DNA from: Podarcis pityusensis
Lineage: Eukaryota
Assembly: GCA_964106645.2 (NCBI GenBank)
Contig: OZ067041.1
Reading direction: 5' to 3' (one strand)
Length of the DNA: 64,000 nt
The notes below the pieces were generated by a model. That model saw only the letters and a list, made by a program, of their open reading frames with translations. It did not search any database and was not told the origin of the DNA. The translations under genes and the position numbers were made by a program. Positions 1 through 64,000 of this stretch are shown here, in pieces (the first letter of the stretch is position 1; the number at the start of each line of letters is the position of its first letter).

Positions 1-903
1 GAAAGTTGCAAAGTTGGGATTGCATTGTAAGCAGAATCTCTATTCATTTTGGATCAACTTCTAAACTGGCTGTCATTAAAGTTCATCTCTAGAAACATGA
101 ACTTGCAGAGCTTTCACAGCAGGAAGCTGAAACTTGAGGAGCCTTTGCTTGTTGGAGGTGGCTAGTAGAAGCAGCAGCAGAAATTTTTCAATGATGTGCA
201 AGCTTAGGATCTCCCTCTGAACTGCATAAAAGACTGGACCTCATTGCTTGTGTGCAATGTGCTACTTTGTCGTTCTGTAACATGTCTTATTGTATTTAAG
301 TTGTCTGAAGGCTTTGATGCACATTCTGCCATAAAGCTTGGAAGCACATTTTTGTTGCGGTGGAGATAATTTGTTTCTATACAAGGTCCAGATCAGGATT
401 CCACTGAACAACTCTTAACAGGAATGTCTGCTTATGGCATGCAGAAAGGTTCTTTCAGCTGTCTGAACATGTGCAGAGTGGAGTTTCTTTCCAAATGAGT
501 CACCAGGATACTCTATGGAGTAGGTTATCAGATCAGATAGGTTATCAGATCAACAAGGTTCTTACCCCTAAAATTGTCTTTAATATTTTAAGAGCAGATA
601 TACCATTTAAGAATAGAAAAATAATTCTGGTGTGTTGCTGTTTCATTCCTAGTATCCCCCCCTTCCTTCTTTTTCTTCCCCATTTTGGCTGATATTAGGA
701 TGGAGATAAGCACTGTGTGAATTTAGGAAGAGAAATCCTTGTATAAGATTCATGCAGTTGTTCAGAGTCCCTTATATACATTACCTTAAAGCAAGACTTT
801 CAACTGACATGCCAATGGCAGGAACTACCACTGCAATATTATGGAGAGCTACTCTTTCCTAACCCCAGTGCTCACATACGGCTTACATTTGAGTAACGTT
901 TGA

Positions 904-1514
904 GGACACAGGTGGCGCTGTAGTTTAAACTACTGAGCCTCTTGGGCTTGCCGATCAGAAGGTCAGCAGTTCGGGGTGAGCTCCTGTTGCTCTGTCCCAG
1001 CTCCTGCCAGCCTAGCAGATTGAAAGCATACCAGTAAAGGTAAAGGTACCCCTGCCCGTACGGGCCAGTCGTGTCCAACTCTAGGGTTGTGCACTCATCT
1101 CACTTAAGAGGCCGGGAGCCAGCACTGTCCGCAGACACTTCCGGGTCACGTGGCCAGCGTGATGAAGCTGCTCCGGTGAACCATTACCAGAGCAGCACAC
1201 GGAAACGCAGTTTATCTTCCCGCTGTAAAGCGGTACCTATTTATCTACTTGCACTTAAGGGTGCTTTCGAAATGCTAGGTAAATAGATACTGCTGTGGTG
1301 GGAAGGTAAACTGTGTTTCCATGCACTCTGGTTTCCATCACAGTGTTCCATTGTGCCAGAAGCGGTTTAGTCATGCTGGCCACATGACCCAGAAAGCTGC
1401 TTGTGGACAAACGCCGACTCCCTCAGCCTGAAAGTGAGATGAGCGCCGCAACCCCATAGTGGCCTTTGACTGGACTTAACCGTCCAGGGGTCCTTTTCCT
1501 TTACCTTTACCTTT
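904..1514 (+). mobile_element. Sauria SINE (Squam1), interrupted by a second Sauria SINE
   Basis: tRNA-like head ggacacaggtggcgctgtagtttaaac, body resumes at ~1277, and (ACCTTT)n tail ends at ~1514. Confidence 0.9.
1034..1280 (-). mobile_element. 5'-truncated Sauria SINE of a different subfamily, nested antisense in the previous SINE
   Basis: Begins with the reverse-complement tail gtaaaggtaaaggt and matches the reverse complement of the other Sauria copies (ggtacctatttatctacttgcac). Confidence 0.85.
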
Positions 1515-2357
1515 GAGTTAAGTATGCATATAGTTATAAGGAGGGTTGAGAGAGAATCATTCAGTAACCTAAAGCTTTTGGCATAAACTTGAAAAGTAAT
1601 TAAAAATAAGGCACTCTTTCTTTCTCTCAGCTCTTCTGCTCATTCTGCAGCATGGGGAATATTAACCTACAGCGCAGGAGTTTTGCTTCAGGATTACAAG
1701 GCTAACCACAATACCCTGTGTGGGATTCATACCTATTCTGCAGAATATCTTCACATTGCTGGCTTTGCAGGCCTCAGCCTCCAAAGAATTGTCAATTGAA
1801 GATCTGAGAAGTCACATCCCATTGCTTTCTAATAATCTACATAATTTATTGTAATTACATTTACGTTAAAGAAGATGTTGTGTTTCAAGTACCTCATGAA
1901 TTCCAGAAAACGTCTCACCAAGCAGTCAGAAAACTGACTTGCCATGGCTAGGAGCAGAAGATTTAAATAATTCTCTCTTCTTTAGGAAAATTACTGAAGT
2001 GCTGGATAGTGTTGGAGTACTAAAACAGAGTGCTAATCACAGGAAAGCAAGCACATGTTCTTAATTGAAGCTGTCTCAAGGGTTGTGCTCTTTCTGTTAA
2101 TAGCCAAGCTTCGGGGGCCTACAAGGAGGTGTGGTTTTCTAAATTTTGTTTCCTTTAGTATGTTCTAGAACAAATGTTCCAGAAGCTAACATCAGAACGA
2201 GGGATCAAAGCTTGCTCAATTAGTCCTGGGAAAAAGAAAAGGCATGTTCACATTGTTAAATGGCTTGGGAGAAAATCTGATAGCTCTACTTAGTAATAAA
2301 TAGATATTTGTATACAAGCCTCTCTGAAGAGGCGTGCTCCAAGAGCTCATAACTGTA

Positions 2358-2374
2358 GCGTTGCTAAGCAACGC
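2358..2374. promoter_or_regulatory. Palindromic RFX X-box-like motif
   Basis: gcGTTGCTAAGCAACgc is a near-perfect 17-bp palindrome matching the X-box consensus. Confidence 0.35.
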
Positions 2375-2559
2375 AACCTCACAGCCATAATGTGAACATA
2401 AAGTAGGCCCTAAGGAATACAACACATCGACTACGGAAGGAACAAGCGTCACACAGAGGATGTGGTGCTGAGCCAGTCACCAAGAGTATTTGCTGAATCG
2501 CTATCGCCAGGCCCTGAGTCAGTTGCGGATATAATAACCTCCAATGGTTCCATAGCTGA

Positions 2560-2735
2560 AGGCTGTAGTTTGGTGGTAGAGAATCTTCTTTTCATGCAGA
2601 AGGTAGGAAGTTCAAACTTTGGTGTCGTTAGGTAGGATTGAGTGGGTACCCAGCCTGATACTGCTAGTCAACAGTACTGAGCCAGATGGGGCATTGGTCT
2701 GTCCAAGTATAAGGCAGCCTCCTGTGTCCCATTCC
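2560..2735 (+). mobile_element. Degenerate tRNA-derived SINE with CR1-like tail (Squam2/Anolis SINE2-like)
   Basis: Box A/B-like head and ...agtataaggcagcctcctgtgtcc tail shared with copies at 4052, 36222, 49533 and 57491. Confidence 0.65.
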
Positions 2736-3065
2736 TAATGTTTTATTATGTGTCCCCCCACCCTACCCCCAAAATCCACTCAAAGCAGCCCATGGTTGCA
2801 CAAATGGGATTCATCTCCTTCATCTCCTCTTTCTTCCCACAGCCTTCTATGGTAAAATAGGCTGAGAGAGACTGAGAGAAAGAAAATGACAGCCAAAGGT
2901 CACCTGGGCTGTATTCCCATGGCGGTTTATTCTGTTTTCATTACCAACTGTTACTCCAACTGTTAAGGTCTACATTATATTTAAGTAATCACACAAAATA
3001 AAACCACTTCTGGGACTATAGTGGCCGGTGGGGGGGGGGGAGAAATCTATATGCAAATAATATGT

Positions 3066-3362
3066 CCTCGGTCCTGTATACATGAAGGAGCATCTCCACC
3101 CCCATCATCCAGCCCGGACACTGAGGTCCAGTGCCGAGGGCCTTCTGGCAGTTCCCTCGCTGCGAGAAACCAAGTTACAGGGAACCAGGCAGAGGGCCTT
3201 CTCAGTAGTGGCGCCTGCCCTGTGGAACGCCCTCCCAGCAGATGTCAAGGCAATAAACAACTATTTTACTTTTAAAAAACAACTGTTTAGGGAAGTTTTT
3301 AATGTCTGACACTGTATTGTTTTAATATTCAGTTGGAAGCCACCCAGCCAGATGGGCGGGGT

Positions 3363-3398
<36 letters not shown>

Positions 3399-3400
3399 TT
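3066..3400 (+). mobile_element. L2 LINE 3' fragment with (AAT)n tail
   Basis: ORF remnant RAFSVVAPALWNALP is typical of the L2 ORF2 C-terminus; highly similar to 22228-22828. Confidence 0.85.
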
Positions 3401-3439
3401 TTATTATATTATGGAAACGAGTGCTAAACGTGTGCTATA

Positions 3440-3760
3440 TTCCACTATTGCTGATCGTTGCTGGCATCCATCTGTCTTGGGGGACAAAGGAGGAGTGCAC
3501 CTTTGGGGGTGAAGTCAAGCTGTCATAAAGTTGCAGTGCTTGCTGTGGCTGTAGAGACGAATATGGGAGAGATTTGTTTTGTTGTAGCTGCGGCAGACGA
3601 AGGCATCCGGTTGTGCTGCTGCAGATGCACTATGGCGTTTTTTCTCTCTGCGTCTTTCCCAGCAGTCATTCCTCCTCTGGTCACTGCTATGGATTGCATG
3701 ACCTGTCTGTCTGTCTACAGACACTGCGGTCATCTGCAAGGGATTTTCACAAAGCAGGGT
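3440..3760 (-). mobile_element. RTE-clade LINE 3' fragment
   Basis: Minus-strand ORF ends ...FVCRSYNKTNLSHIRLYSHSKHC, a degenerate C-terminal C2H2-like motif of RTE elements. Confidence 0.7.
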
Positions 3761-4051
3761 TAATGTTTCCACTATAGTTTCGGAAGTGACCCCTACTTTG
3801 TGTGAAAGCTCAAATGCATTGCGAAAATTAACAGTTAGGGAAATGTCACAAAAGTGGAATAAGCTGCCATGTGAATGTAACCCTGGTGAACTTTATATCT
3901 GAGCTATCATGTCTCCCGACTCCATGTCCACCATGTCTTTAGGAATTAAATATCCAAGTATGTGCAGATAGGGCTGCCTCTTGAATTTGTTGCAAATATA
4001 TACCGGTATATGTAAACCATTTGATTTTGCACACCACAGCTGCTGAGGTTG

Positions 4052-4242
4052 CATAAGAACATAGGAAGCTATATTATATCGAGTCAGATCATTGGTCCAG
4101 TTACCTCGGTATCGTCTACACACTGTATGACAGCAGCTCTGCCCGGTTTCAGACAGGGACATCCCCAACCTTACCTGGAGAATGGCAACTGAACCTGAGA
4201 CCTTCTTCATGCAAAGAGGATGCTCTGCCACTGAGCCATGGC
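4052..4242 (-). mobile_element. tRNA-derived SINE with CR1-like tail (Squam2-like)
   Basis: Reverse-complement tail cataagaacataggaagct and tRNA head ...tgctctgccactgagccatggc. Confidence 0.75.
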
Positions 4243-4256
4243 ATTTCCCCAGCTTA

Positions 4257-5076
4257 CCATATTTTTCGCTCTATAAGACGCACTTTCCCCTTCCTAAAAA
4301 GTAAGGGGAAATGTGTATGCGTCTTATGCAGCAAATGCAGGTGGGAGGCTCTGTCAGTGCTCCCTTTAAAGAGCCGTGTGGAGCGTGTGTGTGGCTCTTG
4401 GGGGCTTTTCCCACCTCAGGAAAAGCCCCCAAAAGTCACACACACGCTTCACACGGCTCTTTAAAGGGAGCGCAGCTCTTGGGGGAGCCTTAGCCGCGCG
4501 CAGCCAGGACAGTGAGCGGGATGGATCCCTCTGGCTGTCTTGGCTTCTGCCATAGCTGGCGCAGCCTCTCCCGGCCAGAGAGGCTGCCCGCGGCTAAAGA
4601 AGCCAGGACAGCGAGCAGGATCCTGCTGGCTGTTCTAGCTTCTGGCTTAACCAAGGGATGAAATCTCCGCAGGGGAGCGGGGAGCCTTCATCCCGCTGCC
4701 CTGCGAAGGCTTCCTGTGGTTATCCCTGGCTTCTGTGCGAGGTGGGGGAAGGGGCAGAGCGTGCGCTCTGTCCCTTCCCCCACCTCCCAGAAAAGCCCCC
4801 AAGAGCCGTGCTCCCTTTAAAGAGCGCACGGCTCTTGTGGGAGGAAAGCCAGTAGGCTTGCTTTTGCTGAAGCCAGGAGGGCAAGAGGGATCAGTGCGCA
4901 CCAATCCCGCTTGCTCTCCTGGCTTCAGGGGTAGCCCCGCAAAGCCTCCTGAGCGAAGATAGAGGAGCGCTCCCTCTTAGCTCAGGATGCTTTGCATTCC
5001 TTTCTTATTTCTTGTTTTCCTCCCCTAAAAACTCGGTGCGTCCAATCCTCAGGTGCGTCTAATAGAGCGAATACGG
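4257..5076. mobile_element. Non-autonomous Tc1/mariner-superfamily (Tc2-like) DNA transposon with internal hairpin array
   Basis: TA-flanked TIRs cc(a/g)tatttttcgctctataagacgca / tgcgtctaatagagcgaatacgg; GC-rich interior with multiple inverted repeats. Confidence 0.8.
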
Positions 5077-6948
5077 TAAAATGCTAATAACATGATGATT
5101 ATGGCTCCCCCGCCCCCATAGAAGCACGCGCGCACACACACACACAGCTTTTAAATTAGTGCATGACAGGTACCAAATATAGCATGTGGAAAAGAATCTT
5201 CAGCTGTAGCTAATTGACGGGGAGGGCAGGGATCCCATCTGTAGGCGTAGGGGTGTTCCAAGCACACATTTCTACTTTGAAACGTTGCAAAGACCAGCAG
5301 AGCAGACACCCAGTGATGGAAGCTGGGCAGTGGATTTCATGAGCCACTGTCTGTAAATATCTTCCTTTCCATTCTTCATTTTGTTCTCTCTCTCTCTCTC
5401 TCTGAATGGATAAGCTCTGCATTTGGTTGCCCATATGTGAAACAAATGCTTTGACATTTGCAAATGTCAGTTTAATAACAAACTCTGGAGGCCCTTGCAT
5501 TGACATCAGCTTGGTGAAGCATTTCGAAGAATGAAAAACAACTGTCTCTTTCCAGTGAATGAAGCTGTAACTTATGGATGTGGGTACAGTACATTATTGA
5601 TTGTCTCCAAATGAATTGTCTTTGTTGTGAGAACCAAGCCAATCCCTGTCCTTTGCCGTAGTACTTCACAGTGATTAATCTAGCAAAAGAACACTGTATA
5701 AAGTCCATTTGTCTTTCCTTGCTGTGTTTTGTTCAGATTCCAGAAGCAGTCTGAATGTTCTTTCGCAGCTCTTCAGTTGTTGTTGTTGTTGATGATGATG
5801 ATGATTTGGCTTTCCATTGGCACACCCTTTTTATTTTTGTGCTTCATTGTCCCATAACCAATACAGATTTAATGGCAAGATTACAACTCGATAGCTAGTT
5901 AGACATACTGAGCAAAATCAAATGGGACAAATTTGATTTTTGGAGACATGTGAAGCTCTTGTGCTGCCAAAGCTAAACAATAATGTTTCTGAAAGTTGCA
6001 TTGATAGGCGACAGTCTAGGAACTGGTTCAGTGGTCAAAAAGCCACAGCTCCAAAATGCAACAGGGTTAGACTGTCTTCCCTTGACAGTTTATTCTGTTT
6101 CCCTTATGTTTCCTTGTTAATCGCCACATTATATTTGAGCTTTCAAATGTACAAGCCACTTCTGGAAAATTAATGGAATATAGCACAAGTTCAGTGCTCA
6201 TATCCATGTTATTTGATTGCAGGAAAAAACCCAACGATTTCCAGCCCCCTTAATTTGAAAAATTGTGGGAGTAATGTGACAAAATTTGGGGTGGTATAGC
6301 AGCATACAGTTCTCTCCTGCTGTTTTCATGTTGGAACAGAAGCAAACACATGCAGAAAGGGTGGGAGAGTAGCAACGTTGTGCAAGGTCATCCGTTGTTG
6401 TGTCACACCACACCCACTGGTGTGAATGAGAATTTTCACAACATAGTCCATAACACAAGTTACTGCAGTTGAAAAATGGGACAGAAGCCTTAGCGTTATA
6501 ATAAGGTACACTAACTAGTTCCGCACATTTGAATACACCCTCAAGATAATGTTAGAAACCGGCACAGAAGCGCTAGTAATACAACCAGGAAAGCTAATGC
6601 AATAAACCTCATGTTTGAATATAGTCTTAGGTAGGTTTGTCTTTAAATGTGACCTGGACCAAATTTCTCCCCTATTCTGACTTGCTATGGGAGGGGAGGG
6701 GAGGGGAGGGGTGTGGGCACGTGTTGTGAGCTTCACCCTCACCGCCACCTCTCCTCCCTGTTCTGTCCAGGAATGTTTCAGGAGGAGTGGAAAGGGATGA
6801 CTGCACCTTTTGTGAAATTGTTGATTCACCCTTCCCCCCCCCCCATTTTCTGACGTCCTGGAAACCTGTCATTCCCACCTTGCACTAAAGGCTCGCTGAA
6901 ACTCCATCTGTAGCTAGAACTACTCGTTTCTTTCAGGCAGAGACGTGT

Positions 6949-7694
6949 TGTTATGAGTTTGGGTGGGGAGGACCAGCTTTATGCTTGGGTGCTCTTCTCA
7001 TTCCTGTATCCAGCATGAATTCAATTCCTGGAAGAGCCAGGCTAGCTTCCTGGTGAGGTAATGGCACTCTTAAGTATGGGCCATTAAGGTAACAAAGGAA
7101 GTAAAAGAGAAGAAGAGTTTTGGATTTGATATCCTGCTTTATCACTACCTGAAGGAGTCTCAAAGCGGCTAACATTCTCCTTTCCCTTCCTCCCCACAAC
7201 AAACACTCTGTGAGGTGAGTGGGGCTGAGAGACTTCAGAGAAGTGTGACTGGCCCAAGGTCACCCAGCAGCTGCATGTGGAGGAGCGGAGACGCGAACCC
7301 AGTTCACCAGATTACGAGTCTATCGCTCTTAACCACTGCACCACATTGCCTCTCTGTGTGTAGCTCTGTGCCAGGGGACAAATAGGTTGGGTTCCCTCCC
7401 TCACCTTGCTGGTACTTAGAAAGACAAAGGCCAAGGCAGAGGGTTGAGTTATGTGAGCTGCAAGCTGGCAAGGCTGAAGGCTGGGCAGCTGAGAGACAGA
7501 GCTATGCCTGATTTCTGTTGGAATCCAAGGCTGCGGCTATGGAGAAGCAAAGCCCTCTTGGGGTGTTAATGCTGTGAACCCCTCCACCGTGGGCTCAGGT
7601 TGTGTGTATATATATGTATAGATAAACCATATATCCTAAAGACACCACAGTCTCTGCTGTGCCTCATTCCAAAGGGTGAGAGTATCGTGCAACA
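6949..7694 (+). mobile_element. Possible old solo LTR, interrupted by a Squam3 SINE
   Basis: TGTT...AACA termini and a gataaa polyA-like signal near the 3' end; TSD not clean (gtgt/atat). Confidence 0.35.
7105..7354 (-). mobile_element. Squam3-type (MIR/Ther1-derived) SINE
   Basis: tRNA head, gggtgaccttgggccagtcac core and (CTT)n tail on the minus strand; near-identical to 28215-28474. Confidence 0.85.
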
Positions 7695-8139
7695 ATATTT
7701 AGAATGAGAACTCAGGGCAATGCGAGTGATTAATACCATATGCATATTGGAAGATGGGAGCCTAAGTAGAATTGATGAGAACTTTGCAGTGCAGAGATCA
7801 TTAACAACAGCTTATTATAGAGGACGCAGTCTAGTTTCGATGATACATGCATACTGTCCTCTAACTTGGTGCAGATTTAATTTGTGGGGTGCGGGGAAGC
7901 AGTGGTGGCACGAGCAGACAAATGGTAATGTATAACCGTTCTTTGCAAATGGTTATTCAAATGCCATTTGCCACAATAGAATTGAAAATTACTTCAATAC
8001 CTGCTGGGGGAAAGTGTCGACTATACTGTTGCCTGCAAAGGAAAAACAACAACAACAATAGGACTCTCTCTTTAACATCATGGGCTTCCTTTGAGCACTA
8101 CACCTTTTACCAGTACTGAGCTTTCTGTATTGATGCTTC

Positions 8140-8223
8140 CGCATTGCGTTTTTGGTTTTCGAACATTTTGGAACTTGAACGGTCTTCCAGAACAGATTAT
8201 GTTTGAAAACCGAGGTACCACTG
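8140..8223. mobile_element. Terminal fragment of a Tigger/pogo-like MITE
   Basis: Ends gaaaaccgaggtaccactg followed by TA. Confidence 0.6.
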
Positions 8224-9465
8224 TATTTCATTGGGAGGATTAAAGCTATGTTTATGGACAAATAGATGGAAAGAAAAATAACTAGATTGACGTTTAACCC
8301 TGTAATTAATGAATATGTGTGTAAGCACATATGTAATTTGTGAAATTATATTTAAATGCCAAGTGAGGAATTATTGTTAATTCATGGTGTTTCTTTATCC
8401 CTTCAAAAACATTCTATATCACTCCGCTGAAGTAGGAGAAACATATATATTGATAGTGCTCTAAGCTGTCTGTATGCTACTAGACAAAACAGCATTTTGT
8501 ATGCACAAGAGGGAGGCATTAACAGGTGTGTGTGGTGGAGGAGGAATCCTAATATTTTGCAGAAGCAGCCTGTGTTTTGGATGACAAGGGGAAAAAATCT
8601 TTATAAAAAAATATCCCCGGGGAAACCCCAGCCACACACACACAAAATACTTAATGAGGAATGAGCATGCTCAGTGGGCACTGAATGCTAAGTACACAGT
8701 GGTGGAAAACAGTAGAGGGATGAGAAATAACATGGAGTATCTGAAATCCCGATCAGATGATACTATTTGTAACAATTACTAGCCATCATTCTACTGTGGC
8801 CAATTCTGTGAAATTTATAATCGACAAAATGTGTGGAAGCATGTGAAATAATAGGAATAAAAGAACAGACTGGGAAGGATATCTTTCCCGGTCAGAATCC
8901 AAGCCAGATTCAGGGATCCTTGCTGGAAAGGAATTATTTCTGGACCAGGACTACCAGATTCTAGTAGGTTCTAACCTGCATGGTTGGGAGCAGCTGAATT
9001 TAGTTGAGGGCTCCAGATGTTAGAGCTACTTGTTCAATAGCAACAGAAATGGGAAAAACTTGGTTCAAACAGATACTGTGTATGGAAGCTGGTTGTCTAG
9101 GACTGGGGAAAAAGAAGACTCCAGCTGCTGCTTCTGCTGCTCCAAAGATGGCTGTGGCTCAAGGCAGCATTTGTAAGAAAGGCAGCCTGGCATCTGGCCT
9201 CATACATGCACTATGGCAGTGCCAAGCTGGGGGGTGGGGTGGGGAGAGCTGGACACTCGGCTGCTTAAGCCCATTGCTCAATTTCCTCTGCCTTCTGCAT
9301 TTTTGTGGCACCCACTCTCCAGTCCTGTATTCAGTGCATAGGTAATGCTTACAGTAGTTGCCATTTTGAAGTCAGGTAGGATGGGGGGGAGGCTGTCAGC
9401 TGATTGCTCTTGCTGGCTGGATTTTTGTCTACTTTGCACTGGTTTGGTGACCGGTGCCTTTAGCA

Positions 9466-9813
9466 GGTAAGGTAAAGGGACCCCTGACCATTAGGTCCAG
9501 TCTCTGACGTCTCTGGGGTTGCGGTGTTCATCTCGCTTTATTGGCCGAGGGAGCCGGCGTACAGCTTCCAGGTCATGTGGCCAGCATGACTAAGCCGCTT
9601 CTGGCGAACCAGAGCAGCACACGGAAACGCCGTTTATCTTCCCGCTGGAGCGATACCTATTTATCTACTTGCACTTTGCTTTCAAACTGCTAGGTTGGCA
9701 GGAGCAGGGACTGAGCAACGGGAGCTCACCCCGTCGCGGGGATTCGAACTGCCGACCTTCTGATCGGCAAGTCCTAGGCTCTGTGGATTAACCCACAGTG
9801 CCACCCGCGTCCC
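9466..9813 (-). mobile_element. Full-length Sauria SINE
   Basis: Runs ggtaaggtaaagggacccctgacc ... gccacccgcgtccc; matches the other copies. Confidence 0.93.
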
Positions 9814-9880
9814 TAGGTTGGCAGGTAATCACCCCTAAATAGGTTAGTTGGCCAGATCCGCAGGAAGTTGTGGGAAGTTA

Positions 9881-10527
9881 TAGAATCATAGAATCATAGA
9901 ATCATAGAGTTGGAAGAGACCACAAGGGCCATCGAGTCCAACCCCCTGCCAAGCAGGAAACACCATCAGAGTACTCCTGACATATGGTTGTCAAGCCTCT
10001 GCTTAAAGACCTCCAAAGAAGGAGACTCCACCACACTCCTTGGCAGCAAATTCCACTGTCGAACAGCTCTTACTGTCAGGAAGTTCTTCCTAATGTTTAG
10101 GTGGAATCTTCTTTCTTGTAGTTTGGATCCATTGCTCCGTGTCCGCTTCTCTGGAGCAGCAGAAAACAACCTTTCTCCCTCCTCTATGTGACATCCTTTT
10201 ATATATTTGAACATGGCTATCATATCACCCCTTAACCTCCTCTTCTCTAGGCTAAACATGCCCAGCTCCCTTAGCCGTTCCTCATGAGGCATCGTTTCCA
10301 GGCCTTTGACCATTTTGGTTGCCCTCCTCTGGACATGTTCCAGTTTGTCAGTGTCCTTCTTGAACTGTGGTGCCCAGAACTGGATACAGTACTCCAGGTG
10401 AGGTCTGACCAGAGCAGAATACAGTGGCACTATTACTTCCCTTGATCTAGATGCTATACTCCTATTGATGCAGCCCAGAATTGCATTGGCTTTTTTAGCT
10501 GCCGCGTCACACTGTTGGCTCATGTCA
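9881..10527 (-). mobile_element. Young 5'-truncated CR1 LINE
   Basis: (ATTCTATG)n tail at 9881-9908, uninterrupted ORF2 C-terminus, flanking repeat aagttat on both sides. Confidence 0.95.
9966..10523 (-). CDS. CR1 ORF2 (reverse transcriptase polyprotein) C-terminal fragment, 185 aa
   Basis: Motifs [30 protein letters not shown] and WNLLP. Confidence 0.85.
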
Positions 10528-12029
10528 AGTTATCAGGTAGTTAAAGTTTGGTGAGCACCCTTAGCGTGAAGGGTAGTAATCCCGAGACTTGTCTTCAGTG
10601 GACTTGCTGGGAGGGTAAGGAGCAGCTTTGTAAGACCTGCTTGGAGTTGTGGTGCCCTGGAAGGTCTCTCTACTCACCGGAAAGGGTGGGACTTAAGGGA
10701 AGGGGTAGATGAAATATTGCCTCTTATCCTTGGTTTTACCCAGTCTGCTTTGTGCACCTTGGTTCTGCACAGATCTGTTGCATTGAATAAGTCATGCCCA
10801 GTTCACCTAACCTTTGTGTCTTGCCGTATTATTTCCCTAGGTGGCTGCAATTCAGCCTATAGGTGCCACACTTCCCTGCAATACAGTCCTAAATACCTAG
10901 GACTGTGCAAATTTTTGAGGCTGCCTATGTTAGCTGGTGATCCTCAGTCTGCTTCAGTTGCCTAAAGTTCACAAATGAAAAAAACGCATTATTTTATTTC
11001 ATTTCATTTGAGAAACTAGGTATTCCTCTCTGCTCTTCTATGCTGATTTTTTTCTGCTGGAAATCTTGGAGCTTCTGACTAGATATAGTTAGAAGAAGCT
11101 TAATTATTTTATATTTTCATAGGGATTTGATGGGGAGTGTTGTGTGTTTGTGTGCATGGAACTGAGGGACAGGTATTTAAAGTTGTTGGTAATTTGTTTT
11201 CTGGGTGTTTAAATTAGCATATTGTTAATTAAATGAGTGTCTGACATCTGGCAGGATATAAGCCTTCTAGTCCTTAATTCTGTGTAAAGCTTCTCTGCTA
11301 AGCCAAATTATTGGTGCCATTTGGGAGTATTGTAGCTTTCATCAGAGATTGCAAAGCACTCTCCAACAATTTCTGTTGCAAGCATCTTCTATTATGCTTT
11401 CTGTAGCAACTTGCAATGTGGTCAATGAGTTCATCGGCTCAAGGAAGTGAAGGCTTTCAGACCCACTTAGGCTTGAATTTCCAATGTCCCTACCTCCTAC
11501 TTCTCCTTTACCTAAGGAGTAGTTCCAAAAATATAGTTAAATTGGTATCCTTTTAGGTAGCGGAAATTTAATACAAGTGAAAAGCTGAAGACAGCGCATG
11601 GATTTGGGCAGCTTATTACAGAGAGCAAGATAAAGTCAGACAAGAATTTTTAAAAGACAGCTATTACCCCACAGGCAGATTTTCACAATCAAATGCAAAT
11701 GTGAACTTTAGTACCTGCCCTTCTGTAAGTACCTTTCCACTTTCTGCAATAAGATGTTTGTTCTTTCCATATATCTAGGTTTCTTTTACTAATCTCAAAC
11801 AAGTTTTGACTCTTTCCAACGGCATCCACTGGTGCTTGGCTTTCCAGTTCCCAGTGCACACACAATGCTGTAGACTCCGCAGACTGTGTCAAATGGATGT
11901 TATGTCAATTGGAAATGGATCCAAGTGAAGGTTTATCACTATAACAAATGAGAGAGAGGAATACCATGCAGCCACTCATGAACTCTACTGACAGGCCTGC
12001 CTGAGTGTTGAGGAAGCCTTGCTCCTGGT

Positions 12030-12362
12030 GCCACTGTGAAAAGAGGGACAATGGTGCATGGAAGGAGCTTTTCAGTGATAGCTCCCAGGTTGTGGAATGC
12101 CCAACGCTTTGCTCCAACATTGTATGGTTTTCATTGGCAGGTCAAGTCGCACTTCTTTGTCTAGGCTTTAAGAGAGGTGAGGTGACATTTTACATCCTTT
12201 TCTGTATTGCTACCTTCTCTACTGTATAATGCCGCTGCGATAATTTTTACTGTAATTTTAGATATTACGTTTTTCTGGTTTAATCTTCTGACATCACCCA
12301 TCCTTGGGCTGTTGGGTGAAGGACTGGTAATAAATTCAGTCAGTCAGTCAGTCAGTCAGTCA
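12030..12362 (+). mobile_element. Old L2 3' fragment ending in (TCAG)n
   Basis: gagcttttcagtgatagctcccaggttgtggaatgcc is a degenerate RAFSxxAPxLWN. Confidence 0.55.
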
Positions 12363-12406
12363 AGGACTCAGTAAGTATGCCAGGCTAATTCCATTATATT
12401 CTATAA

Positions 12407-12658
12407 CATACCCTCCAATATGAAGCAGCCCCAAACTGGGATGCCATCTTTTGAGGCCATACTTTTGCGTGAGTCACGTGATTCATGTTAGAATGTGTGG
12501 CCCCTCCCCAAAAAGTGCTTCTTCCAGGGACAGTGCCCCAAAATGAGCACGAGTGCGGCCTGAAATTATGTGAGATTGCAGCAGCCATTTGGGCTGCTGT
12601 CCTTCCATGAGAAAAAAATTGGATATCCTGTTTTTCTCCGGGACAGTTGACGGGTATG
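12407..12658. mobile_element. hAT-like MITE with 6-bp TSD
   Basis: TIRs cataccctccaa / ttgacgggtatg flanked by ctataa at 12401-12406 and 12659-12664. Confidence 0.65.
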
Positions 12659-14902
12659 CTATAACTAGTTCGTCCAACATGTGGGATAAAAGGCAGAAGC
12701 ATTGCACTGAGTGGGGCAGAGCCATTTCGCTACCTTGTTGGCAAGTGGGTCCCTGGGTACAAATGCACCAGTGGAGCCAATCTGATGCTCCTGCTGGTAT
12801 GTTTGCATATACCATATGGACCTCTCCACCACCTCTGCCCTCCACCTCTTGATAAGCAACAGTGACTCAACTGCCGGGAAGCTAGGATAGCAGCTCTGCC
12901 CCACCCAGACAGTCACTTGCAGTAAAATGTATCCGTGTGATGTGATTAATTCTGTATTCTCTAACATCACAGACCATTGTGAATACGGCCCTTGAACTTC
13001 TCCCAAGGGTAAAATCGGCAAAGGATAATGAGCTCCCACACAGCAAACAAAAAATAAAAGACAATAGGCAGGAATGTTTTTTTAATTTAAAAAATGGCTT
13101 TTTATTGAAAATAAGGTCATAAATTTTGGAGGAATGCAAATGCTAATGAGGCTGCTACTGGATTGTGAGCACTTTGAATAATTCTGTTAACGTGCTGGGG
13201 ACAAAAAATTGGCAAGCCACTGTCAAAAAAACTTGATGGCTTAGTTGCTCGCTCTGCATAATACACAACATACTCTTATTTTTTGATGTTGATGGGATAT
13301 TATCATGAATTATCATAAAAGTCAAATTGGTTTGCCAACAGCATTTTAAAAGCTGGCATGTCAGCCATCAATAAGAGCGACTCTATCACATTTTCTGCTG
13401 CTATTTTTAGAACAGAGTTTACTTCTAATCAAATGAAAATATGTTACAAGGACTTTTTATAGTTTGCAAGCCCAGCTCCATAAATAAAAAGGCTGAGTAA
13501 CTTTGTAGTAATCACTCAAGATAGTTTTTAACCTTATTAAAATGTGAAGGTACAGGTTGGTACTACTTCATACTTTGAGTACTACATGGATGGTCTGATT
13601 CACCAAAGGAGAGTAGCACCTGCCTTTTTTTTTTGCTGAGGGAATAAACCCATTAAAGAGGCTGCTACATAGGAAATAAACAGGCAGTCACCAACCTGAG
13701 GTTAATTTGTCAGGAGCTGCCAGCTCTGTGTGCAGGTAGCTCCCTAATGCGGTGAACCTAAAAGATGGCCTCACTCTTTATATACCAAACCAACCACTGC
13801 ACTCTGCAGAAGAGGACCTTCTGCAGAAACCATCTCAACAGGGTTCCTGGTCCATATGGCATACCTTCTAGGTGTCCTGATTTTCCAGGGACAGTCCTGG
13901 AATTACAAAAGCCACCCTGGTTTCTGATTTGAACTTGGAATGCACCTATTTCCCCCACCAGTGCCACCATGCCTGAGCTTGAGGAGGAGGATGAGCTTGT
14001 CCCCAGCAACAGCAGCTGCAGCGGCTGAGAAGGAGCATCCTGTTGCCTCTCCACCGTCCCTTGGGCAACTTGTAGTGGCTGCTGGAGAGCGGGTGAGGAG
14101 GAGGAGAGGCTGTGGCCACCGAGGCCTAGCTCCATGTGATGCACTGGCTGGGCAGGAAGGAAGTCGAAGTGTAACAGAACGCAAGGAGTCTTGATTTTAA
14201 AAAAGAGAAAAGAATCTTTGTGCATCTTCATCTAAGCTAGGCCGTCTCTAAAAGTTGTGTACTTTTCTTTCTCTAAATCTACCAAAGAATAAAATCAAAT
14301 CAGGATTAAGGAGTTTTCTCAGGATGGTGGAGGACGTGTGTGCTGTGCCCTATTCATGAAGTGGTATAGGCACTTGCCCTTCTTCCAATAGTAAATGTTC
14401 TGTGTGGGGACAGGGGCTAAAAATGGGGGGTCAAGGAGAGTCAGTTGGTAAGGGAGTGAGAAATGTTCCTATTTTCTTCAGAGGGTTGTTGGATGGTATG
14501 ATATGGTCCAGGAATTGGGCCTTTAATATGGTGACATTGCACAGATACAGTCTCTATTATCCTCTCATCACCTATTGAAGACCTTCCTTTTTCTAACAAG
14601 CCTTTCAAGTTGAAAATTTTCATCCCAGTTTGTGTCTGTACTGACTGGACTTGATATGGTTTTCTATATATGTTTGTGATTCCCACACAGAGCTTTGGGA
14701 TGTTTTATAGGAAGCAATAAATAAACCTTTGGACTGCAGGTAGCAGCTTCTCAGTGAAATACTTCCAGTCTCTGGACTAACTCTTGCCCACGCAGACTGG
14801 CTATTGGACCTGCCCTGGAAAGGAAGGAGCAAAAGATGACTTCCTGTTCTGTTTAGCTTTGCACAAGCAAGCAGGTCTGACTAAGCTCTGGTGTTTCCTG
14901 TA

Positions 14903-15130
14903 CAGTGGTACCTCGGGTTACATACGCTTCAGGTTACATATGCTTCAGCTTACAGACTCCGCTAACCCAGAAATAGTGCTTCAGGATGAGAACAGAAATT
15001 GTGCTCCGGTGGCGCGGCAGCAGCAGGAGGCCCCATTAGCTAAAGTGGTGCTTCAGGTTAAGAACAGTTTCAGGTTAAGTACGGACCTCCAGAACGAATT
15101 ACCGTAAGTACTTAACCTGAGGTACCACTG
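14903..15130 (+). mobile_element. Tigger/pogo-like MITE family A
   Basis: TA-flanked TIR cagtggtacctc...gaggtaccactg; four copies in the window. Confidence 0.9.
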
Positions 15131-15761
15131 TATTGTTGCCCCCTATTTTGGACCTCAGGCTTGCTCCTGCCATTGTGTTGCTTCCTGAACCTAGGCAACA
15201 TCGCCATAACACCTCTGCCTCTTGCATTAGTGCTGGTTGCTTCTACAGAAAGTGAAGATTTGGATGAGAATTTAACAAACTAGGGAAACGAAGCTGTAAT
15301 GAATCTAGCAATTATGAAGTTGGCCCATTACTGTATGAATGCCTGTCTTGGAAAACACATCAGCTTCAGTTTGTGCTCTGGGAACAATTGTGTGAGTTAG
15401 CAACACCGCTTTCCTCATTCATGCAATTAGTGCAGAGAATTAATATATGCAGTGTCAAAAACAGTACCCTAAATGGAGACTAATGATGCTTGATAATAGG
15501 CCCTTGATGGGGCTAACCTTACTTTTCACTTCACGCCCTGGTGTCAAATGTATGCAAAAAGGAAAAAAGAAATTTAATAGCAATTAATAGTGTGCTAATC
15601 ATTATATCATGGAAACTGCCATACCAAATATAAATCAAATGTGTATTTGGTCATCTCTTATTAAAGGATGCTCCATTAATCTTGTGTTCCAGGTACATAT
15701 GCATACTGGTCCAGATTTGGTCGTACATCCTTTTTTAAATGCTGTGCGTCACATTTAAGTA

Positions 15762-16380
15762 CAGAGGTAGCCAAAAAAATGACCTCCAGATGTCCGGGAC
15801 TACAACTCCCATCAGCCCCAGCCAACATGGCCAATTGCCAGGGATGATGGGAATTGTTGTCCACAACATGTGGAAGCCTACCCGAGTCTGCAAGTACAGT
15901 GGCAGCATCACAGGGCTCTGTGGCACCAGTGTGTCCTGCACTGGCGTTTATACATGATGGTGGCCAGGTGAAACCATACACTAGTAAGTGTTTTGTCCAT
16001 ATGCCAAGTTTCCAGTTCCAACCAGGGCTCTCATTCTGAAAACAATCCTTTCCTATCAGGCCCTCCAGATGTTACTGAACTGCAACTCAACATCTTTCCC
16101 AGCAAGCATGGCCAATGACTATGGACGATGGGAGTTGTAGATGAGCAACATCTGGAGGGACAAAGGTTCCCCACACCTGAGATGAAAGGACATGGGTCTT
16201 TGCTGAGTCGGACAGAGACCTTCATCAGACACCACCCTCTAATCCAGGATTGGGAAACCTCTGCCCTGACAGACATTGCTGGACTCGACTCCCATCCACA
16301 TGGCCAATAGTCAGGGATGCCCCAATGATGGGAGTTGCTGTTCAACAACATCTGGAAGGCCGCAATCCCTACTCCTGGAC
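15762..16380. mobile_element. Cluster of three degenerate hAT-type MITEs (ccctccagatg...actacaactcccatc family)
   Basis: Three copies (~15762-15890, ~16057-16180, ~16245-16378) homologous to the intact copy at 30884-31018. Confidence 0.7.
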
Positions 16381-17658
16381 CTGTTAGAAAGCCTCACACA
16401 GGAATTTCCAGGCTTCAAACTAAAAGTGAGCCTGTGGAACTGAATATAATTCATCAGCCCCAAGTGCAGAGTTCTGCTGTCAGCCTCTGTGATGTGTGGC
16501 TTAGAGGTTCTTTGCCAAAGCAAGAATCACTCACATCTCCAGACTTGAACCTGTCAGCGGCAATGGGTGCCAAGGGTGATGAGCCAAATGGGAGAAATAG
16601 GAACAGAACTGGATTTATTATAGTTCCATGAGCAAAGATTGTGGGCTGAAAGTGGGTAGCAAAGCAAATCCAGCTAAGATAAGAGGATGTCTTCTTTTGT
16701 CTATAGAACTATCTAGTGAGGAGATGGGCTTTATGTAGAGCAATGGCAGCTTGTTCACAGATGCAAAGGGTTTAATGTAGCACAATATTTTTAAAAAGAA
16801 TGCTCACCAATCTTTGCAGTGCTTTCTACCAGAAGCAAAGAGCTGAAATGATATCACACCATGTCACATTTTTAATGACACACAGAGATGGAGGCTGGGA
16901 GGAGGAAAATGGCATTGCCTCTAGAAACTACTGACTCCTTTGCACAGGTTCATAATGAAGTGACTCCTTGGCACCAGTTTCTAATAAAATAGGAAGTCAT
17001 TGATGGAGGAAAAGTTACATGTTCATATGCACAATAGAAAATTCTTGTGCCTAACTTTGTAGTGCATTGTGACTCTGGTGAATAGTGGGATCAGAACTGA
17101 TGAAATAAGTTAATATCGTACAGGCTACTTAAGAGAAGTTAAACAGGGACAAAATCAGCATAAGCACAAGTGGTCTTATGGGTAGCTGGTGAGGACAAAA
17201 TACATCTCATAAGAGGGTAGGAAGATTTCAGACTATGGCTTCTTAATGGAGAAGAAAAGGTGTTAATGCCATCACAACCCTTTTATCCAAGAAATAATAT
17301 GTAATAATGCACTAAGAATGCATTGGATTTTCTTTATGCCTTTATTGTCACGCACTGTGCCATACAGAAAGGTGTCTTTTGAACGCTACTAATAAAGTAG
17401 GTCTTCATTTCCCCAGGACACTGTAGGTGGAGTGCAGATTTAGACTAGATCTACTGAAATTAGTCAAGTTTGTGAAGTTAGTCAAGACAAACATAACTCC
17501 CATTGATTTCAACAGGTCTGCTCTAAACATGACTAAGTCTGGATTCAACCCATTAAGCATCTATTTGTATCCCTTTTGACATAATTGATGGAATGAGAGC
17601 AAATGAGAAGGTAGGCAATACTGAGTATTGCAAAAAGTTGTAACAGTCTCACCTTGTA

Positions 17659-17884
17659 TAGTGGTATCTCAGGTTACATACGCTTCAGGTTACAGACTTG
17701 GCTAACCCAGAAATAGTGCTTCAGGTTAAGAACTTTGCTTCAGGATGAGAACAGAAATCGGGCTCTGGAGGCACGGCAGCAGCAGGAGGCCCCATTAGCT
17801 AAAGTGGTGCTTCAGATTAAGAACAGTTTCAGGTTAAGAACGGACCTCCATAACGAATTAAGTACTTAACCTGAGGTACCACTG
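17659..17884 (+). mobile_element. Tigger/pogo-like MITE family A
   Basis: TA TSD, TIRs and an interior matching 14903-15130. Confidence 0.9.
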
Positions 17885-18639
17885 TACGCAGTTGTGCTTT
17901 TTTATTTTATTTTATACTGACATAGGTTTGGCATTGTTTATTTTTAAAAATGCTGTTCCAGCTTTCTTTCTTTCTTAAAAAAGTCTATGACCTGCTTTTA
18001 GTTTTGTCTGAGGGCAGAAAAATGAAAAGCCCCAAACTCCCTGGAGCTTTTGTAATCAAGGGGTGCATACTCTCCAAAGTTTCTCCGATGAAAACAGGGA
18101 CATCTTATTGGAGTGTGAGGTTGGCAGTGAGGAGATAGTCAAAGGCTTTAAAAATGTAGTTAGTCTGGAACTGGGCAGTTCAGGGTGGAACTCAGTGTGA
18201 TATGAAAAAGCATCAAAGATACTAAGAAAGGAGAGAGAAAATTCTGCTTCAGAATAATTTTTTTTTTCCAGAGTCTGGTAAAGTGAGTGACTATTTGAGT
18301 TCAGGGAAAGTGGATGGTGTTTTAATCTACTTATTTTTGTTGTTTTGTTCCATTTGGGAATTGGCAAGATTCCTGTAACTTCCCCTTATAATATATTTCT
18401 CCTAAAACTCGATGTTTCCCCCCCTTAGTAAACTTTTAGCTTTTACTTACTCCATAAAGCTAAAAATGCACTACCTTGACTGACTTAGGGGAGACCCTAG
18501 GGAAGTCTTCAGGTGGGCTGATAAAGTGCAGCCTTGTAGAAATAATTTCCCCTCTTTATCTGGTGGCAAAAAGTATGTAAATGGGGAAGGGGGGGTGCAT
18601 ACTCTCAAAGCAGTATCCTGGAAATTACAAGGGGAGCGC

Positions 18640-18750
18640 TATTGTACTCGCATCTGACTTGCAGGGTTCCCATCAGTTGGTTGGCCATTGTGAGAACAGG
18701 ATGCTGGACAGAATATGGCCCAATCCAGCCTGGTGGTTTTTATGTTCTTG
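18640..18750 (+). mobile_element. Old CR1-like 3' UTR fragment
   Basis: ggccattgtgagaacaggatgctggac...ttatgttctt; related fragments at ~43855-44030 (+) and ~58045-58235 (-). Confidence 0.5.
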
Positions 18751-19475
18751 TCGAAAAACACATTCAAGCCTTTTCATTTTAAGTTAAAATGAAAAATGAA
18801 AAATGAAAAATAAAACTACATTTTAGTTAAAATGTAAAACCTCAAAATGTTCTGAAGTTATTTTACACACTGTGGGTCTGTTCTACAATCTGACTTCTTC
18901 ATGCAACATTTCTTTATGGAGGCCAGTTCAGGGAAGTAACCCACGGCAAATTATATTATCCTGAGCTTCACTGATGCTCGTGCCTTTCCTTAGTAACGTG
19001 TCCATTGTTTACTATCAGGGGGAAAAAGTGTACAAGGCATAATTGTATTAAAACCTCATTTTCAAAAGGATGCACCAGGCACAACTATTCCTCAGAAGAG
19101 GTAAAAGGTATTGACTGTCAAAAGCGACTAGCCGGTATTACTATGATAAGGACAGAGAGAGAGAGAGAGATGTAAGTCTTAATTTGGTATAACTTCATTT
19201 CCAAAGACAAGAAAGACAGTCTGAATCATCAATATATGGAAATGTGATAACTGAATATAATTAAGCATGTTTACTTCCTATTACGTTGTATTGATGGCAA
19301 TAATATACAAGCATTAAAATCTTACCTGTAGCAGGCATCAAAGGAAGTGGCTTCTGGTTCTTGAGAGCTTAGGATACAGCGAAAATGTGTTTGCCTTCTC
19401 TGCAACAGACTGACTTGCGGCACCACAGACTAAGACAATTGGTTAACAACAAGGAATCTTGTAGCACCTTTAGCA

Positions 19476-19477
<2 letters not shown>

Positions 19478-19509
<32 letters not shown>
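19478..19509. repeat. (GT)n microsatellite
   Basis: Direct reading. Confidence 0.95.
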
Positions 19510-19513
<4 letters not shown>

Positions 19514-19705
19514 GTCACTGTTCAATGTGTAATTGTCACGTTCTGTATTCTTCTTCATTTCATTTTGTTTCTGATTTCACTGTTTACAATCCCCATCCCA
19601 ACCTAACCTATGTATCTGAATCTCAGGGTAACGCTTCATGAGCCTGATGAAGTGGACTGTAGGCAACAGCCTCTTATGCCATAATAATTTTGCTAATCTT
19701 TAAGG

Positions 19706-20273
19706 CAGAGCTTTCAAAACTTTTCCTGTTGGTGACACACTTTTGTACATGCATCATTTTGCAACACAGGACGCGGGTGGCGCTGTGGGTTAAACCACAG
19801 AGCCTAGGACTTGCCGATCAGAAGGTCGGCGGTTCGAATCCCCACAATGGGGTGAGCTCCCGTTGCTCGGTCCCTGCTCCTGCCAACCTAGCAGTTCAAA
19901 AGAATGTCAAAGTGCAAGTAGATAAATAGGTACCGCTCTGGCGGGAAGGTAAATGGCGTTTCTGTGTGCTGCTTTGGTTCGCCAGAAGCGGCTTAGTCAT
20001 GCTGACCACATGACCCGGAAGTTGTCTGCGGACAAACGCCGGCTCCCTCGGCCAATAAAGCGAGATGAGCACCGCAACCCCAGAGTCGGTCACGACTGGA
20101 CCTAATGGTCAGGAGTCCCTTTACCTTTACCTTAATTCACTTTTATTAGCAAACCGGAAGTTAAACTAACCCCTTTCCAGTTCCGGGAGAAGTGTGGGAA
20201 GTGTTTGTGCGACACACCTACACACTGCAGCCAATACGCTAATGTGTTGCGCCAAACAGTTTGGAAAGCTCTG
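19706..20273. mobile_element. hAT MITE with 8-bp TSD, containing a Sauria SINE
   Basis: TIRs cagagctttc(a/c)aaac; TSD ctttaagg at 19698-19705 and 20274-20281. Confidence 0.85.
19769..20133 (+). mobile_element. Full-length Sauria SINE
   Basis: Runs ggacgcgggtggcgctgtgggttaaacc ... ccctttacctttacctt. Confidence 0.93.
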
Positions 20274-21122
20274 CTTTAAGGTGTCACCAAACCCGTTGCT
20301 GTTTTCACATGGCTCCCCTGCTGAAAATGGTTTCAATAAGTCGATTGGGAACACACTGATACAACTCTCTCAAGTTTAGCATCTGAAACATTTGTGTCAA
20401 AGTAGCCGCTATGGTACTTTTAAGGAACAAAATGATGTAAATTTTGAACTTATTTTGTTTTGCTTATACAGCACATTTCTTTCCAGGGTTATAAAATATT
20501 AAGTCAATAAATATTAACATAAACCTGGTAACTGAAAACCAATTACCTTGCTTGAAATTTATGCATATTCACTGACATTTCAGTCTGGGGACACTTTCTC
20601 TCCTTTCATAATAATCTGTCTAATGATAATCACATCAGTCCAGATCCATATGTGCTCATAGGTGCATATTACACATCTCTTCTACGTTTATTTTAATGCA
20701 GAAAGTTGAATTGAAACTGTTAGGCAATTTCCATTTGTAAACTGACTCCCTGCACTGGAATACGCAAGGAAGATGTTTCTAGAGGTCATATTCAGTTTTA
20801 CTCAGATATAGATCCATTGACATAAATGGACATGACTCAATTACGTCCATTGATTTAAGTGGGTCTACACTAAGTAAAACCTAGTAAATCTCCATGGGTG
20901 GAATGCAGCTTTGCACTCTTCCGGTCAATCTATCTGTGCAAGCATTTCAACTTGCAGACAGAAAAATCTCTCCTCTCCCCCAACGTGCTGTCCTTCCAAC
21001 CCCCCAGAGCAAATACTGGTTGGTGCGTAAGGGGGAGGAAATTGGGGGAGCTGAATGTGCACTTAAGCTTCTGTACCTGGAACAGGTTAGGAGTAACTTT
21101 TTGATTAGGTTATATATCCAAC

Positions 21123-21558
21123 TTTCCCAATAGTGATGTATGGAAGTGAGAGCTGGACCATAAAGAAGGCTGATCGCCGAAGAATTGATGCTTTTGAATT
21201 ATGGTGCTGGAGGAGACTCTTGAGAGTCCCATGGACTGCAAGAAGATCAAACCTCTCCATTCTGAAGGAAATCAGCCCTGAGTGCTCACTGGAAGGACAG
21301 ATCCTGAAGCTGAGGCTCCAATACTCTGGACACCTCATGAGAAGAGAAGACTCCCTGGAAAAGACCCTGATGTTGGGAAAGATGGAGGGCACAAGGAGAA
21401 GGGGACGACAGAGAACGAGATGGTTGGACGGTGTTCTCGAAGCTACCAGCATGAGTTTGACCAAACTGCGGGAGGCAGTGGAAGACAGGAGTGCCTGGCG
21501 TGCTCTGGTCCATGGGGTCAGGAAAAGTCGGACACGACTTAATGACTAAACAGCAACA
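21123..21558 (+). mobile_element. Bov-B (RTE) LINE 3' fragment
   Basis: ORF MYGSESWTIKKADRRRIDAFELWCWRRLLRVPW...SRTRLND, (CAA)n tail, 11-bp TSD atatatccaac (21112-21122 / 21559-21569). Confidence 0.95.
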
Positions 21559-21926
21559 ATATATCCAACAGTGGCTTTCCTCTAGTAGAAAGCACTGCCT
21601 CTTGTGCAAGACATGACACTGGATTTTCAGCCATTTCCCTTGTCAAAGGCAACTGTCTGCACCATATCCCTTGCTTTTTTGAAGTGTCCCCCAACCCCCA
21701 GAAGCTGCTTTGGGGGACTGCAGTGCATGAGAGACACAGTGTCACACATTGGGTGCTCATCCTTGAGTGAACGGATATGTTTTCCCCAGATGCAAAATCA
21801 TTATTGGATGCAATCTGTTGCAAGCTTCCTCATCAAGGTGCCCACCCAATGTTATGTCCTACTACTCTGATCAAGTCTAACCTGTGTGGCTAATGGTTGA
21901 TGATGATTGGAGTTAGAATCCTACAG

Positions 21927-22050
21927 TCATGGAATTATAGAGTTGGAAGGGACCCTGAGGGTCATCTAGTCCAACCCCCTGCAATGCAGGAATCTTATGC
22001 CCAATGTGGGGCTTGAACCCACAACCCTGAGATTAGGAGTCTCATGCTGT
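21927..22050 (-). mobile_element. tRNA-Lys-derived SINE with CR1 3' tail
   Basis: Minus strand agcatgagactcctaatctcagggttgtgggttcaagccccacattgggc (tRNA-Lys-like) fused to the CR1-type tail gggggttggactagatgacc...ccttccaactcta. Confidence 0.8.
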
Positions 22051-22227
22051 AGTTTGTGCTGTTATGTGTACAGAATTACAGAACTTCCATAAAACTCCTT
22101 CTTCCTTTGTATTTATACATTACGAGGGGAGATGAAAATAAGTGTAGTCTTTGGGGGGGGATACATCTGAAGGCAGCTATGTTTGGGGTAGTTTTTAATG
22201 TTTGATTATGTTTTTATATGCGTTGGA

Positions 22228-22828
22228 AGACCCTACCTGCCTGCAGACTGTCTCGCCAGAGTGGTGCATGCTCCAGTTATCTCTCGCTTGGACTACTGCA
22301 ATTTGCTCTATGTGGGGCTACCTTTGAAGGTGATCCGGAAACCACAACTAATTCAGAATGCGGCAGCTAGACTGGTGACTGGGAGCGGCCGCCGAGACCA
22401 CATAACACCGGTCTTGAAAGACCTACACTGGCTCCCAGTATGTTTCCGAGCAAAATTGGTGCTGACCTTGAAAGCCCTAAATGGCCTCGGTCCAGTATAC
22501 CTGCAGGAGCGTCTCCACCTCCACCGTTCTGCCTGGGCACTGACGTCTAGCGCCGAGGGCCTTCTGGTGGTTCCCTCGCTGCGAGAAGCCAAGTTATAGG
22601 GACCCAGGCAGAGGGCCTTCTCGGTAGTGGCACCCGCCCTGTGGAACGCCCTCCTACCAGATGTCAAAGAGAAAAACAACTACCAGACTTTTAGAAGACA
22701 TCTGAAGGCAGCCTTGTTTAGGGAAGCTTTTAATGTTTAATAGGTTATTGTATTTTAATATTGTGTTGGAAGCTGCCCAGAGTGGCTGGGGAAACCCAGC
22801 CAGATGGGCGGGGTATAAAATTATTATA
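22228..22828 (+). mobile_element. L2 LINE 3' fragment, preceded by a short second L2 3' piece at ~22163-22230
   Basis: ORF SRLDYCN...QNAAARLV...HITPVLKDLHWLPV; 3' UTR ending gatgggcggggtataaaattatt. Confidence 0.92.
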
Positions 22829-23688
22829 ACTTCTGGAAGGTACTTAGATGTTGCGAAAGGCTGACCCATTGTATGTAATATTTGAAAATGCAAGCCACAT
22901 GTCATATATATTTTGCCAGACAATATATGCATTTCACTGTTCATACATTTTTTTTCATGCTACAGGGCTTTTTTCATTTAAAAATTGAGAATGAGTACGC
23001 TGATTTTGCTTGTGGTTTCCATAAACATGCATAGCACAGTCAATTAACAAGTGTTGTGCTAATTACTGTAAGGATAACAGGTGCTCTTATCCCTTTATGT
23101 TCTCAACACCGTCTGATGTCCCACAAGTAAGGCAAACATACATACATCAATAGCCTTCTGTGTGCAAGAAAATGAATGTTTTTCTATTCAGAAAAGGGCA
23201 ACAGATTTTTCCTCAGTGGCAGAGTAATAGAATATCAACAGCAGGCAGAGCAGAAGTTTTATTACTTTCTCCATGCATGTCATTGTACATCACATCTGTA
23301 TTAGGGAACAAAGCTAAAATCACTCCATGCCATTCAATATATATTAGGGATGCTCTGAACTTTCCCATTTAGATCTGGAGCATTCATTTTAATTTAAAAG
23401 GGTCCTCCTGCAGCTCTGTGAACTCACCCCCCCCGACTCAAAATGGCAAGCTCCTTTTTCTGCTATTTTTCAAAGACACAAACTTATTTTTTAAAGTATG
23501 CTTTTATTGATTTTCCAGTATCGTTCCAATAGCAGCCTCATTATAACAATACCAATTTCATCCAGTTTTTACAATTATTGCCAATTATTCCAATGCCAAA
23601 TTATACAATTTAATCAAACTGGCCTCCCCACGTGCTAGATTTGATGGCTTCATTCTTCTACATTTTTTCTGTATTCCAAAATCTTAAT

Positions 23689-23990
23689 GCCATACTTTTC
23701 TGTCTATAAGACGCTCCCATGTATAAGACCCCCCTTTTTGGGGACTCAGTTTTAAGAAAGTTTTTTAAAAATGAGGGGAGATGGCCCAAAGTTGCTGAGC
23801 TTCTCCCCCCATGCAGCTGTCGGCAGGAAACACTCACTAGATCATTTCCTGCTCGCTGAGGCATCGGGGGAAGTTGTGCTCCGGCCAACCGGCTGGTTGG
23901 CAGGTGTGCTGCTTCTCCCCTCATGCAACTATCTGCGTATTGGACGACCCCAGTTTTTTGACACGATTTTTTAGTCAAAAAACCTCAGTT
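23689..23990. mobile_element. Degenerate Tc2-like MITE related to 4257-5076
   Basis: ccatacttttctgtctataagacg terminal motif. Confidence 0.5.
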
Positions 23991-25394
23991 TACCAAAAGG
24001 CACTGCATTACTTTGTCCCGTGATTTGGCTTCCAGCAAACAAGCCCTCTCCGCTATTTTTCCAGCCTAGGAAGAGCGGTCTGAATCCAGACTGCAAACAG
24101 CTAATCTAAAAGTTTCTATTCCCGCAGCTGGTAGACTCATTTCTTCCCTGCTGCTGATTTATGGCCAATTGTCCTTATCTCAAACACATTCCTTTGTGGA
24201 TAATGGTTAGGGAGGACTTTGCTCCAAATTTTGAAAGTGTAGCATTCCCACCCCTTCCCTCTCAGTTCCTTTCTCTCACGCAGTTCCAGTTTTGTTAAAT
24301 TATATTCCAATTTCTTCCTTCCTCACGTGTGTGTGTGTATGTCTATATATATATACTTGCATTCCAGGGAGGGTTGCCGTATCATAAATGTAGAGAAAAA
24401 CTTTGATATAAGCAAACTGTGGACTCCTCTCCCCCCATCATCTCTTTTACCAATTAAAATCCCCTCTCAATCCAAACCTTTAAAATCCTTGTAGCTGGGT
24501 TCGTTTTTGCAGTTTCTTATCTCATCTTCTCCAGCACGTGCCTGTAGTTTACTCCAATTTTTTAAAAAACCAAATTAGCAGGATAACTGGTGCTTCCAGG
24601 AATGGGATGGGGGGGGGTGTCGTGGCAGCCGGAGTACTCCATGCACCCAGTGCCTTTGCCTCTCCTCACATTCCATGGGGAAGCGAGTGCCAGACTGCCA
24701 GGCAAACTGCAGGTAAAGGCCAGGTTCCTCTTCCAACCTAAGAGGAATACAGAAAATGCAATTCCATCATTTTCTGATTATCTCAGTCTGTCTCTCTCCG
24801 TGGTGTTGAGAGAGGCATCCATCCCCTGGTGCACAGGAAACAGGAAGCCTCAAAGACACTAATCTAAATACATTTCCCACTGGAAGCAGGTGCTTTGTCT
24901 CACTATTGGCATCATTTGAAATGCTATTTTGAACATTTGCAGCTTTAAGTGAGGAAAATGAGCACAAAGGGACACAGGAAGGTGGATGCATCGCCTATTC
25001 CATCACTCCGAATGAATGTCTAGGGAAGGAACTCGCATTGACTCTCTATGGAGTAAATGCATCTTCAGTTGCACCATCAAAGCCCACATTTCAGTTCACA
25101 CCCTGCCTCCCCAAATGAGCTGCTCTCCCTCCGTGACAAAAGCTTCTAATGAAGAACCATCCGCTAGCGATGCTCAAACAACCCTCTGTTAAAATTGTAC
25201 GTGAGCCACTAATTACAACCTTCCTTCATAATTAAAAAATAATTAAATAAAAATCTCCCCCGTCCATCCCAAGACTTTAAATAAATGAATGGCCTTGGGA
25301 TGTTTTGGAGCCTGTGTTCTCATCGTGCCTCTGGGGTTGTATTGAACAGAAGGAAGGCAGCAACACACTGCCAAACAACTGCATGATATTTCTC

Positions 25395-25735
25395 ATTGCG
25401 GTCCCAGTCGCAATACCTCCCCATCTCCTCCGGTCTATTACTACGACAGGAGACACTCAGGCAGAGCACAATCGGGATTAAAAATGGCCACAACTTTATT
25501 GATTACAGGTGTAGGTGGAAGTTTGGCTCAGACATTGGGTGTACATCCATTTCAGCCTCCTGCCAGAGGGCTGGAACTGCTTCAGGGTGTTGCTGTGGAT
25601 TATGGCCTCCACAAGACATCGATCTACTGAGGTGGCTGTCCTAAGGCTGCTGTTGGAAGCCCTGTGGCTCGCCTGCCCCATGCTTGGCTTCGGCCAACCG
25701 TGCTGTAACAGCCATTTGTACATAAATGGCTGACC
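25395..25735 (-). mobile_element. Possible DIRS/Ngaro-like terminal-repeat remnant
   Basis: Minus-strand aataaagttgtggccatttt motif in a GC-richer block; family call from recall only. Confidence 0.3.
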
Positions 25736-27981
25736 CCATAAAGAAATAAGAAAATTAAAATAATCAACCATCTGTTATGGAAATATATATTCTTAATTGC
25801 CTGCAGAAGCCTGACAAGGTAGAAAACTTTTCAGCAGGTGTTTAGAAGTTGAAACAGAAGGTGCCTGCCGAATCTCTATTGGCAGAATATTGCACAAAAC
25901 TGGGGCGGTGACACTAACAGTTCAGATTCTTGTCAAATGAACCTCTCCAATTCAAGGAATTACCTGTGATGCTCCTGCAGATGATCTCACAGACTGAAAT
26001 ATGAGGGTTCAGGTGGTCTCTAAAGTACCCTTGGACCTAACTTGTTTGGGGCTGTTAAAAGCAATACAAGGTATTGATGGTTGGTTGTTGATGAGATTAC
26101 ATATTAGAAGTCTGTCAAAATCAAATCATGAAGAGATGTCTATGTACGTTAGGTAATTGTATTTATATGCAGATTTCACATTCTGTATAAAAAAATGATC
26201 CCCCCCATCATTTCTCATTGAAATGATCTGAATGGGAAGCGAGAATGAAAATTCACCAATATCTATAGATATTAGTTTCTGCTCTATGGTAACCCTTTAC
26301 TTAGTTTGCCACAGCATTCCTGAATTATACAACTGAATCATAATTGCCTGCCACTGTCTCTGTACAGAAGAGGATCAGAAAGAGTGGGCTGTTCCTTTTT
26401 CTTCTTGTGTTTAATTATAACTTTTCAAAACATTTTTTCTTGAAAGTGCATTATGGATTTCTAAGAGAATTAAGTTTCAACAAGGCTAATTGTTGCTGGA
26501 AAATACTTAGAGGAGGAAGAAAGAGATTAAAAACGGTCCTTCCAACTCGGCGGCAAGAATGAACTTTTAAATCTCCTATGCATGGTGGTACACATGAGGT
26601 TGCAGAAGAGACCCGGTACATGGGAAATTAATCATGCTATCTCCATCTGACAGCTCAAGTGATTAGTGTGCAGAGACCTTTCATATCTCAAACTAGCAGC
26701 ACATAAATTTGATCAACTTTAGGCAGCCGACATCCGTTATATAAAGTCATATTGTAGCAGGAACCTAAGCCTCTCAGTGATAGTGCTGTGCTAATTTACT
26801 GCCTAAGTAACAATGGCTGAGGGGGACAAAAGTCATCTTCCATTTGGCTGGCAATCATGCAGGTTTCGTTTCTATTTAGAGAGTCTTTGTATCTCTAGCC
26901 AAGCTAAGATCAGAAAGCAACCATTTAATTGATGAATTTGGAACCTCTTTTGATGTTTCTCCTGCTTTCTCATTCCAGGAGCAAAACCACAATTTCCTTT
27001 GCATTTCTAAGGGAAATTAGTAGAAGGTGCATGTATGCTGAATATCTGCCTTATTTGTGATTATATTAATTTGCTGTGCACAATGTCTTCCATTCTGAAG
27101 GTGATTGAATGCTGGAGCCAGGGTTGGATCCAGACGCAGTTCTCTTTCTATTCCACTTTTACACTTATATCTGCACCTTTCCTTCAAGGAACTCAAAGCG
27201 CCATGCCTTATTCTTCTCCACTCCTATTTATCCTCACAACAACCACATGATGTAGATTGGACGGAGAGACAGGACCTGGCCCAAATCTTGAGCTTCACAA
27301 TCTTAGGTACCACTGAAATCAACTGGGCAAGATAGTCACAAATTCACATAAGGCCCATTGCTTTCAGCGAGAACTCAGTTCCACAAACTTAGTCTGGCTA
27401 CAACTCAGAGTGAATACCTTTATGATCATGGGGTATCCATCTTCCCAGGTCACCAATGCCTACTGATGTCAGTGGTCAAGATGGCGGAGGCTTCATGTGC
27501 ATTTTTGAACCCTGATTTTCCAGGGTACTAAATTGCACAGGAAACATCTGTGAGCATGCTTCAGAGGTTGGATCTCCAATTTGTGGAAGGTGACTGTGAT
27601 GTGATCAAGAGCACCCTCTCCCCATGCTTACTTAATATGGAACTAGAATGCCTGAAGAGGACAAGTGCCTTAGTGTACAGTTTGCTTGGGACCGAAGCAC
27701 TCACTACAGTAAGAGGCTGCACTATATTGAGACAGCCCATTAGTCCATCTAATTCCTCTTTCCTCTTATGGGCAGCATCTCTCCATTGCATCTGGTAGAC
27801 AGGTTTCCTGGAACTGCTGTCGGGGTGTACTTTTTAACTGCTATCGAATCTAGAACCTTTGCATTTTCGCAAGTTATCTACATTCTCTGACATTTCTGGA
27901 CCAGAGGTTAGACAGGCTAGAGAACTGATCTTTGTTCTTCCAGCTCCCACAACCTCACAGACTCATAGATTTTCTTCTGTC

Positions 27982-28113
27982 TCATAGACTCACAGAATTG
28001 TAGAGCTGGAGGGTCATTTAGTTTAACCCACTGCGTTGCAAGAATCTTTTGCCCAATGTGGGGCTCGAACCCACGACCTTGAGATTCTCATGCTCTACTG
28101 ACTGAGCTCCAGC
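27982..28113 (-). mobile_element. tRNA-Lys-derived SINE with CR1 tail
   Basis: Homologous to 21927-22050 and includes the head gctcagtcagtagagcatgaga. Confidence 0.78.
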
Positions 28114-28214
28114 TGTTCATGTAAAAGCTCCCCCATTCAGTGCCTCTCATCTCTGCACAGAGCAGGGAAAGGAATAATGTTTGTAACTCTGCAGCGCTGC
28201 CTTGCTGGCAAAGC

Positions 28215-28474
28215 AAGAAGAAGAAGAAGAAGAGGAGTTTGGATTTGATATCCCACTTTATCACTACCCTAAGGAGTCTCAAAGCAGCTCACAATCTCCT
28301 TTCCCTTCCTCCCCCACAACAAACACTCTGTGAGGTGAGTGGGGCTGAGAGACTTCAGAGAAGTGTGACTGGCCCAAGGTCACCCAGCAGCTGCATGTGG
28401 AGGAGCGGAGACGCAAACCCGGTTCACCAGATTACGAGTCCACCGCTCTTAACCACTACACCACACTGGCTCTC
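28215..28474 (-). mobile_element. Squam3-type SINE
   Basis: (CTT)n tail and tRNA head gagagccagtgtggtgtagtggttaagagcgg on the minus strand. Confidence 0.88.
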
Positions 28475-29153
28475 GGAACATGGAACAAAGGGTGTTCCAG
28501 AACAAATGCTGTGGCAGAGCATTTTTCACCTCTGTACCCTAGGCTGGTTTTTGTACACACCTTTTATTCTAACCTCCATCCAGACAAGCAAGACTTCAAG
28601 AACACTTTCCAGCCAGGCCCAAACATGGTGAGGTGAGAGGTATTGCTTGATGGAGGGATGTGGTTTGAGGAGAATGAGGAGGACCAGGTAAACAAGATGT
28701 TGGATATCATATTTCCCATCTAATTTATTCAAGTCACTGATAGTTGTTCCAGCTGTCTCAGCTAAGCTACATGGCGAGCAGTTGTGCCACCAGAGTGGAA
28801 GCAGACATTTATTCAAATGCTGTTGCTGCACATGCTGATTTGTATCTGTGACGATGGCTGGGGAAGAAGTTGGTTCTTTGGATTAATCCCTACTGCAAGG
28901 AACTGTAAAAGAAAAGAGGGAGATTGATCAAGAAGCTTAATTACTGCTGCGACATTAAAAAGGGCACATTGTTGTTTCTGAAATGAAGTCCCTTGTGCTA
29001 CCATCTCCCAGGTAACCAAGGAATTCAGAAGGCAGCAGCCTCTTCAGGGAGAACGTTTCAAAACAGTTTTCACCCTCCTCTATAATTTATCACTGATTCA
29101 TCAGTCAGTAGATTGGAGATCCTTAAAGAAAGGGACAAATGGCTGTACCAACA

Positions 29154-29468
29154 GAAAATTTGATTATAACTGGAATATTGTTATATGGAATAATGATATT
29201 GGAAACTGCTACATTCTATTACAAGGAAGTTCAGTTGGAAGAGGTTAGAGGAAGTCAAGTAATATGTTTATGAAGTTGGAGTTTAACCAATTAATTAAGT
29301 CTTATTTATGTATGTGGTGATATATGTGGGGTTTGTAACATTTTATTTTCTTCATTTTCTTTTTCTTTTTCTCCCTTCCCCCCCCCCTATTGGTTTTTCT
29401 TTCTTTATTATGTTATAGTTATGTTTTTATATGAAACTGAATAAATATTATTGGAAAAACAAAACAAA
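29154..29468 (+). mobile_element. Retroposed 3'-UTR-like insert (L1-type) with 19-bp TSD
   Basis: acaaatggctgtaccaaca at 29135-29153 and 29469-29487; AATAAA followed by an A-rich (AAAAC)n tail. Confidence 0.75.
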
Positions 29469-30045
29469 ACAAATGGCTGTACCAACAACCATGACAAGCA
29501 TGACAGCAGCATGGGAAACAAGGTCAAATCCAGTCCATCACCATTTTGCAGGAGCGATTCAAGCACATACTGGAAATTGAGGTTTGCACAACTGAAGCAG
29601 ATTAAAGTGCTCCGTTGCCCTAGTGCAACAAATCTACTTTATTTTTTTTAAAAAATAAATGGGCTTTTTGCTGTTAAGAAAGTGATGGGAAAATGCACTG
29701 GAAAGTGTGGGATGAATGTAATGACAAGACATGGGCACACCCTGAAGCAAAATCATAATGAACGCTTATTGTCGTAAAACTCAGGTGGGAGGGGTATAAA
29801 TAATACAGTTATTAATTGAAATCATTAACCTCCCTGCAAACAAATCAGAACAAATGCTCAATCCAGAGCGAACATAGCCTCACCTGCACAAAAGCTTTGT
29901 ACAAGCAGATCAGGATGAATGCTCAATAAAGTGGTTGCTTGGTGGGGACTCAAGTGAATTGCCAAAGGGAATAATAGGAAAACTAAGACTCATTTTAAAA
30001 CTAAAGAAAATAATACAATTAAGAACCTGTGAAATTTTCCACGTA

Positions 30046-30267
30046 CAGTGGTACCTCAGGTTACATACGCTTCAGGATACATACGCTTCAGGTTACAGAC
30101 TCCGCTAACCCAGAAATATTACCTTGGGTTAAGAACTTTGCTTCAGGATGAGAACAGAAATCGTGTTTCGGCGCTGCGGCAGCAGCAGGAGGCCCCACTA
30201 GCTAAAGTGGTGCTTCAGGTTAATGGACCTCCGGAACGAATTAAGTACTTAACCCGAGGTACCACTG
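30046..30267 (+). mobile_element. Tigger/pogo-like MITE family A
   Basis: TA TSD and cagtggtacctc TIRs. Confidence 0.9.
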
Positions 30268-30883
30268 TATATGGAGAGGCACAATTTTGTGCTGATATTG
30301 CATTATCCCAAAGGCTAGCAGCTTCCATCACTTCCTGTTATGGTTTGGCTAGTTGTAAAATTGGTCCTACGAATGTGCCAATTGCAGGTGTACATTATGA
30401 TACAATCTACTTCTTGAAGAATTGCAGGAGACAGTAGTTAGCGGTTTGTGTTGAAGCATTCAGAAAGCTGCCTCAATAGACACAAATGCTCTGTCAAGCA
30501 ATAGGTATGCAATTTCCTCACAATTTTGTATATTACTTGTATCCTAAATTTATAATTTAGGATTTTGTACTTAATCCACAAATCTGTTCCATTGGTGGGT
30601 TCTTGGATTTAATGTTTCTTGTACAAGATGCTGGCAGGACTGCCTCATGCTGGCAACACAAGGTTGAGTTTTGTGTACCACAATCTGTACAAAATCAGGA
30701 AAGTAGGAAAGTAGGTACACATGTGGAAGCCATAAGCAGAAGATGCATGAATATTCTTGGAGATGATGCTATAAATGCCATAGGATGTTGGACTCCCAAC
30801 TCCTATCGGCCCCAGTCAGGATGGCCAATAGTCAAAGATGATGGAGTTGTGGTTCAGCAACATCTGGAGAGAACTACATTAGC

Positions 30884-31018
30884 CAGGCATAGGCAAACTT
30901 GGCCCTCCAGATGTTTTGGGACTACAATTCCCATCATCCCTGACCACTGGTCCTGTTAGCTAGGGATCATGGGAGTTGTTGTCCCAAAACATCTGGAGGG
31001 TGAGTTTGCCTATGCCTG
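30884..31018. mobile_element. Young hAT MITE with 8-bp TSD, nested in an older relative (~30770-31035)
   Basis: TIR caggcataggcaaact / agtttgcctatgcctg; TSD acattagc (30876-30883 / 31019-31026). Confidence 0.9.
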
Positions 31019-32220
31019 ACATTAGCTATACCTGGCATAGAACAATAAAGGCAAAATGTGGACATTGATGTGACTTTATTGGCAGTTTTGCTAGTGCACA
31101 GTTTCTTAAGATTACCCCCTCATTAGGTTACTGAAATCATTTTGAAGCTAATAAGACCAGTTTAGGATAGACTGCTGGGGTTTTTTTCCTAGTCCTAAAA
31201 ACATTTGTTACAATTAAGTCAGTTGCAAGTATCTGGACTTAGATATGGGCAACTCGACCCCTCAGGATTTAGGATGTTCTATTTCAATTAGAACCTATAA
31301 TCTGATTCAGTTTAAAAATGTAGGCTTCCTTATGAAGTGCCACTGTATTATTAACCTTAAGGAAAGTGATAGAATAAACCTTCCTCCTTCATCTTTTTTT
31401 TTTTGTCTACACCAAAGATCTTAATTTTTGAAAGCTGTGTTGATACTGATGACTGGGCATCATTATTGGATAGCTTTTACCTGGGTAAACAAAAACAAGT
31501 TTTGTTTGTCTCTAGATTTATTTTTCAGATGAAATCTAATGATGGTCTTGATTTGGTTTCAACCCTCTCTATAACAAGAAATAAAGAGAAAGGAAATGGC
31601 AAATAAACAAGAGTGGAAAGGTACCTAAGAGCTGGCACATACGTTTTCCTAAATGGTGAAAAGCAATTTTCAACCTTCCACTGTTCAGTTTCAAAATAAC
31701 CATAAAAATAAAGTCCAATGAAACGATAAGGTTAGTAAAAGAACATCCATACTCTGAAATATAACTCTGCTGCATTTAACACAGGTGCTTTAAAAGGCTG
31801 GTGATCTCATCTCGGGAAAATATAATAGGTTTAGAAAAGGTATATGAAGGCAGGGGGAAGACAGATGACTAGTGAAATGGAATAGTTTTCAGATATAGGT
31901 ACTGTATGATGGTCAGGTACGAGGAATGGTTTATGAGAGAGGGATAAATGGAAGGCAAAAAGAATATAAGGGGGCTCCAAAGGGTTCCACACAAACCTGG
32001 GATAAGCTGTTCAACAATAAAGCTGGAAACGCTGAAAATAAGGACAAAAGAGGATAGATTTGCATTAAAAGAAACAATTTGTATTATATGCTGATTTATG
32101 CAAATTTAGAAATGATTTACATTTGCTGTAATTTAAACAGATCTGCGGCACTGTGGTTAAGAAGGCTGTAACTAGCCTGATTGGTAAAGAAAAAGCGTTT
32201 TATACGCATTCTAACACTGT

Positions 32221-32237
32221 TACGCCAGATGGCGCTG
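32221..32237 (+). promoter_or_regulatory. CTCF-like motif
   Basis: tacgccagatggcgctg matches the CTCF core (CCAG[G/A][T/G]GGCGC) in a locally CpG-retaining patch. Confidence 0.4.
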
Positions 32238-32583
32238 TGGAGTTCCGTTTTCGCCAACCTGATTTCTCATACAAAGTTAACTGAAACGCTGCTTTGATGC
32301 GTATAGATCCAGCCCAGGTGACCTGTATGTTTGCTTGTTCTGCTGCCCAGGCACTGCTAAGTGTGGCGGGGCAATGTCAAGGCCTCTGCTCTTCCATCTT
32401 ACGTTTCTTTGATGAGATGTGGAGTGGGCAGATATTTCAAATAGAGGACTGCCCTCTAACATACTTAAATCAATCGATCGTAGGCCAGACTGAAGTGGTG
32501 GGGTGGACAGTGGCATTCTGAAGAGAAATCCTGGATGAATAGAGGCCCCAAGGCTTTTTGGCTGATAGTCTCATAGGATTATA

Positions 32584-32587
<4 letters not shown>

Positions 32588-32626
<39 letters not shown>
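32588..32626. repeat. (TA)n microsatellite
   Basis: Direct reading. Confidence 0.95.
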
Positions 32627-32630
<4 letters not shown>

Positions 32631-33517
32631 ATTCCGAAGCAGCTGAGCCTTTTATGATTTGCTTTATAATTTATGAGCTTTGAATGTTGGCATTGCTACA
32701 CACAGATATTCCCCCCATGAGGAATACTAGATTGCACTAATCTGTCAATCAAGAAGCCTGTGATTTTTCTTTATTGACCAGTAAGTTACTTGCAATTTGT
32801 TTTCTTAACACAAAAATCATAAAATCTAGAGAGGGAAAATACTTTCTCTGACACCTAATTCATCTTGCTTGCTAGGGCAGCACAGTTTCCCTTTGATCAT
32901 TAATCTATTAGTGATATTTTCCCCATAAAGTTTCAACGGTGCTCAGCAATGGAGCTCCCATAACTTACAGTGAAACGTCCTTCTTCTCTGGTGGCATTTT
33001 GTGATTGTATCTCACTAGAAAAAAACAGGGAAATGCTCATCTTGACAATGAATGTCAAGATGACTACTAAAACATTCAATGTAAGATGTAGGAAGAAGGA
33101 TAGATCCTTTCACTCAATATATGGTAATTTCTTTATATGTGTATTTACCATATGTATGGTGATCATCTAATAATCTGTATACTTCTATCTCATGGCCTAA
33201 ACAGACCCAATGCACAAGATCCATGATCAGATCAGATGTTATTTTATTTTGTCATTTTAAGGCACTTTCAATGGACTCCGTTGGCAGCGGGCTGGGGGGA
33301 AGGGAGGTGTTTAACCTTTTCTCGCCAAACCATTTCTTCAATATTAATCTCTGTGAAGGGATCAAAACGTCTGCAAGTTATACCGTACCTGAGGTCTTTC
33401 TGAGCTCAGGTGGGTATACTGGCTTTCTGTTTGGTCCTAACTTCTTCCTTATTTCTCAGTCCTGCCTTTGGCTTTGCTCTTCATTCCTGACTGCTCCCTC
33501 AACTCCATCTCCTCAGA

Positions 33518-34035
33518 GTATTGCGGAAGAATGATGTCAATCAACAATTGATGATCTCCTTCTACCGGTCAACAGTAAAAAGTGTCCTTTCATACTACAT
33601 CACGGTGTGGTACGCTGGTTTGACATCATCTGATAGGAAGTGCCTACAGAGGGTGGTGAATACAGCACAAGATATTATGGGCTGTCCCGTGAATCCACTG
33701 GATGAAATAGCAGAAGAACGCTGCCTCAGGAGAGAGAGGAAAATTCTCAGGGATGATTCACACCCTGGCCAGCACTTTCTTGATCTCCTGCCCTCAGGCA
33801 GAAGATATAGAAGCATGATTAGTCGCACCAACAAAGTAAAGAACAGCTTCTATCTGTGGGCTGTTAGGCTGCTGAATGAAAAGATAACAAAAGGGCAACA
33901 GACTTTCGGGTTTGGTGTGCGTGCATCAGTAAATGAGGGGAATTAAGACTAAGAGAGCTGAGTGGGGGTGCTCGTGTAATCTCATTGTATACAAGTTGTA
34001 CAAGTGACAATAAAGTATTTCAATTTCAATTTCAA
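33518..34035 (+). mobile_element. Rex1/Babar-clade LINE 3' fragment
   Basis: ORF FYRSTVKSVLSYYITVWY...LQRVVNTA...DDSHPG...LLPSGRRYRS...NSFY..AVRLLN; AATAAA and (TTCAAT)n tail. Confidence 0.85.
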
Positions 34036-34168
34036 CTTCCCAGCTCCTGGGCTCCTGGCTCCTCACTCATCTCAAACAGCTGCCTACAGTCTAGTCAATA
34101 GCACTCATTGGGTAAAATAAAAAAAATCCTTCCAGTAGCACCTTTAAGACCAACTAAGTTAGTTCTTG

Positions 34169-34206
34169 GTATGAGCTTTCGTGTGCAAGCACACTTCTTC
34201 AGATAC
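34169..34206 (-). ncRNA. Minimal type I hammerhead ribozyme in the Penelope pLTR (left arm)
   Basis: Reverse complement of 36030-36067. Confidence 0.75.
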
Positions 34207-34386
34207 ACTGAAACAGAAGTTGCCAGATCCTTCTATATAGTGAGAAGGTGGGGAGGGGTATTACTCAGAAGGGTGGTGGGAATGGGAGATTGGCAGATAG
34301 CTGAGATGAGCCTGCTGACGACTCTTAACGACTGTAATAGGTCTTACAGGAAAAGGCAAGGGGTGAGAAGGTGAGAAATGGCTTAG

Positions 34387-35058
34387 TCATGTATAATGGG
34401 ATAAGAATCCAATGTCTTTGTTCAAACCAGGTCTCTCCATGGTTTTAAGTTTGGTAATGAGTTGCAATTCAGCAGCTTCTCTTTCCAGTCTATTTCTGAA
34501 ATTCCTTTGTAGTAAAACAGCTACTTTGAGATCTTGTATAGAATGTCCTGGGAGATTGAAGTGTTCTCCTACTGGTTTCTCTGTTTTGTGATTCTTGATG
34601 TCAGATTTATGTCCATTTATTCTTTGGCGTAAGGTTTGGCCTGTTTGTCCAATATAGAGAGCTGAAGGACACTGTTGGCATTTGATGCCATACACAATGT
34701 TAGATGATGAGCAACTGAATAGTCCCGAGATGGTATGTGTGATGTTGTTGGGGCCAGTAATGGTGTTGTCCGGGTGTATGTGGCAGCAAAGTTGGCATCT
34801 GGGTTTATTGCAGGCTCTGGTGCCAGTGTCCGTGTTAAGTCTGGTTGTAGTATTATTGTGGGTTAGGAGTTGTTTAAGATTGGGTGGCTGTCTGTAGGCA
34901 ATGAAAGGTCTTCCTCCCAGAGCTTGAGAAAGAGAACTGTCATTGTCCAGGAGAGGTTGTAGATCTCTGATGATGCGTTGTACTGTTTTAACTTGGGAGC
35001 TGTATGTGATGACTAGAGGTGTTCTGTTATTTTCTTTTTTGGGTCTGTCTTGCAGCAA
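34387..35058 (-). CDS. Penelope ORF C-terminus: RT thumb/linker plus GIY-YIG endonuclease (5'-truncated)
   Basis: CxxxRCxxC motif, NIVYGIKC...LYIGQT, LRQRINGH, REAAE and GLN motifs. Confidence 0.88.
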   Translation of the reverse strand: MLQDRPKKENNRTPLVITYSSQVKTVQRIIRDLQPLLDNDSSLSQALGGRPFIAYRQPPNLKQLLTHNNTTTRLNTDTGTRACNKPRCQLCCHIHPDNTITGPNNITHTISGLFSCSSSNIVYGIKCQQCPSALYIGQTGQTLRQRINGHKSDIKNHKTEKPVGEHFNLPGHSIQDLKVAVLLQRNFRNRLEREAAELQLITKLKTMERPGLNKDIGFLSHYT

Positions 35059-35177
35059 GTTCTCTCTGGGTATAAGTCTGGCTCTGTTGATCTGTTGTCT
35101 AACTTCATCTGCTAAAATACCCAGCAGATGAAGTTAGACAACAGATCAACAGAGCCAGACTTATACCCAGAGAGAAC

Positions 35178-35849
35178 TTGCTGCAAGACAGACCCAAAAA
35201 AGAAAATAACAGAACACCTCTAGTCATCACATACAGCTCCCAAGTTAAAACAGTACAACGCATCATCAGAGATCTACAACCTCTCCTGGACAATGACAGT
35301 TCTCTTTCTCAAGCTCTGGGAGGAAGACCTTTCATTGCCTACAGACAGCCACCCAATCTTAAACAACTCCTAACCCACAATAATACTACAACCAGACTTA
35401 ACACGGACACTGGCACCAGAGCCTGCAATAAACCCAGATGCCAACTTTGCTGCCACATACACCCGGACAACACCATTACTGGCCCCAACAACATCACACA
35501 TACCATCTCGGGACTATTCAATTGCTCATCATCTAACATTGTGTATGGCATCAAATGCCAACAGTGTCCTTCAGCTCTCTATATTGGACAAACAGGCCAA
35601 ACCTTACGCCAAAGAATAAATGGACATAAATCTGACATCAAGAATCACAAAACAGAGAAACCAGTAGGAGAACACTTCAATCTCCCAGGACATTCTATAC
35701 AAGATCTCAAAGTAGCTGTTTTACTACAAAGGAATTTCAGAAATAGACTGGAAAGAGAAGCTGCTGAATTGCAACTCATTACCAAACTTAAAACCATGGA
35801 GAGACCTGGTTTGAACAAAGACATTGGATTCTTATCCCATTATACATGA
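35178..35849 (+). CDS. Penelope ORF C-terminus: GIY-YIG endonuclease (mirror copy)
   Basis: Same 223 aa as the minus copy except one S/N difference. Confidence 0.88.
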   Translation: MLQDRPKKENNRTPLVITYSSQVKTVQRIIRDLQPLLDNDSSLSQALGGRPFIAYRQPPNLKQLLTHNNTTTRLNTDTGTRACNKPRCQLCCHIHPDNTITGPNNITHTISGLFNCSSSNIVYGIKCQQCPSALYIGQTGQTLRQRINGHKSDIKNHKTEKPVGEHFNLPGHSIQDLKVAVLLQRNFRNRLEREAAELQLITKLKTMERPGLNKDIGFLSHYT

Positions 35850-36029
35850 CTAAGCCATTTCTCACCTTCTCACCCCTTGCCTTTTCCTGTAAGACCTATT
35901 ACAGTCGTTAAGAGTCGTCAGCAGGCTCATCTCAGCTATCTGCCAATCTCCCATTCCCACCACCCTTCTGAGTAATACCCCTCCCCACCTTCTCACTATA
36001 TAGAAGGATCTGGCAACTTCTGTTTCAGT

Positions 36030-36067
36030 GTATCTGAAGAAGTGTGCTTGCACACGAAAGCTCATAC
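36030..36067 (+). ncRNA. Minimal type I hammerhead ribozyme in the Penelope pLTR (right arm)
   Basis: GUAU-CUGAAGA-A-GUGUGC(UU)GCACAC-GAAA-GC-UC-AUAC gives the core, stem II, stem I GUAU/AUAC and a palindromic AGCU stem III. Confidence 0.78.
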
Positions 36068-36221
36068 CAAGAACTAACTTAGTTGGTCTTAAAGGTGCTA
36101 CTGGAAGGATTTTTTTTATTTTGACTATGGCAGACCAACACGGCTACCTATCTGTAACTGGACTCATTGGGTAGATTTTGATGCAGGGCCGTTCAGGGAT
36201 ATCTACTCAAATATTGTGGGA

Positions 36222-36372
36222 GGAAGCTGCATTATAGTGAGTCAGATCATTGGTCCATCATTGGCAGCAGCTCTCCAGGCAAGGCTGTCTCCCAGCCACA
36301 CTTGGAGATGCCATTGAGAATTGAACCTCGGATCTTCTACTTGCATGTGCTCCACCACTGAGCTATGGCCCC
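36222..36372 (-). mobile_element. tRNA-derived SINE (Squam2-like)
   Basis: Head ggggccatagctcagtggtggagcac on the minus strand. Confidence 0.7.
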
Positions 36373-37092
36373 TCCTCTCATTCGACTTTGTTGCGAACAT
36401 TGACCAACACTGGTTCCATCTTACTTTGAAATATATCTTTCTATTCTGGTGCAATGTCTAAAAGGACAAATTATAATCTACAGGAGTGTTGTGTGTATTG
36501 CTGCAAGCAGAAGAGAACTGGACTGAGTTTAATACCATGGAGCAATTTTGAACTGATTTACTATGCTAGATTTTTTTTTTTTTTTGGTGCTTTTACAACA
36601 ACATTAATTCTCACACACTGCTGCCTTGACATTAATTACTTTGCAACAAAGACAAATGATCTTTGCAAACTGCTTGGTGCCATGCATGTATTAACAGAGG
36701 CTGGCCAGTGGCATGTGGATCAGAAGTAGGGTGGAAATTCAACTCATTACGATAATGAAGTAGCTTGCCAATACCTGCTAGGAAAGTGACAAGTCTGCAA
36801 GGTGAATAAAGACCACCACCAAAGCTTTACCTCCTTGAAACCCACTCACCCCCTGGGAGTGTGCTTTCTTAATTGTGGACTTTACCATGCCCAGCCCATT
36901 AATTTTGCGCAGATAAATAAATAAACCTTCCCTCATGCTGTGGTTGCAGCGTTAGTCTCCCCCCCCCTTGCCTAGTGCTGCTGGGTTTTATAAAGGGCTA
37001 TTTCTTTAGTGCTAGATCCTCAGCAGTACACTCTTAATAATGCCTACTCAGAGGTTAGCCCCACAGAGATAAATGGGACATACTCCCAAGTA

Positions 37093-37273
37093 TAGTCGTA
37101 CCATGGAAGTTGAACAGAATCCATTCTGGAAGTCCGTTCGACTTCCAAAACGTTCGGAAACCAAAGCGTGGCTTCTGATTGGCTGCAGGAAGCTCCTGCA
37201 GCCAATCGTAAGCCCCGGAAGCCCCGATGGATGTTCGGGTACCACTGTACATTCAAAAACCGAGGTACCACTG
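37093..37273. mobile_element. Tigger/pogo-like MITE family B with duplicated right end
   Basis: ta|tagtcgtacc ... ggtaccactgta occurs twice; interior shared with 38370-38597 and 61950-62203. Confidence 0.8.
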
Positions 37274-37365
37274 TATTTTGAGTTATCAAGCTATGTTTGA
37301 ATATAACACTATGGAGTCAAACTGAGAAGACCGAAGAGCAGTTTAATTAATATTGGTGCATTGGG

Positions 37366-37673
37366 CAGTGGAGGCCAGTCCAGTAGGATGAAGGGGAGAC
37401 ACTGCCTCACCAACTTTGGTCTGCCTTCAGCTAGTCCCTATTTGTATGACTTCTTTCTTACAACCACTCTAGAGAGCAGCACTGCTTGTCAGCTTCATCC
37501 TCCTTAGTTGCCCTTGTAGAACTCAAAGGGAGCAGGATGGGGACTATGTGACTATGTTCACCCACAACTTAACAGGGACAACGCTAGAATTTGTTGGGCT
37601 GGCTCTGGCTCCATGCCCGCTGAGGCTCCCTGCCTCCCACCCTACCAGTCTCAATGGGCAGAAGCCACCAGTT
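37366..37673. mobile_element. Degenerate hAT MITE
   Basis: cagtggaggc start; near TSD gcattggg / ccattggg. Confidence 0.55.
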
Positions 37674-38369
37674 CCATTGGGGTATGTGCTGAATGATGAT
37701 CACTTGGGCTCTCAACAAAGAACATAATTAATTTCCCAAGCACTAGATCTCTCAGGCAATCCTTTGTGCATCTCTCTGCAGGGTAGGATATACACAATTT
37801 CCTAGCAACTGTGGCCTAAAACCAATGCATTTTGGAAGATAACTTTCAAGATGTGAATGCAAGTTTAATTAAGACAGTGAAAAGTTTGGCAATTCCACAT
37901 TGCAATCCATTTGCTCGTATAGCTGTTTTCAGTAATTTTAGAAAAGGATTAAATAGCGGTGCAAGCTTAACAATTTTTTAATGCTCGAATAAACAAGTGG
38001 GAGCACCAAGTGCATTGGCTGGCAACTGTTTGGGGCCAGCGATGGATGCAAAAACAATGACACAATAAAAATATTCTTCATAATAGGGTGTCTTGTTCCA
38101 TCTGTTTGCTTGTTTATTTTAGAGAGAGTAGGACACAATTATAAAAGGCGGTGTCATCTGAGAAGAGAGCACAATATAATTATCAAAAATATGCATGAGG
38201 AAGAAGCAGCCCTGTTGCTGTCAACAGTGACTCAGACGCAAATATTAGGGGGAGGGATCAGCACCCTATTAGATGGAATCTATATGGATGCAGCATCCAT
38301 ATGTATGGATGCATACACACACACACACACACACACACACAGGTACAGAGAGAGAGACAGAGAGAGTTG

Positions 38370-38597
38370 AATCTTGGTTCTCAAATGCCTTCTGACTCGA
38401 ACGTTTTGGCTCCCGAATGCCACAAATCCGGAAGTAAGTTTGCAAACGTTTTTTATAAGCCGAATGTCCAACGCAGCTTCTGCTTGAGTGTAGGAAACTC
38501 CTGCAGCCAATCGGAAGCTGCACCTTGGTTTCCAAACGTTTTTGGAAGTCGAACAGACTTCCGGAATGGATTCCGTTTGAGAACCAAGGTATGACTG
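38370..38597. mobile_element. Tigger/pogo-like MITE family B (left TIR lost)
   Basis: Ends aaccaaggtatgactg followed by TA; shares the cctgcagccaatcggaagc core. Confidence 0.75.
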
Positions 38598-39469
38598 TAT
38601 ATCTATCTATCTATCTATCTATGGATGCAGCTGCTCATCGGGCTCCATTCAGGTATAAAATAGGGATGGACAGTTTAGTATATTTCCAGTCTGTGTCAGT
38701 TTTGCATGTGTTCATTCGTAAATCCTTTCTGTTCCATTTCTGCAATAATCTGGGATTCTTTTTTTATTTTAGAAAATCCATAGAAAAAATTGCATTTAAA
38801 TACATAGAGTTTATCTTCACCTGCCCCAGCTGCCCCAAAACATGTCTCTTTTGTGTTGGTCTCTACAGACATAGCAGGCGCTGAATCTTCCAACAGTTTG
38901 ACTTCACTTCCAAAGGCGCACTCCTCCCAAAACAGATGGAGGCCAACAAGTTTATCACAACATTTTAAAATATGTATTTTATCTCCATGTTGGCATTTCT
39001 AAAAAGAAATCCCTAAAATATGCATTTTAAAAACTTTTCTGGGTTCCATTTCTAAAGCCAAGAATGCATTGCAAAAGTGTGAGATTCAAAGGATAATTAT
39101 GTCCCTTGTATGCATACCGTGAAATAGGTTGGTTTGCTTAAAAATGTGGAGAAAACACAGTTTTGCTCCAGCCTTACTTAGGTGTGTTAGGTTGCAACCC
39201 GAAAATTTCTCCTGTACCTTTCAATTTACCACTGAATCAGGAGACCAGGTAGTCGTCCCTTATTCCATTCGCACACCCTAGTTCTGTAACCTGTTGGTTC
39301 TTCTGGTCTCTCATCTACTGAAAGGAGAAGGACACAAAGTGCTTCACAGCCAGAACAGGAAGGGGAAGATGACGGGGCTCAACAAGGGCAGAAAGCTGAC
39401 TGGAAAACACCACCACTAATACTTTGTTCCCAGTTCAGAGCTAGATTTAAAAGGCATTGGGTGGATTTC

Positions 39470-39771
39470 AGGTTCCACCTGCAGTATACATTTATAGCAG
39501 TATAATACCACTTTAAACAAGTCATGGCTTCCCACAAAGAATCCTGAGAACTGTCGCTTGAGGATAATTTTGAGACCCATAGGCTCCTCACAGAACTACA
39601 ATTCCCAGAGTTCACTGAGGGACTGATTGTTAAACCACTCTGTGAAGGGAATAAGGGCCTCCTAAAACTCAGCACCCTTAATGAACCAGATTTCCCAGGA
39701 TTCTGTGGGGAAAGCCATGACTATTTATAGTGTGCTGATACCGCTTTAAATGCATAGTGTGGATGGGACCC
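39470..39771. mobile_element. Palindromic MITE, PIF/Harbinger-like
   Basis: Long imperfect TIRs ggttccacctgcagtatacatttatagc / gctttaaatgcatagtgtggatgggacc; partial copy at 62665-62860. Confidence 0.65.
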
Positions 39772-41279
39772 TAATCAGGATACAAGTGTAACAAATTTTT
39801 TGTATGCCTTTCCTGAAAGGAGCCTAGAGAGGTACACAGATGAGTGGGATCTGAATGGAGGTTTCCCACCTCCAAGCCCAATTCTCTTGCTCAGGGGTCT
39901 CCCCAGGGTTCAAATATCACCCTCCCGGTCTCTTTATCTTGGTCCTCAGGACTTGTCCAAAACCACACACTGCTCTGTAAGCCACACCCATCGCTGTCCC
40001 TGCTTATCTTGATGAAGGACAGAAAGAGGTGTGTGCTATTATGCAAAGGTAAAATTTACATTAATTACTCTGCACACTTCAGAAAGTTGCCTAGAATGGA
40101 ATGTGGCCTTTGGGATAGAAAAGCTCCCCCACCTCTGTCTAAATATGTTTGAAAAGGGGTGTGTGTGGCTTATCTGGTTGTCCCTGGCCATCCAATGCTT
40201 TTGAATCTTCCATCTTGGTTTGTTAAGACTATATCCTGGTTACAAATCTATAACTATTTCACAAATCCCCTCCCTCTCCCCCAGCCTGCTTGTGCAGTTT
40301 CATATACTAGAAAAGCCAGTAATTTAGTCTCTCTCTCTCCCTCCCTCCCTCTCTCTCTCTCTCTCGCTCTCGCTCTCGCTCTCTCTCCTCCCTAATGGTC
40401 AACATCACAATTACATACTTGCGTTTTGCATATTCCTTAAAATCAGATTTTAGTAGATTTGGGTGTTTGTTTTATCATGAAGTTCTTAAAGAGGATCTGC
40501 AGTATTTCGTTGTGAAATAGTAGTGTTAAGTATAAAAGAGGGAGATTATGCCTATTTTGTGTCATGAGAAAGACACTTTTTGTGCCAGACTTGAGAAAGA
40601 TGGACCTTTCATTCCTTCTCAGTTTATCCCTTTTAAATTGAATTAAAGCGGCAAAAAGAACATTGACTAAATCCCTTCTGTGCAGTGAGAAGATTACATG
40701 CAGAATTGTGGTGGCAGGAACCTGACTTTTATGGGGTATTTGGGAGGCGTGGGTGAATGGGAGGGTTGACATGGTGGAAATGGGGTGCTCTGAAAAACAG
40801 GTGGCATTACCAAAAAAGAAAAAAAGTATAAACAAGCAGAACGCAGATCAGGATAACTTCATTATGTAAACTTGACATTTATAAGCAATTTAAGCCTCTT
40901 TTTTCGGAAGCAGCTACTACTATCTCTAATAGCAGCTGGAAGTTAGCCAAAGTCTTCCAAAGGACTGAATTATTTATGCTTCCAAATTAATATGTCTTTC
41001 CACTTCTCCAAAAGACTGCAGTGTGCTCTGCAGCAAGTTCTCCTCCTCTAAAAAGCATGTTTGCCCCACAAGATGGGGTGATGATCACCAACTTATAGGG
41101 CTTGTAAAATAATAATAATAATAATCATTGGGGCTGTGGGGGTGTGTGGATAAGGCTAGGCATAAGAACTGTCCTACTCCTGGGATCAGAAGCTGTGCCC
41201 AAGGAGTGTATATTGGTGAAAAAAATTCATTGCACAAGAATGCGTGGCATTAGGGAAAAATTGCTTGCAACAATATAAA

Positions 41280-41640
41280 TATTATTTATTTATATACAGT
41301 CCTTCACCCAAAGATCAGAGGGTGGCCTACAGCATAAAAATACAAAATGAGAACACAAAATGCATAACAATCCCCCACCCACAAACTAATAATCTCCTTC
41401 CCATTAACACCTTTAAAAGGCCCTAGAATTTTTTAATTAGCCAAAGGCCTGGAAAAAAGAGGAATGGTTTTGCCTGGCACCCAAATGAAAGCAGCAGGTA
41501 ATCTTCGCTGGGAAGAGCATTTCACAAAATGGGGAGCCACCTCAGAAAAGGCCCATTCTCATGTTGGCTCCCTCTGGATCTCTCATGGAGGAGGCACACA
41601 GAGATGATTATCACAGGGTCCAGGTCAGTTCACATTAGGC
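41280..41640 (-). mobile_element. Old L2 3' fragment
   Basis: gggaagagcatttcacaaaatggggagccacctcagaaaaggccc is the reverse of RAFSxxAPxLWNxLP. Confidence 0.55.
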
Positions 41641-42315
41641 AATGCTGCATTCATAAATGGATATATTCATCTGCACATAAAACCATGCAAATCTTCATGT
41701 GGACTTTTCATTTTAAAAAACCATAAGCTGTGATGTGAAAACAGAACAAAATGAAGTTTGGAAGAAATGAGTAACTGAGAGAAACCAAGGATGGATCTAC
41801 ACGGACCTGTTTAATGTTGTTAGGATGATATTAGAGATATCATTCCAAAATGTCACAGGGCAGTCTTGTAATTTAAATTGCTTCTTACCTTGTTTTTGTC
41901 CGTCAAAAAGCTGTTTCCCTATTGCTAGTTCCTGGTTGCTCTGCATCACCCTCTGGTGTCCCATTTTAATATTGCCTTATGAACTTTAAAAGCAGAACGT
42001 AATGTGTCCATCTATGTTATGAAAACCATTCCTTAACCCTTAACATTATAAACCATGAGTGTAGATCCATCCCAAGACTGACAAATTTATCAGGTGAAAC
42101 ACACACCTGTCATTGATCAACCCAACCAGATGGGTGGGGTATAAAATCATCATCATTGGGGATTATGTGAGTTTAACCCAACAAAGTCTGGAGAGCCTCA
42201 GTTTCCCTCAACCTTCTTGTAGGCCTAAATATCTTGAGCACAGCTGTCTCTGTGCTTAGGACTGCTCTTCTCCCTCTTGTCAGTCCTTCTAAATCTCTAG
42301 GCAAGGAATCTTGTA

Positions 42316-42557
42316 CAGTGGTACCTCGGGTTGAGTACTTAATTCGTTCCGGAGGTCTGTTCTTAACCTGAAACTGTTCTTAACCTGAAGCACCACTTTA
42401 GCTAATGGGGCCTCCTGCTGCTGCCCTGCCGCCGAAGCACGATTTCTGTTCTCATCCTGAAGCAAAGTTCTTAACCCGAGGTACTATTTCTGGGTTAGCG
42501 GAGTCTGTAACCTGAAGCATATGTAACCTGAAGCATATGTAACCCAAGGTACCACTG
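42316..42557 (-). mobile_element. Tigger/pogo-like MITE family A, opposite orientation
   Basis: TA TSD and TIRs; reverse complement of 17659-17884. Confidence 0.9.
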
Positions 42558-43608
42558 TACCTTTGAATGCTTTCGCCCTGCTGGCTTGGAATATTGTTTG
42601 TAACCATTTCAGCAAAGGCCAGCTGTGCCCATTAAAGCATCTATGATTTCCTATTGCTGCGCAGGTTTCTCTGCAGGCGTTTTAAATAACCCGAAAAATG
42701 TCCTGCAAATACCTAGGGCATTTATAATATTAAATAAAATTTACCTTTTAATCTCCTGCAGTTGATGTAATTTTATAAATAGGAACCAGAAACTGGGGTG
42801 GGGAATGACCTGCAGTATGAATCATTTTGCAAAGCTGACAAGAATCAGCCAATAAAATACCTAAGGCAGAGTTCCCATAGATGCCGGTAGGGTCGATGGA
42901 AACTGAAAGCACATTACTAAGGTTTTCAGGATAGCCTCAATTGTTTCAGATTGATTTTTAAAGTTGTTGTTACAGGCAGTTTCTCATAGCCCAAGTATGG
43001 AACTGAAGTAAGGTTGTCATGAAAAATCCATTAATAACTAAATATGATTAGGTTCCCTTTAGGGTACGCACAGAAACAGCACAACGCTTACCTTGCAACC
43101 TCCCAAAGGATAATTAAATTTCAGCTGCTAGCCTTTCCAAAACACTTTCCCAAGGAAAGCCTGTTAAAAAATAATTTGCATGGGCAGATATATATATATG
43201 TTCAATTCTACTCTTAAAATTGATGAAGGCAGATACACCCTGACTAGAAAGCTTTTGTGATGCAAAATCAGAACCCCAAGAAACTGGAATAATGGATCTG
43301 GCTGAAGACACTCAGCAGTGGTCCTAAAATTCGTCAAAGGCCAGAAGTCCACTCCAATCCCTTGGCTGATACAGAAGAACATTCTTTCAACATTACATGG
43401 GGATAGACAGCTTTGCTGCTGCTTCAAGCTGTGTCTAGGCTTCTCTCAGCTGTTCGGTGGTGTTCCTTTTCTAGTCTCAGACAAAATGCGCCATGCGAAT
43501 CATGCATTCCTGGGAAGGAAAAATATCTCTGTTGGCTCATGCAAGTTGGCTCATGCAAGGCACTCAAAAAACCACAACTGGGCTACATGTTTCTCTCATC
43601 ACACAGGG

Positions 43609-43719
43609 ATGACACAGAAAATGATCTTCCTGTGGAGCAGGATGCCCATACTGGCTCTCACATTGCTCCTGATGTTTACTGGAGCGCTGAGACACAAGAT
43701 GACAGCAGATGTCGTTGCA
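43609..43719 (+). CDS. Candidate first coding exon encoding a signal peptide or anchor (37 aa), gene unidentified
   Basis: Acceptor-like ttctctcatcacacag at 43591-43606, ATG at 43609, MTQKMIFLWSRMPILALTLLLMFTGALRHKMTADVVA, donor GCA|gtgagt at 43720; unique (non-repeat) context. Confidence 0.45.
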
Positions 43720-44229
43720 GTGAGTAGATAACATTATAGGCAACGACAGAGATGGCTCACCCTAGGGAGTCCCATTTTCAGTGGTGAGTTCGGTCTGTGC
43801 TGCAGTTCAAATTCATCTTATATTTCTTTCATGCAGTCTTAAATTCAGGGAGGATGAAGCTATTGATGGCTACAAGCCATGATGGCTATGTATCAGAGGC
43901 AATGTACCTCTGAATTCAGCTGTTAGGAATCACAAGTGGTGATAGAGCTGTTGTGCTCAGGACTTGTTTCCTGGCTTCCAATAGGCACCTGGCTGCTCCG
44001 AATCCTGCAGGCCTCCTCTGACATTCTTATGCACTAGGGAACATAATAATTGAGGGACTTCAATATTTGTTTTAAAAGCCTTTTAAACAATGTGCTCAAG
44101 GAAACCTGGGGGAGAAGGTAGGAATCTGGCCTCTCAATGACTGAGATTCGGTGTTATATTCTGAGCTGCAAATGTTTGGTTTTGTTCTCCTCTTCCAGGA
44201 GGAAAATTGTATGCCACGTTTTTATTCTA

Positions 44230-44482
44230 CAGTGGTGCCTTGCAAGACGAAATTAATTCGTTCTGTGAGTTTCTTCGTCTTGCGATTTTTTTCATCTTGC
44301 GAAGCACGGTTTTAACGGTATTAACGGTTTTAAGAAAAAGGAAACAAACTCGCAAGACGTTTTCGTCTTGCGAAGCAAGCCCATAGGGAAATTCGTCTTG
44401 CGAAGCAACTCAAAAAACGAAAAACTCTTTCGTCTTGTGCGTTTTTCGTCTTGCGAGGCATTCGTCTTGCGAGGTACCACTG
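44230..44482. mobile_element. Tigger/pogo-like MITE family C
   Basis: TA TSD; TIRs cagtggtgccttgcaagacgaa / ttcgtcttgcgaggtaccactg. Confidence 0.88.
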
Positions 44483-44640
44483 TATTTTAATTATCATATT
44501 TTATTTCATTTTACTCTTCACTTCTGTGAGCCACCCACAGAGCATTTGCTGATATGTGCAATAATTATTATTATTTTAAACTGCCTTCATGTGACTAGAT
44601 TGTGCAATGCTTGAAACATACGGGGAGAGTTGAAAGCACT

Positions 44641-44755
44641 GGGTGGCGTTCAAGTTTTACTCAGAGCAGAACTATTGAAATAAATGGACCAAGCATGGTT
44701 ATGTGCATTAGTTTCAATGAGTCTGCTCTGAGTAAGGCTTACTTGAATGCCAACC
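44641..44755. mobile_element. Short hairpin-shaped MITE-like repeat
   Basis: ttactcagagcaga...tctgctctgagtaa inverted arms; relatives at ~17425-17552 and ~20790-20890. Confidence 0.55.
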
Positions 44756-44881
44756 GTTGCCCTTTAGTTGGAGCTGTTGCTGTGCGAATACCAGCTAGTG
44801 AAGACATGCTTCTGTCACGGGTCGCATGACTTCCAATTGTTAAGCCCCACTCCCTTGCTTCAGAGGACCTCAGTGGGAGCT

Positions 44882-44894
44882 GTTGCCTGGCAAC
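44882..44894. promoter_or_regulatory. RFX X-box motif
   Basis: GTTGCCTGGCAAC fits GTNRCC(N0-3)RGYAAC. Confidence 0.35.
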
Positions 44895-45583
44895 TGCTAA
44901 ATGCCAGCAAGAGAAGATTTGCTTCCATCACGGTCTGAGTGAGATCCAGTTGCATAGGCCTCGCCACTAGTCCATTACTTGCCTCAGAGGAAGCCCAAGG
45001 TTGAGTATAGGAAATGCCACCTGAGCAATCCTGTCACTTCAGCAACATTTCAGTTCCCGTTACCAGACTTGGAGATCCTTTTTTTTTTGGTAAAAAGTGA
45101 CCCCAGCGCCATTTATTGCAAGGATACTGTGGGAATTCAGCTGAAGCTGAGGTTCGCCAGTTAATAACAGGAAATTAATGGCATGTTTAATGAACAGCGT
45201 GAGAAATGTCACTCTGCATTCTCTCCCCGTAATCTGGCTATGAAGGAAGCAGCACATGAAACTGTAAATCTTGTTCAATGGGGCTGAAAGATGCTCGTCT
45301 GTGTGCTGTGCTGCACCCAGAGGCTTTAGGTGCAGGGCAGCTGCTGGTAAATGGAGCCAGCCTGATCAAAGCATTGCTGTTTCAACAGACATCATCACCC
45401 ATTAGCAAGTTCACTGGAGTGAGTCAACCACAAAGGAAAGTAGGGATTTTTGTCTTGAGAATCTTTGCTAGCTGGTCCTTTAAACAGGGAGGTTGACCCT
45501 TTTCTTTTCACAGCTATACTTAAACTTAAAAAACAGTTATGCACCACAATCCTATGCAGGTTGCACTGTTTTCAGCAGAGCTT

Positions 45584-46095
45584 CTTGTTGTTGTTTAGTC
45601 GTTTAGTCGAGTCCGACTCTTCGTGACCCCATGGACCAGAGCACGCCTGGCACTCCTGTTTTCCACTGCCTCCCGCAGTTTGGTCAAACTCATGCTGGTA
45701 GCTTCAAGAACACTGTCCAGCCATCTCGTCCTCTGTTGTCCCCTTCTCTTTCTGCCCTCAATCTTTCCCAACATCAGGGTCTTTTCCAGGGAGTCTTCTC
45801 TTCTCATGAGGTGGCCAAAGTATTGGAGCCTCAGCTTCACGATCTGTCCTTCCAGTGAACACTCAGGGCTGATTTCCTTCAGAATGGATAGGTTTGATCT
45901 TCTTGCAGTCCATGGGACTCTCAAGAGTCTCCTCCAGCACCACAATTCAAAAGCATCAATTCTTCGGCGATCAGCCTTCTTTATGGTCCAGCTCTCACTT
46001 CCATACATCACTACTGGGGAAACCACAGCTTTAACTATACGGACCTTTGTTGGCAAGGTGATGTCTCTACTTTTTAAGATGCTGTCTAGGATGTA
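45584..46095 (-). mobile_element. Bov-B (RTE) LINE 3' fragment
   Basis: Open ORF LDSILKSRDITLPTKVRIVKA...SRTRLND, (CAA)n tail, TSD agcagagctt (45574-45583 / 46096-46105). Confidence 0.95.
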
Positions 46096-46332
46096 AGCAG
46101 AGCTTACATCCAGGTAAGAATGCAGAGAGGATTGCAGCACTTAATTTTCTCTGTATTGTGCTTGGTCCTGTGGATTATGCACAAGATGTTGCTCGTGATT
46201 TCTGGCTCAGATGAGTATATGTATATGTCCCTATCCAATTTGAGAGAGTAATGGGAAGATAAGCCTTCGTCTTTGTAGTGCGTTCTAGGATGAGGATCAC
46301 ATTTCACATTTAGGTGCATATCTGCATCCAGT

Positions 46333-46335
<3 letters not shown>

Positions 46336-46366
<31 letters not shown>

Positions 46367-46369
46367 CGA

Positions 46370-46415
<46 letters not shown>
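46336..46415. repeat. Compound (CA)n-(GAAA)n microsatellite
   Basis: Direct reading. Confidence 0.95.
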
Positions 46416-46418
<3 letters not shown>

Positions 46419-47168
46419 GTCAATGCATGGAGGGAACCATAGCCATAGGACCCCACCCCCCATTAAGATACCAAGAAACTTGTGTTTGTTAAAATGTTGG
46501 GTATTTATAAGAGATTGGAGGGAAGCCTTAGTGGGCAGAAAGTTGGAGTGTTCTGCCTCATTCCTTAGCCTTAGGATGTTGCAATGCCCTTCACAAGATT
46601 GGACTCATGCCTTCGTTTTTCTCATTTTTGGCAATGTCCTACATGGTTTTGTGCTTTAGCTAGAGACCCAAATATTTTCACACAGATCTCCAAAAATTGA
46701 ACCAATGTCAACTCTTTGCAGGAGAATGAGTGTCCTGAATTTTAGGCAGCATAACATTATTAACAAATAGATCACAGGGCTGCCAAGAAAATGTTCAGCT
46801 TTTGCCAAGTTTTAGCTGAAAAAGAAAATCTTTTTCTGAAATGTAAAAGGAGTAAGTGAAGCCAGAACCTCAAAGGAAACAGAAGGGGCCATTTTCCTAG
46901 TTAATGAATGTTCACACCAAATTGCCATCTCCTTTTAATAGGGGTAGCCAACATAGTGCCCTATAGATGTTTTGGACTCCAGCGTCCATCAGCATGGCCA
47001 AAGACCTTGAGGGCACCATGTTGACCACCCTTGACTTTGAAGAACCAGGCCAATAAATATATGACATCTAAAGCAGAAAATCCAAATCAAATGCTTCCTC
47101 AGTAGTGAAAATAAATGTAATGGTAGAAAAAGTCCTGACTTTTAAAGAGAACAGTCACCATTGCTCTT

Positions 47169-47355
47169 CACTGGTGGAGGAAGAGGCGTGCGGGGGGAGC
47201 ACACCGCCCCCGGCAGTGCAATCCTGGTGGGGTGCCATCACGGCTGCCCCCCTGCCCACACTGGGTGCTATGCCCCCAGGACGTGCGCCAGCCCTGCCTG
47301 CTTTCCACCCCCGCACACACACACCGTGGTGCCGGAGCATGAAGCTCCATCGCTG
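47169..47355. mobile_element. GC-rich hAT MITE with 8-bp TSD
   Basis: TSD ttgctctt (47161-47168 / 47356-47363); degenerate TIRs cactggtggag / ctccatcgctg. Confidence 0.8.
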
Positions 47356-48534
47356 TTGCTCTTATGTCAGCACCTAGCATTTAAACATACCCCATTCCTC
47401 CTGTTACCTGAAGAAGCCTGATTCAGATAGCAAAGGACTGCCGTACACTCTTGGAGGTGTGGCCTGGAACAGACTTTAAAAATATGTATCTATTTTATTT
47501 TATTGTTTGGAATCTGAGTCCCTTCAGCCTCAGCCATTGTGGCGAACGGTCAGGGATTCAGGGAGTTGTAGTAGTATAGAAAAATCTGGCGGGTTCTCCA
47601 TCCCTGAGCAGGAATAAGCTCCATAACACTATTTAAACATTAAGTGTGTCCGTGAAATGATTTATGGAGATGATTTTCAGCCAAAGCTCTCTGAGTAGTT
47701 TATTAAGTAAAACAGTACAACACCCTGGAGTGGTACTTGGACAAAACAACTCAAAGGACACTGGATTTTGAAAACAGCATAAAAACAACATATGCAGACT
47801 GGAAAACAGAAAAGGCCAGAACATCAAAATGGTCTTTGCCTGGGGCTGAAAAGAAAACCAGAACTCAGTCCAGGCTGGTCCATTAGGGTGAATGTGGCAT
47901 TTCCTCACCAACTTCAGTCTGCCCTCAGCCAGCCTTCACCTGCCTGCTGTCTTATTTATAACCAGTCAGTGCGGTGGCTCTGCGTCTCATTGGCCCTGGT
48001 TCCATCTGAAGTTGTTCCTCCCTACCAATCTGCAAGTGCTATGCCAGGTAAGCCTCTTTGAAGAGGGAATTCCAGAGATGGGGGCTACACTGGGAAGGCC
48101 CTGTTTTTGGTTGCCACTGTACTCCAGAAGGTGAAGGGGGACGTAGCAGGGCTTCAGAGGTGAACATCAATGAGGAGATTCATGTGGGATATTGGCAGCT
48201 ATATAGAGAAGAATAGCTTAATGTGGCAGCAGTGGCCCCTCTGATAACATGAAGAATAAAACTAGTATACATTATTTTATTGGCATGTTCAGCACGAAGA
48301 TCTGGGACAGCATCTGAAATGTTATTAACCAGGGAATTCAATTAGCATCATCAAGTACTAATTGCCTGGTTATTATTACGGATGCCCGTAAACTGTGTAA
48401 TTACTGACAGTCATGTTTCATGCCATACACAGTCATAATATTTAGAAAGAACAAATGGAAACTAAATACAGGAGGAACACTATTGCTGAAAGGAGTCTAG
48501 TTAGCTAGGAGAGGGAGGTACCATAAGTATTATG

Positions 48535-48579
<45 letters not shown>
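48535..48579. repeat. (AAC)n microsatellite
   Basis: Direct reading. Confidence 0.95.
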
Positions 48580-49532
48580 GAAGATTTTCCTTTTCCATTT
48601 TGTGCAAATTTCCACCACTAGGATAAAGTGCTATAATCCAAATCTATTGGCAGACATTGCAAACTCATTCTTGGATCAGTTTCAAAATTTTCAGGATACT
48701 CATTCTTGTCTCATGCAGCCTGAGTAGCATAGCGGCAGAGAGGGAATAGAGTATTCTTAGCCAACAACAAAGGCTTGTTTTTTTGGATGTACTCAATTGG
48801 TCAACTGCTTATTGAATGACTCAAAAGCATCTAAATAACCAACCCAGGTCCAGAGAACTTGAAGAGGTTGCTCTGGTTGGATAGGATACCCATTTGACCA
48901 AATGCAATGAAATGCCAAAGCTCCCATCCTCTTTCTTTTTGAAATCACTATATCTGCCAAGTACTCCATCCTTCCACAACACTGACTCATGTAGGCCAAG
49001 CTTCTCAGAAGATAGTGCTTTCTCTGGGCTATTCCATCTAGATTGCAAGGAAGGAGAACATATATTCAAGCATGTTACCTCAGTGAGCTAAACGTATGTG
49101 TGGAACCTGGTAAGCCCAGATCCTTATCTTGTTATTTGCTTACTGCTCTCCATGTCTGCAATTGCCCCTCAGAACACAGCATCAAAATGGACAATTTGAA
49201 CATGCAAGGGCCTTTGTTTTACCTGGGGAAGCTTTGCTTCTTTCCAGGACAGAACCCATGCCATTGGCAGGCAAAAGGTTGCTAAGCTACTGAAACTAGT
49301 TACGGAATCAATGTCAAACACTAGTTAGCAAATACTGGGTCATATGAGTACACTTCCGTCTTGTGAGCTCCTTTGGTAGAGGTTTCCCTAAACCTGTGTA
49401 TTTTGGTTGGGGTGTGGGGAGCTTCAGGGTCAGGAGAGGAAGGGACAGTCCTATTGCATGACCAGAACTCTGTGCCACTGACAGACCCTGTTGGATTTCT
49501 CCCACTGTTGTTTTAAATGTTTTGATGGAACC

Positions 49533-49680
49533 TCATAGGAACCTAGGAAGCTGCCTTATGCAGAGTCCATGTAGCACAGTACCGGCAACACTTGAGTGGC
49601 AGCCAATTCCTAGGGTTTTAGATAGGGAACATTCCCAAGGCTAACAGGAGATGCTGGGGGTTGAACCTGGGACATGCAAA
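49533..49680 (-). mobile_element. Degenerate Squam2-like SINE
   Basis: cataggaacctaggaagctgccttat tail and ttgaacctggg box B. Confidence 0.6.
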
Positions 49681-51199
49681 ACAGGTGCAAAGCTGCATTC
49701 ATTTCCCTATTTATTTTACTTGCTTTATTTTTAAACTTTTAATAAAAGGGATTGGGCTAGAACTCTGGAGTTAGCAAAGTATTCTTCCAAGTTAGAACCT
49801 GTCTTGTTATGCTTTAAGCTTCCAATGAGTGGTGGGCATGAATTAGGCATGAATTAGGCTTATGACAACAGTACTTCCCTATCAGATTGATTTGTGCAGT
49901 TCTCAAGTACCAACCAGCTTGGGAGAAAGAGCAACAAGTGTGCTTGTGGTAGCCATTTAATGAATCTCAGAAGGGTGTACACCTTACCCCATGAGCCTCA
50001 TAAGGAATGTGTGGGAGTGAGTGCCTCTTTGTTGCTCCAATCGACACAAGATAATACCACCATGGCAACTATCTGTAAACAAACGGTAGGAAAATTAAGA
50101 TTAAAAATACGTTGAGAATGCATAATTAAGACATACCTTTGTAGTAAATAATGTACAAGAGAAGACAGTATATAAACAACTTAAAGCAGGGGTACAAGAA
50201 TAAAGGTGAGACAATAACTAGTCTATTCGTCCGTACATAGTTAATATCCCCAGACCCACTAATACAAAAAATCTGATTACCGGAATGACGAAACCACTGA
50301 CATTACAAGTGAACTCTTTATTTACTGTGTTTGCAATTGTTTAAGATAAAACCTATTTTGGAAAGATACTACTTTTGCCATTTTCATGGATGTTTATTGG
50401 TTGGTTACAGATAGTTGCCTTGGTGATATAATCTGGTGTTGATTGCAGTAGTCATTGTATCACCACCTTGTTCATTGTTTTGTTGTTTATTTGTCGCACC
50501 AGTATGTTTTGCTTGGCTTTGCAGAATATGGAGTCTTAAAGCACACTAGGGTGACCACGATGCATGGCTGCATTAGGAAACTAATGTGAAATATTATACC
50601 GTTCAGCTGAAATGTGGAACAGGAGGATGAAGCTGAATGCATGATTTGATTCATCCACAACCATGTGCAGCTATGCTCTGTAGATTTACCAAACTTTTCT
50701 GTAGCTAAAATAATTTAGTATCCCTTTGTACCAACCAACCAGTGTCACATTTGAGCAAGGGCTCAGTCAAGGTGTGTTAAAAAGAGAGCATGAATAAATG
50801 GCTTGGAGCTTTGGCCTTGTGGGACTGCATTGAGGGGCACTAAGTACTTCAAAAATAGTTTAGCTACAACTAATATCTATGCTAAACCACTGGAAGGTGT
50901 AATTCAGTATGCTGGTGATACCCAACACTCTCTCCATTTCATGTGAATCAGGACAGGTGTGCAAGTTCTGGACCAATGCCTACAGCAGAGATGGGGTAAC
51001 TAAGGCCAACAATCTGAGACTGAATTCTTATAAAATGCATTTTCTGAAGGTAGATGGGTTGCACTCTCCGTGAAGGAGCAGGTGTGTAGCTTTGAGGTCC
51101 TCCTTGATTGTAGGACGACACTAGAGGTCTAGGTGGTCTCAATGAGGAGGAATGGCTATGTCCAGCTCTGGCTGGTTCACCAATTGCATTAATTTCTAG

Positions 51200-51450
51200 A
51201 TAGGGATACCCTGGCTTCAGTAACCCATGCTCTGATAATCTCCCTATTGGATTATTGCAAAGGGTAGCTCTACTTGAAGATGGTCTGAAAGTTACAGCTG
51301 CTACAGAATGCCAAGGGGACGTTATTTGGGGCCCGAGATGGGACCATTTAGTTCTTGAACTGCTTGCCTGTATGCTGTTGAGCCCAATCCGATGTATCGA
51401 TGCTGGTGTACAAAATCCAAAATGTTTGGGGGGCCAAAGTAATTAAAGAC
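51200..51450 (+). mobile_element. Highly degenerate L2 ORF2 fragment
   Basis: catgctctg...ttggattattgcaa...cagaatgc resembles HAL..LDYCN..QNA. Confidence 0.4.
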
Positions 51451-52799
51451 CAGTAAATGACATTTCATTGTCATTTACCAGGCTAAGAATATGACTGCTC
51501 CCTCCCCTGTCTGAATGCTGAAGATACTAAAGGATAGTATTTAATTGGCACTGGGATCTCTAGAGTCGCCATAGCTGTATTGTAATTAAAAATGAAGCAA
51601 ACATCTCTTCACAGAAACAAGTTTACCAGAAGAACACTGTTGCCTCTGTTTTGGCAGGAGCAGTGGGGAACTTTTCATATTCATATTTTATATAACTCCA
51701 AAGGAGGTGATTTTTCTCCTTCAAAACCATGGTCAGAGAGACTGTTAATCAATGTAGGGGGAAAAGCACCACCATCTCATCTGACCTCGACAATCTTAAC
51801 AGATATGAAATGTGAAGGTAGCTGTTACAGATTTGGCAAGCATGTTGACTGCATTCCTGATAAGGTATCTCATACATACTTTCTTTTGTTTAAACGAATA
51901 AATGGATGAGTAAGTTTCATTCATTTTCTGTTGGACCAGTCTACACAGATTCAAATAAAAGGAGGAAATCAGTCTTTGGATCAGTAAATGCATACTATTT
52001 TTTTGCCTAATGGTGTCAGACATGAGGTGAGTTTTTCCAGATGATCTACACTGAGATTTGATCATAGGTCACACCAATGAAATGTGCAAAATGGGAGAAA
52101 ATTGATTGGTGCAAGGGTATGACTGTTCTGAATTTCTTTGAATTTAGCCCAGCTTATTCAAGCAACATTAATAAAATGGGACAGAAAGAGGTCTTGCTAA
52201 TGACTCTTTTATTGATCCTTTGTACTTCAGCAATTTTGTTCTACAGTATATTAGAAGCTAATTATTTTTCTGGTTGCAGTGAAAATGCTAATGAAACATG
52301 ACCTGTTGAGGAAGTGACTTGGCTTAATATATTATGACGACTGTTTAGTCAGCCATCCATTTCACAGTGTTTCATTTGAAATTCTACAGAAAATTTTGAC
52401 CCAAACTTTCCTTACTTGTTTCATAAGCATTTTATGCATGTAGAAGGTCCTTCAATGAATTACTCACAGGGTGCACCATTATAGTGATCTGATGTGGGTG
52501 AAGGTGCTCTGTGCTGTCCAGTTTATTTCAGTGAAGCAGAGAACTGTGTTTGAATGTCAATTCTTGCATTTGGAGATGTTCTATCTATTGAAGTGAATGG
52601 CTGCATAGGAGTTTCATGTGTGCAGTGGCTCCAGATCAAAGAGAAAGAGTTTTAAGTATTCTGGGGAAGTTAGATATTTATTTACACCAGACACTGATTT
52701 TAATTTATAATTATCATTGTTGATTTAGTGGGAAGCAATGTCTCAGGAGCAGTAATATTCCTTAAAGATTTCAATAATTCAGTTCTGTGGATATCCAAT

Positions 52800-53583
52800 T
52801 GTCAGGGCTGCCTCAAGTCTCAGCTCACAAAAGACCAACGCCAATCTCTTCTTATATACAAAAGTGTTTATTGCAGTTCATTGTTTGCTTCACATCCGAG
52901 GCGCGCAGCCCTACGTCTGTTATGCTTAGACCGCTGAAGTCCCCTCTGAGTCAGTCCCTCCCCTGCACCAGTTTAAGAGGCTTGCGCTGCTCCACCTCTT
53001 TCTCTCTTTCCTTTTCCGCAGGGTCTTCCTGCCCGCTGGGGTTTCGCCCCTCCTGGATTCCCCTGACGCGGAATCCCCAGATTGCTCTTGCCCCCTCCTG
53101 CGGGCTTTGGGACCTGGCCCCTCCTCCGGGCTCCCTGTACTTCCGCGCGCCTCCACATTTGAACTTGGCGCGCGCGCCCAACCTCTAACCTTCCTTTTGA
53201 CAGCTACACTACTCCCTTCACTACTCCCCTCCCCTTCCGGGAGGGTGCCTTGCTCCGACCTCCCTCCCTTCTCTGCTGCCGGAGCTGCTTCCCCTGATAC
53301 ACTGGAACCTCCACCCCCTTCGCTGCACTCTGGTGGGGAGGCTGGTCCTGACGCCCAGCTGCCACTTTGGGATCCCCCGCTGGCCCCCTGCTCCTGACAC
53401 GTTCCCCCTGGGGCTCCCCTGGCCTTGACCACCGGCGCCCCCTTCTGGGAATCCTCTGATTCGCTGGAAAGACTCATGGAATCTCTTGAGTCATTGTCAT
53501 CCTCTTCCTCGCTGTCCTGGGACTCATCCCCATCGCTCTCCATCTCCTGCCTACCCTGTGCCTCTGTCCCTGAACCCCTGACA
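52800..53583 (-). mobile_element. Solo LTR (Gypsy/ERV-like), 784 bp, 5-bp TSD
   Basis: TGTCAGGG...CCCTGACA inverted termini; TSD ccaat (52795-52799 / 53584-53588); minus-strand AATAAA at ~52867-52872. Confidence 0.88.
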
Positions 53584-55104
53584 CCAATCAACATTAATAT
53601 TGCTTTCATTCTTACAGAAGATTCGATATAAGAGTAAATGATAGTCTCCTGTCACTCTACATAGTCTTTTAGTAGAAATGCATTTTTTTCTTAAACATGA
53701 CAGTACTTTTAATCACTGATCAAAGGTTTTTTATATATATAAAAAAGAGTGAACTGCCTTGCAGACACATTTTGTCATTGACCATCACCTCCTACAAAAC
53801 ATGCACAATCAAGATTGATTTGCAGCCTTAACCCTTGTTCCCTACGAGGCAGATCATTTGAATGAGCAGTCCCAGTATTAAAAAAAAAAGTTGTAAGATG
53901 TCTTTACTACACTCATCACCAATGTGCTATTCCAACTTTATATATTGTGGCTTTAGCTTCACTGGTTGTCTTGTATGCTGCATTGAGGGTGACTTTCAGG
54001 TAGGATGTATATTTTAAAACAAAACAAACACGACACTCTATGGTTATGTAAGCCAAACTGACCCAGTCTTCAGAATGACTCAAAGGGCATAGAAATCATT
54101 CCCATGAAGATCCACTTTCCATGCAAAGCCTTTAAGCTGTGATTAGCAGTATAAATTACCATATGCAAATTTAAGGCAAATGGGTGTCATCGTTCGGCCT
54201 CATTTTTTGGCAGTGTGTTACACACCACCCTACACTGATCCAACACTGAGTAACAGGCACTCAGGGAAGGGAAGTGAGCAAATTATTATTGCGTAGATGT
54301 GTGTGGTCTGTTACCAGTTGTGGTGCTATATGGTTTAGCCTGCATTGACATTTGTTTTCAGAAGATTATCAGAAGTATTGCAGATACCTGGTGGATATTC
54401 AGCAAGTTCTCTTTCTTTTCCAACAAAAGCTTCTCCAGATGAATTATTTCCTGGTATGCACTTGGTTTTTCACCCAGCTTCTGGTTCACAAATATTGAAA
54501 AAGTGCTCTCATTCTATGAGATGCTGAGAAACTTTGAGCTTATTTTTGTTTGTGCTCTCAGCTTTGCAGCAAAGAATTGAAATGAATGGAATATGAGAGT
54601 TGTGCACTCTGGCAGCGAAGAGAGCACAGCAAAGCAAACAAACCCCTCATGGAAAAGCAGAACAGCAATGAAGCTGATTACAGCTGTGAAGTGAGAACTG
54701 TTTAAGACTTGTGATTCCCTGCCAGCCCTGGGGCTACAGTCAAATGCCTACTAACTTGGGAATCAGCCCTGGGTCAATCCATGATCAAAATTTTACAGTG
54801 CTTTGAAGGTTGTTGCTGTTGTTTTCCTTCAAAGTTCCCATGCAAGACTACTGTTTTGATCAAGGAAGTTTCTCCCACCCAACCCCATGGAGTTAGCAGT
54901 AACTTGTGTCGTGCACATGCTCTTTAAACGGAACTTGTTATAGGATGGGAGAAAATGTCTGGCACTTTTCTCCCTCCTTTCCCCTGCCCCACACCCTTTG
55001 CTGTGAGTATGATATGAGCTGCTTGTGGCAGCAATGTAGATTTGAACAGATTTGGCTCCCTGCTCTCTCTCCCCCCAGCAGAATTTCCATGGGAATGAGG
55101 GAAG

Positions 55105-55797
55105 TGTTGTAAACAAAAATATGCCCTTTTCCCTTATGGGGTATTCAAGAGCCCGTATAGAGTCCTTACATAGGTTCCCTATTGGTAGAAGAAAATAACA
55201 GAGGCCAACCAGAGAATATTGAGAAGCAAAGCAGCTAGTAAGCTTGATCTTTATTGATCTGTTGCAACAGGGTGCTCCCCTCACTCGCAGGAAAGGAAGA
55301 GGACCCACAAAAATGCTGTTAAGGGCTTATAAAGACTTTTGAAATTCCCATCCTGTAGATCAAGACCACCCCCAGAAACATTATACATACATCACAGAAG
55401 GGGTGTAACCTAAGACCACCCCTCAGATACATCACAGAAAAGGTGGTCTTAAAACAGAAATTTCAATATTGTTTTTCTCTTATCCTTGTTTGTTTCCTGT
55501 CTGGCAGGTTACTTGATTGGATTGCCTGAGGAGCCTGGCCATTCTTTTGTAGTGATAAATACTTAGTTCCTGGGCCATGTCACAGGCTCACACCCTATTC
55601 AAACACATCAACATACCCTTAAGACAGGATTTGTGAAGGAAAAGACAATGGGGAGGTTTTTCCACTTTGACCATGCAGAGAAACATTTGCTCAGTTTAGG
55701 AATAAAAAATGGCTTCAGGTCAGTCTTCCTGTGCTTGATCTATGTACGTGCAGTTATGAACATTACCATATATCTAGACCTCAAAATTCCTATCACA
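55105..55797 (-). mobile_element. Solo LTR (ERV-like), 693 bp, 4-bp TSD
   Basis: TG...CA termini; TSD gaag (55101-55104 / 55798-55801); minus-strand TATA (~55327) upstream of AATAAA (~55250). Confidence 0.78.
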
Positions 55798-56826
55798 GAA
55801 GGAAGGGGAGAGATGGCGGGAAGAAATTGGCCCTGGAAAATCAATATATCTACTTCAATGTGTATGTATATATATGAAAAGGACAGGCAAAACTGGTACC
55901 CTCTTGCTTTGCAGTGGAGCACAAAGGCAGCAGGGAGACATGCCGGGCCTGCTGTGTTAGGGTCAAACTGCTTGAAGAGCAGGTTAGAATTGAGACATGA
56001 ATCAGTCAAGGGTCAGAGACTCCAGGTCTTGAACAAAAAAAGCCAGAGTGCAAAAACAGGATGTACTGTAGCTAGTGAGCCACAATGGAGTGCATCTATT
56101 CAGGCTTCAAAGTTCTTCTTTTGAAGAGCAGAAGGGCATCGAGGTGTGTTCCTGCATTAGTTCCTGCAGCTGGAAGTAGGGATGCATGAGGAATTTGATA
56201 TTTGCAAATTCTTGTATGGACTGGTAATATTTAAGTGGTAGGGACGCAGTTGTCTATCAGAGTTTGCCCTTCTCTGACAATGCAGGAGGGGCATTGCAGA
56301 ACCTGTTGCCAGACTTTGAGTAACACACCTGAGAAGTCCACCATTCATTTGGTTAGGCAAACAGAGTTGGCTTTTAAAAATTCCCTGCTAAATTCCTAGA
56401 GGAGTGCATCTGTTCAGGGCTGCATCCAGTCTAGAATAGGAAAAGGGGGGTGCTTGAGAGCCAGGAATGAGTCCATTTTCCCTGTATATATAAATGCTTC
56501 TAAGCAATTTTGGCTAAAATTTTGCAAAGCAATTTCCCCCAGTATAATGCATTTTGTATGTGATTTAACATACATGTGCATCTTTATGCACACTTTCTCA
56601 GTGCATTTTGTACACATTACTTGGATGGAGAATTGCACTGAAAAATTCAGAAAAAGGTGTGCATTTCAAAGGATGATTGTGTTTTGATTCTTGTTTTGGA
56701 ATGTGTGGATTAGGTAGGTTCATTGTTAGATGTAAACTGGATGCAATCCCCCCCCCCCCCCATCCTTGAATCATCCTAGTTTGCTTTAAGAGTGAATGAT
56801 ATTATGTAACAGATAGCTAGAAAGAC

Positions 56827-56830
<4 letters not shown>

Positions 56831-56861
<31 letters not shown>
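56831..56861. repeat. (GA)n microsatellite
   Basis: Direct reading. Confidence 0.9.
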
Positions 56862-56865
<4 letters not shown>

Positions 56866-57490
56866 AGGGGGTGAAGGGTGAAGAGAGCCCAATATTACTG
56901 ACAACCACAGCTCCAATATTTTTATTAGCTTCAAGCAACATGCTGTCAAAACAGCTACAATTCGTATTACTCTAATCCAAAAGTTATTTGGCTGTCAAAG
57001 CTTCCTTCGAAAACCCACCCAAAAGGTGAAAAACAAAAACAAACAAATCGTGGTCATATCATTTCCCCTTCTGTCTTTTTGTTCTTCATAAAATATTTTC
57101 AGATCCCAAGGATTGGGATTTTTTTTCTGCTTTCAGTTTCAGTTACACAAGGATTTATGGCACACATAGATGTATATTTACTCAGAAGTAAACCTTCCTG
57201 GCTTAGTAGTGAAAGGATTGTAGCCTAAAAAATGCAAGATGCTTTCCTAATGTATTAAATTCCTGGTTTTGATTGAATATCAGACAAAAATTGGGTGCTT
57301 TGACTATCTGACTCAGGGGCAATGCTTTGCACAGTGAGACCCATCAAACTCAATTGAGCTTAGTCAGCAGACATAGGATTGAACTGTTAAATGATCCAGA
57401 AGAAGGCTTTCTCCAGTATCTTAAAATGATAAAACCATAAGTCTTCATAGATTGCCAATGGTGATGGATAGTTGGATTTTCTTAAGGGAC

Positions 57491-57740
57491 GGGCCACAGC
57501 TTAGTGGCAAAGCAGTTCCACAGCATGCAAAAAATCCTAGTTTCAGTCTTCAGTATCCCCAGGTAGGAGAACCAGGAACGACTTCTGTCTGAAATTCTGG
57601 ACAGCTGCTACCAGTCAGTGTAGCAGGAAGATAGACTATAGTGCTTTCAATGTATAGTGCAGGTGTCCAGTTATTTGGGTTATTTGACAGCAGCAGGTAG
57701 ATAGACCAACTCATTGTTAGGCAGCTTCCTATGTTCCTAG
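57491..57740 (+). mobile_element. Squam2-like SINE carrying a foreign ~55-bp insert
   Basis: Head gggccacagcttagtggcaaagca and tail aggcagcttcctatgttcct. Confidence 0.72.
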
Positions 57741-59274
57741 CTATGTCCAGATGACTTTTCCAAATTGCCCACCCTGTTTGTGGGCGGAGTAATTGAGGGA
57801 GCCATTTCACCACACTTCTCCAGCGAGAGGAGAAATTTTCCCACTGTTTCAGTCCATGACATCATCTAGTCTGGAGTTGGTGCCAAACAAGAGACCTCTG
57901 TGCATAGCAGGAGCAGAAGTTGGGCAAAGAAATTCAGTAGGAAGCAAGCCCAAGTGACATTATAGCCTCACCGCTCCCTTTCCTGGTCTATCTGCTGAGT
58001 TACTGTTTGGCATGGAGTCTTCTCTGACTTCTCCTTCTTGAAAGCATGAGAAGAGCTCTGATGGATCAGGTCAAAGGCCTATCTAATCTAGCATCGTGTT
58101 TTCACAGTGACCAACTAGCACTATGGGAATTGCTGAGGGCAGCTTCGCTCTCCTCAGTTGTGATTCCAAGCAACAGCCATTCAGAAGTATATTGCCTTTG
58201 ATGGTGGAAGTAGTACATAGCCATCATGGCTCACAACAGTTTACTTAAATTCTTTGGTTGGGAAAATTAGGGAAATGACATAATGGACAGCTCTGTTTTC
58301 TTTAAGTACGGCAAAAGAGAAACAGGTACACACTCCTGCCAGCAGGAGGAATTTCTATAGGAAGGAGAAGTTTGGTTTGCTACTGCTGTATAAAGAGAGA
58401 GAGATCAATAGAGGCAGACCAACAATCAAAACATCAAGGGGAAAATCAACACTAAGCCTATCTATTTTCTTCCATAATCAGTTTGTTGTGCAGCAGTAAA
58501 GTGTTAAACAGAATGCTCTATAGAGAGGAAAAGTGAAGACTATAGGAAGGAAACTGATATGTAGCACCTTCAGTTACCCGGTGAGAGACATAGTGGATTC
58601 TTTTTGTCCTAAGGGAGTGACCATAGAGCAGCATTCGCCAACCTGGTGCCCTTCATATGTTTTGCGCTACAACTTCTAGCAGTCTGATATGGACGGCACC
58701 TGGTTATAGAATATTGTTCTAGAGGAACTAAGAAGAGTAGAAAGAGATCAGGGATATGCTTTGAGAAAGAGATAAGTTTGCATGGAAGAAAAGGCTCTCA
58801 AGAAATACGCTTTTCAACAGTTTCCAAAATGAACATGAAACGAGGCATATTGTTTTGTCTCAGATCTAGATAGACATCATTGGAAGAAAGTAGCTGCCAA
58901 TCTTCATCTACTTCTGGAAGCTACATGTGCTCTGCCATATTATGCAACTGATTTTTTTTAATGGGTTTACTGCCTAAGTCTGGATCCAACCTTCAGCTTA
59001 TAAATTACTGAAATCCTAATACAATAAAACAACAATATTAACCACTATGCCAAAAGTCATTAGTGAAAAACTGGGTGAGGGATTAAACAAATTAAAATGT
59101 CTGGGTAAATAAAAACATCTTCCCCCCCCCCAAACACATATGAACAACAAAAACAGAAGAACAAACAATACAAAAAAATTCTTGTCTTGTCCTTATTTTT
59201 TCTAAACATTGTTGGGTGAGCTTCCCTAAGTTCCCCCTATCTGATTTTCATTTTAACTCATCTTTAGCAGATTA

Positions 59275-59628
59275 GTAAAGGTAAAGGGGCCCCTGACCAT
59301 TAGGGCCAGTCGTGGCCGACTCTGGGGTTGCGGCGCTCATCTCGCTTTATTGGCCAAGGGAGCCGGCGTACAGCTTCCGGGTCATGTGGCCAGCATGACT
59401 AAGCCGCTTCTGGTGAACCAGAGGAGCGCACGGAAATGCCGTTTACCATCCCGCCGGAGTGGTACCTATTTATCTACTTGCACTTTGACGTGCTTTCGAA
59501 CTGCTAGGTTGGCAGGAGCAGGGACTGAGCAACGGGAGCTCACCCCGTCGCGGGGATTCGAACCGCTGACCTTCTGATCAAGCAAGTCCTAGGCTCTGTG
59601 GTTTAACCCACAGTGCCACCCGCGTCCC
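59275..59628 (-). mobile_element. Full-length Sauria SINE with 13-bp TSD
   Basis: TSD ctttagcagatta (59262-59274 / 59629-59641). Confidence 0.95.
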
Positions 59629-59981
59629 CTTTAGCAGATTACATATATCATAATTTTTAACCATTTATATATATATATATATATAAACATCTTAACCTGG
59701 TACCACAAATATTGTAAAGCAAAAGCACCACCAATGAAGAAACCCTCTTCTTCATATGTACTTCAAACCATGCACTTTTGAGAAGAGCAACACTTAGGGC
59801 AGGGCCTGAGTTGAGGATCTTAAGACATAAGCAGGCTGGTATATGAAGAGGTCTCCCTCTCAGGTATTTAGTTACAGATTTTAAATGTAAATCTCAGCTC
59901 CTTCAATTGGACCCAACAGTGTAGGCAACCATTGAAGTTCTTCAATGATTTGAGCATTATGAGCAAACCTGGTGGCACCAG

Positions 59982-60260
59982 CAAGGCCAGCCCTACCACT
60001 AGGCAAAGTAAAGCAGCTGCCTTAGGTGGCAGATGCTAAAGAACTGGAGTGGCAGTGCAGGGCTTGAGGACAAATCTGTATGTACAGCACAACTCATCCT
60101 ACAACTTCTAAGCCATCCTGCTGCCCCCAGGTATGGGGTCCTGTCACCAGTGTTGACATAAGATTCAACCGCCCAATCCTATCACCCTTTGTAGATGGGA
60201 TAGGAGGGGGTGCTATCTTATCTTCTGCTTCAGGGAGCGAAATATCTGAGGCTGGCCATA
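59982..60260. mobile_element. Degenerate hAT MITE
   Basis: caaggccagcc / ggctggccata termini; near TSD ggcaccag / tgcacctg. Confidence 0.45.
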
Positions 60261-61773
60261 TGCACCTGTTAAAATTCTGGGAGCCAAATTCTGCACTAAT
60301 TGAAGCTTCTGCGTAGTCTTCAAGGGCAGCCATACATATAATGGGTAATGCTAATCCAACTGGGAGGTCACCAAAGCACGGATCACTATAGACAGGTAAT
60401 AGCCTTCATTTTGACATTATCCCATGTGTTGCAGAAACTCGACAATGGCTGAGACCCAGGGCAAAGAATTTGGCCTGACAAAAATGGAGGTAATTTTTGC
60501 AAACCCCAGAATAATCAAACACAGCAGTGAGCACCACCCGATGAGTTCAATGGGATTGATGGCAAAAGGAATCAGAGGTAGAAGAAAAAAGGGGCAGAAG
60601 AAAGCATATTAAAAAGGATGAAATTGAAATAAATCACTAGTTCAGTGGAAAGTGTTATTCTTTGATTCTTTTAAAGCAGGTTCAAGACGATTTGTCCACT
60701 TAAAACACATAGGAAATAGATTATATACTTGGTAACTCCTTGTAAAAATATGCAGATGATCATGGGGGACCAGTTTTCATGTTGCTTCTTCTATTCACAG
60801 AGCCAACCTGCTGTTATTAATAGGCATATTTTATGGCAATCAGAAACCCAGACAATTGTGCTAACCACTGGGTTCTTGCAGAATGAGCAGCCAGGTCTGC
60901 AAAAAGCGCTTCTTATAGAAACGGCGTTAACCTGCTCTGTTGCTCTTCATTTAACTAAAATATTACACTTGTAGGAACATAACTATATGTAGATTGCCAC
61001 GAACATGTATTTAACTAATGAACTGATGCTAGTGCTAGTCAATAAGGACACAACCCATCACAAATAAGGATTTTTCATTCCTCCTGGTTTCATTGTGTTA
61101 GATTTTGAGTGCATGCTTAACTCTCCCACTGAAATCAGTGTGAGCTGATTGAATATTGTTCAAATATTGTTTTGGAATGTGTGAATTAGGTAATTTTGCC
61201 TTTCAATGCAAACTGAATCAAACTTATCCCTCATCCTACTCCTAGTCCCCTTGATTTGCCCTGCAGCCTCAGATGGGGTGAAGGATGATATCCCATGAAT
61301 AGTGGTGGAGTATAATCCCTCTGCCAATCCAGTCGTATTATGTATGCAGAAATGGGGGAAGCTGCTATTTTCTCCTTTGCCTCTGGTGGCAAAACATATT
61401 GGGCAGGCGCTGTTCATGTACTGGTATTGTATTTTGATAGCCCTCCTTTCCCTCTCTCCCCATGTTTTATTTGCCTGTTAGATTGTGAGCCTTTAAACAG
61501 GGCCTATTTTTTAAATCACATCTTCCCCATTTTGGGAGATGATGAGGTGAAATAAAAAGGAAGCAAATGCCAACAAACCAAGAGAGGTGATTATGAACAA
61601 GTTGGGATCTGAACTTCCAAATAATGCCAACTGAATTAGCATAGAGCTGGCGTTATGCAAGTGTTTTATGTAACTAATAATAATGAGAGATTGTAAACAG
61701 ATAGAATATAAAACTACTCAATAAAACAAAATGGAATAATGACCAAATGCGTTTCAACCCTATAGTCTCTGTT

Positions 61774-61808
<35 letters not shown>

Positions 61809-61949
61809 TTTGGCATTTACAGAACAGCAAACAACTTAAAACAAACTGTGTGTGTGTGTGTGTGTGTGTCAAAAGCAACTACACCTGCAAATAAAAATGC
61901 AGTTCTTAAAAATATTGTAATCTAATGGAAAAATATGTAAATAGAATTA

Positions 61950-62203
61950 CAGTCGTACCTCGGCTCCCAAACGCCTTGGGAGTCGAATGTTCCTGTTCCC
62001 GAATGATTGAAAACTGGAAGTGAGTGTTCTGGTTTTCTTTTTTTCTTTTTTTGGAAGCTGAATGTCTGGCACGGCTTCCGCTATTGTTTCCGGCGCACCT
62101 GTGCAATCGGAAACCAATTGGAAGTCGTGCCTTGGTTTCCGAATGTTTCGCAAGTCGAAAGGACTTCCGGAACGGATTCTATTCGACTTCCGAGGTACGA
62201 CTG
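61950..62203. mobile_element. Tigger/pogo-like MITE family B
   Basis: TA TSD; TIR cagtcgtacctcgg / ccgaggtacgactg. Confidence 0.88.
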
Positions 62204-62664
62204 TATTAAAAGGCAGTTCACCAAATGGGGCTATTAATAATAGTCATCTGGTCACAGATGTGTATTTTTCAACCAAAACAGGCACTCAAAAGCTGATTAC
62301 AGTAGATGATTAACCACATTTTAACAGCTAACCTTTTTGTAACTAAGGGTTGGTTCACACAAATGGTGCTTATTCTTCCCTACAACCCCACAGATAATCA
62401 TAAATATGGATGCACACTTAGATGAACAATCCTTAATAGATACATACAGGGAATGGTCATAATCATTAATTGCCATTCTTGTGACCTACCTTTGCCAACC
62501 TGCCATTACCAGAGAAATGCTCCAGTTAAGTCTGTGTTTGTGGTCAGTTTGTGAAGACTATGCTTGTGAAATCTTGGTTTTCTCCCAAGGCCATGAGAGG
62601 AACAATCCATTTGAGAAATTTATCCAGCCCAGTACACCAATCTATATTTCTTCTGTTTGTCTTA

Positions 62665-62860
62665 AAGGGCTGTAATTTGCAGAGTGATTTAACAGTCGGT
62701 CTATCTTCCCAGAGATCTCTGGAATTGTAGCTCCGTGAGAGGAATAGGGGTCTCCTCTGAGCACCCTTAACAAACTGCAATCCCCAGGATTCATTGGGGG
62801 AAGCCATGGCTATTTAAAGTTGTATCATAGTGCTTTCAATGTATAGTGCAGATGGAACCA
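62665..62860. mobile_element. Partial PIF/Harbinger-like MITE
   Basis: Homologous to the right half of 39470-39771. Confidence 0.6.
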
Positions 62861-62900
62861 CTGGTGTCCAGTTATTTGGGTTATTTGACAGTCTATAAGT

Positions 62901-63244
62901 GACGCGGGTGGCGCTGTGGGTTAAACCACAGAGCCTAGGGCTTGCCGATCAGAAGATTGGCGGTTCGAATCCCCATGATGGAGTGAGCTCCCGTTGCTTG
63001 GTCCCTGCTCCTGCCAACCTAGTAGTTCGAAAGCACTTCAAAGTGCAAGTACATAAATAGGTACCGCTCCAGCAGGAAGGTAAATGGCATTTCTGTGCGC
63101 TGCTCTGGTTCGCCAGAAGCGGCTTAGTCATGCTGGCCACATGACCTGGAAGCTGTACGCCGGCTCCCTCGGCCTATAGAGCGAGATGACCCCAGAGTCA
63201 TCAGTGACTGGACCTAATGTTCAGGGGTCCCTTTACCTTTACCT
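62901..63244 (+). mobile_element. Full-length Sauria SINE
   Basis: gacgcgggtggcgctg...ctttacctttacct; flanking repeat taagtgac (62896-62903 / 63245-63252). Confidence 0.93.
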
Positions 63245-63611
63245 TAAGTGACATACTTGAAATTGCATCTGAACTGAGTTGCATTGCATGAGTTTTTCAG
63301 GCCTTTATTCACCACTCACCACATTGCTTTCTCACTTGTTGCATAAGGCATTGACAGAATTTTCATTTGACCATTTTTGAAGTAGCAAGCAGAATGTTCT
63401 TGCCTAAGTACAAATATATCCCAGGCAGAGGAAAAATGGGGAAATGTGCACCTTTCAATAACATTGCCTGTATTTTGACAGAAGACTTTATAAAATAAAA
63501 ATAGCTGAACATCCATTTTATCTCAGACACTATTGCTGTTTAATGAAATCTTGGACTAAATATGAAAAACAATTTCCAGACATTGTAATGCTAGGTAACG
63601 AAGATAAGGTC

Positions 63612-63676
63612 GCAGAATCATAGGACTGTAGGGACCTTTGAGGTCATCAAGTCCAATCCCCTGCAATGCAGGAATA
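63612..63676 (-). mobile_element. CR1-type 3' tail fragment (tRNA-Lys SINE family)
   Basis: ggtcatcaagtccaatcccctgcaatgcaggaat matches 21960-21993. Confidence 0.55.
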
Positions 63677-64000
63677 AGGTCCTCCTAAGTAACATTTCCT
63701 AAAGGTCTGGTTTCCACTGTGCTCTCTCATAAATTATCTCAGGTATGTATGAATTCACAGCAAAAGGTATTTCTGTTTGTACACCTATAAGATTGTCAGT
63801 GGTTACTGTCTCTGGGGACAGATTTTGTTGCTATTTAGGGCAAGCAGAGTTAGAGGGTGGTTCTATGTACATTTACCTGGAAGCAGGCCTCACTGAAAAC
63901 CGACATATGCTATAAGCCGGGGGTGAGAGGCAGAGGGAGAGGCCAGAGGTACATCAGCATCTTAATCTTAAGGGCCAAATTCACAGAGTGCAGGGAGCAG

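What the first reader, a model, noticed from the sequence alone, without database searches (positions are those of the whole stretch)
34103..36173. Near-perfect 2-kb palindrome formed by a single Penelope insertion
Seen: two 1000-bp arms (34114-35113 and 35123-36122) mirror each other with no net indel around a 9-nt spacer (aaaataccc). I noticed one substitution, at 34715/35521 (S/N). Only the right arm has the 39-nt 3' tail, and one 12-bp TSD encloses the whole unit, so it arose in one event. Established: Penelope elements often carry an inverted, tail-less terminal repeat. Unusual here is that both arms truncate at essentially the same point and both keep an intact GIY-YIG frame, which suggests fold-back of the cDNA. 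Inference: a cruciform-prone, unstable site, and a 1-kb dsRNA hairpin if transcribed in either direction (siRNA or ADAR substrate that could silence its own family).
Basis: partly seen in the sequence, partly recalled or inferred. Interest (0 to 1): 0.75.

Follow-up and report, generated by a model that had tools for sequence, protein, structure and literature searches.

The report
Folded-back Penelope-like retrotransposon insertion
This is a real-looking, very young insertion of a reptile jumping gene whose unfinished DNA copy seems to have folded back on itself, leaving a 2-kb mirror image; the layout is a known habit of this transposon group, though this copy shows the fold-back joint unusually clearly.

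Summary
Observation confirmed: 1000-bp arms (34114-35113, 35123-36122), one mismatch, 9-nt spacer, 39-nt tail on the right only, one 12-bp target-site duplication. It is a 5'-truncated Penelope-like element of the Neptune type (CX4CxxC linker, GIY-YIG, minimal hammerhead), host probably a squamate. New here: the spacer is the element's own coding sequence. A 99.6%-identical RT+EN relative reads E-L-K-Y-P across it, so the right arm is the longer, primary copy and the left arm starts after a 9-nt loop closed by 2-3 bp: a snap-back signature. Both arms share a residue absent from 81 relatives; the one mismatch is derived on the left. The layout (head-to-head inverted copy, palindromic junction, one-sided 30-40-bp tail, TSD) is published for these elements, with self-priming proposed (PMC3846280, PMC8557442), so it is not unusual in kind. 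The 'intact GIY-YIG frames' have no start codon and no RT. No transcription evidence; inverted-copy siRNAs are already known in Drosophila; a 9-bp spacer is past the fragility threshold in yeast. Reads and other copies could not be checked. New member of a known kind; interest 0.3.

The parts
34103..34114 (+). Left copy of the target-site duplication (12 bp; last base shared with the left arm, so 11-12 bp)
   Evidence: identical to 36162-36173, only two occurrences in the window
34114..35113 (-). Left arm: inverted, tail-less copy of the element's 3' 1000 nt; inferred secondary copy
   Evidence: 999 of 1000 complementary to the right arm
34169..34206 (-). Minimal type-I hammerhead motif, left arm
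   Evidence: descriptor match; 0 of 200 shuffled windows gave a match
34208..34347 (-). Mirror copy of the putative 140-nt retained intron
   Evidence: mirror of 35889-36028; inference from sequence only
34387..35113 (-). Open but start-less remnant of the ORF (thumb end, linker, GIY-YIG)
   Evidence: (239 of 241 residues identical to P0002)
34715..34715 (.). The single arm mismatch; derived state (Asn to Ser) is on the left arm
   Evidence: P0002 has Asn; of 13 hits at 70% identity or more 11 have Asn, 1 Lys, 1 does not cover, none Ser
35111..35113 (.). Junction microhomology: 2 bp most likely (35112-35113 with 35123-35124), 3 bp if the upstream Glu codon ends in G
   Evidence: P0002 reads E-L-K-Y-P where the window reads L-L-K-Y-P; inference from codons
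35114..35122 (+). 9-nt spacer = native element coding sequence present once; inferred snap-back loop
   Evidence: chance of encoding K-Y-P about 6e-5
35123..36122 (+). Right arm: sense copy, native from about 35112; inferred primary cDNA
35112..35849 (+). 5'-truncated ORF remnant (residues 341-585 of P0002); RT core absent, only Met at residue 229
35424..35450 (+). CX4CxxC linker motif (Neptune/Nematis diagnostic)
   Evidence: definition in PMC8557442
35541..35588 (+). GIY-YIG core with two internal cysteines; holds the Gly codon (35547-35549, mirror 34687-34689) shared by both arms
   Evidence: 0 of 81 covering relatives have Gly, 69 have Ala
35889..36028 (+). Putative retained 140-nt spliceosomal intron ending just before hammerhead helix I
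   Evidence: only GTRAG and only pyrimidine-rich AG match in 35847-36161; same placement reported for D. virilis Penelope; not shown to be spliced
36030..36067 (+). Minimal type-I hammerhead motif, predicted cut after 36063
   Evidence: architecture as in PMC4209133; no Rfam hammerhead hit
36123..36161 (+). 39-nt tail, right side only
   Evidence: 30-40-bp one-sided tail is a published PLE feature
36162..36173 (+). Right copy of the target-site duplication

Best explanation
A single, recent retrotransposition of a Neptune-type Penelope-like element. The element's GIY-YIG nuclease nicked both target strands 11-12 nt apart (inferred from the TSD). The bottom-strand 3' end primed reverse transcription from the tail end; the cDNA stopped after about 1050 nt, at 35111-35112. 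Its free 3' end folded back through a 9-nt loop held by 2-3 bp and was extended on the cDNA itself, making the mirror strand. That strand was joined to the left target end at the tail-less boundary, most simply by annealing to a second cDNA primed from the top-strand nick at the element's second initiation site, 39 nt inward (or by nuclease trimming there). Repair filled in both strands. The product is the ordinary 'inverted pLTR next to direct pLTR plus tail' with no full unit in between, so the whole insertion is a palindrome. It is dead on arrival: no RT, no start codon. Shown: anatomy, native spacer, arm polarity, shared residue. Inferred: order of steps, the enzymes, the second priming.
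For: One TSD around the whole unit and unrelated flanks. Spacer continues the element's reading frame as in P0002 (chance 6e-5), which is the geometry a snap-back must leave: loop once, stem shared. Terminal hairpin is marginal (+1.8 kcal/mol with 2 bp, -0.4 with 3 bp), as expected for polymerase-assisted priming. Two independent truncations within 12 nt have a chance of 0.4-4% for mean lengths of 3000-300 nt. Both arms share Gly where 0 of 81 covering relatives have it, so both come from one template. Both junctions start with antisense element sequence directly after a target 3' end (sequence). The anole enzyme PAc cuts and extends both strands and starts RT at two sites that bound the tail (PMC11167929). 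cDNA snap-back before 5' joining is documented for R2-protein TPRT (PMC11371274 passages). Palindromic inverted junctions are recurrent in PLEs (PMC3846280).
Against: One locus only, picked because it is striking, so the small coincidence probability is inflated by selection. End-joining of two cDNAs through the same 2-3 bp gives an identical junction. The native DNA upstream of the junction was not obtained, so stem length rests on codons. Whether 36122 is the family's fixed tail-less end is untested. PAc is a Poseidon-clade enzyme; this element is Neptune-type. A shared residue also follows from two cDNAs of one source copy or from later gene conversion. No reads were available.
Confidence: 0.6

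Rival explanations
1. Twin TPRT without snap-back: both nicks prime separate cDNAs (one from each initiation site), both stop at nearly the same place (same broken RNA end or a lock-step dimer), and their 3' ends are joined through the 2-3 bp microhomology.
For: PAc extends both strands, has two start sites and is predicted to be a dimer. Explains the one-sided tail with no extra step. The left-arm A-to-G difference could be an independent RT error or RNA edit.
Against: Needs a reason for co-termination within about 12 nt (0.4-4% if independent); nothing in the sequence marks this position as a fixed stop that I could test.
Confidence: 0.2
2. Self-priming on an antisense RNA template before integration (model of Arkhipova et al. 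2013), the hairpin product then being inserted by the nuclease.
For: Proposed for head-to-head palindromic junctions and intron retention; a putative intron is retained in both arms.
Against: The later in vitro work shows target-primed synthesis on sense RNA with starts that match genomic ends; both ends here match that pattern. Intron retention also follows from unspliced sense RNA, which the same paper allows.
Confidence: 0.1
3. Sequencing or assembly fold-back artefact, or a mis-join of two near-identical repeat copies.
For: Fold-back reads make up about 0.55-0.6% of ONT genomic reads (PMC12870357 passages); young repeats are mis-assembled; the sequencing platform is unknown and reads were not available.
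Against: A fold-back read mirrors everything, tail and flank included; here the mirror stops at the tail boundary and different flanks follow. A mis-join would not leave a unique 12-mer in direct orientation on both sides. One arm mismatch exists. The same paper saw virtually no fold-backs in HiFi data.
Confidence: 0.05
4. Older or two-step origin: arms first differed, or were inserted separately, and were later made identical by gene conversion or hairpin-mediated repair.
For: Inverted repeats can homogenise (established knowledge, recalled); conversion would also explain the shared Gly.
Against: TSD is intact at 12 of 12; the arm is 243 of 244 residues identical to an RT+EN-bearing relative, so it is young regardless; a second insertion would bring its own TSD.
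Confidence: 0.05

Closest known systems
EN+ Penelope-like elements with inverted pLTR, e.g. Pen2a_Av and Pen2_Av of Adineta vaga (PMC3846280, sections 6 and 11 read in full)
   Same: Inverted copy directly next to the direct copy at the 5' end, short overlap at the junction (15 bp, inverted copy 37 bp shorter in Pen2a_Av), 31-bp tail on one side, 9-10-bp TSD around the whole unit; self-priming proposed.
   Different: There the pLTRs are about 200 bp and a full ORF lies between the outer repeats; here the repeat is 1000 bp and nothing lies between, so the whole insertion is a palindrome. Overlap is only 2-3 bp.
Neptune clade of PLEs (features from PMC8557442 passages)
   Same: C-terminal GIY-YIG with two internal cysteines, CX2-5CxxC linker, hammerhead in the pLTR, tandem/inverted insertions, 30-40-bp tail.
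   Different: Clade assigned by motif only, no RT tree built; target is not a microsatellite here.
PAc, Poseidon element of Anolis carolinensis (PMC11167929, parts 1-2 of 4 read)
   Same: Reptile PLE with hammerhead and tail; two RT start sites and both-strand priming fit the two ends here.
   Different: Different clade (Penelope/Poseidon lacks the linker motif); the word 'inverted' occurs once in that paper, for a blocking nucleotide, so it does not treat inverted insertions.
cDNA snap-back 5' junctions in R2-protein TPRT (PMC11371274 passages)
   Same: cDNA 3' end primes synthesis on its own cDNA before 5' joining, giving antisense sequence at the upstream junction.
   Different: Other retroelement class, engineered system; no tail, no second initiation site.
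Rearranged Penelope copies with long inverted repeats in Drosophila (PMC3681739 passages)
   Same: Long inverted repeats; siRNAs mapped to the inverted regions in D. melanogaster transformants.
   Different: There transcription and siRNAs were measured and said not to silence Penelope efficiently; nothing of the kind is shown for this locus.

Membership tests
EN+ Penelope-like element | C-terminal GIY-YIG endonuclease with two cysteines inside the core (CCHH type) | tested here: met
   Pfam GIY-YIG above cut-off; core with CxxC and downstream His residues
EN+ Penelope-like element | RT upstream in the same ORF | tested here: inconclusive
   Absent from this truncated copy; present in P0002 (PF00078; 243 of 244 shared residues identical)
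EN+ Penelope-like element | Hammerhead motif in the pLTR | tested here: met
   Own descriptor finds exactly 2 sites in the window, one per arm; 0 of 200 shuffles. No Rfam hammerhead model matched. Cleavage not tested.
EN+ Penelope-like element | 30-40-bp tail on one end only | tested here: met
   39 nt; whether the boundary is the family's fixed one could not be checked
EN+ Penelope-like element | 5' truncation with inverted or tandem pLTR arrangement and variable TSD | tested here: met
Neptune (or Nematis) clade | CX2-5CxxC motif in the RT-EN linker | tested here: met
   CX4CxxC at 35424-35450; 67 of 84 fetched relatives match a like pattern; definition
Neptune (or Nematis) clade | RT phylogeny placing it with Neptune rather than Nematis | not tested
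Penelope/Poseidon clade in the strict sense | Absence of the CX2-5CxxC linker | tested here: not met
   Motif present
TIR DNA transposon / MITE / foldback element | Inverted repeats at both termini next to the TSD, DDE transposase or none | tested here: not met
   Right arm ends 39 nt short of the TSD; arms are retroelement ORF sequence
Hairpin-RNA (endo-siRNA) or miRNA locus | Transcript across both arms and processed small RNAs | not testable with these tools
   Rfam miRNA matches at the centre are far below gathering scores (49 against 97 bits) and reflect the palindrome; no expression data
Fold-back read artefact | Mirror continues into the flank; no TSD | tested here: not met
   Mirror identity 0.245 outside the arms, unique direct 12-mer; reads themselves not testable

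The most novel reading that the evidence does not exclude
This locus is a clean fossil of how all inverted pLTRs are made: both target nicks prime cDNA at the element's two initiation sites, the longer cDNA snaps back through a short loop, and the snapped-back strand bridges to the second cDNA. If so, every abortive insertion of this class yields a perfect palindrome, reptile genomes hold many kb-scale ones, surviving copies should be enriched for loops of 9 nt or more, and the element makes its own double-stranded RNA silencing triggers. That joins the published two-start-site biochemistry with the published inverted-repeat anatomy into one testable model; I did not find that link stated in the passages read.
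Probability: 0.35. Interest if true: 0.55.

Novelty: new member of a known kind. Interest (0 to 1): 0.3.

Why it matters
As a single locus it is an inert, young transposon fragment with no sign of function. Its value is as a mechanistic specimen: how Penelope-like elements form tandem and inverted repeats is named as open in PMC8557442 (section 15), and the steps after first-strand synthesis are called unvalidated in PMC11167929. The junction here (native loop, 2-3-bp stem, one end at each side of the tail) gives a sharp, countable prediction for a genome-wide survey and for the existing in vitro system. A practical side point: such palindromes can be misread as TIR elements, miRNA hairpins or assembly errors.

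Tried and rejected
Other copies in the window: none by blastn or tblastn. DNA relatives to read the native junction: none in genome contigs by protein; one exact 21-mer in a bacterial contig (L001) does not extend and is expected by chance (0.27 expected), rejected; no match in plasmids or phages. No eukaryotic DNA collection was searched; viral and metagenome contig collections stayed unchecked. The cluster members of P0002 could not be looked up, so whether the shared Gly occurs in other family members is known only from the 84 fetched proteins, many of them isoforms of a few loci. Search for other fold-back junctions inside predicted proteins: 0 of 84 had an antisense-frame match to the arm (the 4 non-frame-1 matches were sense frames), uninformative because most are spliced gene models. 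Host gene: 168 of 172 stop-to-stop frames of 75 aa or more were scanned against Pfam (the 4 left out are alternative frames inside the arms); apart from GIY-YIG and one ALKBH8_N match, only three matches below curated cut-offs; short exons and non-coding transcripts would be missed. Empty-site continuity through an older repeat: 3 of 3 other copies of the repeat right of the insertion do not reach the target site, so untestable. Tail folding: no significant structure (z -0.57 to +1.46). First hammerhead scan found nothing because of a loop-size bug, fixed. Sigma-70 scan is irrelevant to a eukaryote and was ignored. Rfam miRNA and snoRNA hits rejected as palindrome effects. An ATT motif lies 1 and 3 nt beyond the two inferred nicks, like the PAc preference, but is too common to count. 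Figures and the GenBank supplement of PMC11167929 could not be seen; they may bear on where the two start sites lie.

Full report
OBSERVATION. The arms 34114-35113 and 35123-36122 are complementary over 1000 nt with no indel and one mismatch, 34715/35521. The spacer is 35114-35122. The right arm alone continues into a 39-nt tail (36123-36161). A 12-mer at 34103-34114 recurs at 36162-36173 and nowhere else in the 64 kb on either strand; its last base is also the first base of the left arm, so the duplication is 11 or 12 bp. Outside the arms the mirror identity is 0.245 over 200 nt. It is by far the youngest-looking repeat in the window: the next longest pairs are 94.5% and 87-90% identical. Arm divergence is 0.1% (Poisson 95% range 0.025-5.6 differences per kb).

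WHAT IT IS. Each arm is the 3' part of a Penelope-like retroelement. The frame matches Pfam GIY-YIG above cut-off. Homologue searches returned 38 longer and 46 similar-length proteins: the nearest is P0002, a 585-aa RT+EN protein from an unnamed source, identical at 243 of 244 shared residues; the nearest named ones are from lacertid lizards (74-86%) and turtles (mostly 56-66%), so the host is probably a squamate (inference). The linker holds CX4CxxC (35424-35450), which PMC8557442 gives as present in Neptune and Nematis and absent from Penelope/Poseidon (passages); I therefore call it Neptune-type, by motif only. Each arm has one minimal hammerhead motif (36030-36067 and 34169-34206); my descriptor found exactly these 2 in the window and none in 200 shuffles; the architecture is that of PMC4209133 (parts 1-2 of 4 read). 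A putative 140-nt intron (35889-36028) ends just before the hammerhead, the placement reported for D. virilis Penelope; splicing is not shown. The copy cannot be autonomous: it starts at residue 341 of P0002, past the RT catalytic motif at residue 225, and its only Met is residue 229 of 245. The 'intact frames' reflect youth, not selection.

THE JUNCTION. P0002 reads E-L-K-Y-P-A-D where the window reads L-L-K-Y-P-A-D on the right and diverges at once on the left. So the spacer is the element's own coding sequence, present once (chance of encoding K-Y-P about 6e-5). The right arm is native from about 35112; the left arm begins 9 nt further 3'. Bases 35112-35113 belong to both (2 bp; 3 bp if the Glu codon ends in G; at least 1 bp). 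That is the footprint of a strand end folding back through a 9-nt loop. The terminal hairpin is marginal (+1.8 or -0.4 kcal/mol), so it would need a polymerase to hold it. Two more facts bear on origin. Both arms encode Gly at a site where 0 of 81 covering relatives do (69 have Ala; 3 of 84 do not cover; many rows are isoforms of few loci), so both arms derive from one template. At the mismatch, P0002 and 11 of the 13 hits at 70% identity or more have the right arm's Asn and none has Ser, so the change is on the left arm.

MECHANISM. Read from each target 3' end, both junctions begin with antisense element sequence: from the tail end on the right and from the tail-less end on the left. The anole element PAc nicks and extends both strands and starts RT at two sites that bound the tail (PMC11167929, parts 1-2 of 4 read). 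Snap-back of cDNA before 5' joining is documented for R2-protein insertions (PMC11371274 passages). Best model (0.6): the right cDNA aborted, snapped back, and its mirror strand was joined at the tail-less boundary, probably by annealing to a second cDNA primed on the left. Twin cDNAs joined by the same microhomology give an identical sequence (0.2) but need co-termination within about 12 nt, 0.4-4% by chance; this number is weakened because the locus was picked for its symmetry. Self-priming on antisense RNA (0.1) is the published model. An artefact (0.05) is unlikely because a fold-back read would mirror tail and flank and could not create the direct duplication; fold-backs are about 0.6% of ONT genomic reads and virtually absent in HiFi (PMC12870357 passages); reads were not available.

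COMPARISON WITH WHAT IS KNOWN. PMC3846280 (sections 6 and 11 in full; passages) describes as typical an inverted pLTR adjacent to the direct one, overlapping it by 15 bp and 37 bp shorter, a 31-bp one-sided tail and a 9-bp TSD, and infers self-priming from recurrent palindromes at the inverted junction. PMC8557442 (passages and section 15) and PMC8969392 (passages) repeat the layout. PMC4209133 notes hammerhead pairs 100-700 bp apart on opposite strands in Schistosoma, which fits short palindromic insertions. This locus is that layout with a 1-kb repeat and no full unit between. Nine literature searches (listings only, except the papers named) showed no nucleotide-level survey of junction symmetry and no report on reptile whole-insertion palindromes; the library lacks most subscription papers, including the older PLE reviews cited, which may hold such cases. 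Passages of bioRxiv 10.64898/2026.07.22.740005 (supplements not seen) and PMC9977147 added nothing.

No host exon was found (168 of 172 long frames scanned), and the arms' sense directions point outward, so a pLTR promoter in sense would not read across the centre (inference); a hairpin RNA needs read-through or antisense transcription, for which there is no evidence here. siRNAs from inverted Penelope copies are known in Drosophila and were reported not to silence the element efficiently (PMC3681739 passages). In yeast, Alu inverted repeats with a 9-bp spacer gave 80% fewer breaks than a perfect palindrome and no fork pausing, 8 bp being the transition (PMC8053094 abstract and passages); those arms are shorter and the host differs, so the site may still be fragile, but 'cruciform-prone' is not a given.

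VERDICT. Real-looking, correctly described, mechanistically neat, but a new member of a known kind. Interest 0.3. The most novel reading still open (0.35) is that twin priming plus snap-back is the general route to inverted pLTRs, which a survey of this family's junctions would test directly.

Noticed in passing
window 35889-36028 (+) and 34208-34347 (-): Putative 140-nt spliceosomal intron retained in both arms, acceptor ending one base before the hammerhead motif.
   Followed up: partly
proteins P0003-P0005, P0007, P0030, P0039, P0041, P0060: Zootoca vivipara gene models (three LOC ids) join a PF00619 domain (CARD, name recalled) to this family's endonuclease region at 80-86% identity: exonisation or possible recruitment of a PLE nuclease.
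   Followed up: no
window 33491-33943 (+): 151-aa open frame with an ALKBH8_N match above cut-off, 160 nt left of the insertion; looks like the C-terminal end of a LINE-type RT (recalled, not tested).
   Followed up: partly
window 21123-21559 and 45585-46021: 437-bp pair, 94.5% identical, opposite orientation, 24 kb apart; no Pfam match in its frames.
   Followed up: no
window 9458-9813, 19769-20135, 59262-59634, 62893-63247: About 360-bp interspersed repeat family, 87-90% identical, with older copies near 900-1500.
   Followed up: no
window 14900-15133, 17669-17887, 30043-30270, 42314-42560; 37091-37213 with 38476-38599: About 250-bp family with terminal inverted repeats (MITE-like), and a related inverted pair 1.3 kb apart.
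   Followed up: no
window 4359-4928: Cluster of five short imperfect palindromes of 46-113 bp.
   Followed up: no
window 35983-36161 (+): One frame is open across the hammerhead and tail and has a Met just inside the tail region, as expected if the next ORF starts within the pLTR; no fetched protein carried this N-terminus.
   Followed up: partly
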